Notes: a model not told the origin generated them from the sequence alone. DNA of 64,000 nt from Kiritimatiellia bacterium (GCA_040767085.1 JAXGPF010000007.1:192001-256000); one strand, 5' to 3'. Counted from the stretch's first letter, positions 1-64,000 are shown. Program-made: numbers and translations.

Positions 1-548
1 ACCGCCTGCATCAGTCCGCCGTGGTAATTTGACGAAAAGCAGATGATGTCCGGCCGGAGCGCAGCATACTCGCGGCACAGGCTGTCGAAATTCAAATCAA
101 AACAGACGGCGCCGCCCAGGCGTCCGACAGGCGTGTCAACCGCCACCGCGCCTGGCCCGGAGGCGAGTCCCCTGTCGATTTCCGGCTGGGTCAGATGGGT
201 TTTGTGGTAGGCGCCAAGCACGCCGTCCGGCCCGACGAAGACGATGGAGTTGTATGCCTGGCCCCGGTCGCGGAGCTTGATGGAGCCGGCCAGGCAGGTT
301 TTTGCGGAGGCGGCGTAATCCAGGTACATCGAAAGAAAGCGGCCGGGGCGCGCAATTTCCTCCGCATCGTCCACGTCCTGCCCGAATGATTCCACGCTTT
401 CGCACAAGACCACCAGGTCATGGCCGAGCCCGCGCAATGATTCCAAGGCCTGCCTGGTATGCTCCCAGGCGGCATCTTTCGAGGCCGGATGGCCGCGTTC
501 CAAGACGGCATTAAACATCACGGCGGCGACATTAACGTATCGGGACAT
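1..548 (-). CDS. carbon-nitrogen hydrolase (nitrilase superfamily), 3' end runs off window
   Basis: Not in ORF track; manual translation from ATG 548: MSRYVNVAAVMF...DLVVLCE...YNSIVFVGPDGVLGAYHKTHL...GRLGGAVCFDLNF (E-K-C triad motifs); GGAGGAG RBS upstream. Confidence 0.85.
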   Translation of the reverse strand, partial: MSRYVNVAAVMFNAVLERGHPASKDAAWEHTRQALESLRGLGHDLVVLCESVESFGQDVDDAEEIARPGRFLSMYLDYAASAKTCLAGSIKLRDRGQAYNSIVFVGPDGVLGAYHKTHLTQPEIDRGLASGPGAVAVDTPVGRLGGAVCFDLNFDSLCREYAALRPDIICFSSNYHGGLMQA

Positions 549-670
549 GGCGGGCTCCTCCCTGGCGCCAATCGACTTGGAAGCGCAAACATTTTGATCA
601 TCCGATGACCGGCATACAAGCAAAACGTTTCGGAATTATCTGCATTCGCAACAACGAATGGTTGCGCGTT

Positions 671-1873
671 TTACCCTGCGGCGCCGCCGGACTTATGCGT
701 CAGGCCCGGAATGCCAACCGGACGGCCACCCGCCATGGACTGCTCGGCGCAAACCGCCAGCGCTGTCGAGTAATATCCCTGTTCCATGGCCGCCCGGTTG
801 CCCCGGCAGTCGCGCCGCGCTATCCGCTCGTGAAACCGGCGGCACAGTCCGACATCGCCGCCGCCATGGCTGCTGCCGTCAGGCACGGGTTTCCATTCCT
901 CGACGCGGCGGTCTTGGGCATGGGCATATTCAATGCGTATCAGGAAACGGCCGGGATTGTCATAATAACCGTACAGCTTGCCTTTGTCGCCCACCAGCCA
1001 GAACTCGCGGGAATAATCCGGCGTGAAGTGGCACTCATGAAAAGTCGCCTGGCCGCCGCCGGCGTAGGATATGCTCAACACGGAGTGGTCGTTCAGATTC
1101 ATGGCCTTGCTCCAGACACAGACATCCGGCATCTCCACCTTGACATTGTAGTCCAACTGCAAGCCCATGGCCTCCAGCCGGTAAGGACAGCGGCGCGCCG
1201 GACAATCCCGGCAACGCCGGCCGGCGGCATATTTGCGGCCATAGAAAACCAGGCCGCCCGTCCCATAGACCTTGACCGGCGGGCGGCCCATGAACCAATT
1301 CAGCAAGTCCAGCGAATGCGACGCCTTTTGCAGCAGGAGCGAACGGTAAAAAGCCTGCTGTTTACGGGGATCATGGAAGTAATAATTCCCGCCAACGGAC
1401 ACGTTGTCAAAAACATGCCCCAGGATGACCCGGCCAATGCGTCCCTCGTCCAGCAGGGCTTTGATGCGTTCGAACAATGTGCAGCAGCGCAGTTCGAACC
1501 CGACCATGAACACGCTGCGCGCCTGGCGGACTGTAGCGGCGATCCGGCGCGCATCCGCCAGGGTTTGGCATAACGGCTTCTCGACCAGCACGTGTTTCCC
1601 CGCGCGCAAGGCGGCAATGGCCGGCGCGGCGTGATCAGGATCATTGGTGGTAATCAATACTGCTTCGATTTCCGGATCTTGCAGCATGGCATCCAGGTTC
1701 CGGTAACAGGCCACCGCTTCGCCATACTTGCGGCGGATCCGGTCCAGGACCGGCGCAGAATAATCGCACACTGCCCGCAGTCTGAATCCATGCGCGGCAT
1801 TGCCGTACATTTCCGCAAAATACTCTCCCCGCGCCCCCATCCCAACAACCGCGGTCTTGATGATTTTCCGCAT
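671..1873 (-). CDS. Gfo/Idh/MocA family oxidoreductase
   Basis: Rossmann VVGMGARG, AGKHVLVEKP, GFELR, HSLD motifs; start placed at MRKIIK. Confidence 0.9.
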   Translation of the reverse strand: MRKIIKTAVVGMGARGEYFAEMYGNAAHGFRLRAVCDYSAPVLDRIRRKYGEAVACYRNLDAMLQDPEIEAVLITTNDPDHAAPAIAALRAGKHVLVEKPLCQTLADARRIAATVRQARSVFMVGFELRCCTLFERIKALLDEGRIGRVILGHVFDNVSVGGNYYFHDPRKQQAFYRSLLLQKASHSLDLLNWFMGRPPVKVYGTGGLVFYGRKYAAGRRCRDCPARRCPYRLEAMGLQLDYNVKVEMPDVCVWSKAMNLNDHSVLSISYAGGGQATFHECHFTPDYSREFWLVGDKGKLYGYYDNPGRFLIRIEYAHAQDRRVEEWKPVPDGSSHGGGDVGLCRRFHERIARRDCRGNRAAMEQGYYSTALAVCAEQSMAGGRPVGIPGLTHKSGGAAG

Positions 1874-1924
1874 GATCCATCCTTTCGACTCGAACGCGGC
1901 ATCCTGCATTCCGCGCAAAATATA

Positions 1925-3580
1925 TCAGGTGAGTATCTGCCCATCCGCCAACAGACGCCGCTGCAGCCGGTCATAATCAATGTGCTGGATGGCGGTCTGC
2001 TCGTCAATGGCATGAGCGGCGGCCGTCGCGGCCGACTGGCCCAGCAGCATGAATACCGGTTCCATGCGGATGGAGCCGAAGGCGATGTGGGAGGCTGAAA
2101 GGCAGACGGGCACGGCCAGATTCACGCATTCTCCGGCGCAGGGGACAATAGACTGGAAAGAAATCGGGTATGGCGCAAAATTGCCCACCTCCACATCCCC
2201 CTCGTTGCGCACAAATCCGTCCGCGCCGACATATCGCCGGACATGATGCGAATCCATGCCATAAGCGGCCATCCCGACCGGGTCGGCCGCCTTCACCCGT
2301 CCTTCGCAATGGTGTTGCGTCATCACCATTGCGCCGATCATCCGGCGGGCTTCCCGGATGTAAAGTTGTTCCGGCCAGCCGGCGTTTTCGAGGAATTCAT
2401 CCTTGCACACTCCCCAACAGCTTACCACAGCCCGGATGGCGGCCGGCACGCGGGGATGATTCGCCAATGCCCACATCAACCCCTGCTGGTATTTGAGATG
2501 CGCCCGAACAATCGCTGCGCGTTCCGCGTAAGTCCCTGCCGGATAACGGAAATTCCGCCCGATAAAATCGGTCGATACCCCTCCGCGGTTGTTGGTGTCC
2601 GTTTTACGGTTAGGCATTGGGGTATTGATCCAGGGAATTGCGGTTTCGCCCGCCTCATAATTCCGGAACAGGAGTTCATAATCCAGGTCGCAATACCCCG
2701 CGGGCTTCTGAAACGGCAGCCGGTTTTCAGGATGATCCGTCAGGCACATGCGGAAACAGTAAGCTTGCAAACGCGCATCGCCCGCGCCTTCCACGCCGGG
2801 CCCGGCGGGATCGATGCCCGGCAAAAGCCCGCTGGCCGGCTGGCCCCTGACAACATAAGGATCAACTCCGGGCCGGAGCTGATGATAAACCGCCTGCCGG
2901 GCGCGCACGCCGTTGAGATTTTCGCCATAAACGGATTCCGCTTCCCGTCCGATCCGGCAAGCAACACCGGCCGCGGCCATCAAATCGCCTTCGTAGGAGG
3001 CATCTATAAACATGGCCGCGCGGAATTTCCGGCCGGATTCCATTTCAATTGACAATATCCGCCGGCCGTCCATGGCCACGCCGCCGGCGCGATTCAAACG
3101 TTCGCCATACGCCACCGGCACGTTTGTTTCGGCGATAAAATCCGCGAATATCTTCTGCGCCGCGGATGGCTCGAAAGTCCACATGCAGTCTTCGCTTTGC
3201 GCGGCGCGGTTGGCGCCCGTGGCCTGATATGATTCGGGTTTTTGCCAGCGCCAGTTGGAGGCGTCAGCGTAAAACGCCCTGACGCGCCGATAAAATTCCC
3301 GGGCCAAGCCGCCGATCGCCGCCTTGCTGCCGATATCCGTCCGGCCCAGACCGCCGGTTGTCAGGCCGCCGATCCGGCGTCCCGGCTCGACGATCACTGC
3401 CGTTTTGTTCATGCGGACGGCCTGAATAGCGGCCATCACGCCCGCCGAAGTGCCGCCGTAAACAACGATATCCGCCCGGTATTCCGCCGGCAACGTTTCG
3501 CTATGTTTGCCCGCGGCGCGGTCCGGCAAATCCACGCCGCGGGCCGGCGCGTCTGCCTGGGATTGATCCGGCTTGCGCAT
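1925..3580 (-). CDS. FAD-dependent oxidoreductase (xanthan-lyase-associated type)
   Basis: DIVVYGGTSAG, IGGLTTGGLG, FIDASYEGDL, YIREARR, SASHIAFGSIRMEP motifs. Confidence 0.9.
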   Translation of the reverse strand: MRKPDQSQADAPARGVDLPDRAAGKHSETLPAEYRADIVVYGGTSAGVMAAIQAVRMNKTAVIVEPGRRIGGLTTGGLGRTDIGSKAAIGGLAREFYRRVRAFYADASNWRWQKPESYQATGANRAAQSEDCMWTFEPSAAQKIFADFIAETNVPVAYGERLNRAGGVAMDGRRILSIEMESGRKFRAAMFIDASYEGDLMAAAGVACRIGREAESVYGENLNGVRARQAVYHQLRPGVDPYVVRGQPASGLLPGIDPAGPGVEGAGDARLQAYCFRMCLTDHPENRLPFQKPAGYCDLDYELLFRNYEAGETAIPWINTPMPNRKTDTNNRGGVSTDFIGRNFRYPAGTYAERAAIVRAHLKYQQGLMWALANHPRVPAAIRAVVSCWGVCKDEFLENAGWPEQLYIREARRMIGAMVMTQHHCEGRVKAADPVGMAAYGMDSHHVRRYVGADGFVRNEGDVEVGNFAPYPISFQSIVPCAGECVNLAVPVCLSASHIAFGSIRMEPVFMLLGQSAATAAAHAIDEQTAIQHIDYDRLQRRLLADGQILT

Positions 3581-3590
3581 CAAGTTTTCC

Positions 3591-5162
3591 TCAGTTCCGA
3601 TTCAGTTCGTTGAAAATGCCGCGGACCGCCGCCTCGAAAATCCCCTCCCACTCCGGCGCCAACAGGCACTCAGTCGCCTCGTAACCGCCGCGGGGATAGT
3701 AACTGGCGGGAGGAGCATAATGGAGGTAGCCGTTGGACAGCGAGACGACCAAAGTGTTTTTAAAAGGCGACATGCGCTTCACGTTCAGGCCGACTTCCGC
3801 CAGCAGTTCCATCGGCGCGGTGATCAAAACGCTGTCGCCAATCCGGATGCCCTGGATTTCGGCGGGCACGCGCTCGGCGCCAAGCGTCTCGATAATTTCG
3901 TGGTGCTTCCGCAGGGTGGCGATTTTCTCTTCGTTCCGCGCCATGCGTTCCATGGCGCGGATACTGGCCAGGTATTTCGCCACCGCGTTGCGATTTCGTT
4001 TATCAAGCGCCTGCATGAGCGGATTGCCGCATTGTTCAGCCTGCATATAACGAAAGGCCCAGTGGGATGGATAGTCCGGATGCAGCGCATACTTGAGATA
4101 TAGCGGCAGAAATTCCTTGAATCCCAGGGGGGTGTACCTCAGCGAAGCCAGGTCGGCAGCCTGGGCCTGCTGCAACTGTGCCATCACTTCGTGAAGATCA
4201 GTTCTGAGCGGAAACTCAACCTGGCGCGCAGTTCTCCGCAGCGTTGCCGGCCCGGTCGCGATGCCGCGGCAGGCTTCGACTACATCCTGGCCCAGACGCG
4301 TCCCGAATTCGAGGGAACTGGCTGGAAGTCCGGTATCATACCGCGACACCTCGTCAATGTCGCCCTGCGCGCCCTGGAGGAAAAGCGCCATGGCGACGCC
4401 GTCGAGATTGGCCTCGATGTAACGCATGGCGACGCCGGCATGATCGGCGGTGATATGGCCCTGGGCGCCTTGGGGCGAGCCGAGCAGGAGATGCGATGCA
4501 AAGTTGTAAACCACGGCCAGCGGGCTGCCGTCCAGGCGATCCACCCGCAGGATGCCGATCTCGGGATCGATGGGACGCAATCCCGCGACCGCTTCATCCG
4601 GCGGCGCGGGGTTGCAGCCCCGGAAGGTATAGTCCGTCCCGTCCCGCATCATCATGGTGCGGTTAAAAGTGAGACGATCCTCGCGCCGTGCGCCCGCCCC
4701 GATTTTGACCGGCATCCGGTTCTGCAACGCCTGGCTGACCGCCGCCACGGTTTTGGCAATTTGCTCATCATCGCTGCAGAGCATCCGCGCCACTTGATGA
4801 GTATGCGATGCGCTGATGTTCACGCAGGCGCCGGGGAGGCCCAGTTCCTGCTCCAGCCGCAAGCGCAGTTTCGGCACAAAATCATCCGCGCTGGAATCCA
4901 AAATGTTCTGACTGATGGTGCGGGCGGCAATGGCGGTGACGTCCATGGTGACCAGCGCCACCATTTCCCGCCCATCGTCCAGGACCAGCGCGCGCACGTA
5001 AAGCGGATCGTCCACCGTAATGCGCTGTTGCAGGTATTGGGGCGGAATGTGCGCCTTGACCTTTTCGGAAAGCACATCCGCCCAGATACCGTCCGCCCGG
5101 CAGGTGATCTCCGCCCTGCCCACCCCCGCCCGCAGGCATTTGATTTCGGGTGTCACAGGCAT
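3591..5162 (-). CDS. neutral/alkaline ceramidase-like amidohydrolase
   Basis: AGVGRAEIT, DPLYVRALVL, ASHTH, NFASH, FLQGAQGD, YxxGGYE motifs; alternative TTG start at 5174. Confidence 0.75.
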   Translation of the reverse strand: MPVTPEIKCLRAGVGRAEITCRADGIWADVLSEKVKAHIPPQYLQQRITVDDPLYVRALVLDDGREMVALVTMDVTAIAARTISQNILDSSADDFVPKLRLRLEQELGLPGACVNISASHTHQVARMLCSDDEQIAKTVAAVSQALQNRMPVKIGAGARREDRLTFNRTMMMRDGTDYTFRGCNPAPPDEAVAGLRPIDPEIGILRVDRLDGSPLAVVYNFASHLLLGSPQGAQGHITADHAGVAMRYIEANLDGVAMALFLQGAQGDIDEVSRYDTGLPASSLEFGTRLGQDVVEACRGIATGPATLRRTARQVEFPLRTDLHEVMAQLQQAQAADLASLRYTPLGFKEFLPLYLKYALHPDYPSHWAFRYMQAEQCGNPLMQALDKRNRNAVAKYLASIRAMERMARNEEKIATLRKHHEIIETLGAERVPAEIQGIRIGDSVLITAPMELLAEVGLNVKRMSPFKNTLVVSLSNGYLHYAPPASYYPRGGYEATECLLAPEWEGIFEAAVRGIFNELNRN

Positions 5163-5166
5163 ATCA

Positions 5167-6447
5167 TCACTCAAGGATTGGCTCGCCCCAGATGCCGTGC
5201 AAGGCGCTGGTAAGCCCTTTTAATTTTTGGCGCTCGCTGTCCGATAGTCCGCCGCGGAACTGCATCTCCAGGCGGAGCGAATGCGAGCGGCGCAAATCCG
5301 CGGCCAGGCGGACAGCGGGCGTGCCGGCGCGGACAACTGCGCGGGCCAATTCTCCCCTGTCGCCATGGACGGAAAATGCCGCCGACAAGAAAGGCAGCTT
5401 GTCAAGCCCGGGATTAAGCCCCACGCGCGCGGTAAACTTGCGAAAGGCGCCCGGCGCGATCACATATTCAACCCTGGCAGGCTCCGCGAACTTCGGCGGG
5501 ATCACGCACAAACCATGCACGCGCTCATCCCGGCCGTCCGCCCGGGCACGCAGCGTCAGCGGACGCGTTTTCAGCAGGTATGGCCCCCGGCAGGGGCGCG
5601 CGAAGTTGGCCGGATCCATTAAGACATCCACCAGCGGGCGGAAGCGGCATAAACAGCTGACTTCGGCTAAAACATAGGGCAAAGCGCAAAGATCGTATTG
5701 GGCGCCGGCGGCTTTGCGCCCCGCATCGGCCAGGCAAAAAACCGTATGCATAAAATCCGCGGTTTTGCGCGCCGACTCGCTCTGGGCGCGGGAAGAATAA
5801 TCGCGGGCGTCTTTAATTCTGCCGGCGTAAAGCGCCTGTTCCATCGGGGCCGCCAGCGATGCGCCGAATCTGCTGCCGGCGATCAGATCATTCATGGCCG
5901 CCATTTCGGCCCGTTCCAGGGTGTCGCCCAGCAATCGCGGGGTATACCCCGGAATGGACGCCGGCCCGCGCAGGCATTCCTTGTTGGTCAATATCCGCTT
6001 CGCCGGATGATACACGCCGGACGGCACGAAGATGTCGAGCGCCCAGTCGAACACGGCATGTCCCGGTTCGATCGCATCGGCAATCACGTGCGAATACACC
6101 CCGCAGTATTTAACGGCGGATTTTAAATCTCCGGCCCGGAGACTGCCCACCGCCTGGCGCAAATAATGACGGCAAAGATAAAGATCGGGGAGCGGCGGTT
6201 GCCCGCACCAGGTCCAGAGCGGCTCAGACCGGCTGATGCGTTCCAGCCGGCGTTGCCAGGCCGTTTGCGGCGGCGGCGGGAAAAGAAAATGCGCTTCCCG
6301 GGGATTGTTTTGCCGGATCGTCGCAGCATGGTCCGGATACCAGCTGCTTTTGATAAAATCTTCCTTGTATGGCTGGAAAATTTTGCGGATGTCTTCTGGT
6401 TGCGCCGCCAGCGCGGCCATCGCAATCGAATCGTGTACTTGACTCAT
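5167..6447 (-). CDS. Zn-dependent phospholipase C/S1-P1-like domain plus C-terminal NPCBM-like domain
   Basis: N-terminal HxxI, WYPD, GVYSHVIADAIEPGH; C-terminal FTARVG...FSVHGD...IWGEPIL resembles NPCBM/NEW2. Confidence 0.55.
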   Translation of the reverse strand: MSQVHDSIAMAALAAQPEDIRKIFQPYKEDFIKSSWYPDHAATIRQNNPREAHFLFPPPPQTAWQRRLERISRSEPLWTWCGQPPLPDLYLCRHYLRQAVGSLRAGDLKSAVKYCGVYSHVIADAIEPGHAVFDWALDIFVPSGVYHPAKRILTNKECLRGPASIPGYTPRLLGDTLERAEMAAMNDLIAGSRFGASLAAPMEQALYAGRIKDARDYSSRAQSESARKTADFMHTVFCLADAGRKAAGAQYDLCALPYVLAEVSCLCRFRPLVDVLMDPANFARPCRGPYLLKTRPLTLRARADGRDERVHGLCVIPPKFAEPARVEYVIAPGAFRKFTARVGLNPGLDKLPFLSAAFSVHGDRGELARAVVRAGTPAVRLAADLRRSHSLRLEMQFRGGLSDSERQKLKGLTSALHGIWGEPILE

Positions 6448-6503
6448 AACCGTTTATGTTCCTTCAGGATGCCGGACAAGGCGCCAATGGCGCCGCCGCG
6501 CAA

Positions 6504-9092
6504 TCAATCGTCCGCCGGTTCAAGCGCCGGTCTTTCTGCTGCCAGTGGTTTACTTTCCACGCCGTTGTCAGGAATGCGCACCGCCCCCCAGATACCGCCT
6601 TCCAAAGCATACGAATGGACGAGCACCGCGATCAAATTCGACGCGCCCGGAGGATTCAGATGTGGTTTGGCAATTTCCACGGTAAACGGCTTATTCCAGA
6701 TGGAATAGCCCTGCTGCTCCGAAACAAGTGTGTGTTCCTTCAGCAGCCGGCCGTTCACAAACACCCAGGCCTGTTCATCCACGCCTTCAAACTTCACGGC
6801 CAGGTTGCGCTCCTCGATGTCGGCGGGGGTTTTGAAATCAGCGCGATACCAACCGTATCCCTGATAATCTCCCACCCAGGTTGCGGACCAAAATGCCGGA
6901 ACCTTGATGGTCAGCCAATCCTGGTCGTCAAAATCCTTCCCATACCATCCCAGGCTCAAGCCAATGCCGCCCGGATCTTTGCAGAACCGCCACGCGCCGT
7001 CAGGGAAATTGGCGGCAACGGGTGGCGGCGCCTCCAGTGCCTTACGCGCGGCGCTGCGCAGCTTGACACATTCGCCGTGTTCGGCCAGTTCCTGCATGCG
7101 CCGGGTAACAGCCGCATTGCTGCGCGCCACCCAGTCGGCGACGGCCTCGATCCCCGCCAGTCCCCATGTATCGCCGCTCAGGCTGCCCTCAATGGCCCGC
7201 TGATCAACCAGATGGGGATCCTCGGCCGCGATGGCCAGCGCCAGCCGGTTGCGCTGTTCGGCCGCCGCCCGGGCGCGCACCGCATCCTCCAGGATCGCCA
7301 GCGCCTCCGCTTCAGAGGCGGGGGGATCGGCTTTCAAGATTTTCCGATGCTGCTGGAATGCGGCGGTCGAAGCTTCATAAAATTCGAAGGCCCGCATGAT
7401 CATCGCGGCCCGTGCGGCTTGTTCTCTGGTCTCGACCAGTTGCATGACCTGGCCGAGCAATTCCCGGCTGCGGACAATGTATTCCGGATTGACATCCTCG
7501 AGATACCCGGGATGATTGAAGGCCATGTATATCCTGGGTCGGAGCGGGAACCAGCCGGACTTCAAAATGTCCCTGGTCCAGAATTTTTCCCAGAGATCGT
7601 AATATTGCGCCAGGCAAGGCGCGGCTTTCGGGCCGACAGCCCGCGCATACCATTCCGACAGCAATTTGTCCACGTCCTGGCGGGGATTCCACCAAAGCTT
7701 CAGATGAACATAGAGCTTGGGTCCCTCGCCCCAGTTGGGAAATGCTTCCGCGCAATGCGCCTTGACGCCGGCATCGGCCGCAAACCTCAAATATTCGCCT
7801 GCCAGCCGCGGATAAACGCGCGGCAATTGATAAAAAGAGCCGTAGATATAATCATACCAGCCGAAATTTTCGGATGCCTTTGCCCAGGCGCGGGCCATGG
7901 CTTTATCCGCTTCCGCGAAGTCCGGCTTAACCCAGAACATGCGTTCATGGCAATCGAACATTACCAGCCGGGGATGGACCTTGACGTGTTTAGGGGGATT
8001 GGTAACTTCCCGGTAGGCGATCGCGCCGAACCACTTGCCGGGATGGCGTTGGAGCACGCCGTCGATCACGAGGCCCGCCCAGGCGTGGTAGAGATCGGAG
8101 TAATCGGCGTAGAGATCGAACCGGCTATTTTCACGGGGAACGCGCGCCAGGCACTTTTCGCATTGACAGAAGCCGCCCCGGTCGTTGACCCCCAGGGAAT
8201 ACGATGTGGCATCGGGATTTTTGTCAAAATACTCCGATATGTTTTTTACCGCTTCGTCCACCGATCCCGTGGCGGAAAAACAAGGTTGCCAGCCGGGTTC
8301 CGCGTGCGGCGGATATGGGGGCGTGGTCTGCCGTTTGCCGTTGAGGACCGGGTAGAACTCCGGGTGCGCGGCGGCGTATTTTTCCATCGGGAGAACCTGG
8401 TAAAGATTATGGGAAAAGCTGATTCTGGAATGGACGCGGTTAAAACGCAGCCAATCGGCCTGCTCCCGGTTCCATCCGCCCTGTCCCTTGCGCCGGTCCC
8501 TTTTCGGGTTCATGTGCCTTGAAAAAAACACCGGCTGGTCCATGACCGCGCCGCCGGGAATGACCAGACTGTCGCGCCGCGGCACATCGGTGCCATGCGC
8601 GCCGGGCATCAGCCAGCGCACTCCCAGGTAGCGCTCCAGGAATTCATAAATCCCGAATTCCGTGCCCCAGGCCGTGGGGCCGGCAATCGTTATGCTGCGC
8701 GGCGGGCGCACCGCAATCACGAATCCATCGCCATCAAAACCCGCGGGAAGCAGCGCCGCCGTATCGGCCAGGAACTTTTGCCCAACCTTGATGGTTGCCC
8801 CGTCAAACGGGGCCGCCGCAGCGTTGGTCACCAGTGGGATATCGGCGCCGGTGGCCTGGGCAATGAATTCGCTGAGCGTCCTGGCCGCCGCGCGTTCCTG
8901 CCCGTCGGCTTCGCCGGCAATGGCAATCCGCGCGCGAGCCTGACCGTTGCGCACCAGTTCCACTCCCGCTTCCTGGCCGTGGATTATGCCATGGGCACAA
9001 CAGAACAGCGCGATGCCGATGCGCAGGCCGGCCAACCGTGCGTGCCGCGCGACGGTTGCAAACGGCGCGTTTGGGGCATGTTTGAATTGCAT
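6504..9092 (-). CDS. secreted DUF4838-like protein with C-terminal sugar-binding (GH2-N-like) domain
   Basis: Signal peptide; GTEFGIYEFLERYLGVRW, SHNL, HPEFY, QPCFS, NDRGGFCQCEKC; C-terminal GYGWYR, FEGVDEQAWVFVNG, GGIW. Confidence 0.8.
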   Translation of the reverse strand: MQFKHAPNAPFATVARHARLAGLRIGIALFCCAHGIIHGQEAGVELVRNGQARARIAIAGEADGQERAAARTLSEFIAQATGADIPLVTNAAAAPFDGATIKVGQKFLADTAALLPAGFDGDGFVIAVRPPRSITIAGPTAWGTEFGIYEFLERYLGVRWLMPGAHGTDVPRRDSLVIPGGAVMDQPVFFSRHMNPKRDRRKGQGGWNREQADWLRFNRVHSRISFSHNLYQVLPMEKYAAAHPEFYPVLNGKRQTTPPYPPHAEPGWQPCFSATGSVDEAVKNISEYFDKNPDATSYSLGVNDRGGFCQCEKCLARVPRENSRFDLYADYSDLYHAWAGLVIDGVLQRHPGKWFGAIAYREVTNPPKHVKVHPRLVMFDCHERMFWVKPDFAEADKAMARAWAKASENFGWYDYIYGSFYQLPRVYPRLAGEYLRFAADAGVKAHCAEAFPNWGEGPKLYVHLKLWWNPRQDVDKLLSEWYARAVGPKAAPCLAQYYDLWEKFWTRDILKSGWFPLRPRIYMAFNHPGYLEDVNPEYIVRSRELLGQVMQLVETREQAARAAMIMRAFEFYEASTAAFQQHRKILKADPPASEAEALAILEDAVRARAAAEQRNRLALAIAAEDPHLVDQRAIEGSLSGDTWGLAGIEAVADWVARSNAAVTRRMQELAEHGECVKLRSAARKALEAPPPVAANFPDGAWRFCKDPGGIGLSLGWYGKDFDDQDWLTIKVPAFWSATWVGDYQGYGWYRADFKTPADIEERNLAVKFEGVDEQAWVFVNGRLLKEHTLVSEQQGYSIWNKPFTVEIAKPHLNPPGASNLIAVLVHSYALEGGIWGAVRIPDNGVESKPLAAERPALEPADD

Positions 9093-9151
9093 TGCTGATT
9101 ACTCCGTTTTCCGTTTGATCGATCCGCTCAATGCGAATCGCAACATAATAA

Positions 9152-10813
9152 TTACCGCACGGTCATTATCGTGCCGGAATACATCCACTTGCCGGCGCCG
9201 CTATCCCAACCATCATAGGCGCCGCCCTGCCATACGTCGCTCTGTGAGGCGCAGTTGTCATAAGTGATCCCGGAAGGCGCCGTACGCACAGCGCGTCCGC
9301 CGTAGTCTTCCCTGCGAGTCGAGTCCCAGTAGGCGGTAAGCTCGCGGGACGAAACGCGCGTCCGCGTTGTGGCGCTGCCCCATCCTCCAGCGCGAGATCC
9401 CATGCCGTATGTGTCGGCGTTGGGCCAGTCCGGCAGATCCGAGTGGCCGTTGATATCCAAATTTCCATCGCCATGCGAACCCGTGAATTTCCGGCCGTTG
9501 GGGTGCCCAACCGTCAATGCGCGTTCAAAAACATTGCCGCTGAGTTCCATGATCCCCCAGTAACTGGCGCCCGCGCTTATACGGCTGGCGCCCGGCTTGG
9601 CCGCAAAAATACCCGCGCGCAAAACCCCGCCGGGGCCTGCCGTTCCCGTAATATTCAGATTGCCGTTCGTGTAATATTCGAATCCCGATCCGTCGTCGCC
9701 GACAAGCCCTGACATGTCGGTGGAGGTGGTTGTGCCATGCGCGTACTCGTCCGCCAGCGGCGCCTGCAGCCCGCGGCAGGCTTTTTCAAATTCCAGTTCC
9801 GTCATCGGCCGCAACGCCATCCAGTCCAGGATGGCGCATAGATCCGCCATGGAAATATAGTTGCAGGCGCGGTTGGGAGTGGCTGTTGCATATACACGGG
9901 GATACGGATCGCCTGGATCTGCGATCAATTGCACTGTGTTGCGGGCTTTGATCGTCGCACTGCCGCCCACGGTGTCAGCCATGTAGTAGTTCAGGTTGGT
10001 TGCGGTGCAGCGCATCCCCTGCTGGCGGCGGGTTAGCGTATTGAGGAAATCGGCGTATTGTCCCTGCGTGATCTCGTATTTCATGCAATAGAATGCCGCG
10101 TAACCCTTGGGAAAAGCGGCCGGGAGATTCGTGCTGACGGTATCGTTGAAATCGTCCCGTCTGGACGCGTTCATGCCTGTCGCATTATTGTTCCCGAGAC
10201 TGCCGGGCGCGCCGCCGCCGAGGGTGATTTCGTATGCCTCGTTGGTGATCGCAAACGGCAAACCGCTGGTGTCCGCCTCGAATTGGCCGTGCAGCGTGGC
10301 GCTGGTGCCGTCGCCCACGGTATTCGTCCCCTCCGCCACAAACACCATCTCCACGCCATATGCCTGCCACTCGGCATTCTGGACGTTTTCCATGCCGTTG
10401 GATGCAAAATTCCATACCGCCCTGACGTGCCGCGCGGCCGTGGTGCCGCTTCCATGCCCCGCGCGGCGTACGAATAGACCGCTCCGGTCTTCCGGGACGA
10501 TCAATTCGACCGGCGTCCCTGACCCGGCGGCGTAACCGTCGGGGTTGACTCCCGTGCCCTCCAGGATGACGTGCTGCCAGTTTGTCAGCGGAGCAGGCCG
10601 CACCTTGAAGAACACCCAAGCCGCGTCATGGTTGAAGTTCGTGTCGCGCCATGAATTTTCCCAGGCAATGTCGAAATGAATATAGACCGTGCTGCTGTCC
10701 CGTGCGGTCGCCTTCACGTTGGATATTTGCAGGTTATTCGCCTGAATATTGCCCGCTGCCAGCAAGCAGAGGGCCGCCGCACCCAGTCTCTGGAACCATG
10801 CTTGTTTGCGCAT
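9152..10813 (-). CDS. secreted formylglycine-generating-enzyme (SUMF1/EgtB/PvdO) fold protein
   Basis: Signal peptide MRKQAW...IQA; FYCMKYEITQGQY, LRPMTELEFEKACRG, WGIMELSGNVFE, GGRAVR; alternative start 10852. Confidence 0.85.
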   Translation of the reverse strand: MRKQAWFQRLGAAALCLLAAGNIQANNLQISNVKATARDSSTVYIHFDIAWENSWRDTNFNHDAAWVFFKVRPAPLTNWQHVILEGTGVNPDGYAAGSGTPVELIVPEDRSGLFVRRAGHGSGTTAARHVRAVWNFASNGMENVQNAEWQAYGVEMVFVAEGTNTVGDGTSATLHGQFEADTSGLPFAITNEAYEITLGGGAPGSLGNNNATGMNASRRDDFNDTVSTNLPAAFPKGYAAFYCMKYEITQGQYADFLNTLTRRQQGMRCTATNLNYYMADTVGGSATIKARNTVQLIADPGDPYPRVYATATPNRACNYISMADLCAILDWMALRPMTELEFEKACRGLQAPLADEYAHGTTTSTDMSGLVGDDGSGFEYYTNGNLNITGTAGPGGVLRAGIFAAKPGASRISAGASYWGIMELSGNVFERALTVGHPNGRKFTGSHGDGNLDINGHSDLPDWPNADTYGMGSRAGGWGSATTRTRVSSRELTAYWDSTRREDYGGRAVRTAPSGITYDNCASQSDVWQGGAYDGWDSGAGKWMYSGTIMTVR

Positions 10814-10901
10814 CTTGGCACCGCCTTTCCTGGTTTTTGTGACTTGCGACATAACGTATGGCTGTTATTGATTTAACACCCAAAATATATATAAATAATG
10901 C

Positions 10902-12287
10902 TGTTCGTAACAAGTCAAGTGTCCGCTTTTTGTAACAAGTGATCTGTCCGATTTGTTATTGTGTGTTGTTGCTCCTGGGGTGAGGATTTTCCTCCCCCGC
11001 GGGGGAGGAAAAAGTTTATGCGACGTCCTCCAGCGACGCCGAAATGTTCAACGGTCCTTGGTAGCGGCCAACCACATGCGGGCCATAACGGATGGACACC
11101 GTGCCATCGAGGTGCTCGCAGACTTTAACCCGGCACTTGGCGAAGCTGAAACGCCATTTTGATGGTCCAATCTGCAAGCGGCGACTCCCGACAGCCACGG
11201 TATTGTCATTTTGAACCTCTCGCGCATGCTGCACACAGAAAATGCTGTCCAAATCCTGCTCACCGCAAGGCACGAAACACGTTCCTGTTTCCCGCGCCTT
11301 CACCTTCATGTTGCGATTGAAGGAAGGCAGAAACTGTTGTTGAATATAGACGTTGGCCTCGGCCATCGTCCGGATTCCCGCCTGCCTTAATTCCTGCGGC
11401 AGGCGCCCTTGCCAGGTCTTAAACATCCGCTCTATTCGCCCACGTCCCTGGGGGCTATAGCTCGGAATATGTTCGATCCCCAACTGTTGCAACGCCCGTC
11501 CAATTTGCGTCAATTGACGCCGGTCCACCGCCCCGCCTTCTTTGGGCGTATAAAAGAAATGACTGCCACGATCCGTGTACAGACTGCAGAAAACCCCATG
11601 TTTAATAATGACTTCTTTCAACCCCTTCATCACCGTTAATGTCCCTTCCTGGGGCACAAGATAGGCCGTGTAGACTTCGCTGGTGGCATCGTCCATCACC
11701 AGGATCAGATCCTGCTTCTGGCCCGCCAGCAGGGGCAACCAGGCATGGGTGCTGCCATCCACCATCAACATCATCCCCGCCATTGGTCGCCGTTCCCGCT
11801 GCTGCCGATGCGGCCCTCGTTTCCGGGCCTTCGCCACCAACCCGGCCGTCTGCAAGGCGCTCTTGACCCACTGATAACTGAGCTCGATCCCATGCTCCGC
11901 CTGCAGCTTCTCGTGAAAATGCCTCACATTGAAATCCATGTATTCTTCTCGGTACAACCTCAGCACCTGCTTCACCGTCGCAAGGGGCACGCGCCGCGGC
12001 CCCGGTATCTTCCGCCGACGATCCAGCAGCCCGTCGTAACCATACCGCTCGTAGCGCCCTTTCCAGCGCCGCATGGTCCGGTAGCTCACACCTAGTATCT
12101 CCGCCGCCTCCCACCACATTAACCGCCCTTCAATCGCACGCAAGATCACTTCCTGTACCTTCATTGCCCGCTCCAGTGCTGCCTTCGGATATTCATCCAT
12201 ATAACCCCCCTTTGAATGCACCATCCTGACAGCTTTAAGCGGACAAATCATTTGTTAATTATGCGGCCAAGTCATTTGTTTACGACA
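10902..12287 (-). mobile_element. IS1202-like (ISNCY) insertion sequence with 17-bp target duplication
   Basis: Ends TGT...ACA with imperfect IRs and repeated AACAAnTGAnnTGTCCG subterminal motifs; identical ATATATATAAATAATGC at 10885-10901 and 12288-12304. Confidence 0.9.
11016..12200 (-). CDS. IS1202/ISNCY-family DDE transposase
   Basis: N-terminal HTH, MVDGSTHAW, DDATS, YTDRGS, SPQGRGRIER; purine-rich RBS before ATG 12200. Confidence 0.92.
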   Translation of the reverse strand: MDEYPKAALERAMKVQEVILRAIEGRLMWWEAAEILGVSYRTMRRWKGRYERYGYDGLLDRRRKIPGPRRVPLATVKQVLRLYREEYMDFNVRHFHEKLQAEHGIELSYQWVKSALQTAGLVAKARKRGPHRQQRERRPMAGMMLMVDGSTHAWLPLLAGQKQDLILVMDDATSEVYTAYLVPQEGTLTVMKGLKEVIIKHGVFCSLYTDRGSHFFYTPKEGGAVDRRQLTQIGRALQQLGIEHIPSYSPQGRGRIERMFKTWQGRLPQELRQAGIRTMAEANVYIQQQFLPSFNRNMKVKARETGTCFVPCGEQDLDSIFCVQHAREVQNDNTVAVGSRRLQIGPSKWRFSFAKCRVKVCEHLDGTVSIRYGPHVVGRYQGPLNISASLEDVA

Positions 12288-12384
12288 ATATATATAAATA
12301 ATGCTTGTTTTTTCCAGATTAAACGGTTATTGAAAATATGCAATTAATTATGTTTTTTACGCATACGCCAGTTGCCGGTGCAAG

Positions 12385-13284
12385 ATGTCAAACCGACACC
12401 CGATGCAAAAAACGATGCGCCTGCTGGACTGGTCCAGTCTTCAGGCCTATCTGATCTGGGCTTATGTCGGGTTGCCGGGGGGCAGCGGCATAATCCAAAA
12501 CCAGGATGATTTTCGCGCCTGGCTGTTGCGAAAGGGACAGGTGCGCGTTACCGTCGGCCGGCAAAATACCGTGGCAACGGTAGGACAATGGATCATTCCG
12601 GCGCATGGAACGCTGCACTATGAATTCTCACCGGACGCCCGCGTCATTTCGATTCGCTTCCGCGCCGCATGGCCGGACGGTCAACACCTGATTGACGCGC
12701 GATCCCACACGCTGCTGGACGCCCGGCGTTTTCCCGCGCTGGAAACAACCGCCAAAGCCATGGCGCGCATCGTGAGCACCCTTTTCCCCGCCACGGGGTC
12801 GCGCCTGTTGCGCGAATGCACGGACTACCATACCTATCTTGGACTGCAGCGGGGAATGACCGACTGGCTTGAGGCGCTCATCTCCGCCTTGGAACCGTCA
12901 GACAAGCTGGTCTTTCCGCCCGTGCAGGTGGTGGATGACCGCGTTCTGGCCGCCGCTCAGTGCATGGATCGCTTGCCGTTGGATCAGGAGCAGCCGATAA
13001 GCATGGCGGCTGAAAGCGCCGGGTTGAGCCTCAGCCAGCTTGACCGCCTGTTTGCGCGCCACCTGCGCTTAACGCCGCGCCGGTATTTCGATCAGAGACG
13101 TCTACGCCATGCGAGCGACATACTGGAACATACGAACCGCCCGATCAAAGAACTGGCCTATGAACTCGGGTTTTGCCACCCATCCGCCTTCACGGTCTGG
13201 TTCCAAAAACAAAAGGGATTTACACCGCGTGCTTACCGGATCCGGCTTAAAGCCCGGCATCCTGCCGCCGAACCGGCGGGATGA
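12385..13284 (+). CDS. AraC family transcriptional regulator
   Basis: C-terminal GLSLSQLDRLF...IKELAYELGFCHPSAFTVWFQKQKGFTPRAYR double HTH. Confidence 0.9.
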   Translation: MSNRHPMQKTMRLLDWSSLQAYLIWAYVGLPGGSGIIQNQDDFRAWLLRKGQVRVTVGRQNTVATVGQWIIPAHGTLHYEFSPDARVISIRFRAAWPDGQHLIDARSHTLLDARRFPALETTAKAMARIVSTLFPATGSRLLRECTDYHTYLGLQRGMTDWLEALISALEPSDKLVFPPVQVVDDRVLAAAQCMDRLPLDQEQPISMAAESAGLSLSQLDRLFARHLRLTPRRYFDQRRLRHASDILEHTNRPIKELAYELGFCHPSAFTVWFQKQKGFTPRAYRIRLKARHPAAEPAG

Positions 13285-13295
13285 TGCGAAGACGG

Positions 13296-14450
13296 TCAGG
13301 GCACATGCCAATCGGCGGGGCCAACCGCCACCGGCAGCCCCAGCCGGACGGATTGCAGGATTTTCAACGCCAGGCGCGTGACCGGCACAGCCGATTCCAC
13401 GCCGCAGGGATTCTCACCATGGCCTTCGAGGTGGGCCAGGAACCGGTCCAGGTGCCGGGCATGGCCCTTGTCCACGTTCAGCCAGCGCGCCGGCCGGTTT
13501 GCGGCGGCGGCGGCGGCGCGTTCCTGTTGCAGGCTCTGCATGTAACCGGCCATGCCCGCCCCCGCCGCCCATTCGCAGCCGGCGGCATACGGAAACGTTT
13601 TCAAGCAGGCTTCATCCGCCAGGCCGCATTGGCGCACCTCGAGATGCTGGTCCATCGCGATGGTCGTGTTGCGGCAAGTAGCTTCCAGCAATTCCTTGGG
13701 ATAATCGAAATGGCCGACCATGGTATGCTGCAGCGTGGTCAGCGAGCCGTCGTCGAACCGGATGACGATGGCGAAATTGCCGCGGGGCGAGCCTTCCGCA
13801 AACACCCGCGCGGGATGGCCGGGATTGAACCACAGCGCCAGGTCAATGAAATGCACCATCTCCGCGAAAATAATGCCGGCTTCATCCCTGAAAATCCAGT
13901 CTTTCCAACTGCGCGCGTCATCGTTGATCCGCATCAGCAGTTGCAGCCCGGCCTCTTCGGGTATCCGGTCGCGGCGGGGATTGCGATCGACGGTCGGACG
14001 GGCGCCGTCGGTAACGCGCGCCTTGTCCAGCAAGCGCTTGACTTCCAGGATGGCCGGGCTGGAACGCCGGTTATGGCCGACGCATACCGGCACGCCGGTG
14101 CGGCGCGCCGCCCGCGCAATTTCCAGCATCTCGGGAATTTCCCCGGCCAGGGGCTTCTCGGTGTAAACCGGCTTGCCGGCCTCCAGCGCCGGCAGGATGA
14201 AGCCGCCGCGCAAGTTGGTATGCGTGGCCAGGATGCACAGGTCCACATCGGGCGCCGCGATGACCTTGCGCCAATCGGTTTCCGCGCGGCGCGCACCGAA
14301 TTGCGCGCGGCATTGCGCGGCGTTTTCAGCGTCAAGATCGCAGGTTGCGATCAATTCCACGCGCGGATTGGCCGCACAATTCGGCAGATGCACCAGTTTC
14401 GCCAGCGCGCCGCAGCCCACTACCGCCACCCGGTGTTTTTTGCTTTTCAT
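13296..14450 (-). CDS. Gfo/Idh/MocA family oxidoreductase
   Basis: VAVVGCGALA, AGKPVYTEKP, VGHNRR, EMVHFID motifs; start placed at MKSKK. Confidence 0.9.
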   Translation of the reverse strand: MKSKKHRVAVVGCGALAKLVHLPNCAANPRVELIATCDLDAENAAQCRAQFGARRAETDWRKVIAAPDVDLCILATHTNLRGGFILPALEAGKPVYTEKPLAGEIPEMLEIARAARRTGVPVCVGHNRRSSPAILEVKRLLDKARVTDGARPTVDRNPRRDRIPEEAGLQLLMRINDDARSWKDWIFRDEAGIIFAEMVHFIDLALWFNPGHPARVFAEGSPRGNFAIVIRFDDGSLTTLQHTMVGHFDYPKELLEATCRNTTIAMDQHLEVRQCGLADEACLKTFPYAAGCEWAAGAGMAGYMQSLQQERAAAAAANRPARWLNVDKGHARHLDRFLAHLEGHGENPCGVESAVPVTRLALKILQSVRLGLPVAVGPADWHVP

Positions 14451-14936
14451 AAATTGACTGGAGCGCATCCAGCGCTCGATATGTCCCGGCAATAACGCCA
14501 CCGCCAATGTTCCGCCCCGTGGCAGATAAATCACCCAACCGCGACAAACAGTATTCCGGGATGAGAAAAAGTCAAATTATTTTCTATATACCGGAATTTT
14601 GCACCGCGCATGTTTGGCGCACGGCGCGGCGCAAGGGTTGCCGCTGTATAAGGATATCCCGCCAATCGGGACCCCGAGCAACAAAGCCCGCCGCCAAAAA
14701 CTTGTCCGCCATAGCCGGACGACGGCGGATCGCACGGCCGGCGGCCGGAGGATATGGGCATTTCCGGAAATCATGCTAGTATAACCACATGGTTGACAAC
14801 CAATAACCGTGCAATATCCAGAAAAATCATTGCAACAATAATTTTCTTGAAAAATTCAGGCGCCTGCCGCCATAATTGACAGCCACAGCCATCTGACCGC
14901 GCAACCGGCGATGATACGACGGCTGATGGGGCAAGC

Positions 14937-15030
14937 ATGACATGTATCGGCATGGTTAACATAGACACATCCCACCCGGAAGTTTTCGGTGAATACCAGG
15001 CACGAACAGGCCGGGCGCGTCTCACGCGCC
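14937..15030 (+). pseudogene. 5' remnant of a Gfo/Idh/MocA-type gene
   Basis: MTCIGMVNIDTSHPEVFGEYQARTGRAR resembles the IG..DTSH..F N-terminus; no continuation. Confidence 0.45.
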
Positions 15031-15102
15031 GCGGGCGGACACCCCGCGCATATCAGAGAATTAACCGGCGGCAGCGGCCCGGCAAAATTTATCTTTAAAT
15101 AT

Positions 15103-16890
15103 ATGATTTCCATCGAGCAAAAAGTCAGGCAATCAACCACCCGCGGGAACGGGACCGCCGTTACCGATGTCAGCGCAATATTACGCCGCGGCCTCGATCA
15201 TGCCGAACGCATTGTGCGAAATGCCGTCAACTGGCAGGATCAAAACGGACGGATTATTGATCCCTACGAACAAAAGGAAACCAACACCGTCACCGCGCGT
15301 TTCCTCGGCGCGCTGGGATTGCAGATTCAACATGGCCGGTGCCTGGATTTGATTCCATCCTGTGCCGCGGCGCTTACGCCCGCGCTGGAGGATTTATTTC
15401 ACAAACGCGCCAGGGATTGGGGTGAATTTATTGTCAAAGAGGCTTTCATGGCCTATATTGCCTTGAAAGGGAAGGTGCCGCGGGCTCAGTACGACCAATG
15501 GACGCATCTGTTGGCCGATTACGATCCCGAAACGACCTATGGACATACCTGGACAAACACACCCGACCCGGCAGCGATGCACAATTACGTCACCTTCGGC
15601 ATTGCCGGGGAGGCATTGAAAAAGAAGTTCGGCTTGGCGGATCATACCGCCTTCATGGACAAATACATAGCGCAGCAACTTGACCGTTGCGATGAAAACG
15701 GCATGTATAATGATCCGCACTCGCCCCTGGTTTACGATGTCACGCCGCGGATGAACCTCAGCATCGCCATGTGGGCCGGGTATGATGGAACGCAACATGA
15801 AAACTTGAGCGAAACACTGAAACGCGGCGGCCTGTCCCAACTGCTGTATCAATCTTCCACCGGCGAGTTCCCATTTGGCGGCCGCAGCAATCAGCAGAAT
15901 TTCGTGGAAGTGTCTTTCGCGATCGTGTGCCTGTTCGAGGCGCGGCGCTGGGCCGGCATGGGCGATATGCTCATGGCCGGCGCATTCATGCGCGCCGCCG
16001 GCCTGGCCTTGCGCGCGATCGAAAAATACCTGCGCCATTCACCCATATATTTCAACAAGAACCTGTTTCCACCGGAAACACAGCATGGCCGGCAGCGCAG
16101 CTACGGGTTTTACGGCGCTTATTCCTTGCTGATCGCCAGCCAGATCGGTTTCGCCAGCCTGATGGCCGACGAGACGATTGCGTCAATGGCATGTCCCGCA
16201 GAACGCGGCGGCTACGTGTTCATACCCACAGCCTCCTTCCACAAGATATTCGCCAACTGCGGCGGGACGCATCTTGAAATTGACACAAATGCTGATTTCA
16301 AATACGACGCCACGGGGCTGGGACGCGTCCATTTCCGCGGGTGTCCGGCGGAACTTTGCCTATCCTCACCTATTACCGCGACGCCGGGATATTTAACCTG
16401 TGTGCCGCCCGCCCCGGAAAATATCGTCATCGGGCCGGGCCGGCAGGGACATTGGCTGGCCGGGTGGAATGGTGAACAATTGCGGACGACCGTCCGCGTA
16501 ACGGCGGCAACCCCGGAGCGCGTGGCGTTCAGCGTGGAATATGAACATGCCGGCGACGTGATTTGCGAGTCGTATGAATTATTGCCCGGCGCCTTAAATC
16601 TGCAAATTGATCAGCAAACGGATTTGCCGCTTGAATTCCGCATGCCGTTGCTGAAGACCGATGGCGCCGAAATCGCCGAAACCACGGCGCTGGCCCATGG
16701 CTTTGAAGTGGTTTACAGGGGATGCGTCTGTAAAATAGAGTGCCTTACGCCCGACACAAACATCCGCCTGGAAGAATTCGAGGCGCCCAATCGCAACGGG
16801 ATTTACAATGTCGCCAGGTTTTCCACCGCCGGCCGCCGCCTGCAATTCCATATCTCCGCGCGTCAACTGCGGCCGGTTCAGCAGGCATGA
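15103..16890 (+). CDS. hypothetical protein, possibly alpha/alpha-toroid glycan-lyase-like
   Basis: Long ORF with coherent composition; helical N-part with YD..PR and GGRSNQ motifs, beta-rich C-part; function not recognised. Confidence 0.7.
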   Translation: MISIEQKVRQSTTRGNGTAVTDVSAILRRGLDHAERIVRNAVNWQDQNGRIIDPYEQKETNTVTARFLGALGLQIQHGRCLDLIPSCAAALTPALEDLFHKRARDWGEFIVKEAFMAYIALKGKVPRAQYDQWTHLLADYDPETTYGHTWTNTPDPAAMHNYVTFGIAGEALKKKFGLADHTAFMDKYIAQQLDRCDENGMYNDPHSPLVYDVTPRMNLSIAMWAGYDGTQHENLSETLKRGGLSQLLYQSSTGEFPFGGRSNQQNFVEVSFAIVCLFEARRWAGMGDMLMAGAFMRAAGLALRAIEKYLRHSPIYFNKNLFPPETQHGRQRSYGFYGAYSLLIASQIGFASLMADETIASMACPAERGGYVFIPTASFHKIFANCGGTHLEIDTNADFKYDATGLGRVHFRGCPAELCLSSPITATPGYLTCVPPAPENIVIGPGRQGHWLAGWNGEQLRTTVRVTAATPERVAFSVEYEHAGDVICESYELLPGALNLQIDQQTDLPLEFRMPLLKTDGAEIAETTALAHGFEVVYRGCVCKIECLTPDTNIRLEEFEAPNRNGIYNVARFSTAGRRLQFHISARQLRPVQQA

Positions 16891-17082
16891 GCATGGCAGG
16901 CGCCATGCTTCCTGCCTGGCCACAATTCAAGCAAAAGGCGGGACAGTCGCATCCGTGCAACTAACACCATGCGGGGCGGACTGTTCAGTGTTCTTGTCCT
17001 GACCGGCAGTTGATGTAATTTACCGGCCGGATTGTTGCGCGAAAAAAAGCCATCTTCACAACCATTCCCCGGAGATCGCGCA

Positions 17083-17249
17083 ATGCCCCGGCATGAAACC
17101 ATCAAACGTGCGCTGGCATTCGAGCCGGGTGGCCGAATATCCTGTAATGTCGATTTTATCCAGGACAGATTCTGGCGCCGGCGCACGCCATCCAGCGCGA
17201 TGTTCCTGTTGAAAACGTGCTGGCGTTGATTAATGCGGCGCGCGGGTAA
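17083..17249 (+). pseudogene. internally deleted uroporphyrinogen-decarboxylase/MtaA-CmuA family gene
   Basis: Starts MPRHETIKRALAFEPGGRI (family N-terminus) and ends in another frame ILAPAHAIQRDVPVENVLALINAARG* (family C-terminus). Confidence 0.65.
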
Positions 17250-17344
17250 CCTGCGCCATCACATGGACCCGGATCGCGCCGGGCGACGGCGCCCGACATG
17301 CGTTTGCGCTAGCAAAGCGCCCGGCTATTGGCCCGGAAATCTGT

Positions 17345-17373
17345 TTGACAAACACGGTTATGGCGCATAACTT
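17345..17373 (+). promoter_or_regulatory. candidate sigma70 promoter for aldehyde dehydrogenase
   Basis: TTGACA-17 nt-TAACTT upstream of ATG 17459. Confidence 0.4.
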
Positions 17374-17458
17374 ACCCGGCAGTCATGATCGTTAAAAGTC
17401 CGCCGGCCGGCAAATTATAATTTGCCGGATTCCAGGCCGTAACAGACCAGGAGCGCAT

Positions 17459-18916
17459 ATGCCGCAGAATCCCCCAAAAGACCAGGTTGCCCCCGAACAG
17501 GCAGCGGCCAATGCTGTAATGGAAAAGGCCCTGCTGGCGGCCGCCGAGTTCAATCAACTGGATCAGGCGGCCACCGATCGCATCGTCGAGGCGGTCTTCA
17601 AGGCCGCCTTTGACGCCCGGGTCAGCCTGGCCAAAATGGCGTTTGAAGAGACCAAGCTGGGCATCTGGAAGCACAAAGTCTTGAAAAACGTGCTGGCCAG
17701 CAAGCTCGTTTACAACGACATCCGTTACGAAAAGACCGTCGGCATCCTCTCCCATGACGACCGGTCCGGGATCACCGAAATCGCCCAGCCGCTGGGCCCG
17801 ATTTTCGCCATCACGCCCATGACTAACCCGACATCCACGGTGATCTTCAAAATCCTGATCTGCCTGAAATCCCGCAACCCGGTCATCATCAGCCCGCACC
17901 GCCGCGCGGCCAAGTGCTCGGGCGAAGCCGCCCGCATCTGCTACGAGGCCGCCCTGGCGGCCGGCGCCCCGGAAGATTGCGTGCAATGGCTCTCCGGCGG
18001 CTCGCGCGAGCTGACCCGCGCGTTCATGACCCACCCCAACCTGGCGTTGATCCTGGCCACGGGCGGCACCGGCCTGGTCTCAGCCGCCTACAGTTCCGGC
18101 ACTCCCGCCATTGGCGTCGGCCCGGGCAACGTGCCGGTGTTGATTGACAAGTCCGCGGATTTTCCCTTTGCCGTTTCCAGCATCATCATTTCCAAGACTT
18201 TCGACAACGGCACAGTCTGCGCCAGCGAGCAGGCCATCGTCGTGGAACAGGCCATCGCGGCGGAAGTCCGCGCCGAATGCGAACGGCAGAAATGCCATTT
18301 CCTGAATGCCGCGGAAATCAAGCAAGTCGAACGGGTGGCCATCGATCCCAGGACCGGCGGCATGAGCGCCGATATTGTCGGCCAGTCGGCCATGGAAATC
18401 GGGAGGCGGGCCGGCATCAACCTGCCGCCGGATACCCAGATCATCATGGCGCCGCTCAGCCGGGTGGGCGCTGACGAGCCGTTGTCGGGCGAAGTGCTGG
18501 CGCCCATCCTGGCGTTTTATGTGGAAAAAAATTACACGGACGCCTGCAAGCGCTGCATCGCGCTCAATTACCGCGGCGGCGTCGGACATACCGCCAGCAT
18601 CTTCGCCAACGACGAGGCGCGCATCCTGGAATTCAGCGAGCTGATGAACGCCGGGCGCGTGGTGGTCAACACCCCCTCCTCCCAGGGCGGCGTGGGCGGC
18701 TTGTTCAACACGCTCCTGACCAGTTTCACTTTGGGCTGCGGCAGCGGCGGCAAAAACATCACCACGGAAAACATTTCCGCGCGCCACCTGATCAACATTA
18801 AAAAACTCTGCCGGCGCCGGCCGCATCCGCGCTGGGGTTTCTTCGATCTGAACAAGTATTACGATGAAACCCAGACGGCGGACACACTCTACGCCGAATT
18901 CAACCGCAACTTTTAA
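17459..18916 (+). CDS. CoA-acylating aldehyde dehydrogenase (AdhE N-terminal/EutE-like, stand-alone)
   Basis: TPMTNPTST, ILATGG, GVGPGNVP, SKTFDNGTVCASEQ, FTLGCGSGGKNITTEN; no ADH domain. Confidence 0.92.
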   Translation: MPQNPPKDQVAPEQAAANAVMEKALLAAAEFNQLDQAATDRIVEAVFKAAFDARVSLAKMAFEETKLGIWKHKVLKNVLASKLVYNDIRYEKTVGILSHDDRSGITEIAQPLGPIFAITPMTNPTSTVIFKILICLKSRNPVIISPHRRAAKCSGEAARICYEAALAAGAPEDCVQWLSGGSRELTRAFMTHPNLALILATGGTGLVSAAYSSGTPAIGVGPGNVPVLIDKSADFPFAVSSIIISKTFDNGTVCASEQAIVVEQAIAAEVRAECERQKCHFLNAAEIKQVERVAIDPRTGGMSADIVGQSAMEIGRRAGINLPPDTQIIMAPLSRVGADEPLSGEVLAPILAFYVEKNYTDACKRCIALNYRGGVGHTASIFANDEARILEFSELMNAGRVVVNTPSSQGGVGGLFNTLLTSFTLGCGSGGKNITTENISARHLINIKKLCRRRPHPRWGFFDLNKYYDETQTADTLYAEFNRNF

Positions 18917-18940
18917 TCGCGCGCCAACCAAGGAAAGATC

Positions 18941-19255
18941 ATGCTGAACATCAACTTCGATCCGGAAACCCGCACCCACGTCTGCCAGTTCACCGGCAAG
19001 ATCACCAGCGCGGCCTGCCCCCCGCTGGCCGCCGAAATCGAAGCTAAAATCCGTGAAATCCAGGACGGCCGGCATAACGAGAAGGTGGCCTTCGACCTGG
19101 CCGGGGTGGATTTCATCGCTTCCGCCTTCCTGCGCATCTGCATGCTGGCGGCCCGGCAAATGCCCCCGGGGCATTTCATCATCGTCAACAGCCAGCCGGC
19201 GGTGCAGAAAATTTTCTCCATCGCCGGACTGGACGGCCTGACGGACACCCACTAA
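18941..19255 (+). CDS. STAS domain protein (anti-anti-sigma-like)
   Basis: FDLAGVDFIASAFLR and VQKIFSIAGL motifs; AGGAA RBS. Confidence 0.88.
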   Translation: MLNINFDPETRTHVCQFTGKITSAACPPLAAEIEAKIREIQDGRHNEKVAFDLAGVDFIASAFLRICMLAARQMPPGHFIIVNSQPAVQKIFSIAGLDGLTDTH

Positions 19256-19327
19256 ACCGTTCCGTTTCGGCATGATATTCCGCTGCATGGGACAGGCATT
19301 CTGGCGCAGTTAAGCCGGACAAGTTAA

Positions 19328-19433
19328 TCTCATAAAGACACTAAGCCGCGAAGGGTGAGTGGATTGCGGATGCTGAAGGCAAACAAGGTTTTCCTGCTTG
19401 GTTTTTTCTTGGCGCCTTGGTGGCTTCGTGCGA
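19328..19433. repeat. inverted arms of 3x 8-bp periodic units
   Basis: TCATAAAG-ACACTAAG-CCGCGAAG ... CTTGGCGC-CTTGGTGG-CTTCGTGC. Confidence 0.7.
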
Positions 19434-19460
19434 TAATATTTTTTCGTGTGCAGGTAAATA

Positions 19461-19525
19461 ATCTGCGCAGATCCGCGTCATCCGTGGATAAAAATGATCC
19501 GCAGATGACACAGGTGCACCCAGAT
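19461..19525. repeat. imperfect palindrome of 9/10-bp periodic units
   Basis: ATCTGCGCAG-ATCCGCGTC-ATCCGTGGAT / ATCCGCAGAT-GACACAGGT-GCACCCAGAT with 7-nt loop. Confidence 0.75.
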
Positions 19526-19585
19526 GAGATGAACAGCTTAATCAGGTTGCGGGCGTAGCCCGCGAAAAGACCTGAAGGATTTACT

Positions 19586-22045
19586 ATGAAAATGCTTGTT
19601 ATCGGGGGAGTGGCGGCGGGGATGTCGGCGGCGGCGCGCGCGCGGCGGCTGGACGAAACGGCATCCATCATTGTTTTCGAACGCGGCGATTTCGTTTCAT
19701 TCGCCAACTGCGGCCTGCCTTACCACATCGGCGGCAAGATTGCCGACCGCGACCAACTGCTCCTGCAGACGCCGCAAAGCCTGGCCGCCACGCTGAATCT
19801 TGACGTGCGGACCGGAACCGAAGTCGAGGCAATTGACCGCGCCGCCCGGCAGGTGCGCGTGCGCGAACTGGCCGCCGGCAAAACCTACACGGAAACGTAT
19901 GATAAACTAGTCCTGGCGCCCGGCGCCGCGCCGCTGCGGCCGCCGCTGCCCGGGATTGACCACCCGCGCATTTGCGTGCTGCGCAATATCGCCGACATGG
20001 ATCGCATCCAGAAGCTGCTGGAAGAGGGCGCCAAGGCGGCGGTAGTGATCGGCGGCGGCTACATCGGCGTGGAAATGGCGGAAAACCTGCGGGAACGCGG
20101 GCTGGCGGTGGACCTGGTGGAAATGGTGGACCAGGTGATGCCGCCGCTCGACCGCGAAATGGCGCGGCCGCTGGAAAACCACCTGCGCTGGCACGGCGTG
20201 AATCTGCACCTGGGCGTGGCCGCCGCCGCCTTCACGGAAAGCGAAGGACGCCTGCGCACGGAACTGGTTAACGGCCAAATGCTCATGGCCGACCTGGTGA
20301 TTTTATCCGCCGGCGTCAAGCCGGACCTCCGGCTGGCGCGGGCCGCCGGCCTGGCCATCGGCCCGCGCGGCGGCATCCAGGTGGACCAGCACATGCGGAC
20401 CAATGACCCGCACATTTACGCCGCCGGCGATGCGGTGGAAGTCACCGACCTGGCGCTCTGCTGCCCCACCCTGCTCCCGCTGGCCGGGCCGGCCAACCGG
20501 CAGGGCCGGATTGCGGGTGAAAACGTCTGCGGACGCCATACGGTTTATACCGCCACGCAGGGCACGGCCATCGTCAAAGTTTTCGAGATGACCGGGGGCG
20601 GCACGGGCGCCAATGAAAAATCGCTCCAGCGCGCCGGCATAAATTACCGCAAAATCTATCTGCACCCCTCCGGCCATGCCGGCTACTACCCCGGCAGCGC
20701 GCCGATGAACATGAAGGTCCTGTTCGCGCCGGGCGACGGCAAACTGCTGGGCGCGCAGGTGGTGGGATACGACGGCGTGGACAAGCGCCTCGACGTCCTG
20801 GCCACGGCCATCCGCGCCGGCCTGCAAGTCCATGACCTGGAATCCCTGGAACTGGCTTACGCCCCGCCTTACGGCTCGGCCAAGGATCCGGTCAACATGG
20901 CCGGCTTCATTGGAACTAACCTGCTGCATGGCGACCTGGAACTCTGGTACCCGGAGGAGTATCCCGACCAGACCAGAAACGCGGTGCTCCTGGACGTGCG
21001 GTCGGCGATGGAATACGACACCTGGCATATTCCCGGGGCGGTCAATATCCCGCTGGATAAGCTGCGCGGCAATCTCGACCGCCTGCCGCGCGGGCAGACC
21101 ATCCTGGTGTACTGCAAGGTCGGCTTCCGCAGCTACCTGGCTTACCGCCTTTTGAAACAGCGCGGGTACGACGTCAAGACGCTGTCGGGCGGGACGATGA
21201 CGTTCTGCAACTATCACCGCACGGGCATCTGCCCGGGCACCCCTGAGCCGCCGCTGCTGTCATACGCCGAAGAGCGCCAGTTGGCCCCGGCCGCCGCCCC
21301 GCCCGTCCCGGGCCGGGTGGTGGAGTTGAACTGCGCCGGGATGCAATGCCCGGGCCCCATCCGCCGCCTGGCGGAGACCATGCAGGGCTTGCAGACGGGC
21401 GACGAACTAATAGTGAGCGCTTCCGACCCCGGCTTTACCGCCGACGGCGCCGCCTGGTGCCGCCACTTCGGACACACGCTCGTGAGCCAGGAGCAGGCGG
21501 GCCCCCTGGTGCGGCTGCGCATCCGCAAGGGCGGGCCGATGCAGCCGGCCGCAGCGGCAAACTCCGACAAGCCGGCGGGCGCCGGCAAACCGCGCAAGAC
21601 CATGGTGGTTTTTTCCGGGGACCTCGACAAGGTGCTGGCCGCCTTCGTCATCGCCAACGGCGCGGTCAGCATGGGCAGCGAGGTGGTGATGTTTTTCACC
21701 TTCTGGGGCATCAACGCCCTGCGCCGCTCGGGGCCGCAGGCGCCGGGCAAGACCCTGTTGGATCGAATCTTCGGCTGGATGATGCCGCAAGGCGCTGCCG
21801 CGCTACGCCTGTCCCAGATGCACATGGGCGCTTTAATGCGCCGGGTAATGCGCGCCAAGCAAGTGGATTCGCTGCCCGGCATGATCGCCCAGGCGCAGGC
21901 CGCCGGCGTCAAGCTGGTGGTCTGTTCCATGTCCATGGACGTCATGGGGCTTAAGCGCGAAGAATTGATTGACGGCCTGGAAATCGGCGGCGTCGCCGCA
22001 TTTCTGGGGGAATCCGCCGGGGCGGACATGACGCTTTTCATTTAA
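19586..22045 (+). CDS. CoA-disulfide/persulfide reductase fused to rhodanese, TusA and DsrE-like domains
   Basis: GGVAAG, SFANCGLPY, GGGYIG, LAYAPPY; rhodanese YCKVGFR; TusA CAGMQCPGP; DsrE FFTFWG...CSMSMDVMG. Confidence 0.92.
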   Translation: MKMLVIGGVAAGMSAAARARRLDETASIIVFERGDFVSFANCGLPYHIGGKIADRDQLLLQTPQSLAATLNLDVRTGTEVEAIDRAARQVRVRELAAGKTYTETYDKLVLAPGAAPLRPPLPGIDHPRICVLRNIADMDRIQKLLEEGAKAAVVIGGGYIGVEMAENLRERGLAVDLVEMVDQVMPPLDREMARPLENHLRWHGVNLHLGVAAAAFTESEGRLRTELVNGQMLMADLVILSAGVKPDLRLARAAGLAIGPRGGIQVDQHMRTNDPHIYAAGDAVEVTDLALCCPTLLPLAGPANRQGRIAGENVCGRHTVYTATQGTAIVKVFEMTGGGTGANEKSLQRAGINYRKIYLHPSGHAGYYPGSAPMNMKVLFAPGDGKLLGAQVVGYDGVDKRLDVLATAIRAGLQVHDLESLELAYAPPYGSAKDPVNMAGFIGTNLLHGDLELWYPEEYPDQTRNAVLLDVRSAMEYDTWHIPGAVNIPLDKLRGNLDRLPRGQTILVYCKVGFRSYLAYRLLKQRGYDVKTLSGGTMTFCNYHRTGICPGTPEPPLLSYAEERQLAPAAAPPVPGRVVELNCAGMQCPGPIRRLAETMQGLQTGDELIVSASDPGFTADGAAWCRHFGHTLVSQEQAGPLVRLRIRKGGPMQPAAAANSDKPAGAGKPRKTMVVFSGDLDKVLAAFVIANGAVSMGSEVVMFFTFWGINALRRSGPQAPGKTLLDRIFGWMMPQGAAALRLSQMHMGALMRRVMRAKQVDSLPGMIAQAQAAGVKLVVCSMSMDVMGLKREELIDGLEIGGVAAFLGESAGADMTLFI

Positions 22046-22134
22046 CAGCGTTCAGGTGGTCAGATTGACGCCCGTGCGGGCATGGAAGGGATGCGCAGAG
22101 GCCGTAGCGTCCCATTCGGCGATACAAGGCGCCT

Positions 22135-24114
22135 TCATGCCGTCGGGAACACTCCCCGCGACACGCGCGCGCGGGCCGGGCGGCGGAATCGCCGGGCTTC
22201 CCGCCGGATGGCCGCTTCCAGCGCCCGGCATTTGGCCGCGGTATATGGCTGCCCTGCGCCATCCACCGGATTCAACAAGGTGACAGCCCCGGCGGGCAGG
22301 GCGGCCAAGGCGGCGACATCGCCCCAGCGCAGGATGCCGGGCACATGGATGGCCATGGATTTGCCGCTGCGGGCGCCCTGGTACAGGTAAGAGCCCTGCA
22401 AGTTCACGCAGGTGACGGACTGTATCCGGCGATTGAAGGCGGCGGCGCACAAGGCCGCCAGCCCGGCTTCGCCGTAAGCGCGGATTTCCAGGCGGGCGCG
22501 CGGGTAAATTCCGGCAACCGCCCGCGCGAGCGCCTGGATATCGCAAACCCAATCGCCGAGCATGGTGCGCCCCAGCCAGAAACAGGCGCGCGCATGGTCA
22601 TGGTAACTCTGTTCGCCCAGTTGGCTCAAGTTGTAGCAGGTTTCACCGGTCCCGCGCAAATCCGCAAACACCAGCGCCGGGGCACGGCGGCCGCCGCCGG
22701 CGGTCCAGGCATCATCCGCCAGCGCGGCTTTGCCGTGCGGATGCAGCACCAGCGCCACGGTTTTGATCGGCCCGGCGGCTGGCGGAGTGACAAGCGCCGA
22801 CGGCAGCAGGATATTCGGCTCCGACTCCACCGCGAATTTGCGGATGCAACGTCCGGCTTCCTCCACCGTCCCGAATTCGACCGGCGCGGCAGCCGCCGGA
22901 GAACGCGGGCGCAGCAATGCCTGCAATTGGCGCAGTTTGACCGCGCGGCTGACGGCGATCCGATCAGCGCCGGCCAGCAACCGCCGGCCCGCGATGCGGC
23001 AATATTCGGGAATGGAGACCACCGAAGGCGGACGGCGGCCGGACGGGAAACACAGGCACCGCTCCTCGGGCAGCGTTTGGAATGCGGGCAAATCGCAAGG
23101 CCGGCCTTCGCCCTCGTCCTTCAGCCAGCGTTTGAACCAGCCCAGCATGCAGCGCTGCATTTCCGGCCAGTAGCCATGGGGCCTGTCAAAAACCTGGTAG
23201 GCCAGCCTGTCTTCCGCGCCGTACAGGCGGTAAACCCGGCTGGCGGCGCTGAAGGAACGCAGCATCTCCGGCACGCAGAAGGCAGGGCCGTCGCGCAGTG
23301 CGTTCAAAAGCAGCAGGGCGTTGGGCGCAACCAGGCCGAGCGCCGCCCATTCCTCCATGAAGGTCAAACCGTTCGGCAATACTTCACACACGCAGTTAGA
23401 GCGGGTGACATATGATTCGAACGTCCCCACCGACACCACCGGCACGGCCGCCTTGATCCGCGGGTCGGCCGCCGCCAGCCACATGGTCTGGTTGCCGCCG
23501 CCGGAGGCGCCGGTCACGCCGATGCGATCGGCATTCACGTTCGGCATGGACTGCAAAAGGTCAATGCCGCGCATATTGTCGTAAAGCTGCATACCCAGCA
23601 GGGTTTCGCCAAGATCAAAGAGCCCGGCGCCGATGCCGGCCCCATGGTATTCATATTTCCCGGGGATGGAGCTGCGTTCGCCGGCGCCGAATGCGTCAAT
23701 CGCCAGCACGACGAATCCGTTCAAGGCGAGCAGGTGTCCGCGTTCCTGCACGCGGCCGGCGATTTTGCCTTGGGCATGATGACCATGGACGCCGATAATC
23801 CCCGGGAATGGCCCCGGGCCGTCCGGCACGTATAAATTGGCGGTGACCCGCATGCCCGGGCGGCTTTGATAGGTAATTTTGCGGAGTTCGTAGCCCGACA
23901 GCCGGATCACGCCATGCACCTGCGGTTCCAGCGCCGGCGGCGGGGGAAATGTGCCGGCATTGGAACGGATGGCGGACAGCAAGGCGCGGCGTTGCGCGCG
24001 CCATTGCGGCAGAGTCAAAGGCGGCTGGCGCCGCCAATGCCATTGACGGGCTTCGCCGATTTGATGATCTTTGACCAGTTCCAACGGTTTTTCCTGCCAG
24101 ACGTCCAGATTCAT
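22135..24114 (-). CDS. alpha/beta-hydrolase (acetylxylan-esterase-like), two hydrolase domains
   Basis: VTANLYVP, HGH, IGVTGASGGGNQT nucleophile elbow, HGY; second degenerate domain. Confidence 0.85.
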   Translation of the reverse strand: MNLDVWQEKPLELVKDHQIGEARQWHWRRQPPLTLPQWRAQRRALLSAIRSNAGTFPPPPALEPQVHGVIRLSGYELRKITYQSRPGMRVTANLYVPDGPGPFPGIIGVHGHHAQGKIAGRVQERGHLLALNGFVVLAIDAFGAGERSSIPGKYEYHGAGIGAGLFDLGETLLGMQLYDNMRGIDLLQSMPNVNADRIGVTGASGGGNQTMWLAAADPRIKAAVPVVSVGTFESYVTRSNCVCEVLPNGLTFMEEWAALGLVAPNALLLLNALRDGPAFCVPEMLRSFSAASRVYRLYGAEDRLAYQVFDRPHGYWPEMQRCMLGWFKRWLKDEGEGRPCDLPAFQTLPEERCLCFPSGRRPPSVVSIPEYCRIAGRRLLAGADRIAVSRAVKLRQLQALLRPRSPAAAAPVEFGTVEEAGRCIRKFAVESEPNILLPSALVTPPAAGPIKTVALVLHPHGKAALADDAWTAGGGRRAPALVFADLRGTGETCYNLSQLGEQSYHDHARACFWLGRTMLGDWVCDIQALARAVAGIYPRARLEIRAYGEAGLAALCAAAFNRRIQSVTCVNLQGSYLYQGARSGKSMAIHVPGILRWGDVAALAALPAGAVTLLNPVDGAGQPYTAAKCRALEAAIRREARRFRRPARARVSRGVFPTA

Positions 24115-24121
24115 GTTGTTG

Positions 24122-24210
24122 GTTCCAGGATTAGGGGTTCAGGATTCGGTGTTCTGACATAACACTTTAAAACCTCAAACCTTAAAACTTCCAAAACGTG
24201 AGTTTTAAAA
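24122..24210. repeat. 7-bp periodic tandem repeats
   Basis: TCCAGGA-TTAGGGG-TTCAGGA-TTCGGTG-TTCTGAC then TAAAACC-TCAAACC-TTAAAAC. Confidence 0.6.
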
Positions 24211-24314
24211 TTGGCGCGCGCGCATCCCATAGAAAATAAAAAGTGTTGGAATAATCCCCGGCGTCATAACATAATGACGGGCGACCAAGCCAAACCGAAA
24301 GGATCATTCCAACG

Positions 24315-24464
24315 ATGATCAAATACACCATGTTGAAGCAGGTCTGCAATCTTTATCCTGGATTGCGCAGGATTATTCCGCCGCATTTGGTAAAGCGCCT
24401 GGCACAGGAACACGGTGTTGATAAAAAGAGCAGGACATTCACGACTGGCGGCAATTTTATTTGA
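24315..24464 (+). pseudogene. N-terminal stub of IS4-family (DUF4372-like) transposase
   Basis: MIKYTMLKQVCNL...IPPHLVKRLAQEHGVDKKSRTF then stop after 49 aa. Confidence 0.6.
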
Positions 24465-24746
24465 TAATATACATGGTGCCCACCGTCACAAACTCGTAGC
24501 ACCCCATATCCGCCAACCGGCTAAACCGGTCAAGCCGCGAATGCCCGTCCAAATCCAAAGCGTCCGGCATCCACGCCTGGTTTGTTCCGGTGTTCACACA
24601 CGGGGAAGCCGCCCCAAGCCGGTAATTACCGGAAATAAAATTCACAAACTGCGGATCATAATTTATATTATTTAATCCATAATTTTCTGGCGGCGCAGGC
24701 GCCATGCATGAGTTGGATACGGATGACATTGTCGCGGGCGCAGATA
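24457..24746 (-). pseudogene. 3' part (choice-of-anchor-Q-like C-terminus) of the split beta-helix gene
   Basis: DPQFVN...NYRLGAASPCVNTG...DLDGHSR...DMGCYE; continues the 25669-27201 frame across the insertion. Confidence 0.85.
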
Positions 24747-25763
24747 AAGAGAATAAATATTTCCTCCGTTGCGTATGCAATGGCTACTGGCTGACAAGGG
24801 TGGCTCTTTGTGTTTCTGGTTTTAAAGGAAATATGGTGTTGATGGTGGGACAAGGAAAGTGGATGCGGACCGCTCGCCAACCGGACTGCCCGCGCGGGGC
24901 GACCCTGGCGACAGAACTCTGCCTGAAGGATTTTGTGCCCACTTTGAAGGGGCATTTGCATGAAAGCCGGCCGGGTATTCCCCCGAACTTGGCGGGTCGT
25001 GAAACCGCTCGATGCGCAGTGCCTGCCGACCCGCAAGGGATGCTTGGGATAGGCGCGGATCAACCCGTTGATGTTCTCGTTGGAGCCACGCTCCGAGTGA
25101 TGGTCGCGCAAAGAATATAACCCGTTGTGTTGAGATTCTCGTGCCAGGCAAACTCTGCCTTGTCCATCAGAGACGCGCCGCCAGCGGGTCGGAAACCCGC
25201 GCACAGCCGGGGTAAAGGGTTCCTTGGGTCCGTGCGGCCCACAAGGCGAATGTTGCGCTCGAAGTCATTCCCGCTCTGCCACGGTTGACAGATCGCTTCC
25301 ATGTCCAACCTTGGCCGCCACTTCCGCCGCCGGGATATCCGCTGGCAGCTTCCGGCGGCCAAGCCTCTGCGCTGGACGCTGCGCCGGCCCGCTTGCGGGC
25401 GCTCGCGGCGGTTGCGCACAAATGCCAGCCGGCCGCGTTGCTTTGATTTCCTTGCATAGCTATCACGCCCAACCGGGCCCGTGATTATCTCCGGCGTCAA
25501 CCCTGTCGTAGCCTCTTCGCATCCAAGGCAGCTCGGTAAACCGAGGAGCTGCTGAACGTCAGGACCAGCGCTTTTCGGCCGATAGCTTCTCCGCGGTTAC
25601 CAGTTTGGCTGATTCCGCCGCTCAACCCTTGGCTATTTCCCGAACCAGTTCACCCACAAATTCACGGGTCACGCGTAATTTATATTATTTAATCCATAAT
25701 TTTCTGGCGGCGCAGGCGCCATGCATGAGTTGGATACGGATGACATTGTCGCGGGCGCAGATA
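24659..25763. repeat. 88-bp exact direct duplication (24659-24746 and 25676-25763) flanking an insertion
   Basis: TAATTTATATTATTTAATCC...GCGGGCGCAGATA present twice, offset 1017 bp. Confidence 0.95.
24770..25675 (-). mobile_element. IS30-family element, heavily frameshifted
   Basis: Colinear fragments in shifting frames: REIAK, SYRPEK, TPEIITG, AEVAAKVGH..DL, DKAEFAWH, ERGSNENINGLIRAY; ends not resolvable. Confidence 0.7.
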
Positions 25764-27201
25764 TATAATGATTTGAATAAGTATTTCCTGCGTTATTAAA
25801 ATAAACAATGGTATTATTCATCCTTCCAACCAAATGATTGATTTCATTGCTTGTGCCAATATAAACTCCGCCGCCGTTGGAAACCGAATGATTGCTGACG
25901 ATGGTGCAATTGTTTATATGCAAGCCGGTGCGATAATGATAGATGCCGCCGCCTGAATTACCGGCATAATTACCGCGAATCAAGCAATTCCTGATCTCGC
26001 CGCCGCCCGTCCAGAAGTTTATGCCGCCGCCGCTATTTCCGATGTTATCCGCGATCAGACAAGCATCCACAAGGGAATTGGTGGAAATAAATAATCCGCC
26101 TCCTCCATGGGTTGATCCGGTTCCCAATGCGTGATTATTCACTACGTCGCAACGTCTTACGATGCCGCCATCAACCGCAATGCCGCCGCCCATAGCGCCT
26201 GAGGTATTATTGCTGATTAAAGAATCTTCCAACAGTCCGCCGGCAATATACACACCGCCGCCGCCGTATCCAGAGGATCGCGTGGTGTTGCGGCTGGTAT
26301 TGCCGACCATGATGCAGTGACGCGCTTCCGCCGCCAATGAGAATAAACCGCCGGAATAATGGGCGCTGTTTCCATAAAACTGATTGGAATCGATCAGGCC
26401 GCCCTTGGCATATATACCACCGCCAAAGCCGCCGGCCCAATTGGATGCAATCATGCATCTTCTTGCCTCGGTGTTGATGTCCATATATATTCCGCCGCCA
26501 TCTATTTTAATAGCTTTATTATTACTTACCACCGTATCCACCAGCACCCCGTTGTTACGGACATATAATCCACCGCCATAGTTAGTGCTTTCATTGGCGA
26601 CGATTTCGCAATTGGTCACCATTCCGCCGTCATCCAGGTAAACTCCTCCCCCGTAATATTCGGAACGATTCCCGGTGACCAGGCAATCATCCAGCACGGC
26701 GCTGTTGGTGACATAAATCCCGCCGCCGGATTTACCGGGATTAGCAGATCCGGTGAGGGCGGCGCCGTTGGTTATGGTTAATCCCCGCAAAACGGCCTGA
26801 GGATGATCCAACCAGAAGCAACGATTGGTAAAACCAGGAGAATTACCGTCGACAATTGTGCCGTTACGGTCAATATCCCCCTTGTTCCAACTGCGGACAG
26901 TCATGGCGCTTGCGATGACAACCTGACCGGTCAGGTAATACGTGCCGTTGGACAGCCAGACATTTGTCCATCCCTGTCCGGCTGCCGCGGCAACAGCTTC
27001 ATGGATGCTGGTGGCGGCGCTGGCCCATGAATCATATGGGGCGCTGGGATTCGCATCGGGTGTCCCGGGCGGAACCACATAACTGATCTGGGCGCAGGCG
27101 TTAACAGTCGCAAGACAAGCGATAATTATCACCCGTCTGCCTGAATACCGGCGTTGGCAAGATTCAAAGGAATTGGTTTGTTCCATAAGGGCAACCCCCA
27201 T
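25669..27201 (-). CDS. secreted right-handed beta-helix repeat protein (5' part, interrupted)
   Basis: Signal-like N-terminus, PYDSWASAATSI, many GGG(I/V/L)Y + NxA repeats; truncated at the duplication. Confidence 0.88.
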   Translation of the reverse strand: MGVALMEQTNSFESCQRRYSGRRVIIIACLATVNACAQISYVVPPGTPDANPSAPYDSWASAATSIHEAVAAAAGQGWTNVWLSNGTYYLTGQVVIASAMTVRSWNKGDIDRNGTIVDGNSPGFTNRCFWLDHPQAVLRGLTITNGAALTGSANPGKSGGGIYVTNSAVLDDCLVTGNRSEYYGGGVYLDDGGMVTNCEIVANESTNYGGGLYVRNNGVLVDTVVSNNKAIKIDGGGIYMDINTEARRCMIASNWAGGFGGGIYAKGGLIDSNQFYGNSAHYSGGLFSLAAEARHCIMVGNTSRNTTRSSGYGGGGVYIAGGLLEDSLISNNTSGAMGGGIAVDGGIVRRCDVVNNHALGTGSTHGGGGLFISTNSLVDACLIADNIGNSGGGINFWTGGGEIRNCLIRGNYAGNSGGGIYHYRTGLHINNCTIVSNHSVSNGGGVYIGTSNEINHLVGRMNNTIVYFNNAGNTYSNHYISAPATMSSVSNSCMAPAPPENYGLNNINYA

Positions 27202-27202
27202 A

Positions 27203-28522
27203 TTATTTTTTTACTTCCACGGTCACTTTTTGCCAACTTTGCGTTGGAAAATAATCCTCAAGCACCTGCGCCTGGTCGCCGCCGCGGGGAGTGATGCAGA
27301 CAGCATAAGAATATTTGCGGATGGCCGGCTGGTTTTCAATCTCGCCGGCCGATTCCTCCCATTCGTCCAGCAACAACGCGCCAGATTCATTGCGGCCGGG
27401 CGTTTGGCCATCCGCGCCGGTTAATGCCTTGCGGATTATGCGATCATCCTGCTCACACCGGGCCATGACAATGACATTATTGACCGGACGCCCATACGTG
27501 TCAATTACTTTTATAACCACATGCCGGCTGGAAACAGCACGAATGCATTCCCGCATTTCCGCGGCGCTCTTTGTTTCGCTAACGCCGCCGATGTGCGAAT
27601 TACGGACTTTAAAAACGGCATTCGTTCGCGCCGCGTAAAGGTTGCGTTTCACCGGCGGTTTGATGTCGCAATCCACCAGATAAAGATTGCCGGCGCAAAG
27701 CGACCAATTGACTTCATTATCTTCAAACCTGCATTCCGTCAATATGGCTGCAATCGGGTAACGATCTGAATCGCTGACGGCGACTTTCAAGCGGCGGAAA
27801 GTTACGCCGCGCATGACCTGCGGCCCCCAACAGAAAGCATTATTGCTGTCTTCAAAAATGCAGTTTTTAATGCTGCTGTTTTTGGCGTTCAAGCCGTAGC
27901 CAATCGTGCCTGTCACCCGTGAAATCACCGTATTTTCAATAATTATCTTATTCAGATAAAGATAAAGATGGCGTCCGATGGGATATTTCGGGTCAGCCGA
28001 GGAAAGCAATCCGTTGTAGACATGCAATTCACCGCTGTTCACCACCCCGGCGGACATGGTCCTGCCTCTGTAATAAGCGCCGGCATGAATGGTGTGTGTC
28101 GCATCCGGAGTGTTGTTGAACAGCAATTTCGCGTAAATGCCCGTATTGCCGGAACATCCCAGGGTCATTCGGTTGATTTTTTGCGGACTGGCCGGATAAA
28201 TCACCAGGTTGCCGTTCATTATCAATGTTGTATTGGGGTGTTCGGGCGAACCCAACTGAAAAAAGGTCTCGGTGTTATTATCGCGTCCGACCCATAGGTT
28301 GGCATTAATTGAATAAACGTCGTTGGAGCGTTCATAATGCACCAACCCCCAATCGTTCACCTGGTCAGCAAACAAAATCTGCCGGGGGGCAGCCGGCAAT
28401 TCCTCGGTATAATCATACAACCAGATGGCGTTGGCCTCCCGGTTATACACGCAGGCGGCATGCGCGCGCCAGAACAGGCAGAGAAACACGACAAATAACA
28501 GATGTGAGCTTGCATGTTTCAT
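27203..28522 (-). CDS. secreted hypothetical protein, beta-helix-like with C-terminal Ig/carboxypeptidase-regulatory-like domain
   Basis: Signal peptide; IKNCIFE/LTECRFEDN repeats; VIDTYGRPV...TGADGQT. Confidence 0.7.
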   Translation of the reverse strand: MKHASSHLLFVVFLCLFWRAHAACVYNREANAIWLYDYTEELPAAPRQILFADQVNDWGLVHYERSNDVYSINANLWVGRDNNTETFFQLGSPEHPNTTLIMNGNLVIYPASPQKINRMTLGCSGNTGIYAKLLFNNTPDATHTIHAGAYYRGRTMSAGVVNSGELHVYNGLLSSADPKYPIGRHLYLYLNKIIIENTVISRVTGTIGYGLNAKNSSIKNCIFEDSNNAFCWGPQVMRGVTFRRLKVAVSDSDRYPIAAILTECRFEDNEVNWSLCAGNLYLVDCDIKPPVKRNLYAARTNAVFKVRNSHIGGVSETKSAAEMRECIRAVSSRHVVIKVIDTYGRPVNNVIVMARCEQDDRIIRKALTGADGQTPGRNESGALLLDEWEESAGEIENQPAIRKYSYAVCITPRGGDQAQVLEDYFPTQSWQKVTVEVKK

Positions 28523-28545
28523 TATTCATTCCCGCATAATAGCAA

Positions 28546-31500
28546 TTAAGGTTCAAATTCCGTCGGCTCGGCGCCCTGCTCAAATTGGACTGCGTCAATC
28601 CACACCGGCCCGTTGATCACCGACAATCCATATCCATTGTGCCGCGGGGCGTTCGCCGGCATAATCACCGGCACACGGTAACGTTTCCATTCCCGGGTAA
28701 TTTTCAACAACGTTTTTTTATTATCAACGTCCATGAAATCAATTTTGACAAGCGCCTCATCGCTATCCGCGCGCATCCAAGCCGACCATACATACGGTGT
28801 CGGCCGATCATGTTGGGGAGACAATTCAAAATAGACATAACCCGAAGCCACTCTATATGAAACCTTGCCGTGGTATGGATTATTTTTATCCAGCGAGAAT
28901 TGGGCATTGACGCGCCCGGTGCGCTCGTCGGGATGGGTCGCCCCGCAATGCGACCCAAGCCACCAATAATCGGGATAATCCGGCAAGGACGCTTCTTCAA
29001 AACTTGGATTGGGCATGATATTGCGTTTGCCGGGACGTCCCGTGCGCGGAGTCGCTGATTCCGGCTGCCAGGCGTCAAGATGCGCTTGGGCGGCAACGAC
29101 GATATCCACAGGTTTGCCGCTTTCCGGCGCGGACAGCAAGTAAGCCCGCGTGGCATACGGATCCAGTTTTTCCTGGAACGCGCCGTTTTCCAGCGCAAGG
29201 CTTCCCCCGCCGAACATGCGTTTTACCGGGCTGTGCAAACCGGGTAAATGGACTGTGAAAACAGCGGTCACCGGCCAGGGTTGACTGTTGGCCGCCAGCA
29301 GCACATATCCACCCGAAGGATTGCGCCGCAATAGCGCCTGCACATCCGGCATGATTTCCCTGCCGGGATCAAAACCGGCTGGCGCATACGTTATGCGTTG
29401 CGCCGGCAGCGGGGTCGTGAGGGCCGGATTCAAAGCGCGCAGTTCACTGCCAATTGTTTTCATCATATCCCACATAACCTGATGCTGTGACGGATAAACG
29501 AAATAAAACAGTCCGCTGGCCTGATGGATTATTGCCAGCCAGGATTGCGCCTTTTGTTCGGCGGGTAAATGGGGGCGCTTGTAATGGCCGCTGTACATTT
29601 CCAATATGGGAGTTATCCACACCGGTTTGCGTTCCTTCTCGCCACGCATGGTCAAAAGCGCCGTTTGCCCGGCGGCATAATTGGGCGAATTGCGAAAAGT
29701 GGTCACCGGAGGCGCCCAGTAAGGATCTATGGCGAGGATATCCGTCCAATCGGTGTATTTCGGGTCGGGCGGCGGGAATCCCCAAAGCACCCGCACAGGA
29801 TGATACCCATCCGTCTCATGAATCAGTTTATACAATTCCCGCCCCTGCACATACTGATCAAACCAGTGCTCGGCCATCGGCTCGTCAAAACCTTCGTACG
29901 CCATGAGCGCCGGATGATCCTTGACGGTCTCAATTCCCTGCCGGATCAACGGTTCGGCCTGACGGTAAACTTCAGCGAATATGCGCGATCTTTCCGCGCG
30001 CCCAGGCATTTTGATGACCTTGCCTTTCAATCCGGTGAAACCTCTGAAATGCAGGCCGGCAGGCAGGTTTGTGGGAACGAAGTCCGGGGTTTCGGAAAAA
30101 CCGTCAACCGTCACGCACATGCGGAGATTGTGCCTCGCAGCCATGTCCAGCGCATGCAAGGTGCCGGTGGGCGAGTTATCTTTTGCCGCCCAGTACATTA
30201 TTGCGTTGAATCCGGCCGCGGCTATCTCGCTGAAGTTTTCCTCGTTGTATACGCCCGGATTCCAGCCGCCCATCAGTATGCCGTATATGAATTGCGGCCG
30301 GCCATCATGAAGAACCATGCGGTTGATCCGGTCAATCTTCCATTCCCGGCCGGGCTTCGGCACGCGCTTGATCAATTCAAGCTGCTGTTCGGAAATCAAA
30401 CCGCCGTCCGCCTGCCGATGCGTCACTGTCAGACCGTGCCGGCCCACCGGAACATTATTCAGCGGCACCGGCACTTGCGTCAGCGACTGCGCCGCAGGCG
30501 ATTCGCCCCACACCCGCCCATCCTTGCCGGCAACCTGCAACATACTGCCGGCCAGGCCTTTTTCCGGCAATCCTGTTTCACAGATTAGATAAGCGACATC
30601 CTCCGTCGTGTAATAATTTTTATCCATATATGCTTTGAATAAATCCAGCGCGGGAGGATTTTCGATCAACAACCGTGACAACAATTCTCCGGATTGCTCC
30701 GAGAGCATTTCCACTCTGATCGAGCGCTGTCGCACCGAATTCACCGGCACCGCCACAGTGATTTCCTTCGAGGCATTACCCGGCAATTCGAGCGCAAGAT
30801 TGGTTGTCACGCCGCCGGCGCCGGCGGGCTCGTCCCGCACGCGAATAATCACCCTGCCGTCCCGGCTGCTTGAGTTACGCGCTGCCATCGCAACATCATA
30901 AAAATACTTCTTGCCTTCCGCCCGATACGCGCTCACTTGCGCCGATTCCAGCAGCGGTAGAAACGGCGCCTTGAAAACAGCGTCAGCCAACCCGGTCACC
31001 CGTCCGAATAGTTCCGGCATTCGCCACCAGTCGGAACCAACCGGCGCCCAACTGTAAACAGTGCATTCCTGATTGATTTCCACGCCATAGGGGTCCAATA
31101 CCGGCTCAAACACGTGCGCCAGCAGGTTCATACGCGCCTTAACCGGATCGCCCATTTCCATAACAACGGCAAAAGGAATCCCCAGTTCCGCCTGCCAGCC
31201 GGTTTCCGTGATGTGCGCGGCGGAACGCAATGGGCAATCCCACCCCATGTCAATTGATTCGTTTAGATTCCGCTGATCCGAAATTACGTTGCCGGCGCTC
31301 AGCCGGATATGATACCAGAGTTTGCCGGATGTACCGGGATCGAACGTAACCTTGACGCAATTCTCGCGTTGCACCCGGATCGAGTTGGAATCCCGCTGCA
31401 CCGCCTTGGGCACAATTGTCGCAGGCTGCGGATGGCGGACATCGAACCCCAAGAACAGCCAGGCATCGTCCCGCATCACCTTGGCGGTAATATTATCTGA

Positions 31501-31716
31501 TATTTGACCCTGGTTGCGTCCACGGATTACATGGAAATCCGTCAATACCGCCGCCGCCTGCCACGCCGGATCGTCCAGATTTCCGTCCATGACAGGATTG
31601 GATTTACATACGGGGATAGCCAAAGAAGGTGATGCGGAATCACCCGCGTTCGCAATCATTGTCCACGAACCGGCCAAGATAATCAACTGAACTGCTGCAA
31701 TAATATTTTTGCGCAT
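28546..31716 (-). CDS. secreted multidomain glycoside-hydrolase-like protein (CBM9-like N-term, TIM barrel, CBM4/9-like C-term)
   Basis: PVMDGNLDDPAW, GWQAELGIPF; AAAGFNAI, DHPALMAYEGFDEP, DILAIDPY; NPSFEE...WIDAVQFE. Confidence 0.78.
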   Translation of the reverse strand: MRKNIIAAVQLIILAGSWTMIANAGDSASPSLAIPVCKSNPVMDGNLDDPAWQAAAVLTDFHVIRGRNQGQISDNITAKVMRDDAWLFLGFDVRHPQPATIVPKAVQRDSNSIRVQRENCVKVTFDPGTSGKLWYHIRLSAGNVISDQRNLNESIDMGWDCPLRSAAHITETGWQAELGIPFAVVMEMGDPVKARMNLLAHVFEPVLDPYGVEINQECTVYSWAPVGSDWWRMPELFGRVTGLADAVFKAPFLPLLESAQVSAYRAEGKKYFYDVAMAARNSSSRDGRVIIRVRDEPAGAGGVTTNLALELPGNASKEITVAVPVNSVRQRSIRVEMLSEQSGELLSRLLIENPPALDLFKAYMDKNYYTTEDVAYLICETGLPEKGLAGSMLQVAGKDGRVWGESPAAQSLTQVPVPLNNVPVGRHGLTVTHRQADGGLISEQQLELIKRVPKPGREWKIDRINRMVLHDGRPQFIYGILMGGWNPGVYNEENFSEIAAAGFNAIMYWAAKDNSPTGTLHALDMAARHNLRMCVTVDGFSETPDFVPTNLPAGLHFRGFTGLKGKVIKMPGRAERSRIFAEVYRQAEPLIRQGIETVKDHPALMAYEGFDEPMAEHWFDQYVQGRELYKLIHETDGYHPVRVLWGFPPPDPKYTDWTDILAIDPYWAPPVTTFRNSPNYAAGQTALLTMRGEKERKPVWITPILEMYSGHYKRPHLPAEQKAQSWLAIIHQASGLFYFVYPSQHQVMWDMMKTIGSELRALNPALTTPLPAQRITYAPAGFDPGREIMPDVQALLRRNPSGGYVLLAANSQPWPVTAVFTVHLPGLHSPVKRMFGGGSLALENGAFQEKLDPYATRAYLLSAPESGKPVDIVVAAQAHLDAWQPESATPRTGRPGKRNIMPNPSFEEASLPDYPDYWWLGSHCGATHPDERTGRVNAQFSLDKNNPYHGKVSYRVASGYVYFELSPQHDRPTPYVWSAWMRADSDEALVKIDFMDVDNKKTLLKITREWKRYRVPVIMPANAPRHNGYGLSVINGPVWIDAVQFEQGAEPTEFEP

Positions 31717-32060
31717 GTAATGTCCTTTAAATTACCCTGAATCCGTGACGGGCAAGCCCGTCAACTATTATTTCTCCGGAATTTTGTTTTTCCATCAGCC
31801 ACCGCCGGATATTCGATGGCCAACTTCTCAATTCTACGCTACCACCATAATGATTTGTGCGTTTTGTCAGATTACCAACCCTGATGATGATTGTCGACAT
31901 ATATGATGATTGCCTTATTTCAGTTAACATGCGCGCACAGCCGGCACAATTAACAACGGATATTTTGGAAATTGCGCATAGCTCTCGCGGTTTGCCGGTC
32001 ATATTGCGCGGCGTAAAATCATGGCGATCTGTTGTTTTTGTCGTTTTCCTCGAAACGCGG

Positions 32061-33992
32061 TCAAGATTCTGAAGTCAACCAGCCAAATTTTTCGATTTCA
32101 TACAGAGAGGAATCCAACGCGGAGCAACCCCTTGTCAGCCTGGCCCAGGTATGCGGGAACAGGCTTTCGTTACGGACAAACCGGACCACATTCAGGCGCC
32201 AGTTTATATCGGATTTGAATTTTACCGGCAAACAATCGAAAGGAATTTCAACCGTCCCGCGCCACAGGCCATTATCAACGCCCGACAAAACCCGCCATTC
32301 GGTCTCGTATATCCATTCATCGCCATTTTGCCGGTTTTTCGCAAGATTAATTGTTTTCGCGGCCTTGACGCCCCTGGCGTTAAAGGAGAACTGGCAACAT
32401 ACCGCCGGATTATTTTCCGGGCTCAGCATGATCGCGACACTGTCATCCAGTTCGCCGAAATGCTTGCTCCAGCGCTGATGCTCGATCAAGGCCGGGCCGA
32501 CCCGGAAATCAGCTTTAAGCTCGCGCATATCGCGTTCCGCGCAAAGAATGCCGATATAAAGGCGGTCTTTGCCCAATACGGCCTTGACGGCCGTCTCGGC
32601 AATCGCCGGACGATTGCCGATCGTGACAAACCCGGTGGAATACATGCCGGGCTTCCATTGGCCGGCGACGGTTTCCAGGTTGTCGGCATCCGGAGCAAGC
32701 CGTTCGGCGGCGATTACCGGACGGCCATCCTGTTCCCGGCGTTCGCGCCGGATTTCACCCGGCAGCCGCGCAAAATATTGCGCGGCTTTTTCACAATGAA
32801 ATTTCCAAAGCAAGTTGAAAGGCTCGTCAATCAATGCCAAATACCGTTCACGGGCATTGGGCGCTCTTTCGGCTTTTTCCAAGGTCGAATTTACATGGTT
32901 TTGATCCGATTCGGAAAGAACGGCAAGCACATCCGGATTCCCCATCAAATTGCGAACCCGGGCGATCACGCCGCGGGCATTCCGATACGCTTCCATGAAT
33001 CCCACACCGGCGTATTTCCCGCGGGCATAAGCCCAGGCCGCCGGCGGCGAACCATTATAAGTAAAAGACCCGTGGTCGAGGGCAAGCTTGTCAAATGCCA
33101 GTTGAATCATTTCCACCGCCGGCAACTGCTGATAAAATTCCAAACCGAGCGTCCGCAGAAGATTGAGTTCTACCATCCCGGCCATGATGTTTTCCGCCGG
33201 CTTTAAATCATCCGGCACAACGTGGCAGTTGCCGGCGCCTTCCGGATCATAACCGCGGCAGGTCGGACACAACATGCAATGTTCCGGCACCAGCATGACC
33301 GGAATATCGGGCCGGCGCCGCATGGCCACGCCCACTTCATACATGCTGTCTCCCGTATAAATCTCTCCGCGCATCATTTCGGAACAACGTCCGAAATAAG
33401 CTATCACAAAGAGCAAATGCTGGGGAAACAAGCGCAGACAATCGGCGGAATAAATTCTTTCGGCGAATTTACGCCGGATATCGGCAAGCTCGGAATCAGT
33501 CCGGCAGGCATTATGGCCGGGCAGAATTTGCGCCAGCAAGTCTTTTATCTTTGCGCGTCCACGCACATAATCCCCGTCCGTCACGCCGGTCAATCCGCGC
33601 CATGCCGGACCGGTGGGTGTCGAATAAACGCATATATTTTCAATGGAATGAATTTTACCGATAATGGCCTGCAGCGCTGCATATCCGGTAATCACCGGGC
33701 GCGCCACGAATTGCGATTCGGATTGATTGCGATTAATCCGGTAAATTATTTCCATATCCCAAAGCATTGATTGGGCCACTCCGCGGCAAGCGTCCGCGGC
33801 GCAGCCGTTGTATTTTTCGCCCCGGTAACAACAAAAACGCAGGCGAATTCTGGGATTATCCATGATCGCCTTGAGAATACCGGTCAGACGTTTTTCGCCC
33901 AGATCCTCAACCTTCCGCCCGGCACCCAGCCGGGCAATGATTGCAATCAGTTCATGGGGCCGCACCGCAATCCCTGTATTATTTTTTATCAC
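32061..33992 (-). CDS. tandem DUF1284-like Cys/His protein fused to CBM9-like domain
   Basis: RPHEL / FPQHLL repeats, PDIPV..HCMLCPTC; C-terminal LYIGILCAE...DDSVAI...WRGTVEIPF...WRLNVVR; start uncertain. Confidence 0.6.
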   Translation of the reverse strand: MIKNNTGIAVRPHELIAIIARLGAGRKVEDLGEKRLTGILKAIMDNPRIRLRFCCYRGEKYNGCAADACRGVAQSMLWDMEIIYRINRNQSESQFVARPVITGYAALQAIIGKIHSIENICVYSTPTGPAWRGLTGVTDGDYVRGRAKIKDLLAQILPGHNACRTDSELADIRRKFAERIYSADCLRLFPQHLLFVIAYFGRCSEMMRGEIYTGDSMYEVGVAMRRRPDIPVMLVPEHCMLCPTCRGYDPEGAGNCHVVPDDLKPAENIMAGMVELNLLRTLGLEFYQQLPAVEMIQLAFDKLALDHGSFTYNGSPPAAWAYARGKYAGVGFMEAYRNARGVIARVRNLMGNPDVLAVLSESDQNHVNSTLEKAERAPNARERYLALIDEPFNLLWKFHCEKAAQYFARLPGEIRRERREQDGRPVIAAERLAPDADNLETVAGQWKPGMYSTGFVTIGNRPAIAETAVKAVLGKDRLYIGILCAERDMRELKADFRVGPALIEHQRWSKHFGELDDSVAIMLSPENNPAVCCQFSFNARGVKAAKTINLAKNRQNGDEWIYETEWRVLSGVDNGLWRGTVEIPFDCLPVKFKSDINWRLNVVRFVRNESLFPHTWARLTRGCSALDSSLYEIEKFGWLTSES

Positions 33993-34397
33993 AACATATT
34001 ACCATCTTATTCAAGGCGGACATATGCCCGCCATCCAATTGTTATCGAAACCGGCATCGTTCCCGATCCCGACCGCGATTTCAAGCCTGATGTTGATTTC
34101 GAATAAATTTGCGATCAGATCGCTTTTTGCATCTGATGGACGGGGGCATGGATGATTGTCATCATTTTTTGAGAATAAATCCTAAAACAAACCCGTGAAA
34201 ACGCAACCGGTATTTTCGGGTTTCATCCGGCGATTTTCGGGCGGGGCTGATGGTTGCCATATTTGCTGCAAGGCACCGCCATAAAACACCTTCGCCTTGC
34301 CCTTTTCAAGCGCCGGGAACCGACGGGAATAACGCAACTGTCAGCGGGAGGGCGCGTAGCGCCATCCATTATAATATCTGGTTCGGAATTCATTTTA

Positions 34398-34486
34398 TAA
34401 TTCGGGAAACATGAAATCAGGAATAGATTGTTCTGGATTTTGTTGCCTGATATGCTCCACCTTCATGCCTTCCTGAGTTCCTTATT
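34398..34486. repeat. inverted arms of 8-bp periodic units
   Basis: TTCGGGAA-ACATGAAA-TCAGGAAT ... TTCATGCC-TTCCTGAG-TTCCTTAT. Confidence 0.55.
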
Positions 34487-34534
34487 GGATCAATCTCAGA
34501 TCTGAATCAAATCGGATTTCCGGATTCCCGAACC

Positions 34535-34563
34535 TTGACATATTCAGGCGTAAGCCGTAGCAT
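34535..34563 (+). promoter_or_regulatory. candidate sigma70 promoter of AraC gene
   Basis: TTGACA-17 nt-TAGCAT, 60 nt upstream of ATG 34624. Confidence 0.55.
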
Positions 34564-34623
34564 TTTAACTTATGGCACGTTAGCGCCTAAAACAACAGTA
34601 ACTGCCCAAAATAACAAGAAAAA

Positions 34624-35469
34624 ATGAATGCTTTGCGTCATGCCTGGCCGCGGTCGAAAATCAGGCGGCGCATAAAACCATATATAATCGCCAGCCCATT
34701 CGGTTTGCGCTCGGCGGGATACGAATGCCTGCCGCCAGATTATGGACGCGATCTTGAGTCCACGCCGGCTGATTTCACCGCCTTGTGCATTCCGGCGAAA
34801 GGCCAGCTATGCGTGGACATCAACGGCAAAACCCATGAAGTCCGACCCGGCCATTTAATCATCATTACCGAAGGCACAGCGCGCAGAATTTTCACCAAAT
34901 GCGAAGGCGTAAAGTATTTTCTCGCCAGTTACACCGGCGCGGCCGCGCCGTTCCTGACCGCGGGATTCAACATCCCCGTCAACCGCCCCTTCCAGTTCCG
35001 GCATTCCCTGCAAGCGCATCTGAACAAATTCAAACGGGACATCAGGAATCCCGGACTGGCGGGCGAACACGCCGGAGTCCGGCATTTGATTGAAATGCTG
35101 ATATTCATCGCAAAACACGTCGGCAAAAGCGCCATATCCGCCGCCGGCTGCAATGAGGATGCCGCCATTGCGGCGCGCGCCATAGCGACAATCCAGATGT
35201 GCTGGCGCGAAAAATCATTTGGCGTGGCACAACTGGCGGAAATGGTCGGAGTTAACACCAAAACTCTTTACATCCATTTCAAGGCCGAAACCGGCCTGGC
35301 CCCGAAGGAATATATTGATCAATACCGGCTGCAGCACGTGCTAAACATGCTGCAAACGCGCGCAAAAATCCAGGATATAGCCGGCGCCGCCGGTTTCGGC
35401 TCATCCGGATATCTGGCCAAATTTTTCAAACGCAAGATGGGAGTCGCGCCGGCCAATTACCACGGATGA
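34624..35469 (+). CDS. AraC family transcriptional regulator
   Basis: Cupin-like N-term; FKAETGLAPKEY...IQDIAGAAGFGSSGYLAKFFKRKMGVAP. Confidence 0.9.
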   Translation: MNALRHAWPRSKIRRRIKPYIIASPFGLRSAGYECLPPDYGRDLESTPADFTALCIPAKGQLCVDINGKTHEVRPGHLIIITEGTARRIFTKCEGVKYFLASYTGAAAPFLTAGFNIPVNRPFQFRHSLQAHLNKFKRDIRNPGLAGEHAGVRHLIEMLIFIAKHVGKSAISAAGCNEDAAIAARAIATIQMCWREKSFGVAQLAEMVGVNTKTLYIHFKAETGLAPKEYIDQYRLQHVLNMLQTRAKIQDIAGAAGFGSSGYLAKFFKRKMGVAPANYHG

Positions 35470-35763
35470 GACACGCTTGCCCAAAGCGAGCGCAAAACCG
35501 CGAAAAACAATGCGGCATCCTGGCCGGATATCTGGCGCGGAAAGAAGCCGCGGCGCTGGCGGCCGTATTCACTTCGTCCGTCAGCCGCCGCCGCATCCGC
35601 CGGCGATGGGCCGGATTTTCCGCGGTTTCCAGGCGGCTTTCAAAAAACACCTCTTTCGCCATTCTTTCCAATTCGGCTTGGAATGTAGACTTTCATGTTA
35701 TTTGCATGCAGGAGTTCAGTTTCCCTGAGACCGAACAGGTCCGGCCGCATGCTATAATTTTGC

Positions 35764-37297
35764 GGCTCCTAACCAGAATTTGTGGGTAAAAAACAGGTTT
35801 TAAAGTTTAAGAAGTTCTCCAAGCAATGGCGCCAAAAGATGGTGGAGTTATTAACAGCCTGCCGCTTTGGGCGTTTGGCGGCCCCGCAGCAGCCTGATTA
35901 ATAACTCCTGATTGGCGCGATGGCGGAACGGAGATAAAGCGGCGGCAAAAAAATAGGCTGGCCTTTCCGTAATCCATTGCGTATGCAATGGGTGAACACA
36001 AAAAAAGGAGGACCAGCCCAAGGTGAAACTTAAAACAATTTTGAATCGTTTGCAACCTTTGAAACGTTTTATTTATCAGGAAACTTGTATGGTTTTGGAT
36101 CGTCGCGGCCAATGGAAAGTGGATATAAGCATTCGTCCGCATCGCCAACGCGCGGCATGCTGCTCGCGTTGCGGGCGACCGCTGGCGACATACGACACTC
36201 TGCCTGAACGGATATGGGCGTTTGTGCCCATTTTGAATGTGCCGGCTTTTTTGCATTATAGTCCGCGCCGGGTAAATTGCCCCGAACATGGCGTGGTGGT
36301 GGAAGCGCTGCCTTGGAGCGATGGCAAACGACCCTACAGCAAGGCGCTGATGCTTTTTTTGGGGAACTGGGCGCGGAGGTTGTCCTGGAAAGAGACGGCG
36401 CTGATTTTCAAAGTCAGTTGGCAGGCGGTTTATCGGTCGGTCGAGTGGATGGTGGAATGGGGCTTGGCGCACCGGGAATTGGCCAATATAACGGCGATTG
36501 GTGTTGATGAACTCCACGTAGGCAACGGTAAAAAGAGCAAGAACTATCTGACCTTGATCTATCAGATTGATGCGCAATGCCGCCGATTGCTCTGGGTCGG
36601 CCAAACCCGCCGGGCGGCCGCGCTGCGTAAAGGGTTGCAATCTTTGGGAAAACCCGTGCTGGCCGGCATTCGACATATATGTAGCGATATGTGGCGACCT
36701 TATCTGAAAGTCATTGCTGCGAGCCTCAGCCACGGTTGCCACATGATTGACCGCTTCCATGTCGTGCAAACCTTGAATGCCGCCGTGGACGAGGTCCGGC
36801 GCCGGGATATGGCGGCGATGACAGCGCGTCCGGCGGCCAAGCAAAAACTCAAGAAAATGCGCTGGACCTTGCTGCGCCGCAAAACCCGCGTGCGCGGCAA
36901 AGCTCGCGAAATGCTTGATCGGATATTGGGCACAAGACTGCAAACCGGCCGCGCCTATTTGTTCAAGGAAAGCTTTCAGCATTTTTGGAGCTATCACAGC
37001 CCAACCTGGGCGCGTAATTATCTCCAGGCATGGGTCAAGCGCGCCTGTCGTAGCCGCATTGCGCCAATCATTAAGGCGGCTAAAACCATTGCTAAACACG
37101 AGGAGCTGCTTTTGAACTGGATCAGAGCCAGAAACGAGGTTTTTACTGGCGCAACCGAGGGCTTGAACAATAAAGCTCGAGTGGTTACCAAACGATCTTA
37201 TGGCTTCAGAACTTTTCATGGCGCGGAAATGGCGCTATATCATACCCTTGGGCAATTGCCCGAACCGGTAATCACCCACAAATTCTGGTGAGGAAAC
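35764..37297 (+). mobile_element. ISL3-family insertion sequence, 8-bp TSD
   Basis: IRs GGCTCCTAACCAGAATTTGTGGGT / ACCCACAAATTCTGGTGAGGAAAC; AATTTTGC at 35756-35763 and 37298-37305. Confidence 0.95.
36023..37291 (+). CDS. ISL3 family transposase
   Basis: CSRC..RVNCPEHG zinc finger, IGVDE, SDMW, DRFHVV, EGLNNK..KRSYGFR; GGAGG RBS before GTG. Confidence 0.95.
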   Translation: MKLKTILNRLQPLKRFIYQETCMVLDRRGQWKVDISIRPHRQRAACCSRCGRPLATYDTLPERIWAFVPILNVPAFLHYSPRRVNCPEHGVVVEALPWSDGKRPYSKALMLFLGNWARRLSWKETALIFKVSWQAVYRSVEWMVEWGLAHRELANITAIGVDELHVGNGKKSKNYLTLIYQIDAQCRRLLWVGQTRRAAALRKGLQSLGKPVLAGIRHICSDMWRPYLKVIAASLSHGCHMIDRFHVVQTLNAAVDEVRRRDMAAMTARPAAKQKLKKMRWTLLRRKTRVRGKAREMLDRILGTRLQTGRAYLFKESFQHFWSYHSPTWARNYLQAWVKRACRSRIAPIIKAAKTIAKHEELLLNWIRARNEVFTGATEGLNNKARVVTKRSYGFRTFHGAEMALYHTLGQLPEPVITHKFW

Positions 37298-37311
37298 AAT
37301 TTTGCGAACAT

Positions 37312-37334
37312 AAATAAACCGGCTTCCAACCGGC
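37312..37334 (-). terminator. probable intrinsic terminator after lptF-like gene
   Basis: Minus strand GCCGGTT-GGA-AGCCGGT followed by TTATTT directly after stop. Confidence 0.5.
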
Positions 37335-38801
37335 TCAGGCGGGCCGGCGGTGCAGCAGGGCAAATCCAATGGCTTCCGAGATCACGAACGGAATCCAGAC
37401 GATCAAGTGGGGATAAAACTGCGGATGGGAGACCATCGAATCGGCGAGGATGATGAAAAAGTAGAAGACAAAGACCAGCACCAGCGACAGCGCAATGCCG
37501 ATGGACGATTCGCGGCGGTGAATCCGGATGCCCAGCGCGGCGCCGAGCAACACGAACGCGAAACAGGAAAACGATAATCCCAGCCGGGTGCTGGCTTCCA
37601 CCATCAGCGACGTACGGTAGGTCTGGAAGTCGTCATCGTCCAGGTTGGAGAGGTAATGCCGCTCCAGCAGCCCGGGTAAGAGTTGTTCCAGCAGCATGCG
37701 GTTCAAGCGCATCAAGTCCGCGCCGCGCGGCTGGCGCGCCAGCAATTCCCGGGCGCGGCGATCCAGATTCACGCCCTTGAACAAGGCGGGGCTGTAAAGG
37801 GACGGACCGGCCAGCAAACGGTTGAAATCATCCATCAGCCCCGGCAGGACCTCGTCCCAATTTTTCCCGGCGCCGGCCTCTTCCAGGCGCCGCAGGGTGG
37901 CTGGCGCCAGCACACGCGCGGCAGCGCTCTTGAGCGGCGCCTGGCCAAGCCGGCGCGCCAGTCCCGGCAAATCGGTGAAATCCTCCGGGCGAAAGCGCAA
38001 ATCGCCGTCCAGGGAATCGAACACCTCGGCCATGGAGAGGTCGGCGCGTTTTTTGTGAACCACGTCTTTGCTCATCAATTCGGCGACATCGAACTCCACC
38101 GGGTACTCCTCGGCGCTGACCCGACGGACCAGGCTGAGGTTTTCGGGTTGATGATCGTCAGCCTGCTCGATCCGCACTTGGCGCAGGTTGACCACCACGC
38201 GCCCGGGGAGATTGGACGGCGTGCTGATTTCGCCGGCGGCGGCGCGGACCGTCTGGCGGGCGCCCTGTTTGCCGAATTCGTAGAGCACGACGTCGTAAAT
38301 TTTACGGCCGTCTTTCCGCCCGATGTAAATGGTATAGCCCGGAAAGTCGCGGATGAACCGGCCTTCATCCAGAAAATTCAGCGGCGTTTCCACGCCCAGC
38401 TTGTTTTTCATCAACCGGCGGGCATAATGGCTGGCCGGGGCTAACTCGCTATTGATATACACGCACAACAAGCACAGCAAGGCGGAAATGGCAATCGGCG
38501 GCTGGATGATCTGCCAGACACTGACCCCGCAAGCCTGCATGGCCAGGATTTCGCGGTCGCTGGCCATGCGGCTGAAATTGAGGAAGGCCGCCGCCAGCAC
38601 GCTCATGGGAATGGCGAAAATCAGCGAAAACGGCATGCCGTAGGAAAAGAGCTGCAGAATCAGCCGGCCGGAGATGCCCCGCGAAAGCAAGTCAATCAAA
38701 CGGAAAACGTTCACCAGGGCCATCACGAACAGAAAGACTAACAGGGTGATGGCGAAACTTACCAGGAAATCGCGGGTAATATAACGATAGAGGATGCGCA
38801 T
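37335..38801 (-). CDS. lptF: LptF/LptG family LPS export permease with internal insertion
   Basis: [37 protein letters not shown]-terminal TM helices. Confidence 0.85.
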   Translation of the reverse strand: MRILYRYITRDFLVSFAITLLVFLFVMALVNVFRLIDLLSRGISGRLILQLFSYGMPFSLIFAIPMSVLAAAFLNFSRMASDREILAMQACGVSVWQIIQPPIAISALLCLLCVYINSELAPASHYARRLMKNKLGVETPLNFLDEGRFIRDFPGYTIYIGRKDGRKIYDVVLYEFGKQGARQTVRAAAGEISTPSNLPGRVVVNLRQVRIEQADDHQPENLSLVRRVSAEEYPVEFDVAELMSKDVVHKKRADLSMAEVFDSLDGDLRFRPEDFTDLPGLARRLGQAPLKSAAARVLAPATLRRLEEAGAGKNWDEVLPGLMDDFNRLLAGPSLYSPALFKGVNLDRRARELLARQPRGADLMRLNRMLLEQLLPGLLERHYLSNLDDDDFQTYRTSLMVEASTRLGLSFSCFAFVLLGAALGIRIHRRESSIGIALSLVLVFVFYFFIILADSMVSHPQFYPHLIVWIPFVISEAIGFALLHRRPA

Positions 38802-40207
38802 CAATACCGGTAATGATCGGGCTTATAGGGGCCGGCCACCGGCACGCCGAGGTAATCCGACTGGCGCCGCGAGAGCCGGTCCAATTGGACGCCCAGCTTG
38901 TCCAGGTGCAAGGCCGCCACTTTTTCGTCGAGATGCTTCGGGAGCACGTGTACCCCCACCGGGTAGGCCGCATGGCGCGTGTACAGTTCCAGTTGCGCCA
39001 GCAGCTGGTTGGTAAAACTGTTGGACATGACGAAGCTGGGATGGCCCGTGGCGCAGCCCAGGTTGACCAGCCGTCCTTCGGCCAGCAGGATGATGCTCTT
39101 GCCGTTGGGAAAGAAGATGCGGTCCACCTGCGGCTTGATTTTTTCCCAGCGGTAACGGCGCAGCTTGTCCACCTCAATTTCCGCGTCGAAATGCCCGATA
39201 TTGCAGACGATCGCCATGTTTTTCATCCGTCGCATGTGTTTTTCGGTGATGACATTGCAGCAGCCGGTGGCGGTGACGAAAACCTCGCCGATGGCGCACG
39301 CATCGTCCATCCGCATGACTTCGTAGCCTTCCATGGCAGCCTGCAAGGCGCAGATCGGGTCAATTTCCGTGACGATCACCCGCGCGCCCTGTCCCCGCAG
39401 CGACTGGCAACTGCCCTTGCCGACATCGCCGTAACCGGCCACAACGGCCACCTTGCCGGCCAGCATGACATCCGTCGCGCGCATGATGCCGTCCACCAGC
39501 GAGTGGCGGCAGCCGTACAGGTTGTCGAACTTGGACTTGGTGACGGAATCATTGACGTTGAAAGCCGGAAACAGCAGTTCCCCTTTTTGATGCATGCGGT
39601 AGAGCCGGTGGACGCCGGTGGTGGTTTCCTCCGAAACGCCCAGCAACGCCGGCCGGAGGCGGTGGAAACGCCGCGGATCGCGCTTGAGGGACAGCCGGAG
39701 CTGGGCCAGCAGGGCCGCTTCATCGGCGCTGCCGGGGCGGCGCTGGAGCACGGCAGGCGATTCCTCGGCCTGGTAGCCCAGGTGGAAAAAGAGCGTAACG
39801 TCGCCGCCGTCATCCAGAAGCATGGTGGGCCCGCGGCCGCCGCCCCAGTCCAGGGTGCGGTCAATGAAATCCCAGTATTCCTTCAGGCTTTCACCCTTGA
39901 AGGCAAAAACCGGGGTGCCGGCGCGGGCCACAGCGGCGGCGGCGTGGTCCTGCGTGGAAAAGACGTTGCAGCTGGCCCAGCGCACACGGGCGCCGAGGGC
40001 TTGGAGCGTCTCGATCAGCACCGCGGTCTGGATTGTCATGTGCAGCGAGCCGGTGACGCGGGCGCCCCGCAGCGGCTGAGCGCGGCCGAACTCGCGGCGC
40101 AAAGCCATCAGCCCGGGCATTTCCTCTTCCGCGCAGGCAATCTCGCGCCGCCCCCACTCCGCCAGGCTCATATCCGCCACTGCGTACCGCGCCGTATTGT
40201 TTTGCAT
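38801..40207 (-). CDS. ahcY: adenosylhomocysteinase
   Basis: [52 protein letters not shown]. Confidence 0.98.
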
Positions 40208-40210
40208 GGC

Positions 40211-41380
40211 TTAAACCGCGTCCTTCAATGCAGCCGCCTTGTCCGTTTTTTCCCAGGTAAAAACATCCAGGTCGCGTTTGCGCCCGAAGTGGCCATAGGC
40301 GGCGGTATGTTTGTAAATCGGCCGTAAAAGTTTCAAATCGGCGATGATAGCGGCCGGTTTCAGGGGAAACACCTTGCGCACGGCCCGGACCAGACGGTCC
40401 TCGGGCACCTTGGCCGTGCCGAAGGTTTCCACCAGCAGCGAAACCGGCTCGGGATATCCGATCGCGTAAGCCACCTGCACTTCGCAACGCCGCGCCAGCC
40501 CGGCTGCCACCACGTTCTTGGCGATATGGCGCGCCTGGTAGGCGGCGCTGCGGTCCACCTTGGAGGGATCCTTGCCCGAGAACGCCCCGCCGCCATGCCG
40601 CCCCATCCCGCCGTAGGTATCGGCGATGATCTTGCGCCCGGTCAATCCGGTGTCGCCATGCGGGCCGCCCACGACAAACCGGCCGGTCGGATTGATCAGG
40701 AACTTGGTCCGGGAAGTCAGCAGGCGGGCCGGCAATTCCCGGCGGATGATGCCGTCAATCATCGCTTCCTTGATCTGGCGGTAGCTGGCGCTTTCGTCGT
40801 GCTGGGTGGAAATCACCACGGCGTCAATATGCGCCGGCCGGCCTTTTTCATAGGCCACGGTCACCTGCGACTTGCCATCCGGGCGCAAAAACGGCAAACT
40901 CTTGTTGCGGCGGGTGCGCGCCAGGGCGCGGGTCAGGCGGTGGGCGGCCATGATCGGCAGCGGCATCAACTCCGGGGTTTCATCGCAAGCGTAGCCGAAC
41001 ATCATGCCCTGGTCGCCCGCGCCCTGTTCCTTGAACAGGCCGGCGCCAGCGGTCACGCCCCGGGAGATATCCGGCGACTGGCGGTCCAGGGCGACCAGAA
41101 CGGCGCAGGCATCGGCGTCAAAGCCCATTGCCGCATCGGTATAGCCGATAGCGCGGACGGTTTCGCGCACAATATCCGACACGTTGAAGACAGCTTTGGT
41201 GGTGATCTGACCGGCGACGACCGCCATGCCCGTGGCCACCAGGGTCTCGCACGCCACACGGCTCCATTTGTCCTGCGCCAGGCAGGCATCCAGCACGGCG
41301 TCGGAAATGGCGTCCGCTACTTTGTCCGGGTGGCCTTCGGTGATTGATTCGGACGTGAAAACATACGCATCGCGGCTCAT
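40211..41380 (-). CDS. metK: S-adenosylmethionine synthase
   Basis: [41 protein letters not shown]. Confidence 0.98.
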
Positions 41381-41530
41381 GTTAACTCCTTGCGATTACT
41401 CCATATCCCGCTTTATCAAGATCAGATCCAACCGGCCATACCTGGGGCGCGGCGGCCGGCGACACTTCCTCGCCGGGACTGCGCGGCACGCTGCCAAAGC
41501 ATGTTCAGGCATACATCAATCAAAATAGCT

Positions 41531-41560
41531 TTTATAACATAAAAGCGCCAAAAGACGCAA
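41531..41560 (-). promoter_or_regulatory. candidate promoter for metK-ahcY
   Basis: TTGCGT-18 nt-TATAAA with TGn extension on minus strand. Confidence 0.4.
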
Positions 41561-41620
41561 TACATGTTTTGCCGCGTGACGCTTTACCACGGCCGGCGGG
41601 CGTCCCCTGGCTTTCCGGGC

Positions 41621-43420
41621 CTATTGCGCCAGTTCCAGTATTTCCGGTGCCACCTTGCGCGTCAGGGCCAACGACAGGTCATGCACGTCCTCGGGCGAAT
41701 GCGAAACCAGCGCCTGCTCGGCGATCAGCCGTGCTTCGGTGAAACTGACGCTGCAGAGGGCATCCTTCACCCGCAGGTAGGCGGAAGGGCTGACGCTGAG
41801 TTCGTCCACTCCCAATCCCAGCAGCAAAGGCGTCAGCAGCGGATCGCTGGCCATGCCGCCGCAGACACCGGTCCAGATGCCGAACCGGTGGCCGACATCA
41901 ATCGTGTATTTGATCAGCCGCAGGATGGCAGGATGGGTGGGCTCGTAGAGATAGGCCACGCGTTCATTGCCGCGGTCAATCGCCAGGGTGTATTGGATCA
42001 AGTCGTTGGTGCCCAGGCTGAAAAACTGGACGTACGGCGCCAGCATATCGGCCACGATTGCGGCGGACGGCACCTCGATCATGGCGCCCACCTGGATATG
42101 GGGATTGAAGGGGTGTCCGCGTTCGAACAACTCCTTCTTGGCCTGGTCCAGAATGACATTCGCCCGCACGATTTCATCAATGGTGCTGATCATGGGGTAC
42201 ATGATGCGCACATTGCCGCAGACGCTGGCCCTTAAAATCGCGCGCAACTGGGTGCGGAACATGTCCGGCTGGGCCAGGCAGAAGCGGATGGCGCGCCAGC
42301 CCATGAACGGATTGGATTCATCCCAGGCCACATCCATGTTCTTCAGAATCTTATCCCCGCCCAAGTCAAGGGTGCGGATGATCATGGGGGCGGGCGCAAT
42401 GCGCTGGGCCACGCTGCGGTAGGCTTCGAACTGTTCTTCTTCCGATGGCACCTCGCTGTGCGACATGTAAAAATATTCCGTGCGGAACAGGCCGATGCCT
42501 TCCGCCCCGCAATGGACTACCGTCTCAACGTCCTGCGGCACTTCGATGTTGGCGGACAGGGCGATGCGGTAGCCGTCGCGGGTTTGCGCGGGGCGGTCTT
42601 TGAGTTTTTCCAGATTTGACTCGATGCCCCGCCGCGTTTCGTCGTCGCGCCGGGCCTGCGTGCAACGTTCGGCGGAGGGCCGCAACACCGCCAGGCCCTT
42701 GGCGCCGTCCACCAGGATCGTATCGCCGGCGCGGACCTCGCGGCTGAGAGTATGCAGACCCAGCACCGCGGGAATGCCCAGTTTGGCGGCCAGGATGGCG
42801 GCATGCGCCGTGGCGCTGCCCAGGTCGAGGGCCAGGCCGATGACGCGGCTTTTGTCAATGGAAACGATTTCCGAGGGCGCCAGATCGCTCGCTACCAGCA
42901 CGACGTCCTTGGCCGCGGCATCGTCCGGCGACGCCTGGCGGCCGACGAGGTTATGGAGGATGCGGCGGGTGACATCCTGAACGTCCGCCACGCGTTCGCG
43001 CACGTATTCGTCCTTGACCCGGGCCAGGGCCTGCATGAAACCGCGCGCCACATCCTGCAGGATTACCTCGACGTTGCGGCGCCGGTTTTCAATGCCGGTG
43101 ATGACATTTTCGATGAACGGCCGGTCATCGAGAATCAGCAGGTGGGCATCGAAAATGCTGGCCACTGCCGGATCGCATTCCTGCTGGAATTCGCGCAACT
43201 GGCGGCGCGTGGCAATCAAGGCGGACTCAAACCGGGCGATTTCGCGGGGGACATCCGCCGGTAAAATTTCCCGCTCCAACACCCGGTCATCGTGGGCCTG
43301 CTTGAGGAAGACGCGGCCCAGGGCCAGCCCCGGCGACACGCCGATGCCGCGGAACAGGCGTTCTTCAGCGGGCGCATCCGGCGCGGATATACTTTCGGGT
43401 GGGTTGGCCATGCCGGTCAT
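41621..43420 (-). CDS. ptsI: PTS enzyme I
   Basis: GSATAHAAI phospho-His, GIGLFRTE, RTLDLGGDK, NPFMGWRAIR, SLGTNDLIQY. Confidence 0.97.
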   Translation of the reverse strand: MTGMANPPESISAPDAPAEERLFRGIGVSPGLALGRVFLKQAHDDRVLEREILPADVPREIARFESALIATRRQLREFQQECDPAVASIFDAHLLILDDRPFIENVITGIENRRRNVEVILQDVARGFMQALARVKDEYVRERVADVQDVTRRILHNLVGRQASPDDAAAKDVVLVASDLAPSEIVSIDKSRVIGLALDLGSATAHAAILAAKLGIPAVLGLHTLSREVRAGDTILVDGAKGLAVLRPSAERCTQARRDDETRRGIESNLEKLKDRPAQTRDGYRIALSANIEVPQDVETVVHCGAEGIGLFRTEYFYMSHSEVPSEEEQFEAYRSVAQRIAPAPMIIRTLDLGGDKILKNMDVAWDESNPFMGWRAIRFCLAQPDMFRTQLRAILRASVCGNVRIMYPMISTIDEIVRANVILDQAKKELFERGHPFNPHIQVGAMIEVPSAAIVADMLAPYVQFFSLGTNDLIQYTLAIDRGNERVAYLYEPTHPAILRLIKYTIDVGHRFGIWTGVCGGMASDPLLTPLLLGLGVDELSVSPSAYLRVKDALCSVSFTEARLIAEQALVSHSPEDVHDLSLALTRKVAPEILELAQ

Positions 43421-43728
43421 TCTTCATAAAACTTCTGTTCGAAAAGAGCCTGCAGGGCATCCAGCGCCTCCTCGGCATCGCGCCCTTCGGCGATGACCTT
43501 GAGTTTGACGCCGAAGCCGGCTTCCAGGGTCATCAGGCCCATGATGCTTTTGCCGGAAACCTTGTTGTCGCCCTTGACTACCGTAATATCGCTCTGGAAA
43601 CGGGAAGCGGTTTTGACCAGCATGGCCGCCGGCCGGGCATGGATGCCGTATTGATTGCGGATGACAAATTCGCGCAAGACCACATTGGACCAGACTGCGG
43701 CGGAATTCTTCGCGTTATGACTTCCCAT
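43417..43728 (-). CDS. ptsH: HPr phosphocarrier protein
   Basis: GIHARPA and GKSIMGLM motifs. Confidence 0.96.
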   Translation of the reverse strand: MGSHNAKNSAAVWSNVVLREFVIRNQYGIHARPAAMLVKTASRFQSDITVVKGDNKVSGKSIMGLMTLEAGFGVKLKVIAEGRDAEEALDALQALFEQKFYEE

Positions 43729-44662
43729 GTGCCACTCCCTTTGCCATCACGGCCACCAGTTTTTCATCGAGTTCCTTGGCGGCATCATGTCCCAGGCGTT
43801 TCAATTTCTCGTTCAGCGCGGCAACTTCGATCACCTTGGCCAATTCCCGCCCCGCCGCCACCGGCACGATCAAATGCGGGATGGACACCCCCAGAATTTC
43901 GCGGAAGCGCGTGGCCATCCGATCGTCGCCTTCCTCAAACTCTTCAAATTTACGCAAAGTCGCCACCAGATCAAGTTGCTTCTGATCGCGCACCGCCGCC
44001 ACGCCGAACAGGCTGGGCACATGGATAATGCCCAGGCCGCGGATTTCCAGGTGGTAACGGGTCACGCCGGTGGCGGCGCCGATCACCGTGCGGTCATCGG
44101 TGCGCCGCAGCATGGTCACGTCATCCGCCACCAGGCTGTGGCCGCGGGAAACCAAGGCCAGGGCCGCCTCGCTTTTACCGATGCCCGGCTGGCCTTCAAT
44201 CAAAACGCCGATGCCCATGATGTCCACCATGGTCCCCTGCAGATTCATCCGGGGCGCCATCAGGTTTTCCATGACCAGCGTGGCGTGGTTGACGAACGCG
44301 CCGGTAATCATGGGGGTGCGCATCACCGGCACGCGGAATTCTTCCGCCAATTGTGCGATTTCCGGCCAGAAGCGGCGGTTGCGGCAGATGACCAGACAGG
44401 GAATCCGGCTGGCGAACAGCCGGCGCAGCGCGGCGCGGCGCCGGGTTTCATCCAGGTGCTGCAGAAAATCGTTTTCCGCCAAACCCAGCACCTGGATGCG
44501 CCGATGGGCAAAATGGCGGTAAAAGCCGGCCAGCGCCAGGCCCGGCCGGTGGATGGCCGGCTCATGGATCGCCCGCCCGATGCCGCCGGCGCCGTGCGCC
44601 ATTTCCAGCGCCAGGTTGGCGCGCGATGCCTCTAAAAAATCCCCGACGGTAATAGCCTTCAT
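43715..44662 (-). CDS. hprK: HPr(Ser) kinase/phosphorylase
   Basis: HRPGLALAGF, GQPGIGKSE, LVADD, EIRGLGII. Confidence 0.96.
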   Translation of the reverse strand: MKAITVGDFLEASRANLALEMAHGAGGIGRAIHEPAIHRPGLALAGFYRHFAHRRIQVLGLAENDFLQHLDETRRRAALRRLFASRIPCLVICRNRRFWPEIAQLAEEFRVPVMRTPMITGAFVNHATLVMENLMAPRMNLQGTMVDIMGIGVLIEGQPGIGKSEAALALVSRGHSLVADDVTMLRRTDDRTVIGAATGVTRYHLEIRGLGIIHVPSLFGVAAVRDQKQLDLVATLRKFEEFEEGDDRMATRFREILGVSIPHLIVPVAAGRELAKVIEVAALNEKLKRLGHDAAKELDEKLVAVMAKGVAHGKS

Positions 44663-44701
44663 TCTACCAATCCTCATGCGCGGCCGTCGCCGCTCTCCCG
44701 G

Positions 44702-45055
44702 TCATTCCGCCGGCGGGTTCTTTTCGCGATCCACCAGGCGTTCGCGATGCGCGGGAATCTTGTGATCCACTACTTTGTCCCGGGCGCGGCGGAGTTGGCG
44801 ATCTATCTTTTCCGCCACGGCATCAACGGATTTGTACATGTCGTCCGTTTCAGCCTTGGCTTCGCCCGACAGGTACTGCTTGCCCTGCACGACGACTTGA
44901 GCCCAATGGCGGAATTTTTCCACGCCCAGAATGACATGCGCGTGCTCCACCGCCGGGTATTCGGCCAGCACCGGCATCAGCCGCCCCTGCACATATTCGC
45001 GGATGGCATCCGTGACTTCCAAGTGGCGGCTGGTAATTTGAATGATCATCTTCAT
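44702..45055 (-). CDS. hpf: ribosome hibernation promoting factor (short HPF/RaiA)
   Basis: ITSRHLEVTDAIREY, DMYKSVD..KIDRQLRR. Confidence 0.92.
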   Translation of the reverse strand: MKMIIQITSRHLEVTDAIREYVQGRLMPVLAEYPAVEHAHVILGVEKFRHWAQVVVQGKQYLSGEAKAETDDMYKSVDAVAEKIDRQLRRARDKVVDHKIPAHRERLVDREKNPPAE

Positions 45056-45170
45056 GTCTCCTTCGATTTATTGCGCTGCACTCTCATGCGGACTGACGCC
45101 CGCAACCCGTCCAACCGCGGATTGCCGAATGATGATCGCCGAATAATGCAGGACTGAGCCTTTATTGACT

Positions 45171-45199
45171 GCTATATTACGCGGCTCAACATTCGTCAA
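45171..45199 (-). promoter_or_regulatory. candidate promoter for hpf-hprK-ptsH-ptsI
   Basis: TTGACG-17 nt-TATAGC on minus strand. Confidence 0.35.
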
Positions 45200-45273
45200 T
45201 TTGCGGTTAAATTTTTCTTGTTTCCCTTGACAGCCTTTCAGCGATACGGCGTTCAAACCGCACGCAAGGGAGG

Positions 45274-46008
45274 CTACATGCTGAAACGCGGCCCCAGATA
45301 TAATTCGCGGCTGAGCTGGTCATCTATCAAAAACGAGCTGGATCCCTCCCGCAGGACCTTGCCCTCGCAAATCAGGTAAGCGCGGTCAACGATCGTCAGG
45401 GTTTCCCGCACATTGTGGTCGGTAATCAGAATCGCGAGGCCTTTCCGCTTCAACTCCCGGATGATTTCCTGCACATCGTAAACGGCCAGCGGGTCCACTC
45501 CGCTGAACGGCTCGTCCAGCAGAATGGCGGAGGGATTGGTCACCAGAGCCCGGGTGATTTCCAGGCGGCGCCGCTCGCCGCCGCTGAGGGTATAGGCATA
45601 CTGGTTGGCCAGGTGGCTGATATCCAGTTCGCGCAGCAGCTCCTCCAGGCGGCTCCGGCGTTCCGCGCGCGACAGCGGCAGCATTTCCAGGATGGCCATG
45701 ACGTTTTCCGCCACCGTCAGCTTGCGGAAAATCGAGGGCTCCTGGGAAAGGTATCCCATTCCCAGGCGCGCCCGCTGGTGCATCGGCAAACGGGTGACAT
45801 CCCGCTGGTTAAAGAGCACGCGCCCCTCAAAGGGCGCGATGAGGCCGACAATCATGTAGAAGGTCGTGGTTTTGCCGGCGCCGTTGGGCCCCAGCAGGCC
45901 GACCACCTCACCCCGCCGGACATTGATGCATGCGCCGTCTACGACGCGGCGACCATGGTAAATCTTGACGAGATTTTCCGTTAAGATCAGCGGTTGTTCA
46001 TCGGCCAT
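45274..46008 (-). CDS. lptB: LPS export ABC ATPase
   Basis: GPNGAGKTTTFY, QEPSIFRKL, LSGGERRRLEI, DEPF, TDHNVRETL. Confidence 0.97.
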   Translation of the reverse strand: MADEQPLILTENLVKIYHGRRVVDGACINVRRGEVVGLLGPNGAGKTTTFYMIVGLIAPFEGRVLFNQRDVTRLPMHQRARLGMGYLSQEPSIFRKLTVAENVMAILEMLPLSRAERRSRLEELLRELDISHLANQYAYTLSGGERRRLEITRALVTNPSAILLDEPFSGVDPLAVYDVQEIIRELKRKGLAILITDHNVRETLTIVDRAYLICEGKVLREGSSSFLIDDQLSRELYLGPRFSM

Positions 46009-46023
46009 ATAATCCAATCCCTG

Positions 46024-46527
46024 TCATTTGCGGTCCATGATCCCGGTCAGCGCCTCGCGCTCGGAATGCAGCACCAGGCGGGCGTTCGGTTCGCACAGGA
46101 TGCGGCTGGAATCGCGCCAGAAGGTGATGGTTTCGCCGGTCAGCATATCGCGCCCGCGGCGGACGAGCGGGTTGACGGACAAGACCACCTTGCCCTCCGC
46201 CACGTCGTAATCCGCGCGGCCGCCGCTGGCCGCCAGTTGTTCCTGCTCGATCTGGACCCGCCCCTCGGCAAACAGCTTCTGCACCTGGTTGTCCTCGGTG
46301 AAGATGACCGTCAGCCGGTCGGACTTGATCCGTATCTGGGGGTCCACCACCAGCACATCGCCGTCAAACACCGCTTCGCGCTTTTTCTGTTCGAAATTCA
46401 AACTGCGGGAAGTGATGACCGTGCCGGCATCTTCCCCGGCAGCCACGGCGCCGGTCGTCTCGGCGGCAACCGCCGGAGCGGCGGCCAGGCTCAGGCAAAA
46501 CGCCAAAATATAATACTTGGTTTTCAT
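46024..46527 (-). CDS. lptA: LptA/OstA family periplasmic LPS transport protein
   Basis: Signal peptide from MKTKYY; AVFDGDV, AEGRVQI, LTGETI; position before lptB. Confidence 0.85.
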   Translation of the reverse strand: MKTKYYILAFCLSLAAAPAVAAETTGAVAAGEDAGTVITSRSLNFEQKKREAVFDGDVLVVDPQIRIKSDRLTVIFTEDNQVQKLFAEGRVQIEQEQLAASGGRADYDVAEGKVVLSVNPLVRRGRDMLTGETITFWRDSSRILCEPNARLVLHSEREALTGIMDRK

Positions 46528-46955
46528 TCTTGCGTCATTTTTTTCAAGACTACCCTGGTATTGTTGCTGATGGCAAACGAGCCGTCGGCGGCCCGCCACA
46601 CGAATCCTTCCCCGGACAGCACGGCTTCCGCGCGCGCGATGGTCACGGCGGAAGTCGAGGTGGCCACGCGCCGGGCGCGATCGAACAGGCAATCGGGAGC
46701 GCTGATTTCGGTGACCGCCCGGCCCTCTTCGTAGAACACCATATGCAAATTTTTAATGCGGATCAAGTCCTGCGACTGCGCCTGAGCCTCGTCGCCGGCC
46801 ACTTCCATTTTCAAACGGCCCTGCTCGTCGTATTCCGGGTAGCGGAACCCCCTGATCAAGGTCAAATTGGGGTCCGCCGCGGCCAGGGCGCCGGCCAGCG
46901 CCGCGCACCAGACCGCCGCCCAAAACCGCTTTTCATCTGGCCTGCCCCGCCCCAT
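46524..46955 (-). CDS. lptC: LptC-like protein
   Basis: N-terminal hydrophobic segment, beta-jellyroll-like sequence, kdsA-lptC-lptA-lptB order; start uncertain. Confidence 0.7.
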   Translation of the reverse strand: MGRGRPDEKRFWAAVWCAALAGALAAADPNLTLIRGFRYPEYDEQGRLKMEVAGDEAQAQSQDLIRIKNLHMVFYEEGRAVTEISAPDCLFDRARRVATSTSAVTIARAEAVLSGEGFVWRAADGSFAISNNTRVVLKKMTQE

Positions 46956-47004
46956 CGCAACCCCTTTAAGCGGCGCGCAGCGGCCGCGGTTCATATGCAT
47001 TGTT

Positions 47005-47823
47005 CTAGCCGCGGACAATTATATCAATCCGCCGCAAATTTTTCCAGCACGATTTGAGGGCGGACAAGGGCATGACCGTCGCGGCGTCCGACAGCGCGCG
47101 CGCCGGCGCGGAGTGCGTCTCGATGAAAACGGCATCGCAGCCTACCGCCACCGCGCCCCGCGCCAGCGGCGCCGCCCAGCGCGCATCGCCGCCGCTGTGC
47201 GAACCGGCCTTGCCCGGCAGCTGCACGCTATGCGTCGCGTCAAATACCACCGGGTAGCCGAGTTCGCGCATGATCAGCAGACTGCGCATGTCGGCCACCA
47301 GGTTGTTGTAACCGAAGGAAACGCCGCGTTCGACGAGCATGATCTGGCGGTTGCCGGTGCTTTCCAGCTTGGCGACCACGGCCGCCATATCCCAGGGCGC
47401 CAGGAACTGCCCTTTTTTGATGTTGACCGGCCGGCCGGATTCGCCCAGGGCCAGGACCAGGTCGGTCTGCCGGCATAAAAACGCGGGGCATTGCAGCGCG
47501 TCCGCGACGCGCGCCGCCAGCGGCACTTCGGTTTCGCTGTGGACATCCGTCAGGACGGGCAGGCCGTACCGTTCCTTCACTTCGCGCAGGATCTCGAGGC
47601 CGCGCACCAAGCCCGGCCCGCGGAAGGAAGTATGCGCGGAGCGGTTGGCCTTGTCGTAGGAAGCCTTGAAAATCAGGGGGATTTTTTCCGCCGCCGCGAG
47701 CCGCGCCAGGCGGCCCGCCAGTTGCAGACAGTGCTTCCGGCTTTCAATGACACAGGGGCCGGCGATTAAAGCCAGCGGATGCCCCGCGCCGATCCTGATT
47801 TTTCCAATTTTCACAGTGCGCAT
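47005..47823 (-). CDS. kdsA: KDO-8-phosphate synthase
   Basis: IAGPCVIE, KASYDKANRS, PAFLCRQT, KKGQF, FDATHSVQ. Confidence 0.97.
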   Translation of the reverse strand: MRTVKIGKIRIGAGHPLALIAGPCVIESRKHCLQLAGRLARLAAAEKIPLIFKASYDKANRSAHTSFRGPGLVRGLEILREVKERYGLPVLTDVHSETEVPLAARVADALQCPAFLCRQTDLVLALGESGRPVNIKKGQFLAPWDMAAVVAKLESTGNRQIMLVERGVSFGYNNLVADMRSLLIMRELGYPVVFDATHSVQLPGKAGSHSGGDARWAAPLARGAVAVGCDAVFIETHSAPARALSDAATVMPLSALKSCWKNLRRIDIIVRG

Positions 47824-47846
47824 GCAGTGCTCCTGTTCCGGTATTC

Positions 47847-48602
47847 CTATCGCGCCAGCCCCGCCCGCCGCAGGGCCGCCTCCGCCGCAGGCACATCCGC
47901 CGGGGTGTCCACCCCCACGCCGGCATAATCGGTCTGGACCACGCCGATGCGCCCGCCGATATGCAAAGCCCGCAGTTGTTCCAGGCACTCCGCCCGCTCC
48001 AGCAGGCTGGGCGGTTCGCGCACCAGCTGCTCCAGGAATGCGCGGCGGTAAAGGTATATGCCGATATGCCGCCAGTGCAAAGGTCCGGCATGCCGGAACT
48101 GCGCATCGCGCAGAAATGGAATCGGATGGCGTGAAAAATACAGCGCCCGTCCAGCGGCATCGAACACCACTTTGCAGACCGAAGGACTGGCCAGCAAGGC
48201 GGCATCCGCCGGCGCCGCGAGCGGCGCCGCCGCCGTGACCATGTCCCAGTCGGCCGCCCCGGCCGTGTTCACCAACCGGTCAATCAATCCCGGATCCATC
48301 AACGGTTCGTCCCCCTGGATGTTCACCACCAGGTCCGCGTCCATCCCCCGCACCACTTCCGCCGCGCGGTCGGTGCCGGAAGGATGCGCGGCGGAAGTCA
48401 TGACCGTCCGGGCGCCGCAGGCCGCGGCCGCCTGCCGGATGCGCTCGTCATCCGTGGCCACCACCAGTTCATCCAGCCGCCGCGCCAGGCGGCTGCGCTC
48501 CCAGACCCACTGCACCAGTGGTTTGCCGCAAAGCCGCACCAGCCCTTTGCCGGGAAACCGCGTGGAGCCCCAGCGCGCCGGTATTACACCGATCGTTTTC
48601 AT
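47847..48602 (-). CDS. kdsB: CMP-KDO synthetase
   Basis: IPARWGSTRFPGK, SGTDR, NIQGDEP, ALYFSR, LEQLRAL. Confidence 0.97.
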   Translation of the reverse strand: MKTIGVIPARWGSTRFPGKGLVRLCGKPLVQWVWERSRLARRLDELVVATDDERIRQAAAACGARTVMTSAAHPSGTDRAAEVVRGMDADLVVNIQGDEPLMDPGLIDRLVNTAGAADWDMVTAAAPLAAPADAALLASPSVCKVVFDAAGRALYFSRHPIPFLRDAQFRHAGPLHWRHIGIYLYRRAFLEQLVREPPSLLERAECLEQLRALHIGGRIGVVQTDYAGVGVDTPADVPAAEAALRRAGLAR

Positions 48603-48613
48603 CTTTTATCTAC

Positions 48614-48653
48614 CCTCTGTGCCTCTATCCCTCTGTGCCTTTACCGCTTTACC
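48614..48653. repeat. 5x 8-bp periodic tandem repeat between hldA and kdsB
   Basis: CCTCTGTG-CCTCTATC-CCTCTGTG-CCTTTACC-GCTTTACC. Confidence 0.75.
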
Positions 48654-49693
48654 GACGCGTTGCGGCTGCCGCAATCGCCGGCTTGCCGCTGAATGGTCAT
48701 GAAATCCAGCAACTCGCGGGCAGAACAGCCGGCGGTGCCCAGTTTGCCCACCACCACCCCCGCGGCGCAATTGGCCAATTCCGCCGCGCGCACATGGTCG
48801 GCGCCCGCCGCCAAGGCCAGCAGCAGCGCGGCGATCACCGTGTCGCCGGCGCCGCTGACGTCAAAGACTTCGCGCGCCACCGTCGGAATATGCCGCGCTG
48901 GGCCACGGCGGTCCAGCAGCAGCATGCCCTGCGCGCCGAGGGTAATCACCAGGAAGCGCGGCTGCCACTGCCGCATCAGGATACCGGCCACTTCCAGCAG
49001 CGGCCGGTCCCGCAACGGATCGGCGGCAGGCGGCCGTTCGGGGATGCGGGCCAGCAGAAACGCTTCCTTGCGATTGGGCGTAGCGGCGGTCAGCCCGTCC
49101 AGCCGCAAATCGGCATTGTCTTTCGGATCCATGGCCACCGGAATCTGCCGACGGCGCGCCGCGTCCAGCAGAGCATTCATCAATTCCTGGCGGACGGCGC
49201 CCTTGGAATAGTCTTCCACGATGATGCCGTCGGCTGTTTCCGCCAGGCCGGCGGCCAGCCGGCAGAAACGCCGCATGATGACGGCGGTCAGCCGGCCATC
49301 GCCGTCCCAGTCAATCCGCGCTACCTGCTGGCGCTCGGCCAATACGCGCGTTTTGACGGTCGTGCGCCGGGACGGCGCCCGCACCACTCCCGCGGCGGAA
49401 ACTTTTTCCTGCCGCAGCACTTTGAGGAGGGCCCGGCCGGCCGGATCGCACCCTACCACCCCGCTTAAAATCGCCTGCCCGCCCAGGGTTTGCACATTGC
49501 GCGCCACATTGGCCGCCCCGCCCGGGACGTCGCGTTCGTCGTTGACCCGCACCACCGGCACCGGCGCCTCGGGCGAAATACGACTGACCGACCCGTAAAT
49601 GTAGCGGTCCAGCATTAAGTCGCCTACCACCAGGATGCGGCAGCGTTGAAACCGCTTGATCAACCTGCCGGCCCACTGTCCGCGGGTATGCAT
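48641..49693 (-). CDS. hldA: D-glycero-beta-D-manno-heptose-7-phosphate kinase (RfaE domain I)
   Basis: GDLMLDRY, RISPEAPVPV, GGAANVA, DYSKG, EVFDVSGAGDTV. Confidence 0.93.
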   Translation of the reverse strand: MHTRGQWAGRLIKRFQRCRILVVGDLMLDRYIYGSVSRISPEAPVPVVRVNDERDVPGGAANVARNVQTLGGQAILSGVVGCDPAGRALLKVLRQEKVSAAGVVRAPSRRTTVKTRVLAERQQVARIDWDGDGRLTAVIMRRFCRLAAGLAETADGIIVEDYSKGAVRQELMNALLDAARRRQIPVAMDPKDNADLRLDGLTAATPNRKEAFLLARIPERPPAADPLRDRPLLEVAGILMRQWQPRFLVITLGAQGMLLLDRRGPARHIPTVAREVFDVSGAGDTVIAALLLALAAGADHVRAAELANCAAGVVVGKLGTAGCSARELLDFMTIQRQAGDCGSRNASVKR

Positions 49694-50616
49694 TAATTTT
49701 CCTCCCTCTCCCCTTGGGCCACCGCCGGCGGCCGCCAGCGGTCCTGGCCCGGACCTTCCACCCGCTGCAGCATCACCCGCACCGTGCCCACGGGGACCTT
49801 CGCCGTAGCCATGGTGCAGAGGCAGCGCTGATCGTCGGAAATCCAGACCCGCAGCCGCCCGGCTTTGATAAACACGCCTTTAAACTTGGCGTCCGGCTCG
49901 ACCAGCAGGCTGCGGACGGAGCCGTATTCCGGCAATTTGACATTCTCGTACTGGCGCGTTTGCACAACCAGGTCGTACAACTTCTCATTCGCCATTACCC
50001 GGCCGGACAGCGCGCTGTCCGGCTGCCAGGCATGGCGGCGCATATAATACATGTAACTCATCATATCGCGGGTGTCTGCCTCAATCGGGAACTCTGCCTC
50101 GGAATTCTCGCGCAGCAGATGCTTCCAGTGCGCCCGGAGCGCGCCATGATCGAAGGTGGTTACCTCGTGCAGGCGGTAGCGGCCCTCGCTCAAGCGCCGG
50201 GTAAACCGCAGCGGCAGGAAGGTCAGGGGATCGACAACGCTTTCCAGGAAATCGTCCACGGGGAAGATTTTTTCCAGAACGGACACGGTCTGGATGCGGG
50301 CGCGGATGGCCAGCAGGATCCGACCGTCTTCCTCGATCCACTCGTTCCAGATGCGCGCATCCCCGACATGCAGAAAGCCCCAATGGACCGAGTACACCAG
50401 GATTTCCCCCGCGGGGAATGAGAATTCAGGCCGGGCTGCGACTGCCGCGGCGGCGGCTGTCGCCGGCGCGTCGCTCTGCGCCCGGACGGGCGGATCGGCG
50501 GGAAACTCCGCCGGCGGCGGAATGGTTTCCGTTTGCGCTCCGGCCAGGGCGGCGCAGCACAGACTCCCTGCCAACCCCGCGGCCCATGACCGCCGCCGCA
50601 TTAATTTATGGCGCAT
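49693..50616 (-). CDS. DUF3108 domain exported protein
   Basis: Signal peptide; GEILVYSVHWG, VWISDDQRCL..KVPVG. Confidence 0.8.
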   Translation of the reverse strand: MRHKLMRRRSWAAGLAGSLCCAALAGAQTETIPPPAEFPADPPVRAQSDAPATAAAAAVAARPEFSFPAGEILVYSVHWGFLHVGDARIWNEWIEEDGRILLAIRARIQTVSVLEKIFPVDDFLESVVDPLTFLPLRFTRRLSEGRYRLHEVTTFDHGALRAHWKHLLRENSEAEFPIEADTRDMMSYMYYMRRHAWQPDSALSGRVMANEKLYDLVVQTRQYENVKLPEYGSVRSLLVEPDAKFKGVFIKAGRLRVWISDDQRCLCTMATAKVPVGTVRVMLQRVEGPGQDRWRPPAVAQGEREEN

Positions 50617-50631
50617 AAACCTCCGGCTTGT

Positions 50632-51453
50632 TCATTGTTCCAATTCCGCCGCGCGCCGACAGGCGGCGTCCAGCGCCGCGCCGACCACCGCCGTAAATTC
50701 ACGATCCTCCAGCACCCGCAAAGCCGCGGCCGTCGTGCCGCCGCGCGAGGTTACCCGCGCGCGCAATTCCGCCGGCGGCAGGCCGGTTTCCCGGAGCATG
50801 CGCCCGGCGCCCTCCATCGTTGCCGCTGTTAATGCGGCCGCGGCCCGGAGCGGCAGCCCCAACCGTTCCCCGGCCTGCGCCATGGCCTCGGCCAGGTAAA
50901 AGACATAGGCCGGCCCGCTGCCGCTGAGCGCGGTCACGGCATTCAAATGCCGCTCCTCCATTTCCAGCGCCAGGCCGGCGGCGGCGAAAAGGCGGCGCGC
51001 CAGCTCGGCGTCGGCCGGTGTCGCGCGGGCGCCCCGGCAGAAAGCCGTAGCGCCGGCGCCCACCAGCGCCGGCATATTCGGCATCGCCCGCACCAGCCGC
51101 GGACGCTCCCCCAACCCCTCCGCCAGGCGGCGCAGCGACACGCCGGCGGCAATGCTGATCGCCAGGTGGCGCGGCTCCATGGCGCCGCGGATTTCCGCCA
51201 GCACCCCCGGCAGCGCCTGCGGCTTGACCGCCAGGATCACCACGTCGGCCGCGCGCACGGCCGCCAGGTTGTCCGGCGCCGATCCCACCCCGTAGGTTCC
51301 CCGAAAATGCGCCAGGCGGCCGGCATCCACGTCCGCCATCGCCACCCGTTCCGGGCAACTGACGCCGGCGCGGATCAACCCGCGCACCAGCGCTTCCGCC
51401 ATGTTGCCGGCGCCGATGAAAGCCAGCCGCTCCGGGATTTGATTGTCTTGCAT
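50632..51453 (-). CDS. proC: pyrroline-5-carboxylate reductase
   Basis: FIGAGNMA, LAVKPQ, RAMPN, TALSGSGPAY, VTSRGGTT. Confidence 0.97.
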   Translation of the reverse strand: MQDNQIPERLAFIGAGNMAEALVRGLIRAGVSCPERVAMADVDAGRLAHFRGTYGVGSAPDNLAAVRAADVVILAVKPQALPGVLAEIRGAMEPRHLAISIAAGVSLRRLAEGLGERPRLVRAMPNMPALVGAGATAFCRGARATPADAELARRLFAAAGLALEMEERHLNAVTALSGSGPAYVFYLAEAMAQAGERLGLPLRAAAALTAATMEGAGRMLRETGLPPAELRARVTSRGGTTAAALRVLEDREFTAVVGAALDAACRRAAELEQ

Positions 51454-51468
51454 GATCAGCCTCTCCTC

Positions 51469-52203
51469 TCAAGCACCGGCCGACGCGCCGGCGGAGTCAT
51501 CCGGCGGGCGCTTCCAGACCGCTTCGCGGCGGCCGAACAGCACCGTGCCCAGCCGGACCAGCGTGGCGCCTTCCTCAACTGCCGCCTCAAAATCCTGCGA
51601 CATGCCCATGGATAATTCCGGGAGCGCGAACCCGGCGGCGACGCGCGCCGCATCGCGCAATTCCCGCAGCCGGCGGAAATACGGCCGGACCGCTTCCGGG
51701 TCGGGCGCCGGCGGCGGAATGCACATCAATCCCGCGATCTCCACGCGGCGCATCCGCTCGGCCGCGCGCAACAACGGGATGACCATGTCCGGCGCCAGGC
51801 CGAACTTGGTGGCTTCACCGGCCACGTTGACTTCCAGGCAGACCGGCAGGGTGCGGCCCGCCAGGCCGGCGGCTTCGTCCAGCGCCGCCAGCAACTTCAA
51901 CGAATCCACCGAATGGATCATTTCAAACAAACGCGCCGCCGCGCGGGCCTTGTTGGTCTGCAAATGGCCGACCAGGTGCCAGACCGCGCGCGCCGGACAA
52001 AGCGGCATCTTGGCCTGCGCTTCCTGCACCCGGTTCTCGCCAAACAGCGTCAACCCGCAATCGCAGGCGGCGCGCACCATTTCCGGCCCGTGCGTTTTCG
52101 AAACCGCGACCACGCGCACCGACGCCGGATCGCGCCCAGCGCGGCGGCAGGCTTGTTCGATCCGCCCGGCGACGGACGCCCAGCGTGCTCCGATTGAATC
52201 CAT
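51469..52203 (-). CDS. yggS: PLP homeostasis protein
   Basis: VAVSKT, FGENRVQE, GHLQTNK, LSMGMSQDF, VRLGT. Confidence 0.96.
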   Translation of the reverse strand: MDSIGARWASVAGRIEQACRRAGRDPASVRVVAVSKTHGPEMVRAACDCGLTLFGENRVQEAQAKMPLCPARAVWHLVGHLQTNKARAAARLFEMIHSVDSLKLLAALDEAAGLAGRTLPVCLEVNVAGEATKFGLAPDMVIPLLRAAERMRRVEIAGLMCIPPPAPDPEAVRPYFRRLRELRDAARVAAGFALPELSMGMSQDFEAAVEEGATLVRLGTVLFGRREAVWKRPPDDSAGASAGA

Positions 52204-52310
52204 ACCCGGTCACATCCCCCGGCGGCCGGCGCATGTTTCATCCGCCGGCCAACGGCCAAAGCTTGCAAAAAAATTCAAGTTTAATAATATCACAAACCTG
52301 GAAATAAACC

Positions 52311-53138
52311 ATGAAAAAACACGCCTGGCGCATTAATTCCACCGCGGCCGTTTCGCTGCAGGATTTCCTGGCGGAACGCCTGCAGCTTTCCCGCAACCGG
52401 GCCAAGGGATTGATTGACGCCCGCATGGTGTTCGTCAACGGACGCCGCGTCTGGATGGCCCGCCACCGGCTCCGTTCCGGCGACCTGGTGGAAACCGCGG
52501 CGGCCGGCCCGCTCCCGCCGCCGGCGGCGCCGGCGATTCTTTATGACGCCCGCGGCCTGCTGGCGGTGGACAAACCCCCCGGCATCCTCAGCAACGGCCC
52601 CCGCAGCCTGGAAGAACTGCTGCGGGGAACCCTCGCCCGCCCCGGCCTGCAGGCGCTGCACCGGCTGGACCGCGACACCACCGGCTGCCTGCTGTTCACC
52701 GACGATCCCATCCTGCGGGAAACGGTTATCCGGCTTTTCGCCGAACACCGGGTTATCAAGGTTTACCATGCCATCGTCGGCGCGCGCCCCGGCTTCCAAA
52801 CCCGGTCCATTACCCTGCCCGTGGACGGACAGGCGGCCTGCACGAATTTGCGTGTGCTGGATGCCGGTCCGCAATGCGCCCACCTGCAGCTTTCCATTGC
52901 CACCGGCCGGACGCACCAGATTCGCCGCCACCTGGAAGCTTTACGCCTGCCCCTGCTCGGCGAGCGCGTTTACAATGCCGGCCGGCGCCTGACCGAAAGG
53001 GAGATGCGCGTGCCCCGCCAGATGCTGCACGCGCGCCGTCTGGTGCTGACACTGCCCGGCGCCGGCGCGCCGCTGCAGATTGAAGCGCCTCTACCGGCGG
53101 ATTTCCGCGGCACCCTGCGGGCGTTTCATCTGCGTTGA
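52311..53138 (+). CDS. RluA/RluD family pseudouridine synthase with S4 domain
   Basis: DKPPG, HRLDRDTTG, TGRTHQIR, QMLHA. Confidence 0.93.
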   Translation: MKKHAWRINSTAAVSLQDFLAERLQLSRNRAKGLIDARMVFVNGRRVWMARHRLRSGDLVETAAAGPLPPPAAPAILYDARGLLAVDKPPGILSNGPRSLEELLRGTLARPGLQALHRLDRDTTGCLLFTDDPILRETVIRLFAEHRVIKVYHAIVGARPGFQTRSITLPVDGQAACTNLRVLDAGPQCAHLQLSIATGRTHQIRRHLEALRLPLLGERVYNAGRRLTEREMRVPRQMLHARRLVLTLPGAGAPLQIEAPLPADFRGTLRAFHLR

Positions 53139-53272
53139 GCCAATGCCGGAAGGCTGCCTTATCCGCCCGGCTGACCGCAAATTCGCCGATTTGCTGAAGT
53201 TTAATTTTGTGCTTGTGGATCGGTCCGCCCCGGGTATATTCGGAGAAATCAATCAAGCATTCGGAGGGAATC

Positions 53273-54517
53273 ATGCAAAAACAAGCGTTATATTCTTTAG
53301 GCTGCGGCGACCGTTTCGCCCGGGAAGGCGAAGCTCAACTGGCGGCCTACATCCAGGCCCGGCAACACGGCATCGCCGTCCGTCCGGTCTGGAACAAGTC
53401 CAACCGGGAACACCAGACCGTCCATACCCGCCCGGAATCCGTGCGCCGGGAAGCGGATGCCGCCGTGGCCGCGCTCAACTGGCGGGACGGATATTACGTG
53501 GATGCCGACCATATTTCGCTGGCCAACGTGGACGGGTTTATCGAATATTGCGATTTCTTCACGCTCGATGTCGCGGAAAACATCGGCGCGGCGTCCGCGG
53601 CGGCAGACCTGGACGCTTTCATGGACGCTATTCAGCCGGCGCTCGGAGAAATTGTTTTGCCCGGCCTGGAGATGAAATTGCGGCTGGAAGCGCGCGCCGC
53701 CCGGGAAATCGCCGGGCAATACCTGGCAGCCGTCCGGGAAGCCGGTCGGATTTACCGCCATATCCGCGAGCGCAAGCCCGGCCGGTTTGCCGTGGAAATC
53801 TCGATGGATGAGACCCGGGCGCCGCAGACGCCGCCGGAACTGTTCTGCATCCTGGCGATGATCGCGCGGGAAAATATTCCGGCGGACACCCTGGCGCCAA
53901 AATTCAGCGGCCGGTTCAATAAGGGCGTGGATTACGCCGGCGATCCCGCGCAATTCGAAAAGGAATTCGCCCAGGATGTCGCCGTGCTGAAATACGCCGT
54001 CCGGCATTTTGGCCTCCAGCCGGGGCTGCGCCTGAGCGTGCATTCCGGCAGCGATAAATTCGCCATATACCCGGCGATGAACCGGATCATCAAACAAGCG
54101 GGCGCCGGCCTGCACGTCAAAACCGCCGGCACGACCTGGCTGGAGGAAGTCATCGGCCTGGCCGAAGCGGGCGGAAGCGGCCTGCAGATCGCCAAGCAGG
54201 TTTACGCCGCCGCGCACGGCCGCTACGACGAACTGGCCGCGCCATACGCGGCGGTCATAGACATCCATCCGGAGCAACTGCCGCCCGTGGCCGCGGTCAA
54301 CGCCTGGACCAGCGCCCAATTTGTGCGCGCGCTGCGCCACGACCAAGCCTGCCCGGACTACAATCCCGGCTTCCGGCAGCTGATCCATGTCGCCTACAAG
54401 GTCGCCTACGAACTCGGGGAGGCCTTTACCGGCGCCCTGGAAGAACACCGCGCCGCGGTTGCGCGCAATGTCACCTTGAACCTCTGGGAACGCCATATCC
54501 GGCCGATCTTCGGGTAA
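53273..54517 (+). CDS. uxaE: tagaturonate/fructuronate epimerase
   Basis: GCGDRF, VDADH, EISMDET, APKF, HSGSDKF, HVKTAGT; GGAGG RBS before ATG 53273. Confidence 0.85.
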   Translation: MQKQALYSLGCGDRFAREGEAQLAAYIQARQHGIAVRPVWNKSNREHQTVHTRPESVRREADAAVAALNWRDGYYVDADHISLANVDGFIEYCDFFTLDVAENIGAASAAADLDAFMDAIQPALGEIVLPGLEMKLRLEARAAREIAGQYLAAVREAGRIYRHIRERKPGRFAVEISMDETRAPQTPPELFCILAMIARENIPADTLAPKFSGRFNKGVDYAGDPAQFEKEFAQDVAVLKYAVRHFGLQPGLRLSVHSGSDKFAIYPAMNRIIKQAGAGLHVKTAGTTWLEEVIGLAEAGGSGLQIAKQVYAAAHGRYDELAAPYAAVIDIHPEQLPPVAAVNAWTSAQFVRALRHDQACPDYNPGFRQLIHVAYKVAYELGEAFTGALEEHRAAVARNVTLNLWERHIRPIFG

Positions 54518-54563
54518 TCGGATATTGGCTTAGTCGGGAGGCGCAAGCGCAAATCCGGCGATG

Positions 54564-55244
54564 TCAATCTTCCGATGCGGGCGGCTGGGCGGAGGGGCAC
54601 AGCGCGCGCGCCTGGCAACGGCTGCATTCCGGCCGCCGTGCGCGGCAGACATAGCGCCCGTGAAACACCAGCACGTGGTTCACCAGGGGCCAGTCGCGTT
54701 TGGGAAACAGCCGCAGGAGATCCTGTTCAATTTTGTCCGGATCGGTTTCCGCCGTCCATCCCAGCCGGCGGGACACCCGGCGCACATGCGTATCCACGGC
54801 AATGCCGGCGGCCAGCCCGAAGGCATTGCTTAAAATAACATTGGCCGTTTTGCGTCCCACGCCCGGCAACCGCAACAAGTCCTCCATCCGGTCCGGCACA
54901 CGGCCCTGGTGGCGTTCCAGTAGCAAGGCCATGGATTCCCGGATAAAACGCGCTTTTTGACGGAAAAACCCCAGGGGCCGCAGGTAGCGCTCCAGTTCGC
55001 CCGGCGCGGCGCCCGGGTAGTCCTCAGGGCGGGGAAACCGCCGGAACAATTCCGGCGTCACTTCGTTCACCCGGCGGTCGGTGCATTGCGCCGAGAGAAT
55101 AACCGCGACGAGCAATTCCTCGGGGTTGCGATGCCGCAACTCGATCGCGGCGCCGGGATGCTGGCGCCGCAGCCGGCGCCAGACCGCGCGCACCCTGGCA
55201 GGCGCAGCGGGCAGCCCGCGAAACGTGGTGGATGCGGGAGACAT
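54564..55244 (-). CDS. nth: endonuclease III
   Basis: ILSAQCTD, LPGVGRKTANV, VDTHV, C-terminal 4-Cys cluster. Confidence 0.95.
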   Translation of the reverse strand: MSPASTTFRGLPAAPARVRAVWRRLRRQHPGAAIELRHRNPEELLVAVILSAQCTDRRVNEVTPELFRRFPRPEDYPGAAPGELERYLRPLGFFRQKARFIRESMALLLERHQGRVPDRMEDLLRLPGVGRKTANVILSNAFGLAAGIAVDTHVRRVSRRLGWTAETDPDKIEQDLLRLFPKRDWPLVNHVLVFHGRYVCRARRPECSRCQARALCPSAQPPASED

Positions 55245-55287
55245 GGGTATAAGGCGCGGGCGGATGCCGTCGCCGCTCGGACGCGGA

Positions 55288-55512
55288 TCAACGCTGGCGG
55301 AAAGTGATCCGGCCCTTGGTCAGATCGTACGGAGAGATTTCCACGGTGACCTTGTCGCCGGTGGAAATCTTGATGAAATTCTTGCGCATCTTGCCGGAAA
55401 TATGCGCCAGAATCTCGGACCCATTGCCCAGGCGCACACGGTACATGGTGGCCGGCAACACCTTGGCCACCACGCCCTCGACCCTGATAACATCCTCTTT
55501 CTCAGACGACAT
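55288..55512 (-). CDS. infA: translation initiation factor IF-1
   Basis: [25 protein letters not shown]. Confidence 0.97.
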
Positions 55513-55573
55513 ATAACCTCATAACCGGCGCGGCTGCGTTGAACAAATCCGCATTAATGCACAAACTCTTTTA

Positions 55574-55602
55574 TTTATACACGCCCGCGCCCATGCTGGC
55601 AA
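55574..55602 (-). promoter_or_regulatory. candidate sigma70 promoter for infA-nth
   Basis: TTGCCA-17 nt-TATAAA on minus strand. Confidence 0.55.
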
Positions 55603-55627
55603 TGATTTTTTGTTGAAAGACGGCAAT

Positions 55628-56431
55628 TTATAAAAAGCAGCCGGCGGCCAAGGCTGCTAAATGCCGGCAGGCAGCCTCCAGGCATCGACGGATTTCCGCC
55701 GTGCCGGGGAGCACCTCGGCCAGGCGTTCCAGGCAGCCGCGCTCGCGCAGGCGGCGCGCCGCCGCGGGATAATTAATGTCATAGGCCCAGGAGACCTGCA
55801 TCAGAAAAAAATCGGCCAGGGAATGCACATTCCGGAAGGAAACCGTCCGCCGCGCCTGCAAGTCGGCCAGTGCGGCAGGATGCGGCGGACCGTCCAGGTC
55901 AACGTCATGCAGTATTTCCGGCTGTGCGCGGAAGGCGCCGCTCTGCCAGGCTTCGTAAAGCACGCGGTAGATATCCAGCTTGTCGGCATCGCGCACCAGG
56001 CGCAGGCAGGCCATGGCGCGCGGCGCAGCGAGTTCCGGGAGCGCCGGAATCTCGCGGGCATTATGGTAACGGACGGCTGTTAAAATGATTGCCGCCTCGG
56101 GCGGCGGCAAATCCGACAGCAGCCCTGTTTCCGCGGCCACGCGCGCGCCGCAGGCGCCATGATCCACCGACTGGGCGTCGCGGAAAGTGCCGAACCGCGC
56201 ATATTGTTCAAACCGGCCGATATCGTGCAGCAGGCCCAGCCCGGCGGCCAGCGCGACGCCGCCGGCATCCCAACCCGCGTCGCCGGCCAGCAGCCGCATG
56301 TCATCGGCCACGCGCCGGCTGTGGTCCAGTTTCAATTGCAGCATCGGCGGCAGCCGTCCGCCGGGGCCGGCAAACCCCTGCTGGTACCGCTCGAATCGCC
56401 GATGAATCAATTGCAAATCTTCCTGGCGCAT
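55628..56431 (-). CDS. HD domain phosphohydrolase
   Basis: KLDHSRRV, LLHDIGRFEQ, SVDHG, YHN, RDADKLDI; start uncertain. Confidence 0.88.
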   Translation of the reverse strand: MRQEDLQLIHRRFERYQQGFAGPGGRLPPMLQLKLDHSRRVADDMRLLAGDAGWDAGGVALAAGLGLLHDIGRFEQYARFGTFRDAQSVDHGACGARVAAETGLLSDLPPPEAAIILTAVRYHNAREIPALPELAAPRAMACLRLVRDADKLDIYRVLYEAWQSGAFRAQPEILHDVDLDGPPHPAALADLQARRTVSFRNVHSLADFFLMQVSWAYDINYPAAARRLRERGCLERLAEVLPGTAEIRRCLEAACRHLAALAAGCFL

Positions 56432-56490
56432 TCCGCTCCGCATTGCATCATTGTTAATTGTTAAAAAACAACTGCCGCCGGGCAGTGCGT

Positions 56491-57330
56491 TCAAGTTGCG
56501 GCGCCCGCCAGCACGGCAAACTCTGCCCGCGCCGCCGGCTCATCGATGGTTTCCGCCAACAGCACCAGTTCCGTCTGGCCGTCATAATCCCGGAGTTCCG
56601 CGACTTGCAGGACGCCGGCCGCGGCCTGGACGGCCAGCGCCGGAGCCCCGGCCAGGCGCACATAGCCTTTCATCCGCCACAACCGGGGGGCCCAGGCGTA
56701 TAAAAATTTTTCCGCCGCATCGCGCGACGCCGGCCGGCCGGAGCGCAGGACCAGGGCCGTGGATGGCGGGCGGCCGGCGGGATCAATGCCGGCATGTTCA
56801 ACGGCGCGGCGCCGTGCCACCGGCTCAGCGGAAAATTCACGGAATGCATGTCCTACATCCACGCCGCAATACCGGGCGGTTTCCACCGCCGCCAGCGGGT
56901 TCAGTTCCCGCACGCGCCGGCGAATCAGTTCCAGCGCTTCCGCTCCGGCCTGTTCGGAGTGGTTGATGATGACGGTATCGGCCACGCGCACCTGATGGCG
57001 CACGCAACGCACCGCATCCGCCATACGTGTAAAATTTCTCGCATCCGCCACGCACCAGCTATGGCGCAGGCATATCCGCCCCCGCAATTCCGGCGCCGCC
57101 AGCATTTGGACGATGGAAAGCGGGTCTGCCAGGCCGGTGGCCTCCAGGATGACCGCGTCCATCGGCTGCCGGCGCAGCATGACGGCCAGGCCTTGCCGGA
57201 ATTCCGCCAGGCGGCAGACGCAAAAGACCGAGCCGCCCTGGACCTCGATCATTTCGAAAGGCAGGCCGGTCGCCCGCAACTCGCGGCCATCCACGCCGCT
57301 TGCGGCGAATTCATTCTGGACAACCAGGAC
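56491..57330 (-). pseudogene. CobW/COG0523 GTPase, 3' part (transposon-disrupted)
   Basis: LVVQNEF, GSVFCVC, LEATGLADP, QVRVAD, RMKG; P-loop lies at 61070-61180. Confidence 0.9.
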
Positions 57331-57483
57331 TGAGAGCGATCACAAAAAATGATGGATGATTTGTCGTGATAATTGATGGATATGTGTTTGGCCTGGCTTG
57401 TTTAATGAGAGCCTATTCGCTTTTTAATTGGGCGTGACGTGTAGGCGCCCCGTCTTTACTTGTCGTGTTTAAGTGTTGTTGCT

Positions 57484-58314
57484 TTATTGGGATTTTTGCG
57501 TTGATATGGCACGGATATTGAACACATCGAAGAAGAGTTTTTCATCAATTTGGTCGAGTTCACGTTGTAATGCGGCGGCCAAGAGGTCGTTGGCCATGTT
57601 CATTAAAGACCGGTAATTTCCGGCGGCATGTTCGCAAAGCGCGGCGATTACGGGGTCTGAAAGCAATCTGGTGTTGCCGGCCTGTTTTAGCTGATGGTTG
57701 AGGCATTCGCGTAGTTGTTGAGGGGTGGCGGGGTCACAGGGCAGCCGGCAGCGGATACGGCTGGCCATTGGCAACAGGTCGTCGCTGCGCAGTTTGTTAA
57801 CCAGTCTTTCATCCCCGGCGAGCACCACGGTGAGGATGCTACGCGAGTCGAGTTCGGCGCTTGCCAGCATGCGCAGTTCACCCAGTGTTCCCGGCGTCAT
57901 GAGTTGGGCTTCATCGATGAGGAGGACGGGGCGGTAGAGCGAGGCGTCAATATGGGTCAGCCATTTTTGACGCAACGCCTTGGCGCCGCCCCAACGGTTG
58001 CTTGGCGTCAGCGTAGTTGCGAACAGATCGCCCATTTCGCGGTAGAAGTCGGCCACGGATGCTTGTGGTCGGGTGATGATGCCGACGGTGATATCCGGGA
58101 TGCCGCGCAGCCGGTCGGCCAGAATACGCAGCGCCACGCTTTTGCCGGATCCGGGCGAGCCGGTAACCAACGCGAAGCCGCCTTCGCCGACCTGATTTTC
58201 AATCCGCCAGCAAAAATGTTCGACGGCCGGCGTCCTGAATAGTGCGGCGGTCGGCACTTCCTGGCAGAACGGGTTGTACTTCAGGCTGTATAGCGCAAGT
58301 AGTTTTTTACTCAT
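57484..58314 (-). CDS. ExeA/GspA-like AAA+ ATPase (transposition helper)
   Basis: YSLKYNPF, GSPGSGKS Walker A, LLIDEAQ Walker B. Confidence 0.92.
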   Translation of the reverse strand: MSKKLLALYSLKYNPFCQEVPTAALFRTPAVEHFCWRIENQVGEGGFALVTGSPGSGKSVALRILADRLRGIPDITVGIITRPQASVADFYREMGDLFATTLTPSNRWGGAKALRQKWLTHIDASLYRPVLLIDEAQLMTPGTLGELRMLASAELDSRSILTVVLAGDERLVNKLRSDDLLPMASRIRCRLPCDPATPQQLRECLNHQLKQAGNTRLLSDPVIAALCEHAAGNYRSLMNMANDLLAAALQRELDQIDEKLFFDVFNIRAISTQKSQ

Positions 58315-58323
58315 GATGTTTGA

Positions 58324-59820
58324 TTACTCCTGTATTTTGAGTTCATCCTTTGGCAGATAAGCTGGCGGCAGCCCGGTGGCGGCATAATCCGCGATGAATT
58401 TGCGCAACAGTGGCGCCATGCCGGTTGACCGCGGCGGCGGCGATGTTGGATCGGGATGGTCGCCTATGGTTTCCTTTTGGCGGCGGTGGCCGTCGGCGTT
58501 TTTGTGTTTGTCTTGCGGAAATAGCCGCGTCAAGATTTGATCGCTACGCGCGTCGGCCAGATGAACATAAGACAAGTCCCATGCGGCGTATCGCACGCCG
58601 ATGCGTTTGATATGGCGGTAGCGGGAAGGCACCTCGAAGCGTACGCCGTCAATGCTAATGGTGCCATCACTAAAGCGTTGCGTTCGCGAACATCCGGCGG
58701 TGAATGCCTGGCGCAAGACTTCCGCGGATGGGCAAGTTCTGCCCACGTCTTTGACATTGACAAAACGATCAACCGGCGATCGGGCGGTCGCGGAATGCAC
58801 CTTGCGGTTATATTCCATTTCGACCCAGGCCTGTGTCGCCTGGTTGAGCTGTGCCAGCGTCAAATCAGGGCAGCCGCCGAGCATGGGCAGCAACCGCCCT
58901 TCTATTTGCCCCCAGAAGGATTCCTGTTTGCCGTTCTGGTAGGCGCTATAGGGCAGCGTCTTCTCGTGTAAAACACCTAAACGCGCGAGTCCTTGCGTGG
59001 TTTCGTCGGCCGTCATGGCGCCGCCGTTGTCCGTCATCAGCGCCCTTGGCAGACCGCATTTTTGCATGGCTTGGCTTAACCCATGCGTCAGGTTCTCGGC
59101 GGTTTCCGCCAGGTACCACTGCAAGTGGCAGCACATGCGGGAATGATCGTCCAACACTCCAAGTAATTGCGGCCGCAACCACTCGCCGGGCTTGGTCAAG
59201 ACCGGGATTGATCCCTGATGAAAGTCCAAATGCCATAGCGCATTGACGTACTCGCTTTCGTAGGAGCGCACCTCTAAAGCCGCAAACCGCGCTTCGGCGG
59301 CCCGGGCGCCGGCGGTATCCCGGCGCCCGCCCAAACGGCGGCGCTTGAACATCCCCGCGGCACGCATATAACGGCGCACCGACACATAAGACGGTAACGC
59401 TCCCAGTCGCGAATCCTCCGCCACGCGCACCGCCAGGTTGTCGTAATGCAGTTGGCAACTCCACTCCGGGTGTTGTTGGTGCTGGACGCTTATTGCATTG
59501 CGCAACTCAAAGCTCAAACTGCGATGGGCGCCATGATCGTTGCGCACCTTGCGCGTCAACACGCCGACCGGGTCTTTGGCCCCATGTAAAGCCCGGTAAT
59601 ACCACCGCTCAATCGTGGAAGACCCAAACCGCACCCATTGCCCCGTCACCGGATGCCGCCATTGCTTGCCGGCCAGAAGCGCAATCTCCGCCTGCAAATC
59701 GCCCCGCCCCGGCGGCGCCGCCAATAATGGGCCAATTACGCTGAAACGAAAATGCGCCCACCGCGCGCATCCCCCGGAACCACCGCCACCCGCGCTATAA
59801 TCCGCATCCTGTTTTGGCAT
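58324..59820 (-). CDS. DDE transposase (rve core, Mu-like C-terminus)
   Basis: WAHFRFSVIGPLL, LWHLDF, LDDHSR, TDNGG, QNGKQESFW, YNRKVHS; start placed at MPKQ. Confidence 0.92.
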   Translation of the reverse strand: MPKQDADYSAGGGGSGGCARWAHFRFSVIGPLLAAPPGRGDLQAEIALLAGKQWRHPVTGQWVRFGSSTIERWYYRALHGAKDPVGVLTRKVRNDHGAHRSLSFELRNAISVQHQQHPEWSCQLHYDNLAVRVAEDSRLGALPSYVSVRRYMRAAGMFKRRRLGGRRDTAGARAAEARFAALEVRSYESEYVNALWHLDFHQGSIPVLTKPGEWLRPQLLGVLDDHSRMCCHLQWYLAETAENLTHGLSQAMQKCGLPRALMTDNGGAMTADETTQGLARLGVLHEKTLPYSAYQNGKQESFWGQIEGRLLPMLGGCPDLTLAQLNQATQAWVEMEYNRKVHSATARSPVDRFVNVKDVGRTCPSAEVLRQAFTAGCSRTQRFSDGTISIDGVRFEVPSRYRHIKRIGVRYAAWDLSYVHLADARSDQILTRLFPQDKHKNADGHRRQKETIGDHPDPTSPPPRSTGMAPLLRKFIADYAATGLPPAYLPKDELKIQE

Positions 59821-59956
59821 TGCGCACCCCTCCCGTCTGGCCCGCCGCCAAGCGAAATCCATTCCGCTCCGCCGACCATTCCGTTGCAATGCCGCCCAAG
59901 GTATAACGCCCTCGCGCAAAGCTCCAGCGGCATGCTCTGCGGGAGAAAAACAACCA

Positions 59957-60511
59957 TCACATAACCACCGCCATTTCACACGAACCAGTGGTAATCGGCG
60001 CAATAAAAAGTAACAGCTTGAACATCCCGCGGCGCCGCTCCGCGCCAAACGCCTCCAATAAACTCAACGGCATCCGGGTAGCCTCAACCTGTGGCATAAA
60101 ACTCGCCCGAGCGCCCTTCCAAAACCCGCTCGTCACAAACACCGCGCGCCACCATGCAAGCCAACGCTTTAATGTTCGCCGGTCAATGCCCAGTTTTTCA
60201 ACCAATACCTGCGCGCGCCCAGCATTCAGACCATGCATCAGCGCGCTCACCAGCGCCACCACCACGCCCGCATAAACCCGGCGCCCAAGAAAACGCACGC
60301 TGGGCGGCGTCTTGCGCCGCCGACACCGCGCACAGTTAAAACTGTGGCGTTTATCCCACCCGACAACACCGCGCGGCTTGCGCGCATAATCGCCGCAATG
60401 CAGCTTGCCGCCGCAATACCGGCACATCTCCGCCTTGGCGGCCTGCGCAATCTTCCCATCAAATCGCTCTAAATACTTGATAAAATGACCGCTGTTGAGT
60501 ACCTTATGCAT
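59957..60511 (-). CDS. transposon-associated Zn-ribbon plus HTH protein (DUF6431-like)
   Basis: CRYCGG...YARKPRG...CARCRRR.TPPSVRFLGRRVY; LGIDRRTLKRW HTH; start placed at MHKV. Confidence 0.75.
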   Translation of the reverse strand: MHKVLNSGHFIKYLERFDGKIAQAAKAEMCRYCGGKLHCGDYARKPRGVVGWDKRHSFNCARCRRRKTPPSVRFLGRRVYAGVVVALVSALMHGLNAGRAQVLVEKLGIDRRTLKRWLAWWRAVFVTSGFWKGARASFMPQVEATRMPLSLLEAFGAERRRGMFKLLLFIAPITTGSCEMAVVM

Positions 60512-60883
60512 ATGCGTGCTCCCATAAATATCGCGGAATATATCGCAAATATCAGAAAACAATACCCGCAAATCCGGCCACTCGAGGAAGAAGACGACAT
60601 CGAATGGTGGAATCAGGGACTCGATCTGATTGACGCCGGCAAGCTTAACGACGCCGAGGAAATTTTCAACAAACTTATGCTCGCGCAACCCGATGTGCCC
60701 GACGGATTTAACGGGCTGGGAATGGTCTACGAAAAAAAAGGTCACCCGGCGCTCGCCGCGGCATTCTTCCGGGAAGCCCTGGTCAAGGCGCAAAAACAGG
60801 TGCAAGACGGATTCATGGATATAGAACTGCTCCAACCAATCCAAGCCGACCTCGACCGAGTCTTAAAAGCGTCGCTGCCATAA
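60512..60883 (+). CDS. small TPR protein carried by the transposon
   Basis: GKLNDAEEIFNKLMLAQPDVPDGFNGLGMVYEKKGHPALAAAFFREAL is TPR-like; start could be 60485, 60506 or 60512. Confidence 0.75.
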   Translation: MRAPINIAEYIANIRKQYPQIRPLEEEDDIEWWNQGLDLIDAGKLNDAEEIFNKLMLAQPDVPDGFNGLGMVYEKKGHPALAAAFFREALVKAQKQVQDGFMDIELLQPIQADLDRVLKASLP

Positions 60884-61069
60884 AAACGAAATCGCCCACG
60901 GCACGCTGCAAGGAGGCAGCGCCCCCGCTGCTGACGCAGCAGGCTACCGCATGCTCAAAAATCAAGGGGAGCAAAAAGAAGCACTTTATCTGATGGACGC
61001 TTGCCCACGTCCATCACTTAGCGTGACTCAAACAACCCGGAAAAACATCAATTACTCCGATCCTGCTCA

Positions 61070-61180
61070 GACCCGCCGCGCCGGCGCATGGGCGGCGAGA
61101 AAGCGCTTGATCAGGGTGGTCTTGCCGGCTCCTAAAAAACCCGACACCAGGAAAAACGGGATGGAAATCTCAGGTTGCAT
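61070..61180 (-). pseudogene. CobW/COG0523 GTPase, 5' part (37 codons)
   Basis: MQPEISIPFFLVSGFLGAGKTTLIKRFLAAHAPARRV joins in frame to LVVQNEF at 57327. Confidence 0.9.
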
Positions 61181-61213
61181 AAAAAAAACCGGGCCGCACT
61201 GGGCGGCCCGGTT
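61181..61213 (-). terminator. rRNA operon intrinsic terminator
   Basis: AACCGGGCCGC-CCAGT-GCGGCCCGGTT with 8-U tract downstream of 5S. Confidence 0.9.
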
Positions 61214-61221
61214 GGAAAAAA

Positions 61222-61337
61222 TCCCGGCGACGTGCTACTCTCCCATGGCCTACACCACAGTACCATCGCCGCTGGGGCCCTTCACGTTCGTGTTCGGAAT
61301 GGGAACGCGTGTTTCCTCCCCGCCATGGTCGCCGGAA
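61222..61337 (-). rRNA. rrf: 5S rRNA
   Basis: Reverse complement contains CCCATTCCGAAC, GCGATGGTACT, GGGAGAGTAG with paired termini; ends approximate. Confidence 0.95.
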
Positions 61338-61446
61338 AAACTATTTTCGCGCATCCCGCCGCCTGAAAGCGATCGGGATACCATATATAAAATCAGACAA
61401 TTGCATAAGGCAACAGGTCCAGCCTGTGTTCAGGAGACGATCCCGG

Positions 61447-64000
<2,554 letters not shown>

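Follow-up and report, generated by a model that had tools for sequence, protein, structure and literature searches.

The window, a 64,000-nucleotide stretch of DNA from a Kiritimatiellia bacterium, contains a 3739-bp element with TGAG…CTCA ends (57331..61069) and its core genes on the minus strand. The element is an intact, recently transposed, discrete mobile unit, and the host bacterium carries a currently active transposon. With a probability of about 90%, the element is a member of the already named, widespread Tn6049 group and not a separate kind of transposon. Pfam and NCBIfam searches confirmed that the three genes make up a complete transposon, with an AAA+ helper in addition to the transposase, as the initial annotation had proposed from the sequence.

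Ends, copies and insertion site of the element

A search of the genome with the segment 57331-61069 returned five places. Four of them matched at 100% identity over query positions 1-3739 exactly, in agreement with the termini first proposed. The fifth copy, a 97% match over query positions 2-3739, is decayed: it has 50 gap openings, all three genes are broken and its ends read GGAG..TTCA. Perfect 3-bp duplications (GTC, GAC, CGT and GAA) were found at four of the five copies, and the decayed copy is flanked by TTC vs. GTC. In the window, the left copy of the target duplication lies at 57328..57330 (GAC on the plus strand, GTC on the gene strand) and the right copy at 61070..61072.

The element interrupts a cobW-like GTPase gene after codon 37, a short distance downstream of the rRNA operon. 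The C-terminal part of the interrupted gene is found at 56491..57330 (minus strand; Pfam cobW 2e-17, CobW_C 2.5e-10), and its N-terminal 37 codons, with the GAGKTT P-loop inside, at 61070..61180 (minus strand). Orthologues were found in three of the five related genomes searched (same genus); the gene is intact in them, and in all three a single GTC codon is present at the insertion point, reading ...AHAPARRVLVVQNEF.... A metagenome contig from the public run X4 represents the exact empty site, with 57327 joined to 61070 and 3742 bases (3739 + 3) skipped; three letters at the joint fit either side, and the contig is otherwise identical over 428 + 163 bases. The split reading frame and the 3-bp target duplication, both claimed in the initial annotation, are borne out by the genome copies, the orthologues and the empty site. 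The element with other flanks is present in contigs of the public runs X4, X13 and X17. Contigs of the X17 RNA library fall within the element, which is no proof of transcription. The public contigs contained no circle or tandem junction of the element, but rare forms tend to be lost in contig assembly, so this carries no weight.

The rrn terminator hairpin (61213-61187, minus strand) directly precedes the ATG of the cobW-like gene, so that the insertion point is ∼115 nt past the terminator, close to the ∼110 bp given earlier. The 5S rRNA gene lies at 61222-61336 (minus strand), and the 23S rRNA gene starts from 61448. Three of the five insertion sites are within the first ∼40 codons of co-oriented genes (chance probability 5e-5 to 1e-3, with a criterion chosen post hoc), and in this genome the element may prefer such positions; a pattern of in-phase insertion at the 5′-part of genes was not seen in two other genomes and one further site. 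The flanks of the five copies have no motif in common.

Both ends of the element read TGAG-n3-GATC-n5-AA-n-TGATG, as first noted, and this terminal module recurs in many relatives and in Tn6049. The right end (IRR, 57331..57400), 3′ of the ATPase gene, combines the TGAG-n3-GATC module with a direct repeat of the TGATGGA box, at 57350 (nt 20-26 counted from the tip) and at 57374 (nt 44-50). At the left end (IRL, 60990..61069), 5′ of the genes, the module is accompanied by boxes at 60991 and 61010 (minus strand) that make the palindrome TGATGGACG-n8-CGTCCATCA (60991-61016, 9-nt arms). Boxes and palindrome were located where the initial annotation had placed them. The 64-kb window contains 14 TGATGGA sequences, compared with 7.93 ± 2.74 in shuffled sequences, and these 4 of the 14 are ≤79 nt from the element termini. 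A scan for σ70-type promoters between 57250 and 61250 gave no sites; the host may use other promoters.

Relationship to Tn6049 and its relatives

Tn6049 of Cupriavidus metallidurans CH34 is similar in size (3517 bp vs. 3739 bp) and has the same gene order and orientation: small protein, DDE transposase, AAA ATPase. In tblastn searches, 93% of the transposase aligned to Tn6049 copies on pMOL28, pMOL30 and pHS87a, at 53% identity. The ATPase is 57% identical to that of Tn6049 (E 4e-112), and the small protein is 36% identical to a 181-aa Tn6049 protein annotated as "transposase" (E 5e-27). Common to both elements are TG..CA tips, a similar ∼26-nt terminal module, imperfect inverted repeats, GATGG boxes in both ends, a short target duplication and numerous identical copies per genome. 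They differ in their tips (TGAG here vs. TGTG in Tn6049), in the duplication (3 bp vs. 4-6 bp) and in two additional genes: a TPR gene separates the small gene from the upstream end and is missing from Tn6049, whereas Tn6049 has a 71-aa ORF after its ATPase gene that is absent here. The name Tn6049 dates from 2009-2010, as given in PMC2864759, and a Table S5 of 2012 lists Tn6049-related transposons under "Mob prot + TnpA + ATPase" (PMC3414803).

The TPR gene (60485..60883, plus strand) encodes a 132-aa protein (Pfam TPR_2 2.8e-8) and reads toward the element end. It is an optional passenger.

A total of 202 relatives were found in many phyla, with one genome taken per species, and 80 were kept for comparison of loci. 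Transposase identity across these loci was 52-70%. The ATPase gene was present in 78 of the 80, the other two stopping at a contig edge, and the small-protein gene in 70. Among the ten loci lacking the latter, nine have <410 bp upstream, and in the remaining one (L014) the transposase match starts at query residue 98. A homologue of the TPR protein was found at the same place and in the same orientation in 6 of the 80 loci, and the 71-aa ORF of Tn6049 in none of them.

The duplication length varies within the group. At nine Tn6049 sites we found duplications of 6, 6, 5, 4, 4, 4 and 4 bp, with no clear duplication at the other two, and the report on the Pseudomonas aeruginosa plasmid pHS87a gives 4 bp for its Tn6049 copy (PMC4739549). 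Automatic end-finding by inverted-repeat score, applied to 59 loci, proved unreliable and returned wrong ends at four loci whose real termini had been fixed by comparing copies; we therefore restricted the count to the 15 loci in which the terminal module could be recognised by eye at both picked ends. A duplication is present in seven of them (3, 5, 4, 7, 3, 5 and 3 bp). The eight without one are all on contigs of 3.6-7.0 kb, whose flanks are possibly assembly mixtures. Duplication length in relatives of the element is 2-7 bp, and it varies even among identical copies; the 3 bp observed here are therefore near the lower limit of the lengths in the group and do not characterise a family. The 3-bp length stated in the initial annotation stands for this element, but its use to set apart a family does not. 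The distinct, poorly characterised family suggested there is already catalogued: it corresponds in organisation, and in all three proteins, to Tn6049; the duplication length of the two (3 bp vs. 4-6 bp) does not coincide.

The transposase, the ATPase and the small zinc-ribbon protein

The DDE transposase (58324..59820, minus strand, 498 aa; Pfam rve 2.4e-9) has the catalytic residues D199, D264 and E300, and the triad is invariant across 42 sequences, in which the C-terminal tail is also conserved. Its best NCBIfam model is IS481 (NF033577, 3.1e-32), yet the score of 112.2 bits is half the curated cutoff of 224; IS3 (3.4e-20) and IS21 (3.6e-9) follow, the IS21 model NF033546 scoring 36.6 bits vs. 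a cutoff of 160. With the transposase profile, the top match in the PDB was the N-terminal DNA-binding region of ShCAST TnsB (1e-7), a likeness to Tn7-like and CAST elements. The Mu-transposase C-terminal domain (PF09299) was not matched, also when the C-terminal 159 residues were searched with a threshold as loose as E ≤ 10, and hhalign with Tn402 TniA gave a weak alignment (probability 3.9%). With an IS481 score below cutoff, no match to the Mu C-terminal domain and a weak TniA alignment, any placement of the transposase among DDE families would be provisional.

The AAA+ ATPase (57484..58314, minus strand, 276 aa; Pfam AAA_22 3.4e-19) is like MuB, TnsC and ExeA; it matched TIGR03015 at 1.4e-22, below the cutoff of that model. 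In the PDB, the family profile matched MuB best (1.7e-6), and ShCAST TnsC at 3.6e-3. Foldseek searches with the predicted structure (pLDDT 90.9) returned Cdc6 (9.6e-12), the fold being also ORC-like, together with MuB (1.4e-10, TM 0.70) and TnsC (4.2e-9, TM 0.71). An hhalign comparison with Tn402 TniB gave a probability of 62% (E 7.6e-5), and no IstB-type Pfam match was found. Profile and predicted fold both show a likeness of the ATPase to MuB and TnsC, and it is a regulator of the MuB/TnsC/TniB type.

Mu and Tn7 have asymmetric ends with several binding boxes and make 5-bp duplications. The ends of the element are likewise asymmetric with several boxes, and its ATPase is nearest to MuB and TnsC; however, compared with Mu, Tn7 and CAST, it lacks the Mu C-terminal Pfam domain and TnsA, no TniQ homologue was found, the duplication is 3 bp and there is no site-specific target. 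Tn5053/Tn402 elements (TniA, TniB, TniQ, TniR) also combine a transposase, an AAA+ ATPase and a third protein, but the ATPase studied here is distantly TniB-like, the transposase aligns weakly to TniA and the small protein gave no hhalign match to TniQ, a resolvase is absent, and the repeats given for Tn402 are 5 bp (PMC4739549). With IS21 (IstA/IstB) the element shares a short duplication and the logic of a transposase with an AAA+ helper; the sub-cutoff transposase score, the lack of an IstB match and the extra zinc-ribbon protein set it apart.

The small C4 zinc-ribbon and helix-turn-helix protein (59957..60511, minus strand, 184 aa) is encoded upstream of the transposase gene, not 3′ of the ATPase gene. 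Its cysteines C30, C33, C60 and C63 are found in every one of the 44 aligned sequences, and its profile collected 2670 cluster representatives with a threshold of E ≤ 1e-3 (803 with 1e-30). Together with its presence in 70 loci, this shows the protein to be conserved; a lack of conservation is what the initial annotation had named as counting against its reading. Pfam HTH_23 was found in 20 of the 44 sequences and HTH_28 in 8; the protein of the window is covered by no Pfam or NCBIfam family. DUF6431 was considered and rejected: none of the 44 aligned members matched at E ≤ 0.01, and neither the window protein nor that of Tn6049 matched at E ≤ 1. With the predicted structure (pLDDT 79), Foldseek gave no PDB match at E ≤ 1e-3, the hits being zinc-ribbon fragments only, and the best VIA-align match had a Z of 4.3, below the meaningful level of the tool. 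The C-terminal half weakly matched LuxR/TrpR-type DNA-binding domains (Z ∼3.5) and the IS-encoded TnpE (Z 3.7).

Alternative readings of the element and of its third protein

In a reading that follows the initial annotation, the element belongs to a distinct, uncatalogued ATPase-dependent family, marked by its 3-bp duplication, in which the zinc protein is a target selector or adaptor like TniQ. The duplication is indeed uniform in the four identical copies and below every length read at the Tn6049 sites, and the small protein is conserved, lies outside all Pfam and NCBIfam families and joins a zinc ribbon to an HTH, as TniQ does. Against this, the organisation and the three proteins match those of Tn6049, relatives of which the 2012 table already lists (PMC3414803), duplications of 2-7 bp occur within the group, and the five flanks share no motif. 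Likeness to TniQ was not detected either: hhalign with Tn402 TniQ gave a probability of 0.2%, TniQ was not matched in the PDB by the small-protein profile at E ≤ 10, and it was absent from the Foldseek and VIA-align results, although these tools may miss a remote fold relation. The position of the gene upstream of that of the transposase also argues against the TniQ analogy. We consider this reading improbable. Still less probable is an ordinary IS481-type insertion sequence in which the ATPase and the small protein are passengers with no part in transposition. It would fit the top NCBIfam model, the annotation of the Tn6049 transposase by NCBI as IS481 family, and the duplications of 2-15 bp that PMC10045372 gives for IS481 after ISfinder. 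The three genes, however, occur together and in constant order in practically all loci long enough to hold them, across many phyla, and passengers are not expected to stay linked in this way; the TPR gene (6 of 80) and the small ORF of Tn6049 (0 of 80) do, by contrast, behave like passengers. Among proteins of solved structure, the ATPase is nearest to MuB and TnsC, both of them transposition ATPases. IS481 elements, whose ends are likewise of TG type, are single-gene units of ∼1 kb with TGT tips. The element has 3739 bp, three core genes including an AAA+ partner, TGAG tips, and ends made of several asymmetric boxes instead of simple inverted repeats.

Within the Tn6049 group, the small protein could be the transcriptional regulator of the element or an end-binding factor, comparable to Mu Ner/repressor or to OrfA of the IS3 family, and not a target selector, a possibility to which we give somewhat less than an even chance. 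Its candidate binding site would then be the TGATGGACG palindrome, which lies close to the upstream end. The small-protein gene is the first in the operon and adjoins the palindrome-bearing end, the HTH is of transposase type (HTH_23 and HTH_28), and the C-terminal half has the LuxR/TrpR-type and TnpE fold matches. These matches, however, are all under the meaningful level of the tool, and the box in the palindrome is the same as in the presumed transposase sites, so the palindrome may be merely two inverted transposase sites. Prediction of a complex of the small protein with the ATPase, as called for at the outset, was run and scored 0.02 vs. a mark of 0.32, with the tool outcome "no answer", and favours neither side. 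On balance, a regulator or end-binding assembly factor appears the likelier role, at close to even odds; a TniQ-like target selector is doubtful, and an adaptor role conceivable.

These data suggest a mechanism in which the DDE transposase, with an IS481-like catalytic core (D199/D264/E300) and TG..CA ends, would bind several TGATGG-containing sites, arranged differently at each end, and join the 3′ ends to the target with a short stagger (3 nt here, 2-7 nt across the group). The ATPase, a relative of MuB, TnsC and TniB, is likely to act by ATP-dependent binding to target DNA and by activating the transposase, whose conserved C-terminal tail is the likely contact point, and the small protein would be a group-specific DNA-binding accessory factor. 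Since our literature search found no experimental study of transposition in any Tn6049-group member, the functions proposed for the ATPase and for the small protein are derived from co-conservation and homology. A copy-out-paste-in or other donor-preserving pathway is favoured, because the element has no resolvase, identical copies accumulate and the predicted core is of IS481/IS3 type. In other elements, IS481/IS3-type transposases are not known to require a helper, and they probably act by copy-out-paste-in.

As a single element, one that has knocked out a cobW-like GTPase gene is ordinary. The group to which it belongs is very widespread, in many phyla, and in it an IS481-like transposase is accompanied by a MuB/TnsC-like ATPase and a group-specific third protein. 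It is conceivable, although we think it rather unlikely, that the Tn6049 group is a separate, fifth class of AAA+-assisted transposons, in which an IS481/IS3-type transposase and a MuB/TnsC-type target-DNA ATPase are coupled by a C4 zinc-ribbon/HTH protein; joining to the target would be loose, the stagger ranging over 2-7 nt and differing even between copies of identical sequence, and a preference for the first ∼40 codons is possible in this genome. AAA+-assisted transposons such as Mu, Tn7/CAST and IS21 are those that choose or avoid targets, and a system of only three genes whose stagger is flexible could therefore inform how targets are captured.

Ends, copies and target site of the element

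A sequence search of the window's assembly defined 57331–61069 (3739 bp) as a discrete mobile unit present in five places. Four copies were 100% identical over exactly query positions 1–3739, and the fifth shared 97% identity over query 2–3739. The flanks of the five copies were all different, and no common sequence was found among these five insertion sites of the genome. In four of the five, three bases were repeated directly outside the TGAG...CTCA tips: GAC/GAC in the window copy, and GTC/GTC, CGT/CGT and GAA/GAA in one identical copy each. The 97% copy (L005, G000:C27:263410–267126, in the window's own genome) was flanked by TTC/GTC. Its tips were mutated to GGAG and TTCA, all three reading frames were broken and 50 gap openings were counted; L005 may be a long-inactive copy, or the assembly may be rich in errors here.

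The module TGAG-n3-GATC-n5-AA-n-TGATG is common to both tips. The window contains 14 copies of the heptamer TGATGGA, compared with 7.93 ± 2.74 in shuffles, and four of these 14 lie within 79 nt of the element tips. At the end that follows the ATPase gene there are two direct copies (nt 20–26 and 44–50), and at the other end two copies lie within TGATGGACG-n8-CGTCCATCA (60991–61016).

The interrupted host gene encodes a cobW-like GTPase: its C-terminal part matches Pfam cobW (2e-17) and CobW_C (2.5e-10), and the N-terminal piece (37 codons) contains the P-loop. A search with the C-terminal part recovered an orthologue in three of five related genomes; each has the uninterrupted reading ...AHAPARRVLVVQNEF..., where one GTC codon occupies the insertion site. 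In the public run X4, one contig joins 57327 to 61070, omitting 3742 bases (3739 + 3); three letters at the joint fit either side, and otherwise there are no differences over 428 and 163 bases. The 3-bp duplication is thus established by two routes, the single triplet of the orthologues and the X4 contig. The same run also holds the element in another flank and, since the empty-site contig coexists with it there, the insertion site is polymorphic in nature. The initial annotation had read from the window the exact ends, the 3-bp duplication, the single triplet at the uninterrupted site, the end module, the TGATGGA boxes and the palindrome at 60991–61016. This observation is confirmed in every particular, the ends and duplication by the four identical copies, the orthologues and the empty-site contig.

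The ATG of the cobW-like gene (61178–61180) directly follows the rrn terminator hairpin (61213–61187, minus strand; 11-bp stem, T8 tail), so a separate promoter for the gene would not fit between them. Beyond it, the 5S rRNA gene lies at 61222–61336 (minus strand), and the 23S rRNA starts at 61448. Because the hairpin runs into this ATG, the placement of the insertion about 110 bp past the terminator was right.

Of the four identical copies, three (L001, L002 in the window, and L003) interrupt an ORF co-oriented with the element genes, at 45, 37 and 37 codons past the start codon, respectively. Each insertion lies exactly at a codon boundary, so that the first TGA of the element closes the host frame. 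The L003 host gene (L003 5240–6247, G000:C22) encodes an AAA_25 protein, RecA/DnaB-like (Pfam 5e-14). At random oriented sites of the same genome a comparable criterion, chosen after the data had been seen, has p = 0.017 to 0.05, so that the chance of three such sites in five is 5e-5 to 1e-3. The pattern was absent from the other two copies, from one more same-genus site and from the two other genomes examined.

Gene content and relation to Tn6049

The three core genes all lie on the minus strand and encode a small protein (59957–60511, 184 aa), a transposase (58324–59820, 498 aa; Pfam rve, 2.4e-9) and an ATPase (57484–58314, 276 aa; Pfam AAA_22, 3.4e-19). Among NCBIfam models IS481 scores best for the transposase (3.1e-32, 112 bits, with a cutoff of 224), followed by IS3 and then IS21, and the ATPase resembles the ExeA-like model TIGR03015 with a score below the model cutoff. 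Across 42 transposase sequences D199, D264 and E300 are invariant, as are several residues of the C-terminal tail that follows a variable linker. The space separating the small gene from the upstream end holds a TPR protein gene (60485–60883, plus strand, 132 aa; TPR_2, 2.8e-8). The two genes stand head to head, their starts overlapping by at most 27 nt.

When the transposase was compared with a plasmid collection (tblastn), it matched pMOL28 and pMOL30 of Cupriavidus metallidurans CH34 and P. aeruginosa pHS87a with 53% identity over 93% of its length. The annotated order there is 'transposase' (181 aa), 'IS481 family transposase' (479 aa), 'AAA family ATPase' (277 aa) and a hypothetical protein (71 aa), which are the genes of transposon Tn6049. 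The small protein and the ATPase share 36% (E 5e-27) and 57% (E 4e-112) identity with their Tn6049 counterparts. GATGG boxes and a comparable terminal module are likewise found at the ends of Tn6049, although it measures 3517 bp with TGTG...CACA tips and the element 3739 bp with TGAG...CTCA. The element is therefore a Tn6049-type transposon.

Tn6049 is described as a 3.5-kb transposon with 12 copies in CH34, each with an ATPase gene provisionally named gspA (PMC2864759), and on pHS87a with 12-bp imperfect inverted repeats and a 4-bp direct repeat (PMC4739549). Supplementary Table S5 of PMC3414803 lists 'Tn6049 related transposons', composed of 'Mob prot', TnpA and ATPase, often with an unknown ORF, in Accumulibacter, Acidithiobacillus, Bordetella, Burkholderia, Desulfobacterium and Pelobacter. 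The proposal of a distinct family thus gives way to a group already named and tabulated, whose gene order, protein homology and ends match; the description as a three-gene transposon with an associated ATPase, from a poorly characterised group, stands. Tn6049 was first described in 2009, and full-text literature searches found no mechanistic study of the group.

A scan of one genome per species yielded 202 transposase relatives, and gene content was analyzed in the best 80 (52–70% identity). These are spread over many phyla, among them Verrucomicrobiota, Planctomycetota, Acidobacteriota and Myxococcota. The ATPase gene lies downstream of the transposase gene in 78 of the 80 loci, and the remaining two stop at a contig edge. 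The small gene lies upstream in 70; nine of the ten loci that lack it have <410 bp upstream, and in the tenth (L014) the transposase match starts only at query residue 98. The zinc protein is thus conserved, as the initial annotation required, nearly all exceptions being short of upstream sequence. A TPR homologue in the same place and orientation was present in 6/80 loci (L011 62%, L035 50%, four others 31–36%), and the 71-aa ORF of Tn6049 in none of the 80. The core thus consists of the small-protein, transposase and ATPase genes, any further ORF being optional cargo.

Element DNA was detected in only three of 41 close relatives, the window's own genome counted among them. At locus L090 (G002:C13) of a same-genus genome two short pieces (1500–1560 and ∼1680–1760) match the ATPase-side end with 83–89% identity, covering query 1–48 and 279–323; the sequence between them is unrelated, and the first has the TGATGGATGATTTGTCG box region. 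By sequence, they look like a remnant or miniature derivative of a related element.

Duplication length varies in the group. At nine Tn6049 sites of the plasmid collection (8 of 20 matching records plus pMOL30) it was 6, 6, 5, 4, 4, 4 and 4 bp, with 2 bp only at one site and none at another. A 4540-bp relative (TGAG...CTCA) in a Verrucomicrobiae genome gave 3, 3 and 3 bp and one site with only two matching bases, and a 3453-bp relative in a deltaproteobacterial genome gave 4, 4 and 7 bp. Among 15 single-copy loci (chosen by eye from 59 rows, with the terminal module at both picked ends), seven had duplications of 3, 5, 4, 7, 3, 5 and 3 bp; the eight without one were all on short contigs. Such flanks are not trusted, one reason being that MAG contigs can end at element tips, as expected if multicopy elements assemble on their own: on the 4645-bp contig of L011 the ends were picked at 1 and 4645, both contig ends being tips, and the contig of L086 starts at a tip (position 1), the other picked end being 3354 of 3513. 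ISfinder, as quoted in PMC10045372, gives 2–15 bp for the IS481 family and 3 bp for many IS3 members. The duplication of the element is genuinely uniform at 3 bp. That length falls at the lower extreme of a range, though, and does not mark off the new family that had been proposed.

The small protein and a proposed mechanism

The small protein matched no Pfam or NCBIfam family, with weak transposase-type HTH matches only. Alignment of 44 family members shows four invariant cysteines (C30, C33, C60, C63), a nearly invariant H38 and the invariant motif T113-x2-R116-W117; HTH_23 was found in 20 and HTH_28 in 8 of the 44. At E ≤ 1e-3 the family profile matched 2670 cluster representatives, falling to 1970 at 1e-10 and 803 at 1e-30; most are stand-alone proteins of ∼180–200 aa. 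The predicted model, of moderate confidence (pLDDT 79, pTM 0.72), has a beta zinc ribbon (∼28–70) followed by a helical HTH domain. Foldseek returned nothing for it at E ≤ 1e-3, and a wide structural search gave a top Z of 4.3, with LuxR/TrpR-type DNA-binding domains at ∼Z 3.5. No support was obtained for the analogy with TniQ: TniQ was absent from the PDB matches of the family profile, and hhalign against Tn402 TniQ gave 0.2% probability. With its gene upstream of the transposase gene and no sequence shared among the insertion sites, the protein is rated somewhat more likely to be a regulator or an end-binding assembly factor than a target selector.

The predicted ATPase structure, a confident model (pLDDT 90.9), falls by Foldseek in the initiator clade of AAA+ proteins (Cdc6, 9.6e-12; MuB, 1.4e-10, TM 0.70; ShCAST TnsC, 4.2e-9, TM 0.71). 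Its profile has MuB as best solved relative (1.7e-6), then TnsC (3.6e-3), and hhalign against Tn402 TniB gave 62% probability. Among solved structures, the transposase profile best matches the DNA-binding N-terminal region of TnsB (1e-7), with retroviral integrase cores next; its alignment with TniA is weak. No Mu-transposase C-terminal Pfam domain was found in the transposase. From these matches we infer that the work is shared out much as in Mu or Tn7, with an IS481-like enzyme as the base. The transposase would bind the boxes repeated within the two ends, which differ in build; the ATPase would hold target DNA and switch the transposase on, plausibly via the conserved C-terminal tail; and joining would be staggered by a few nucleotides. 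The pathway may be donor-preserving, which would fit an element with no resolvase and many identical copies.
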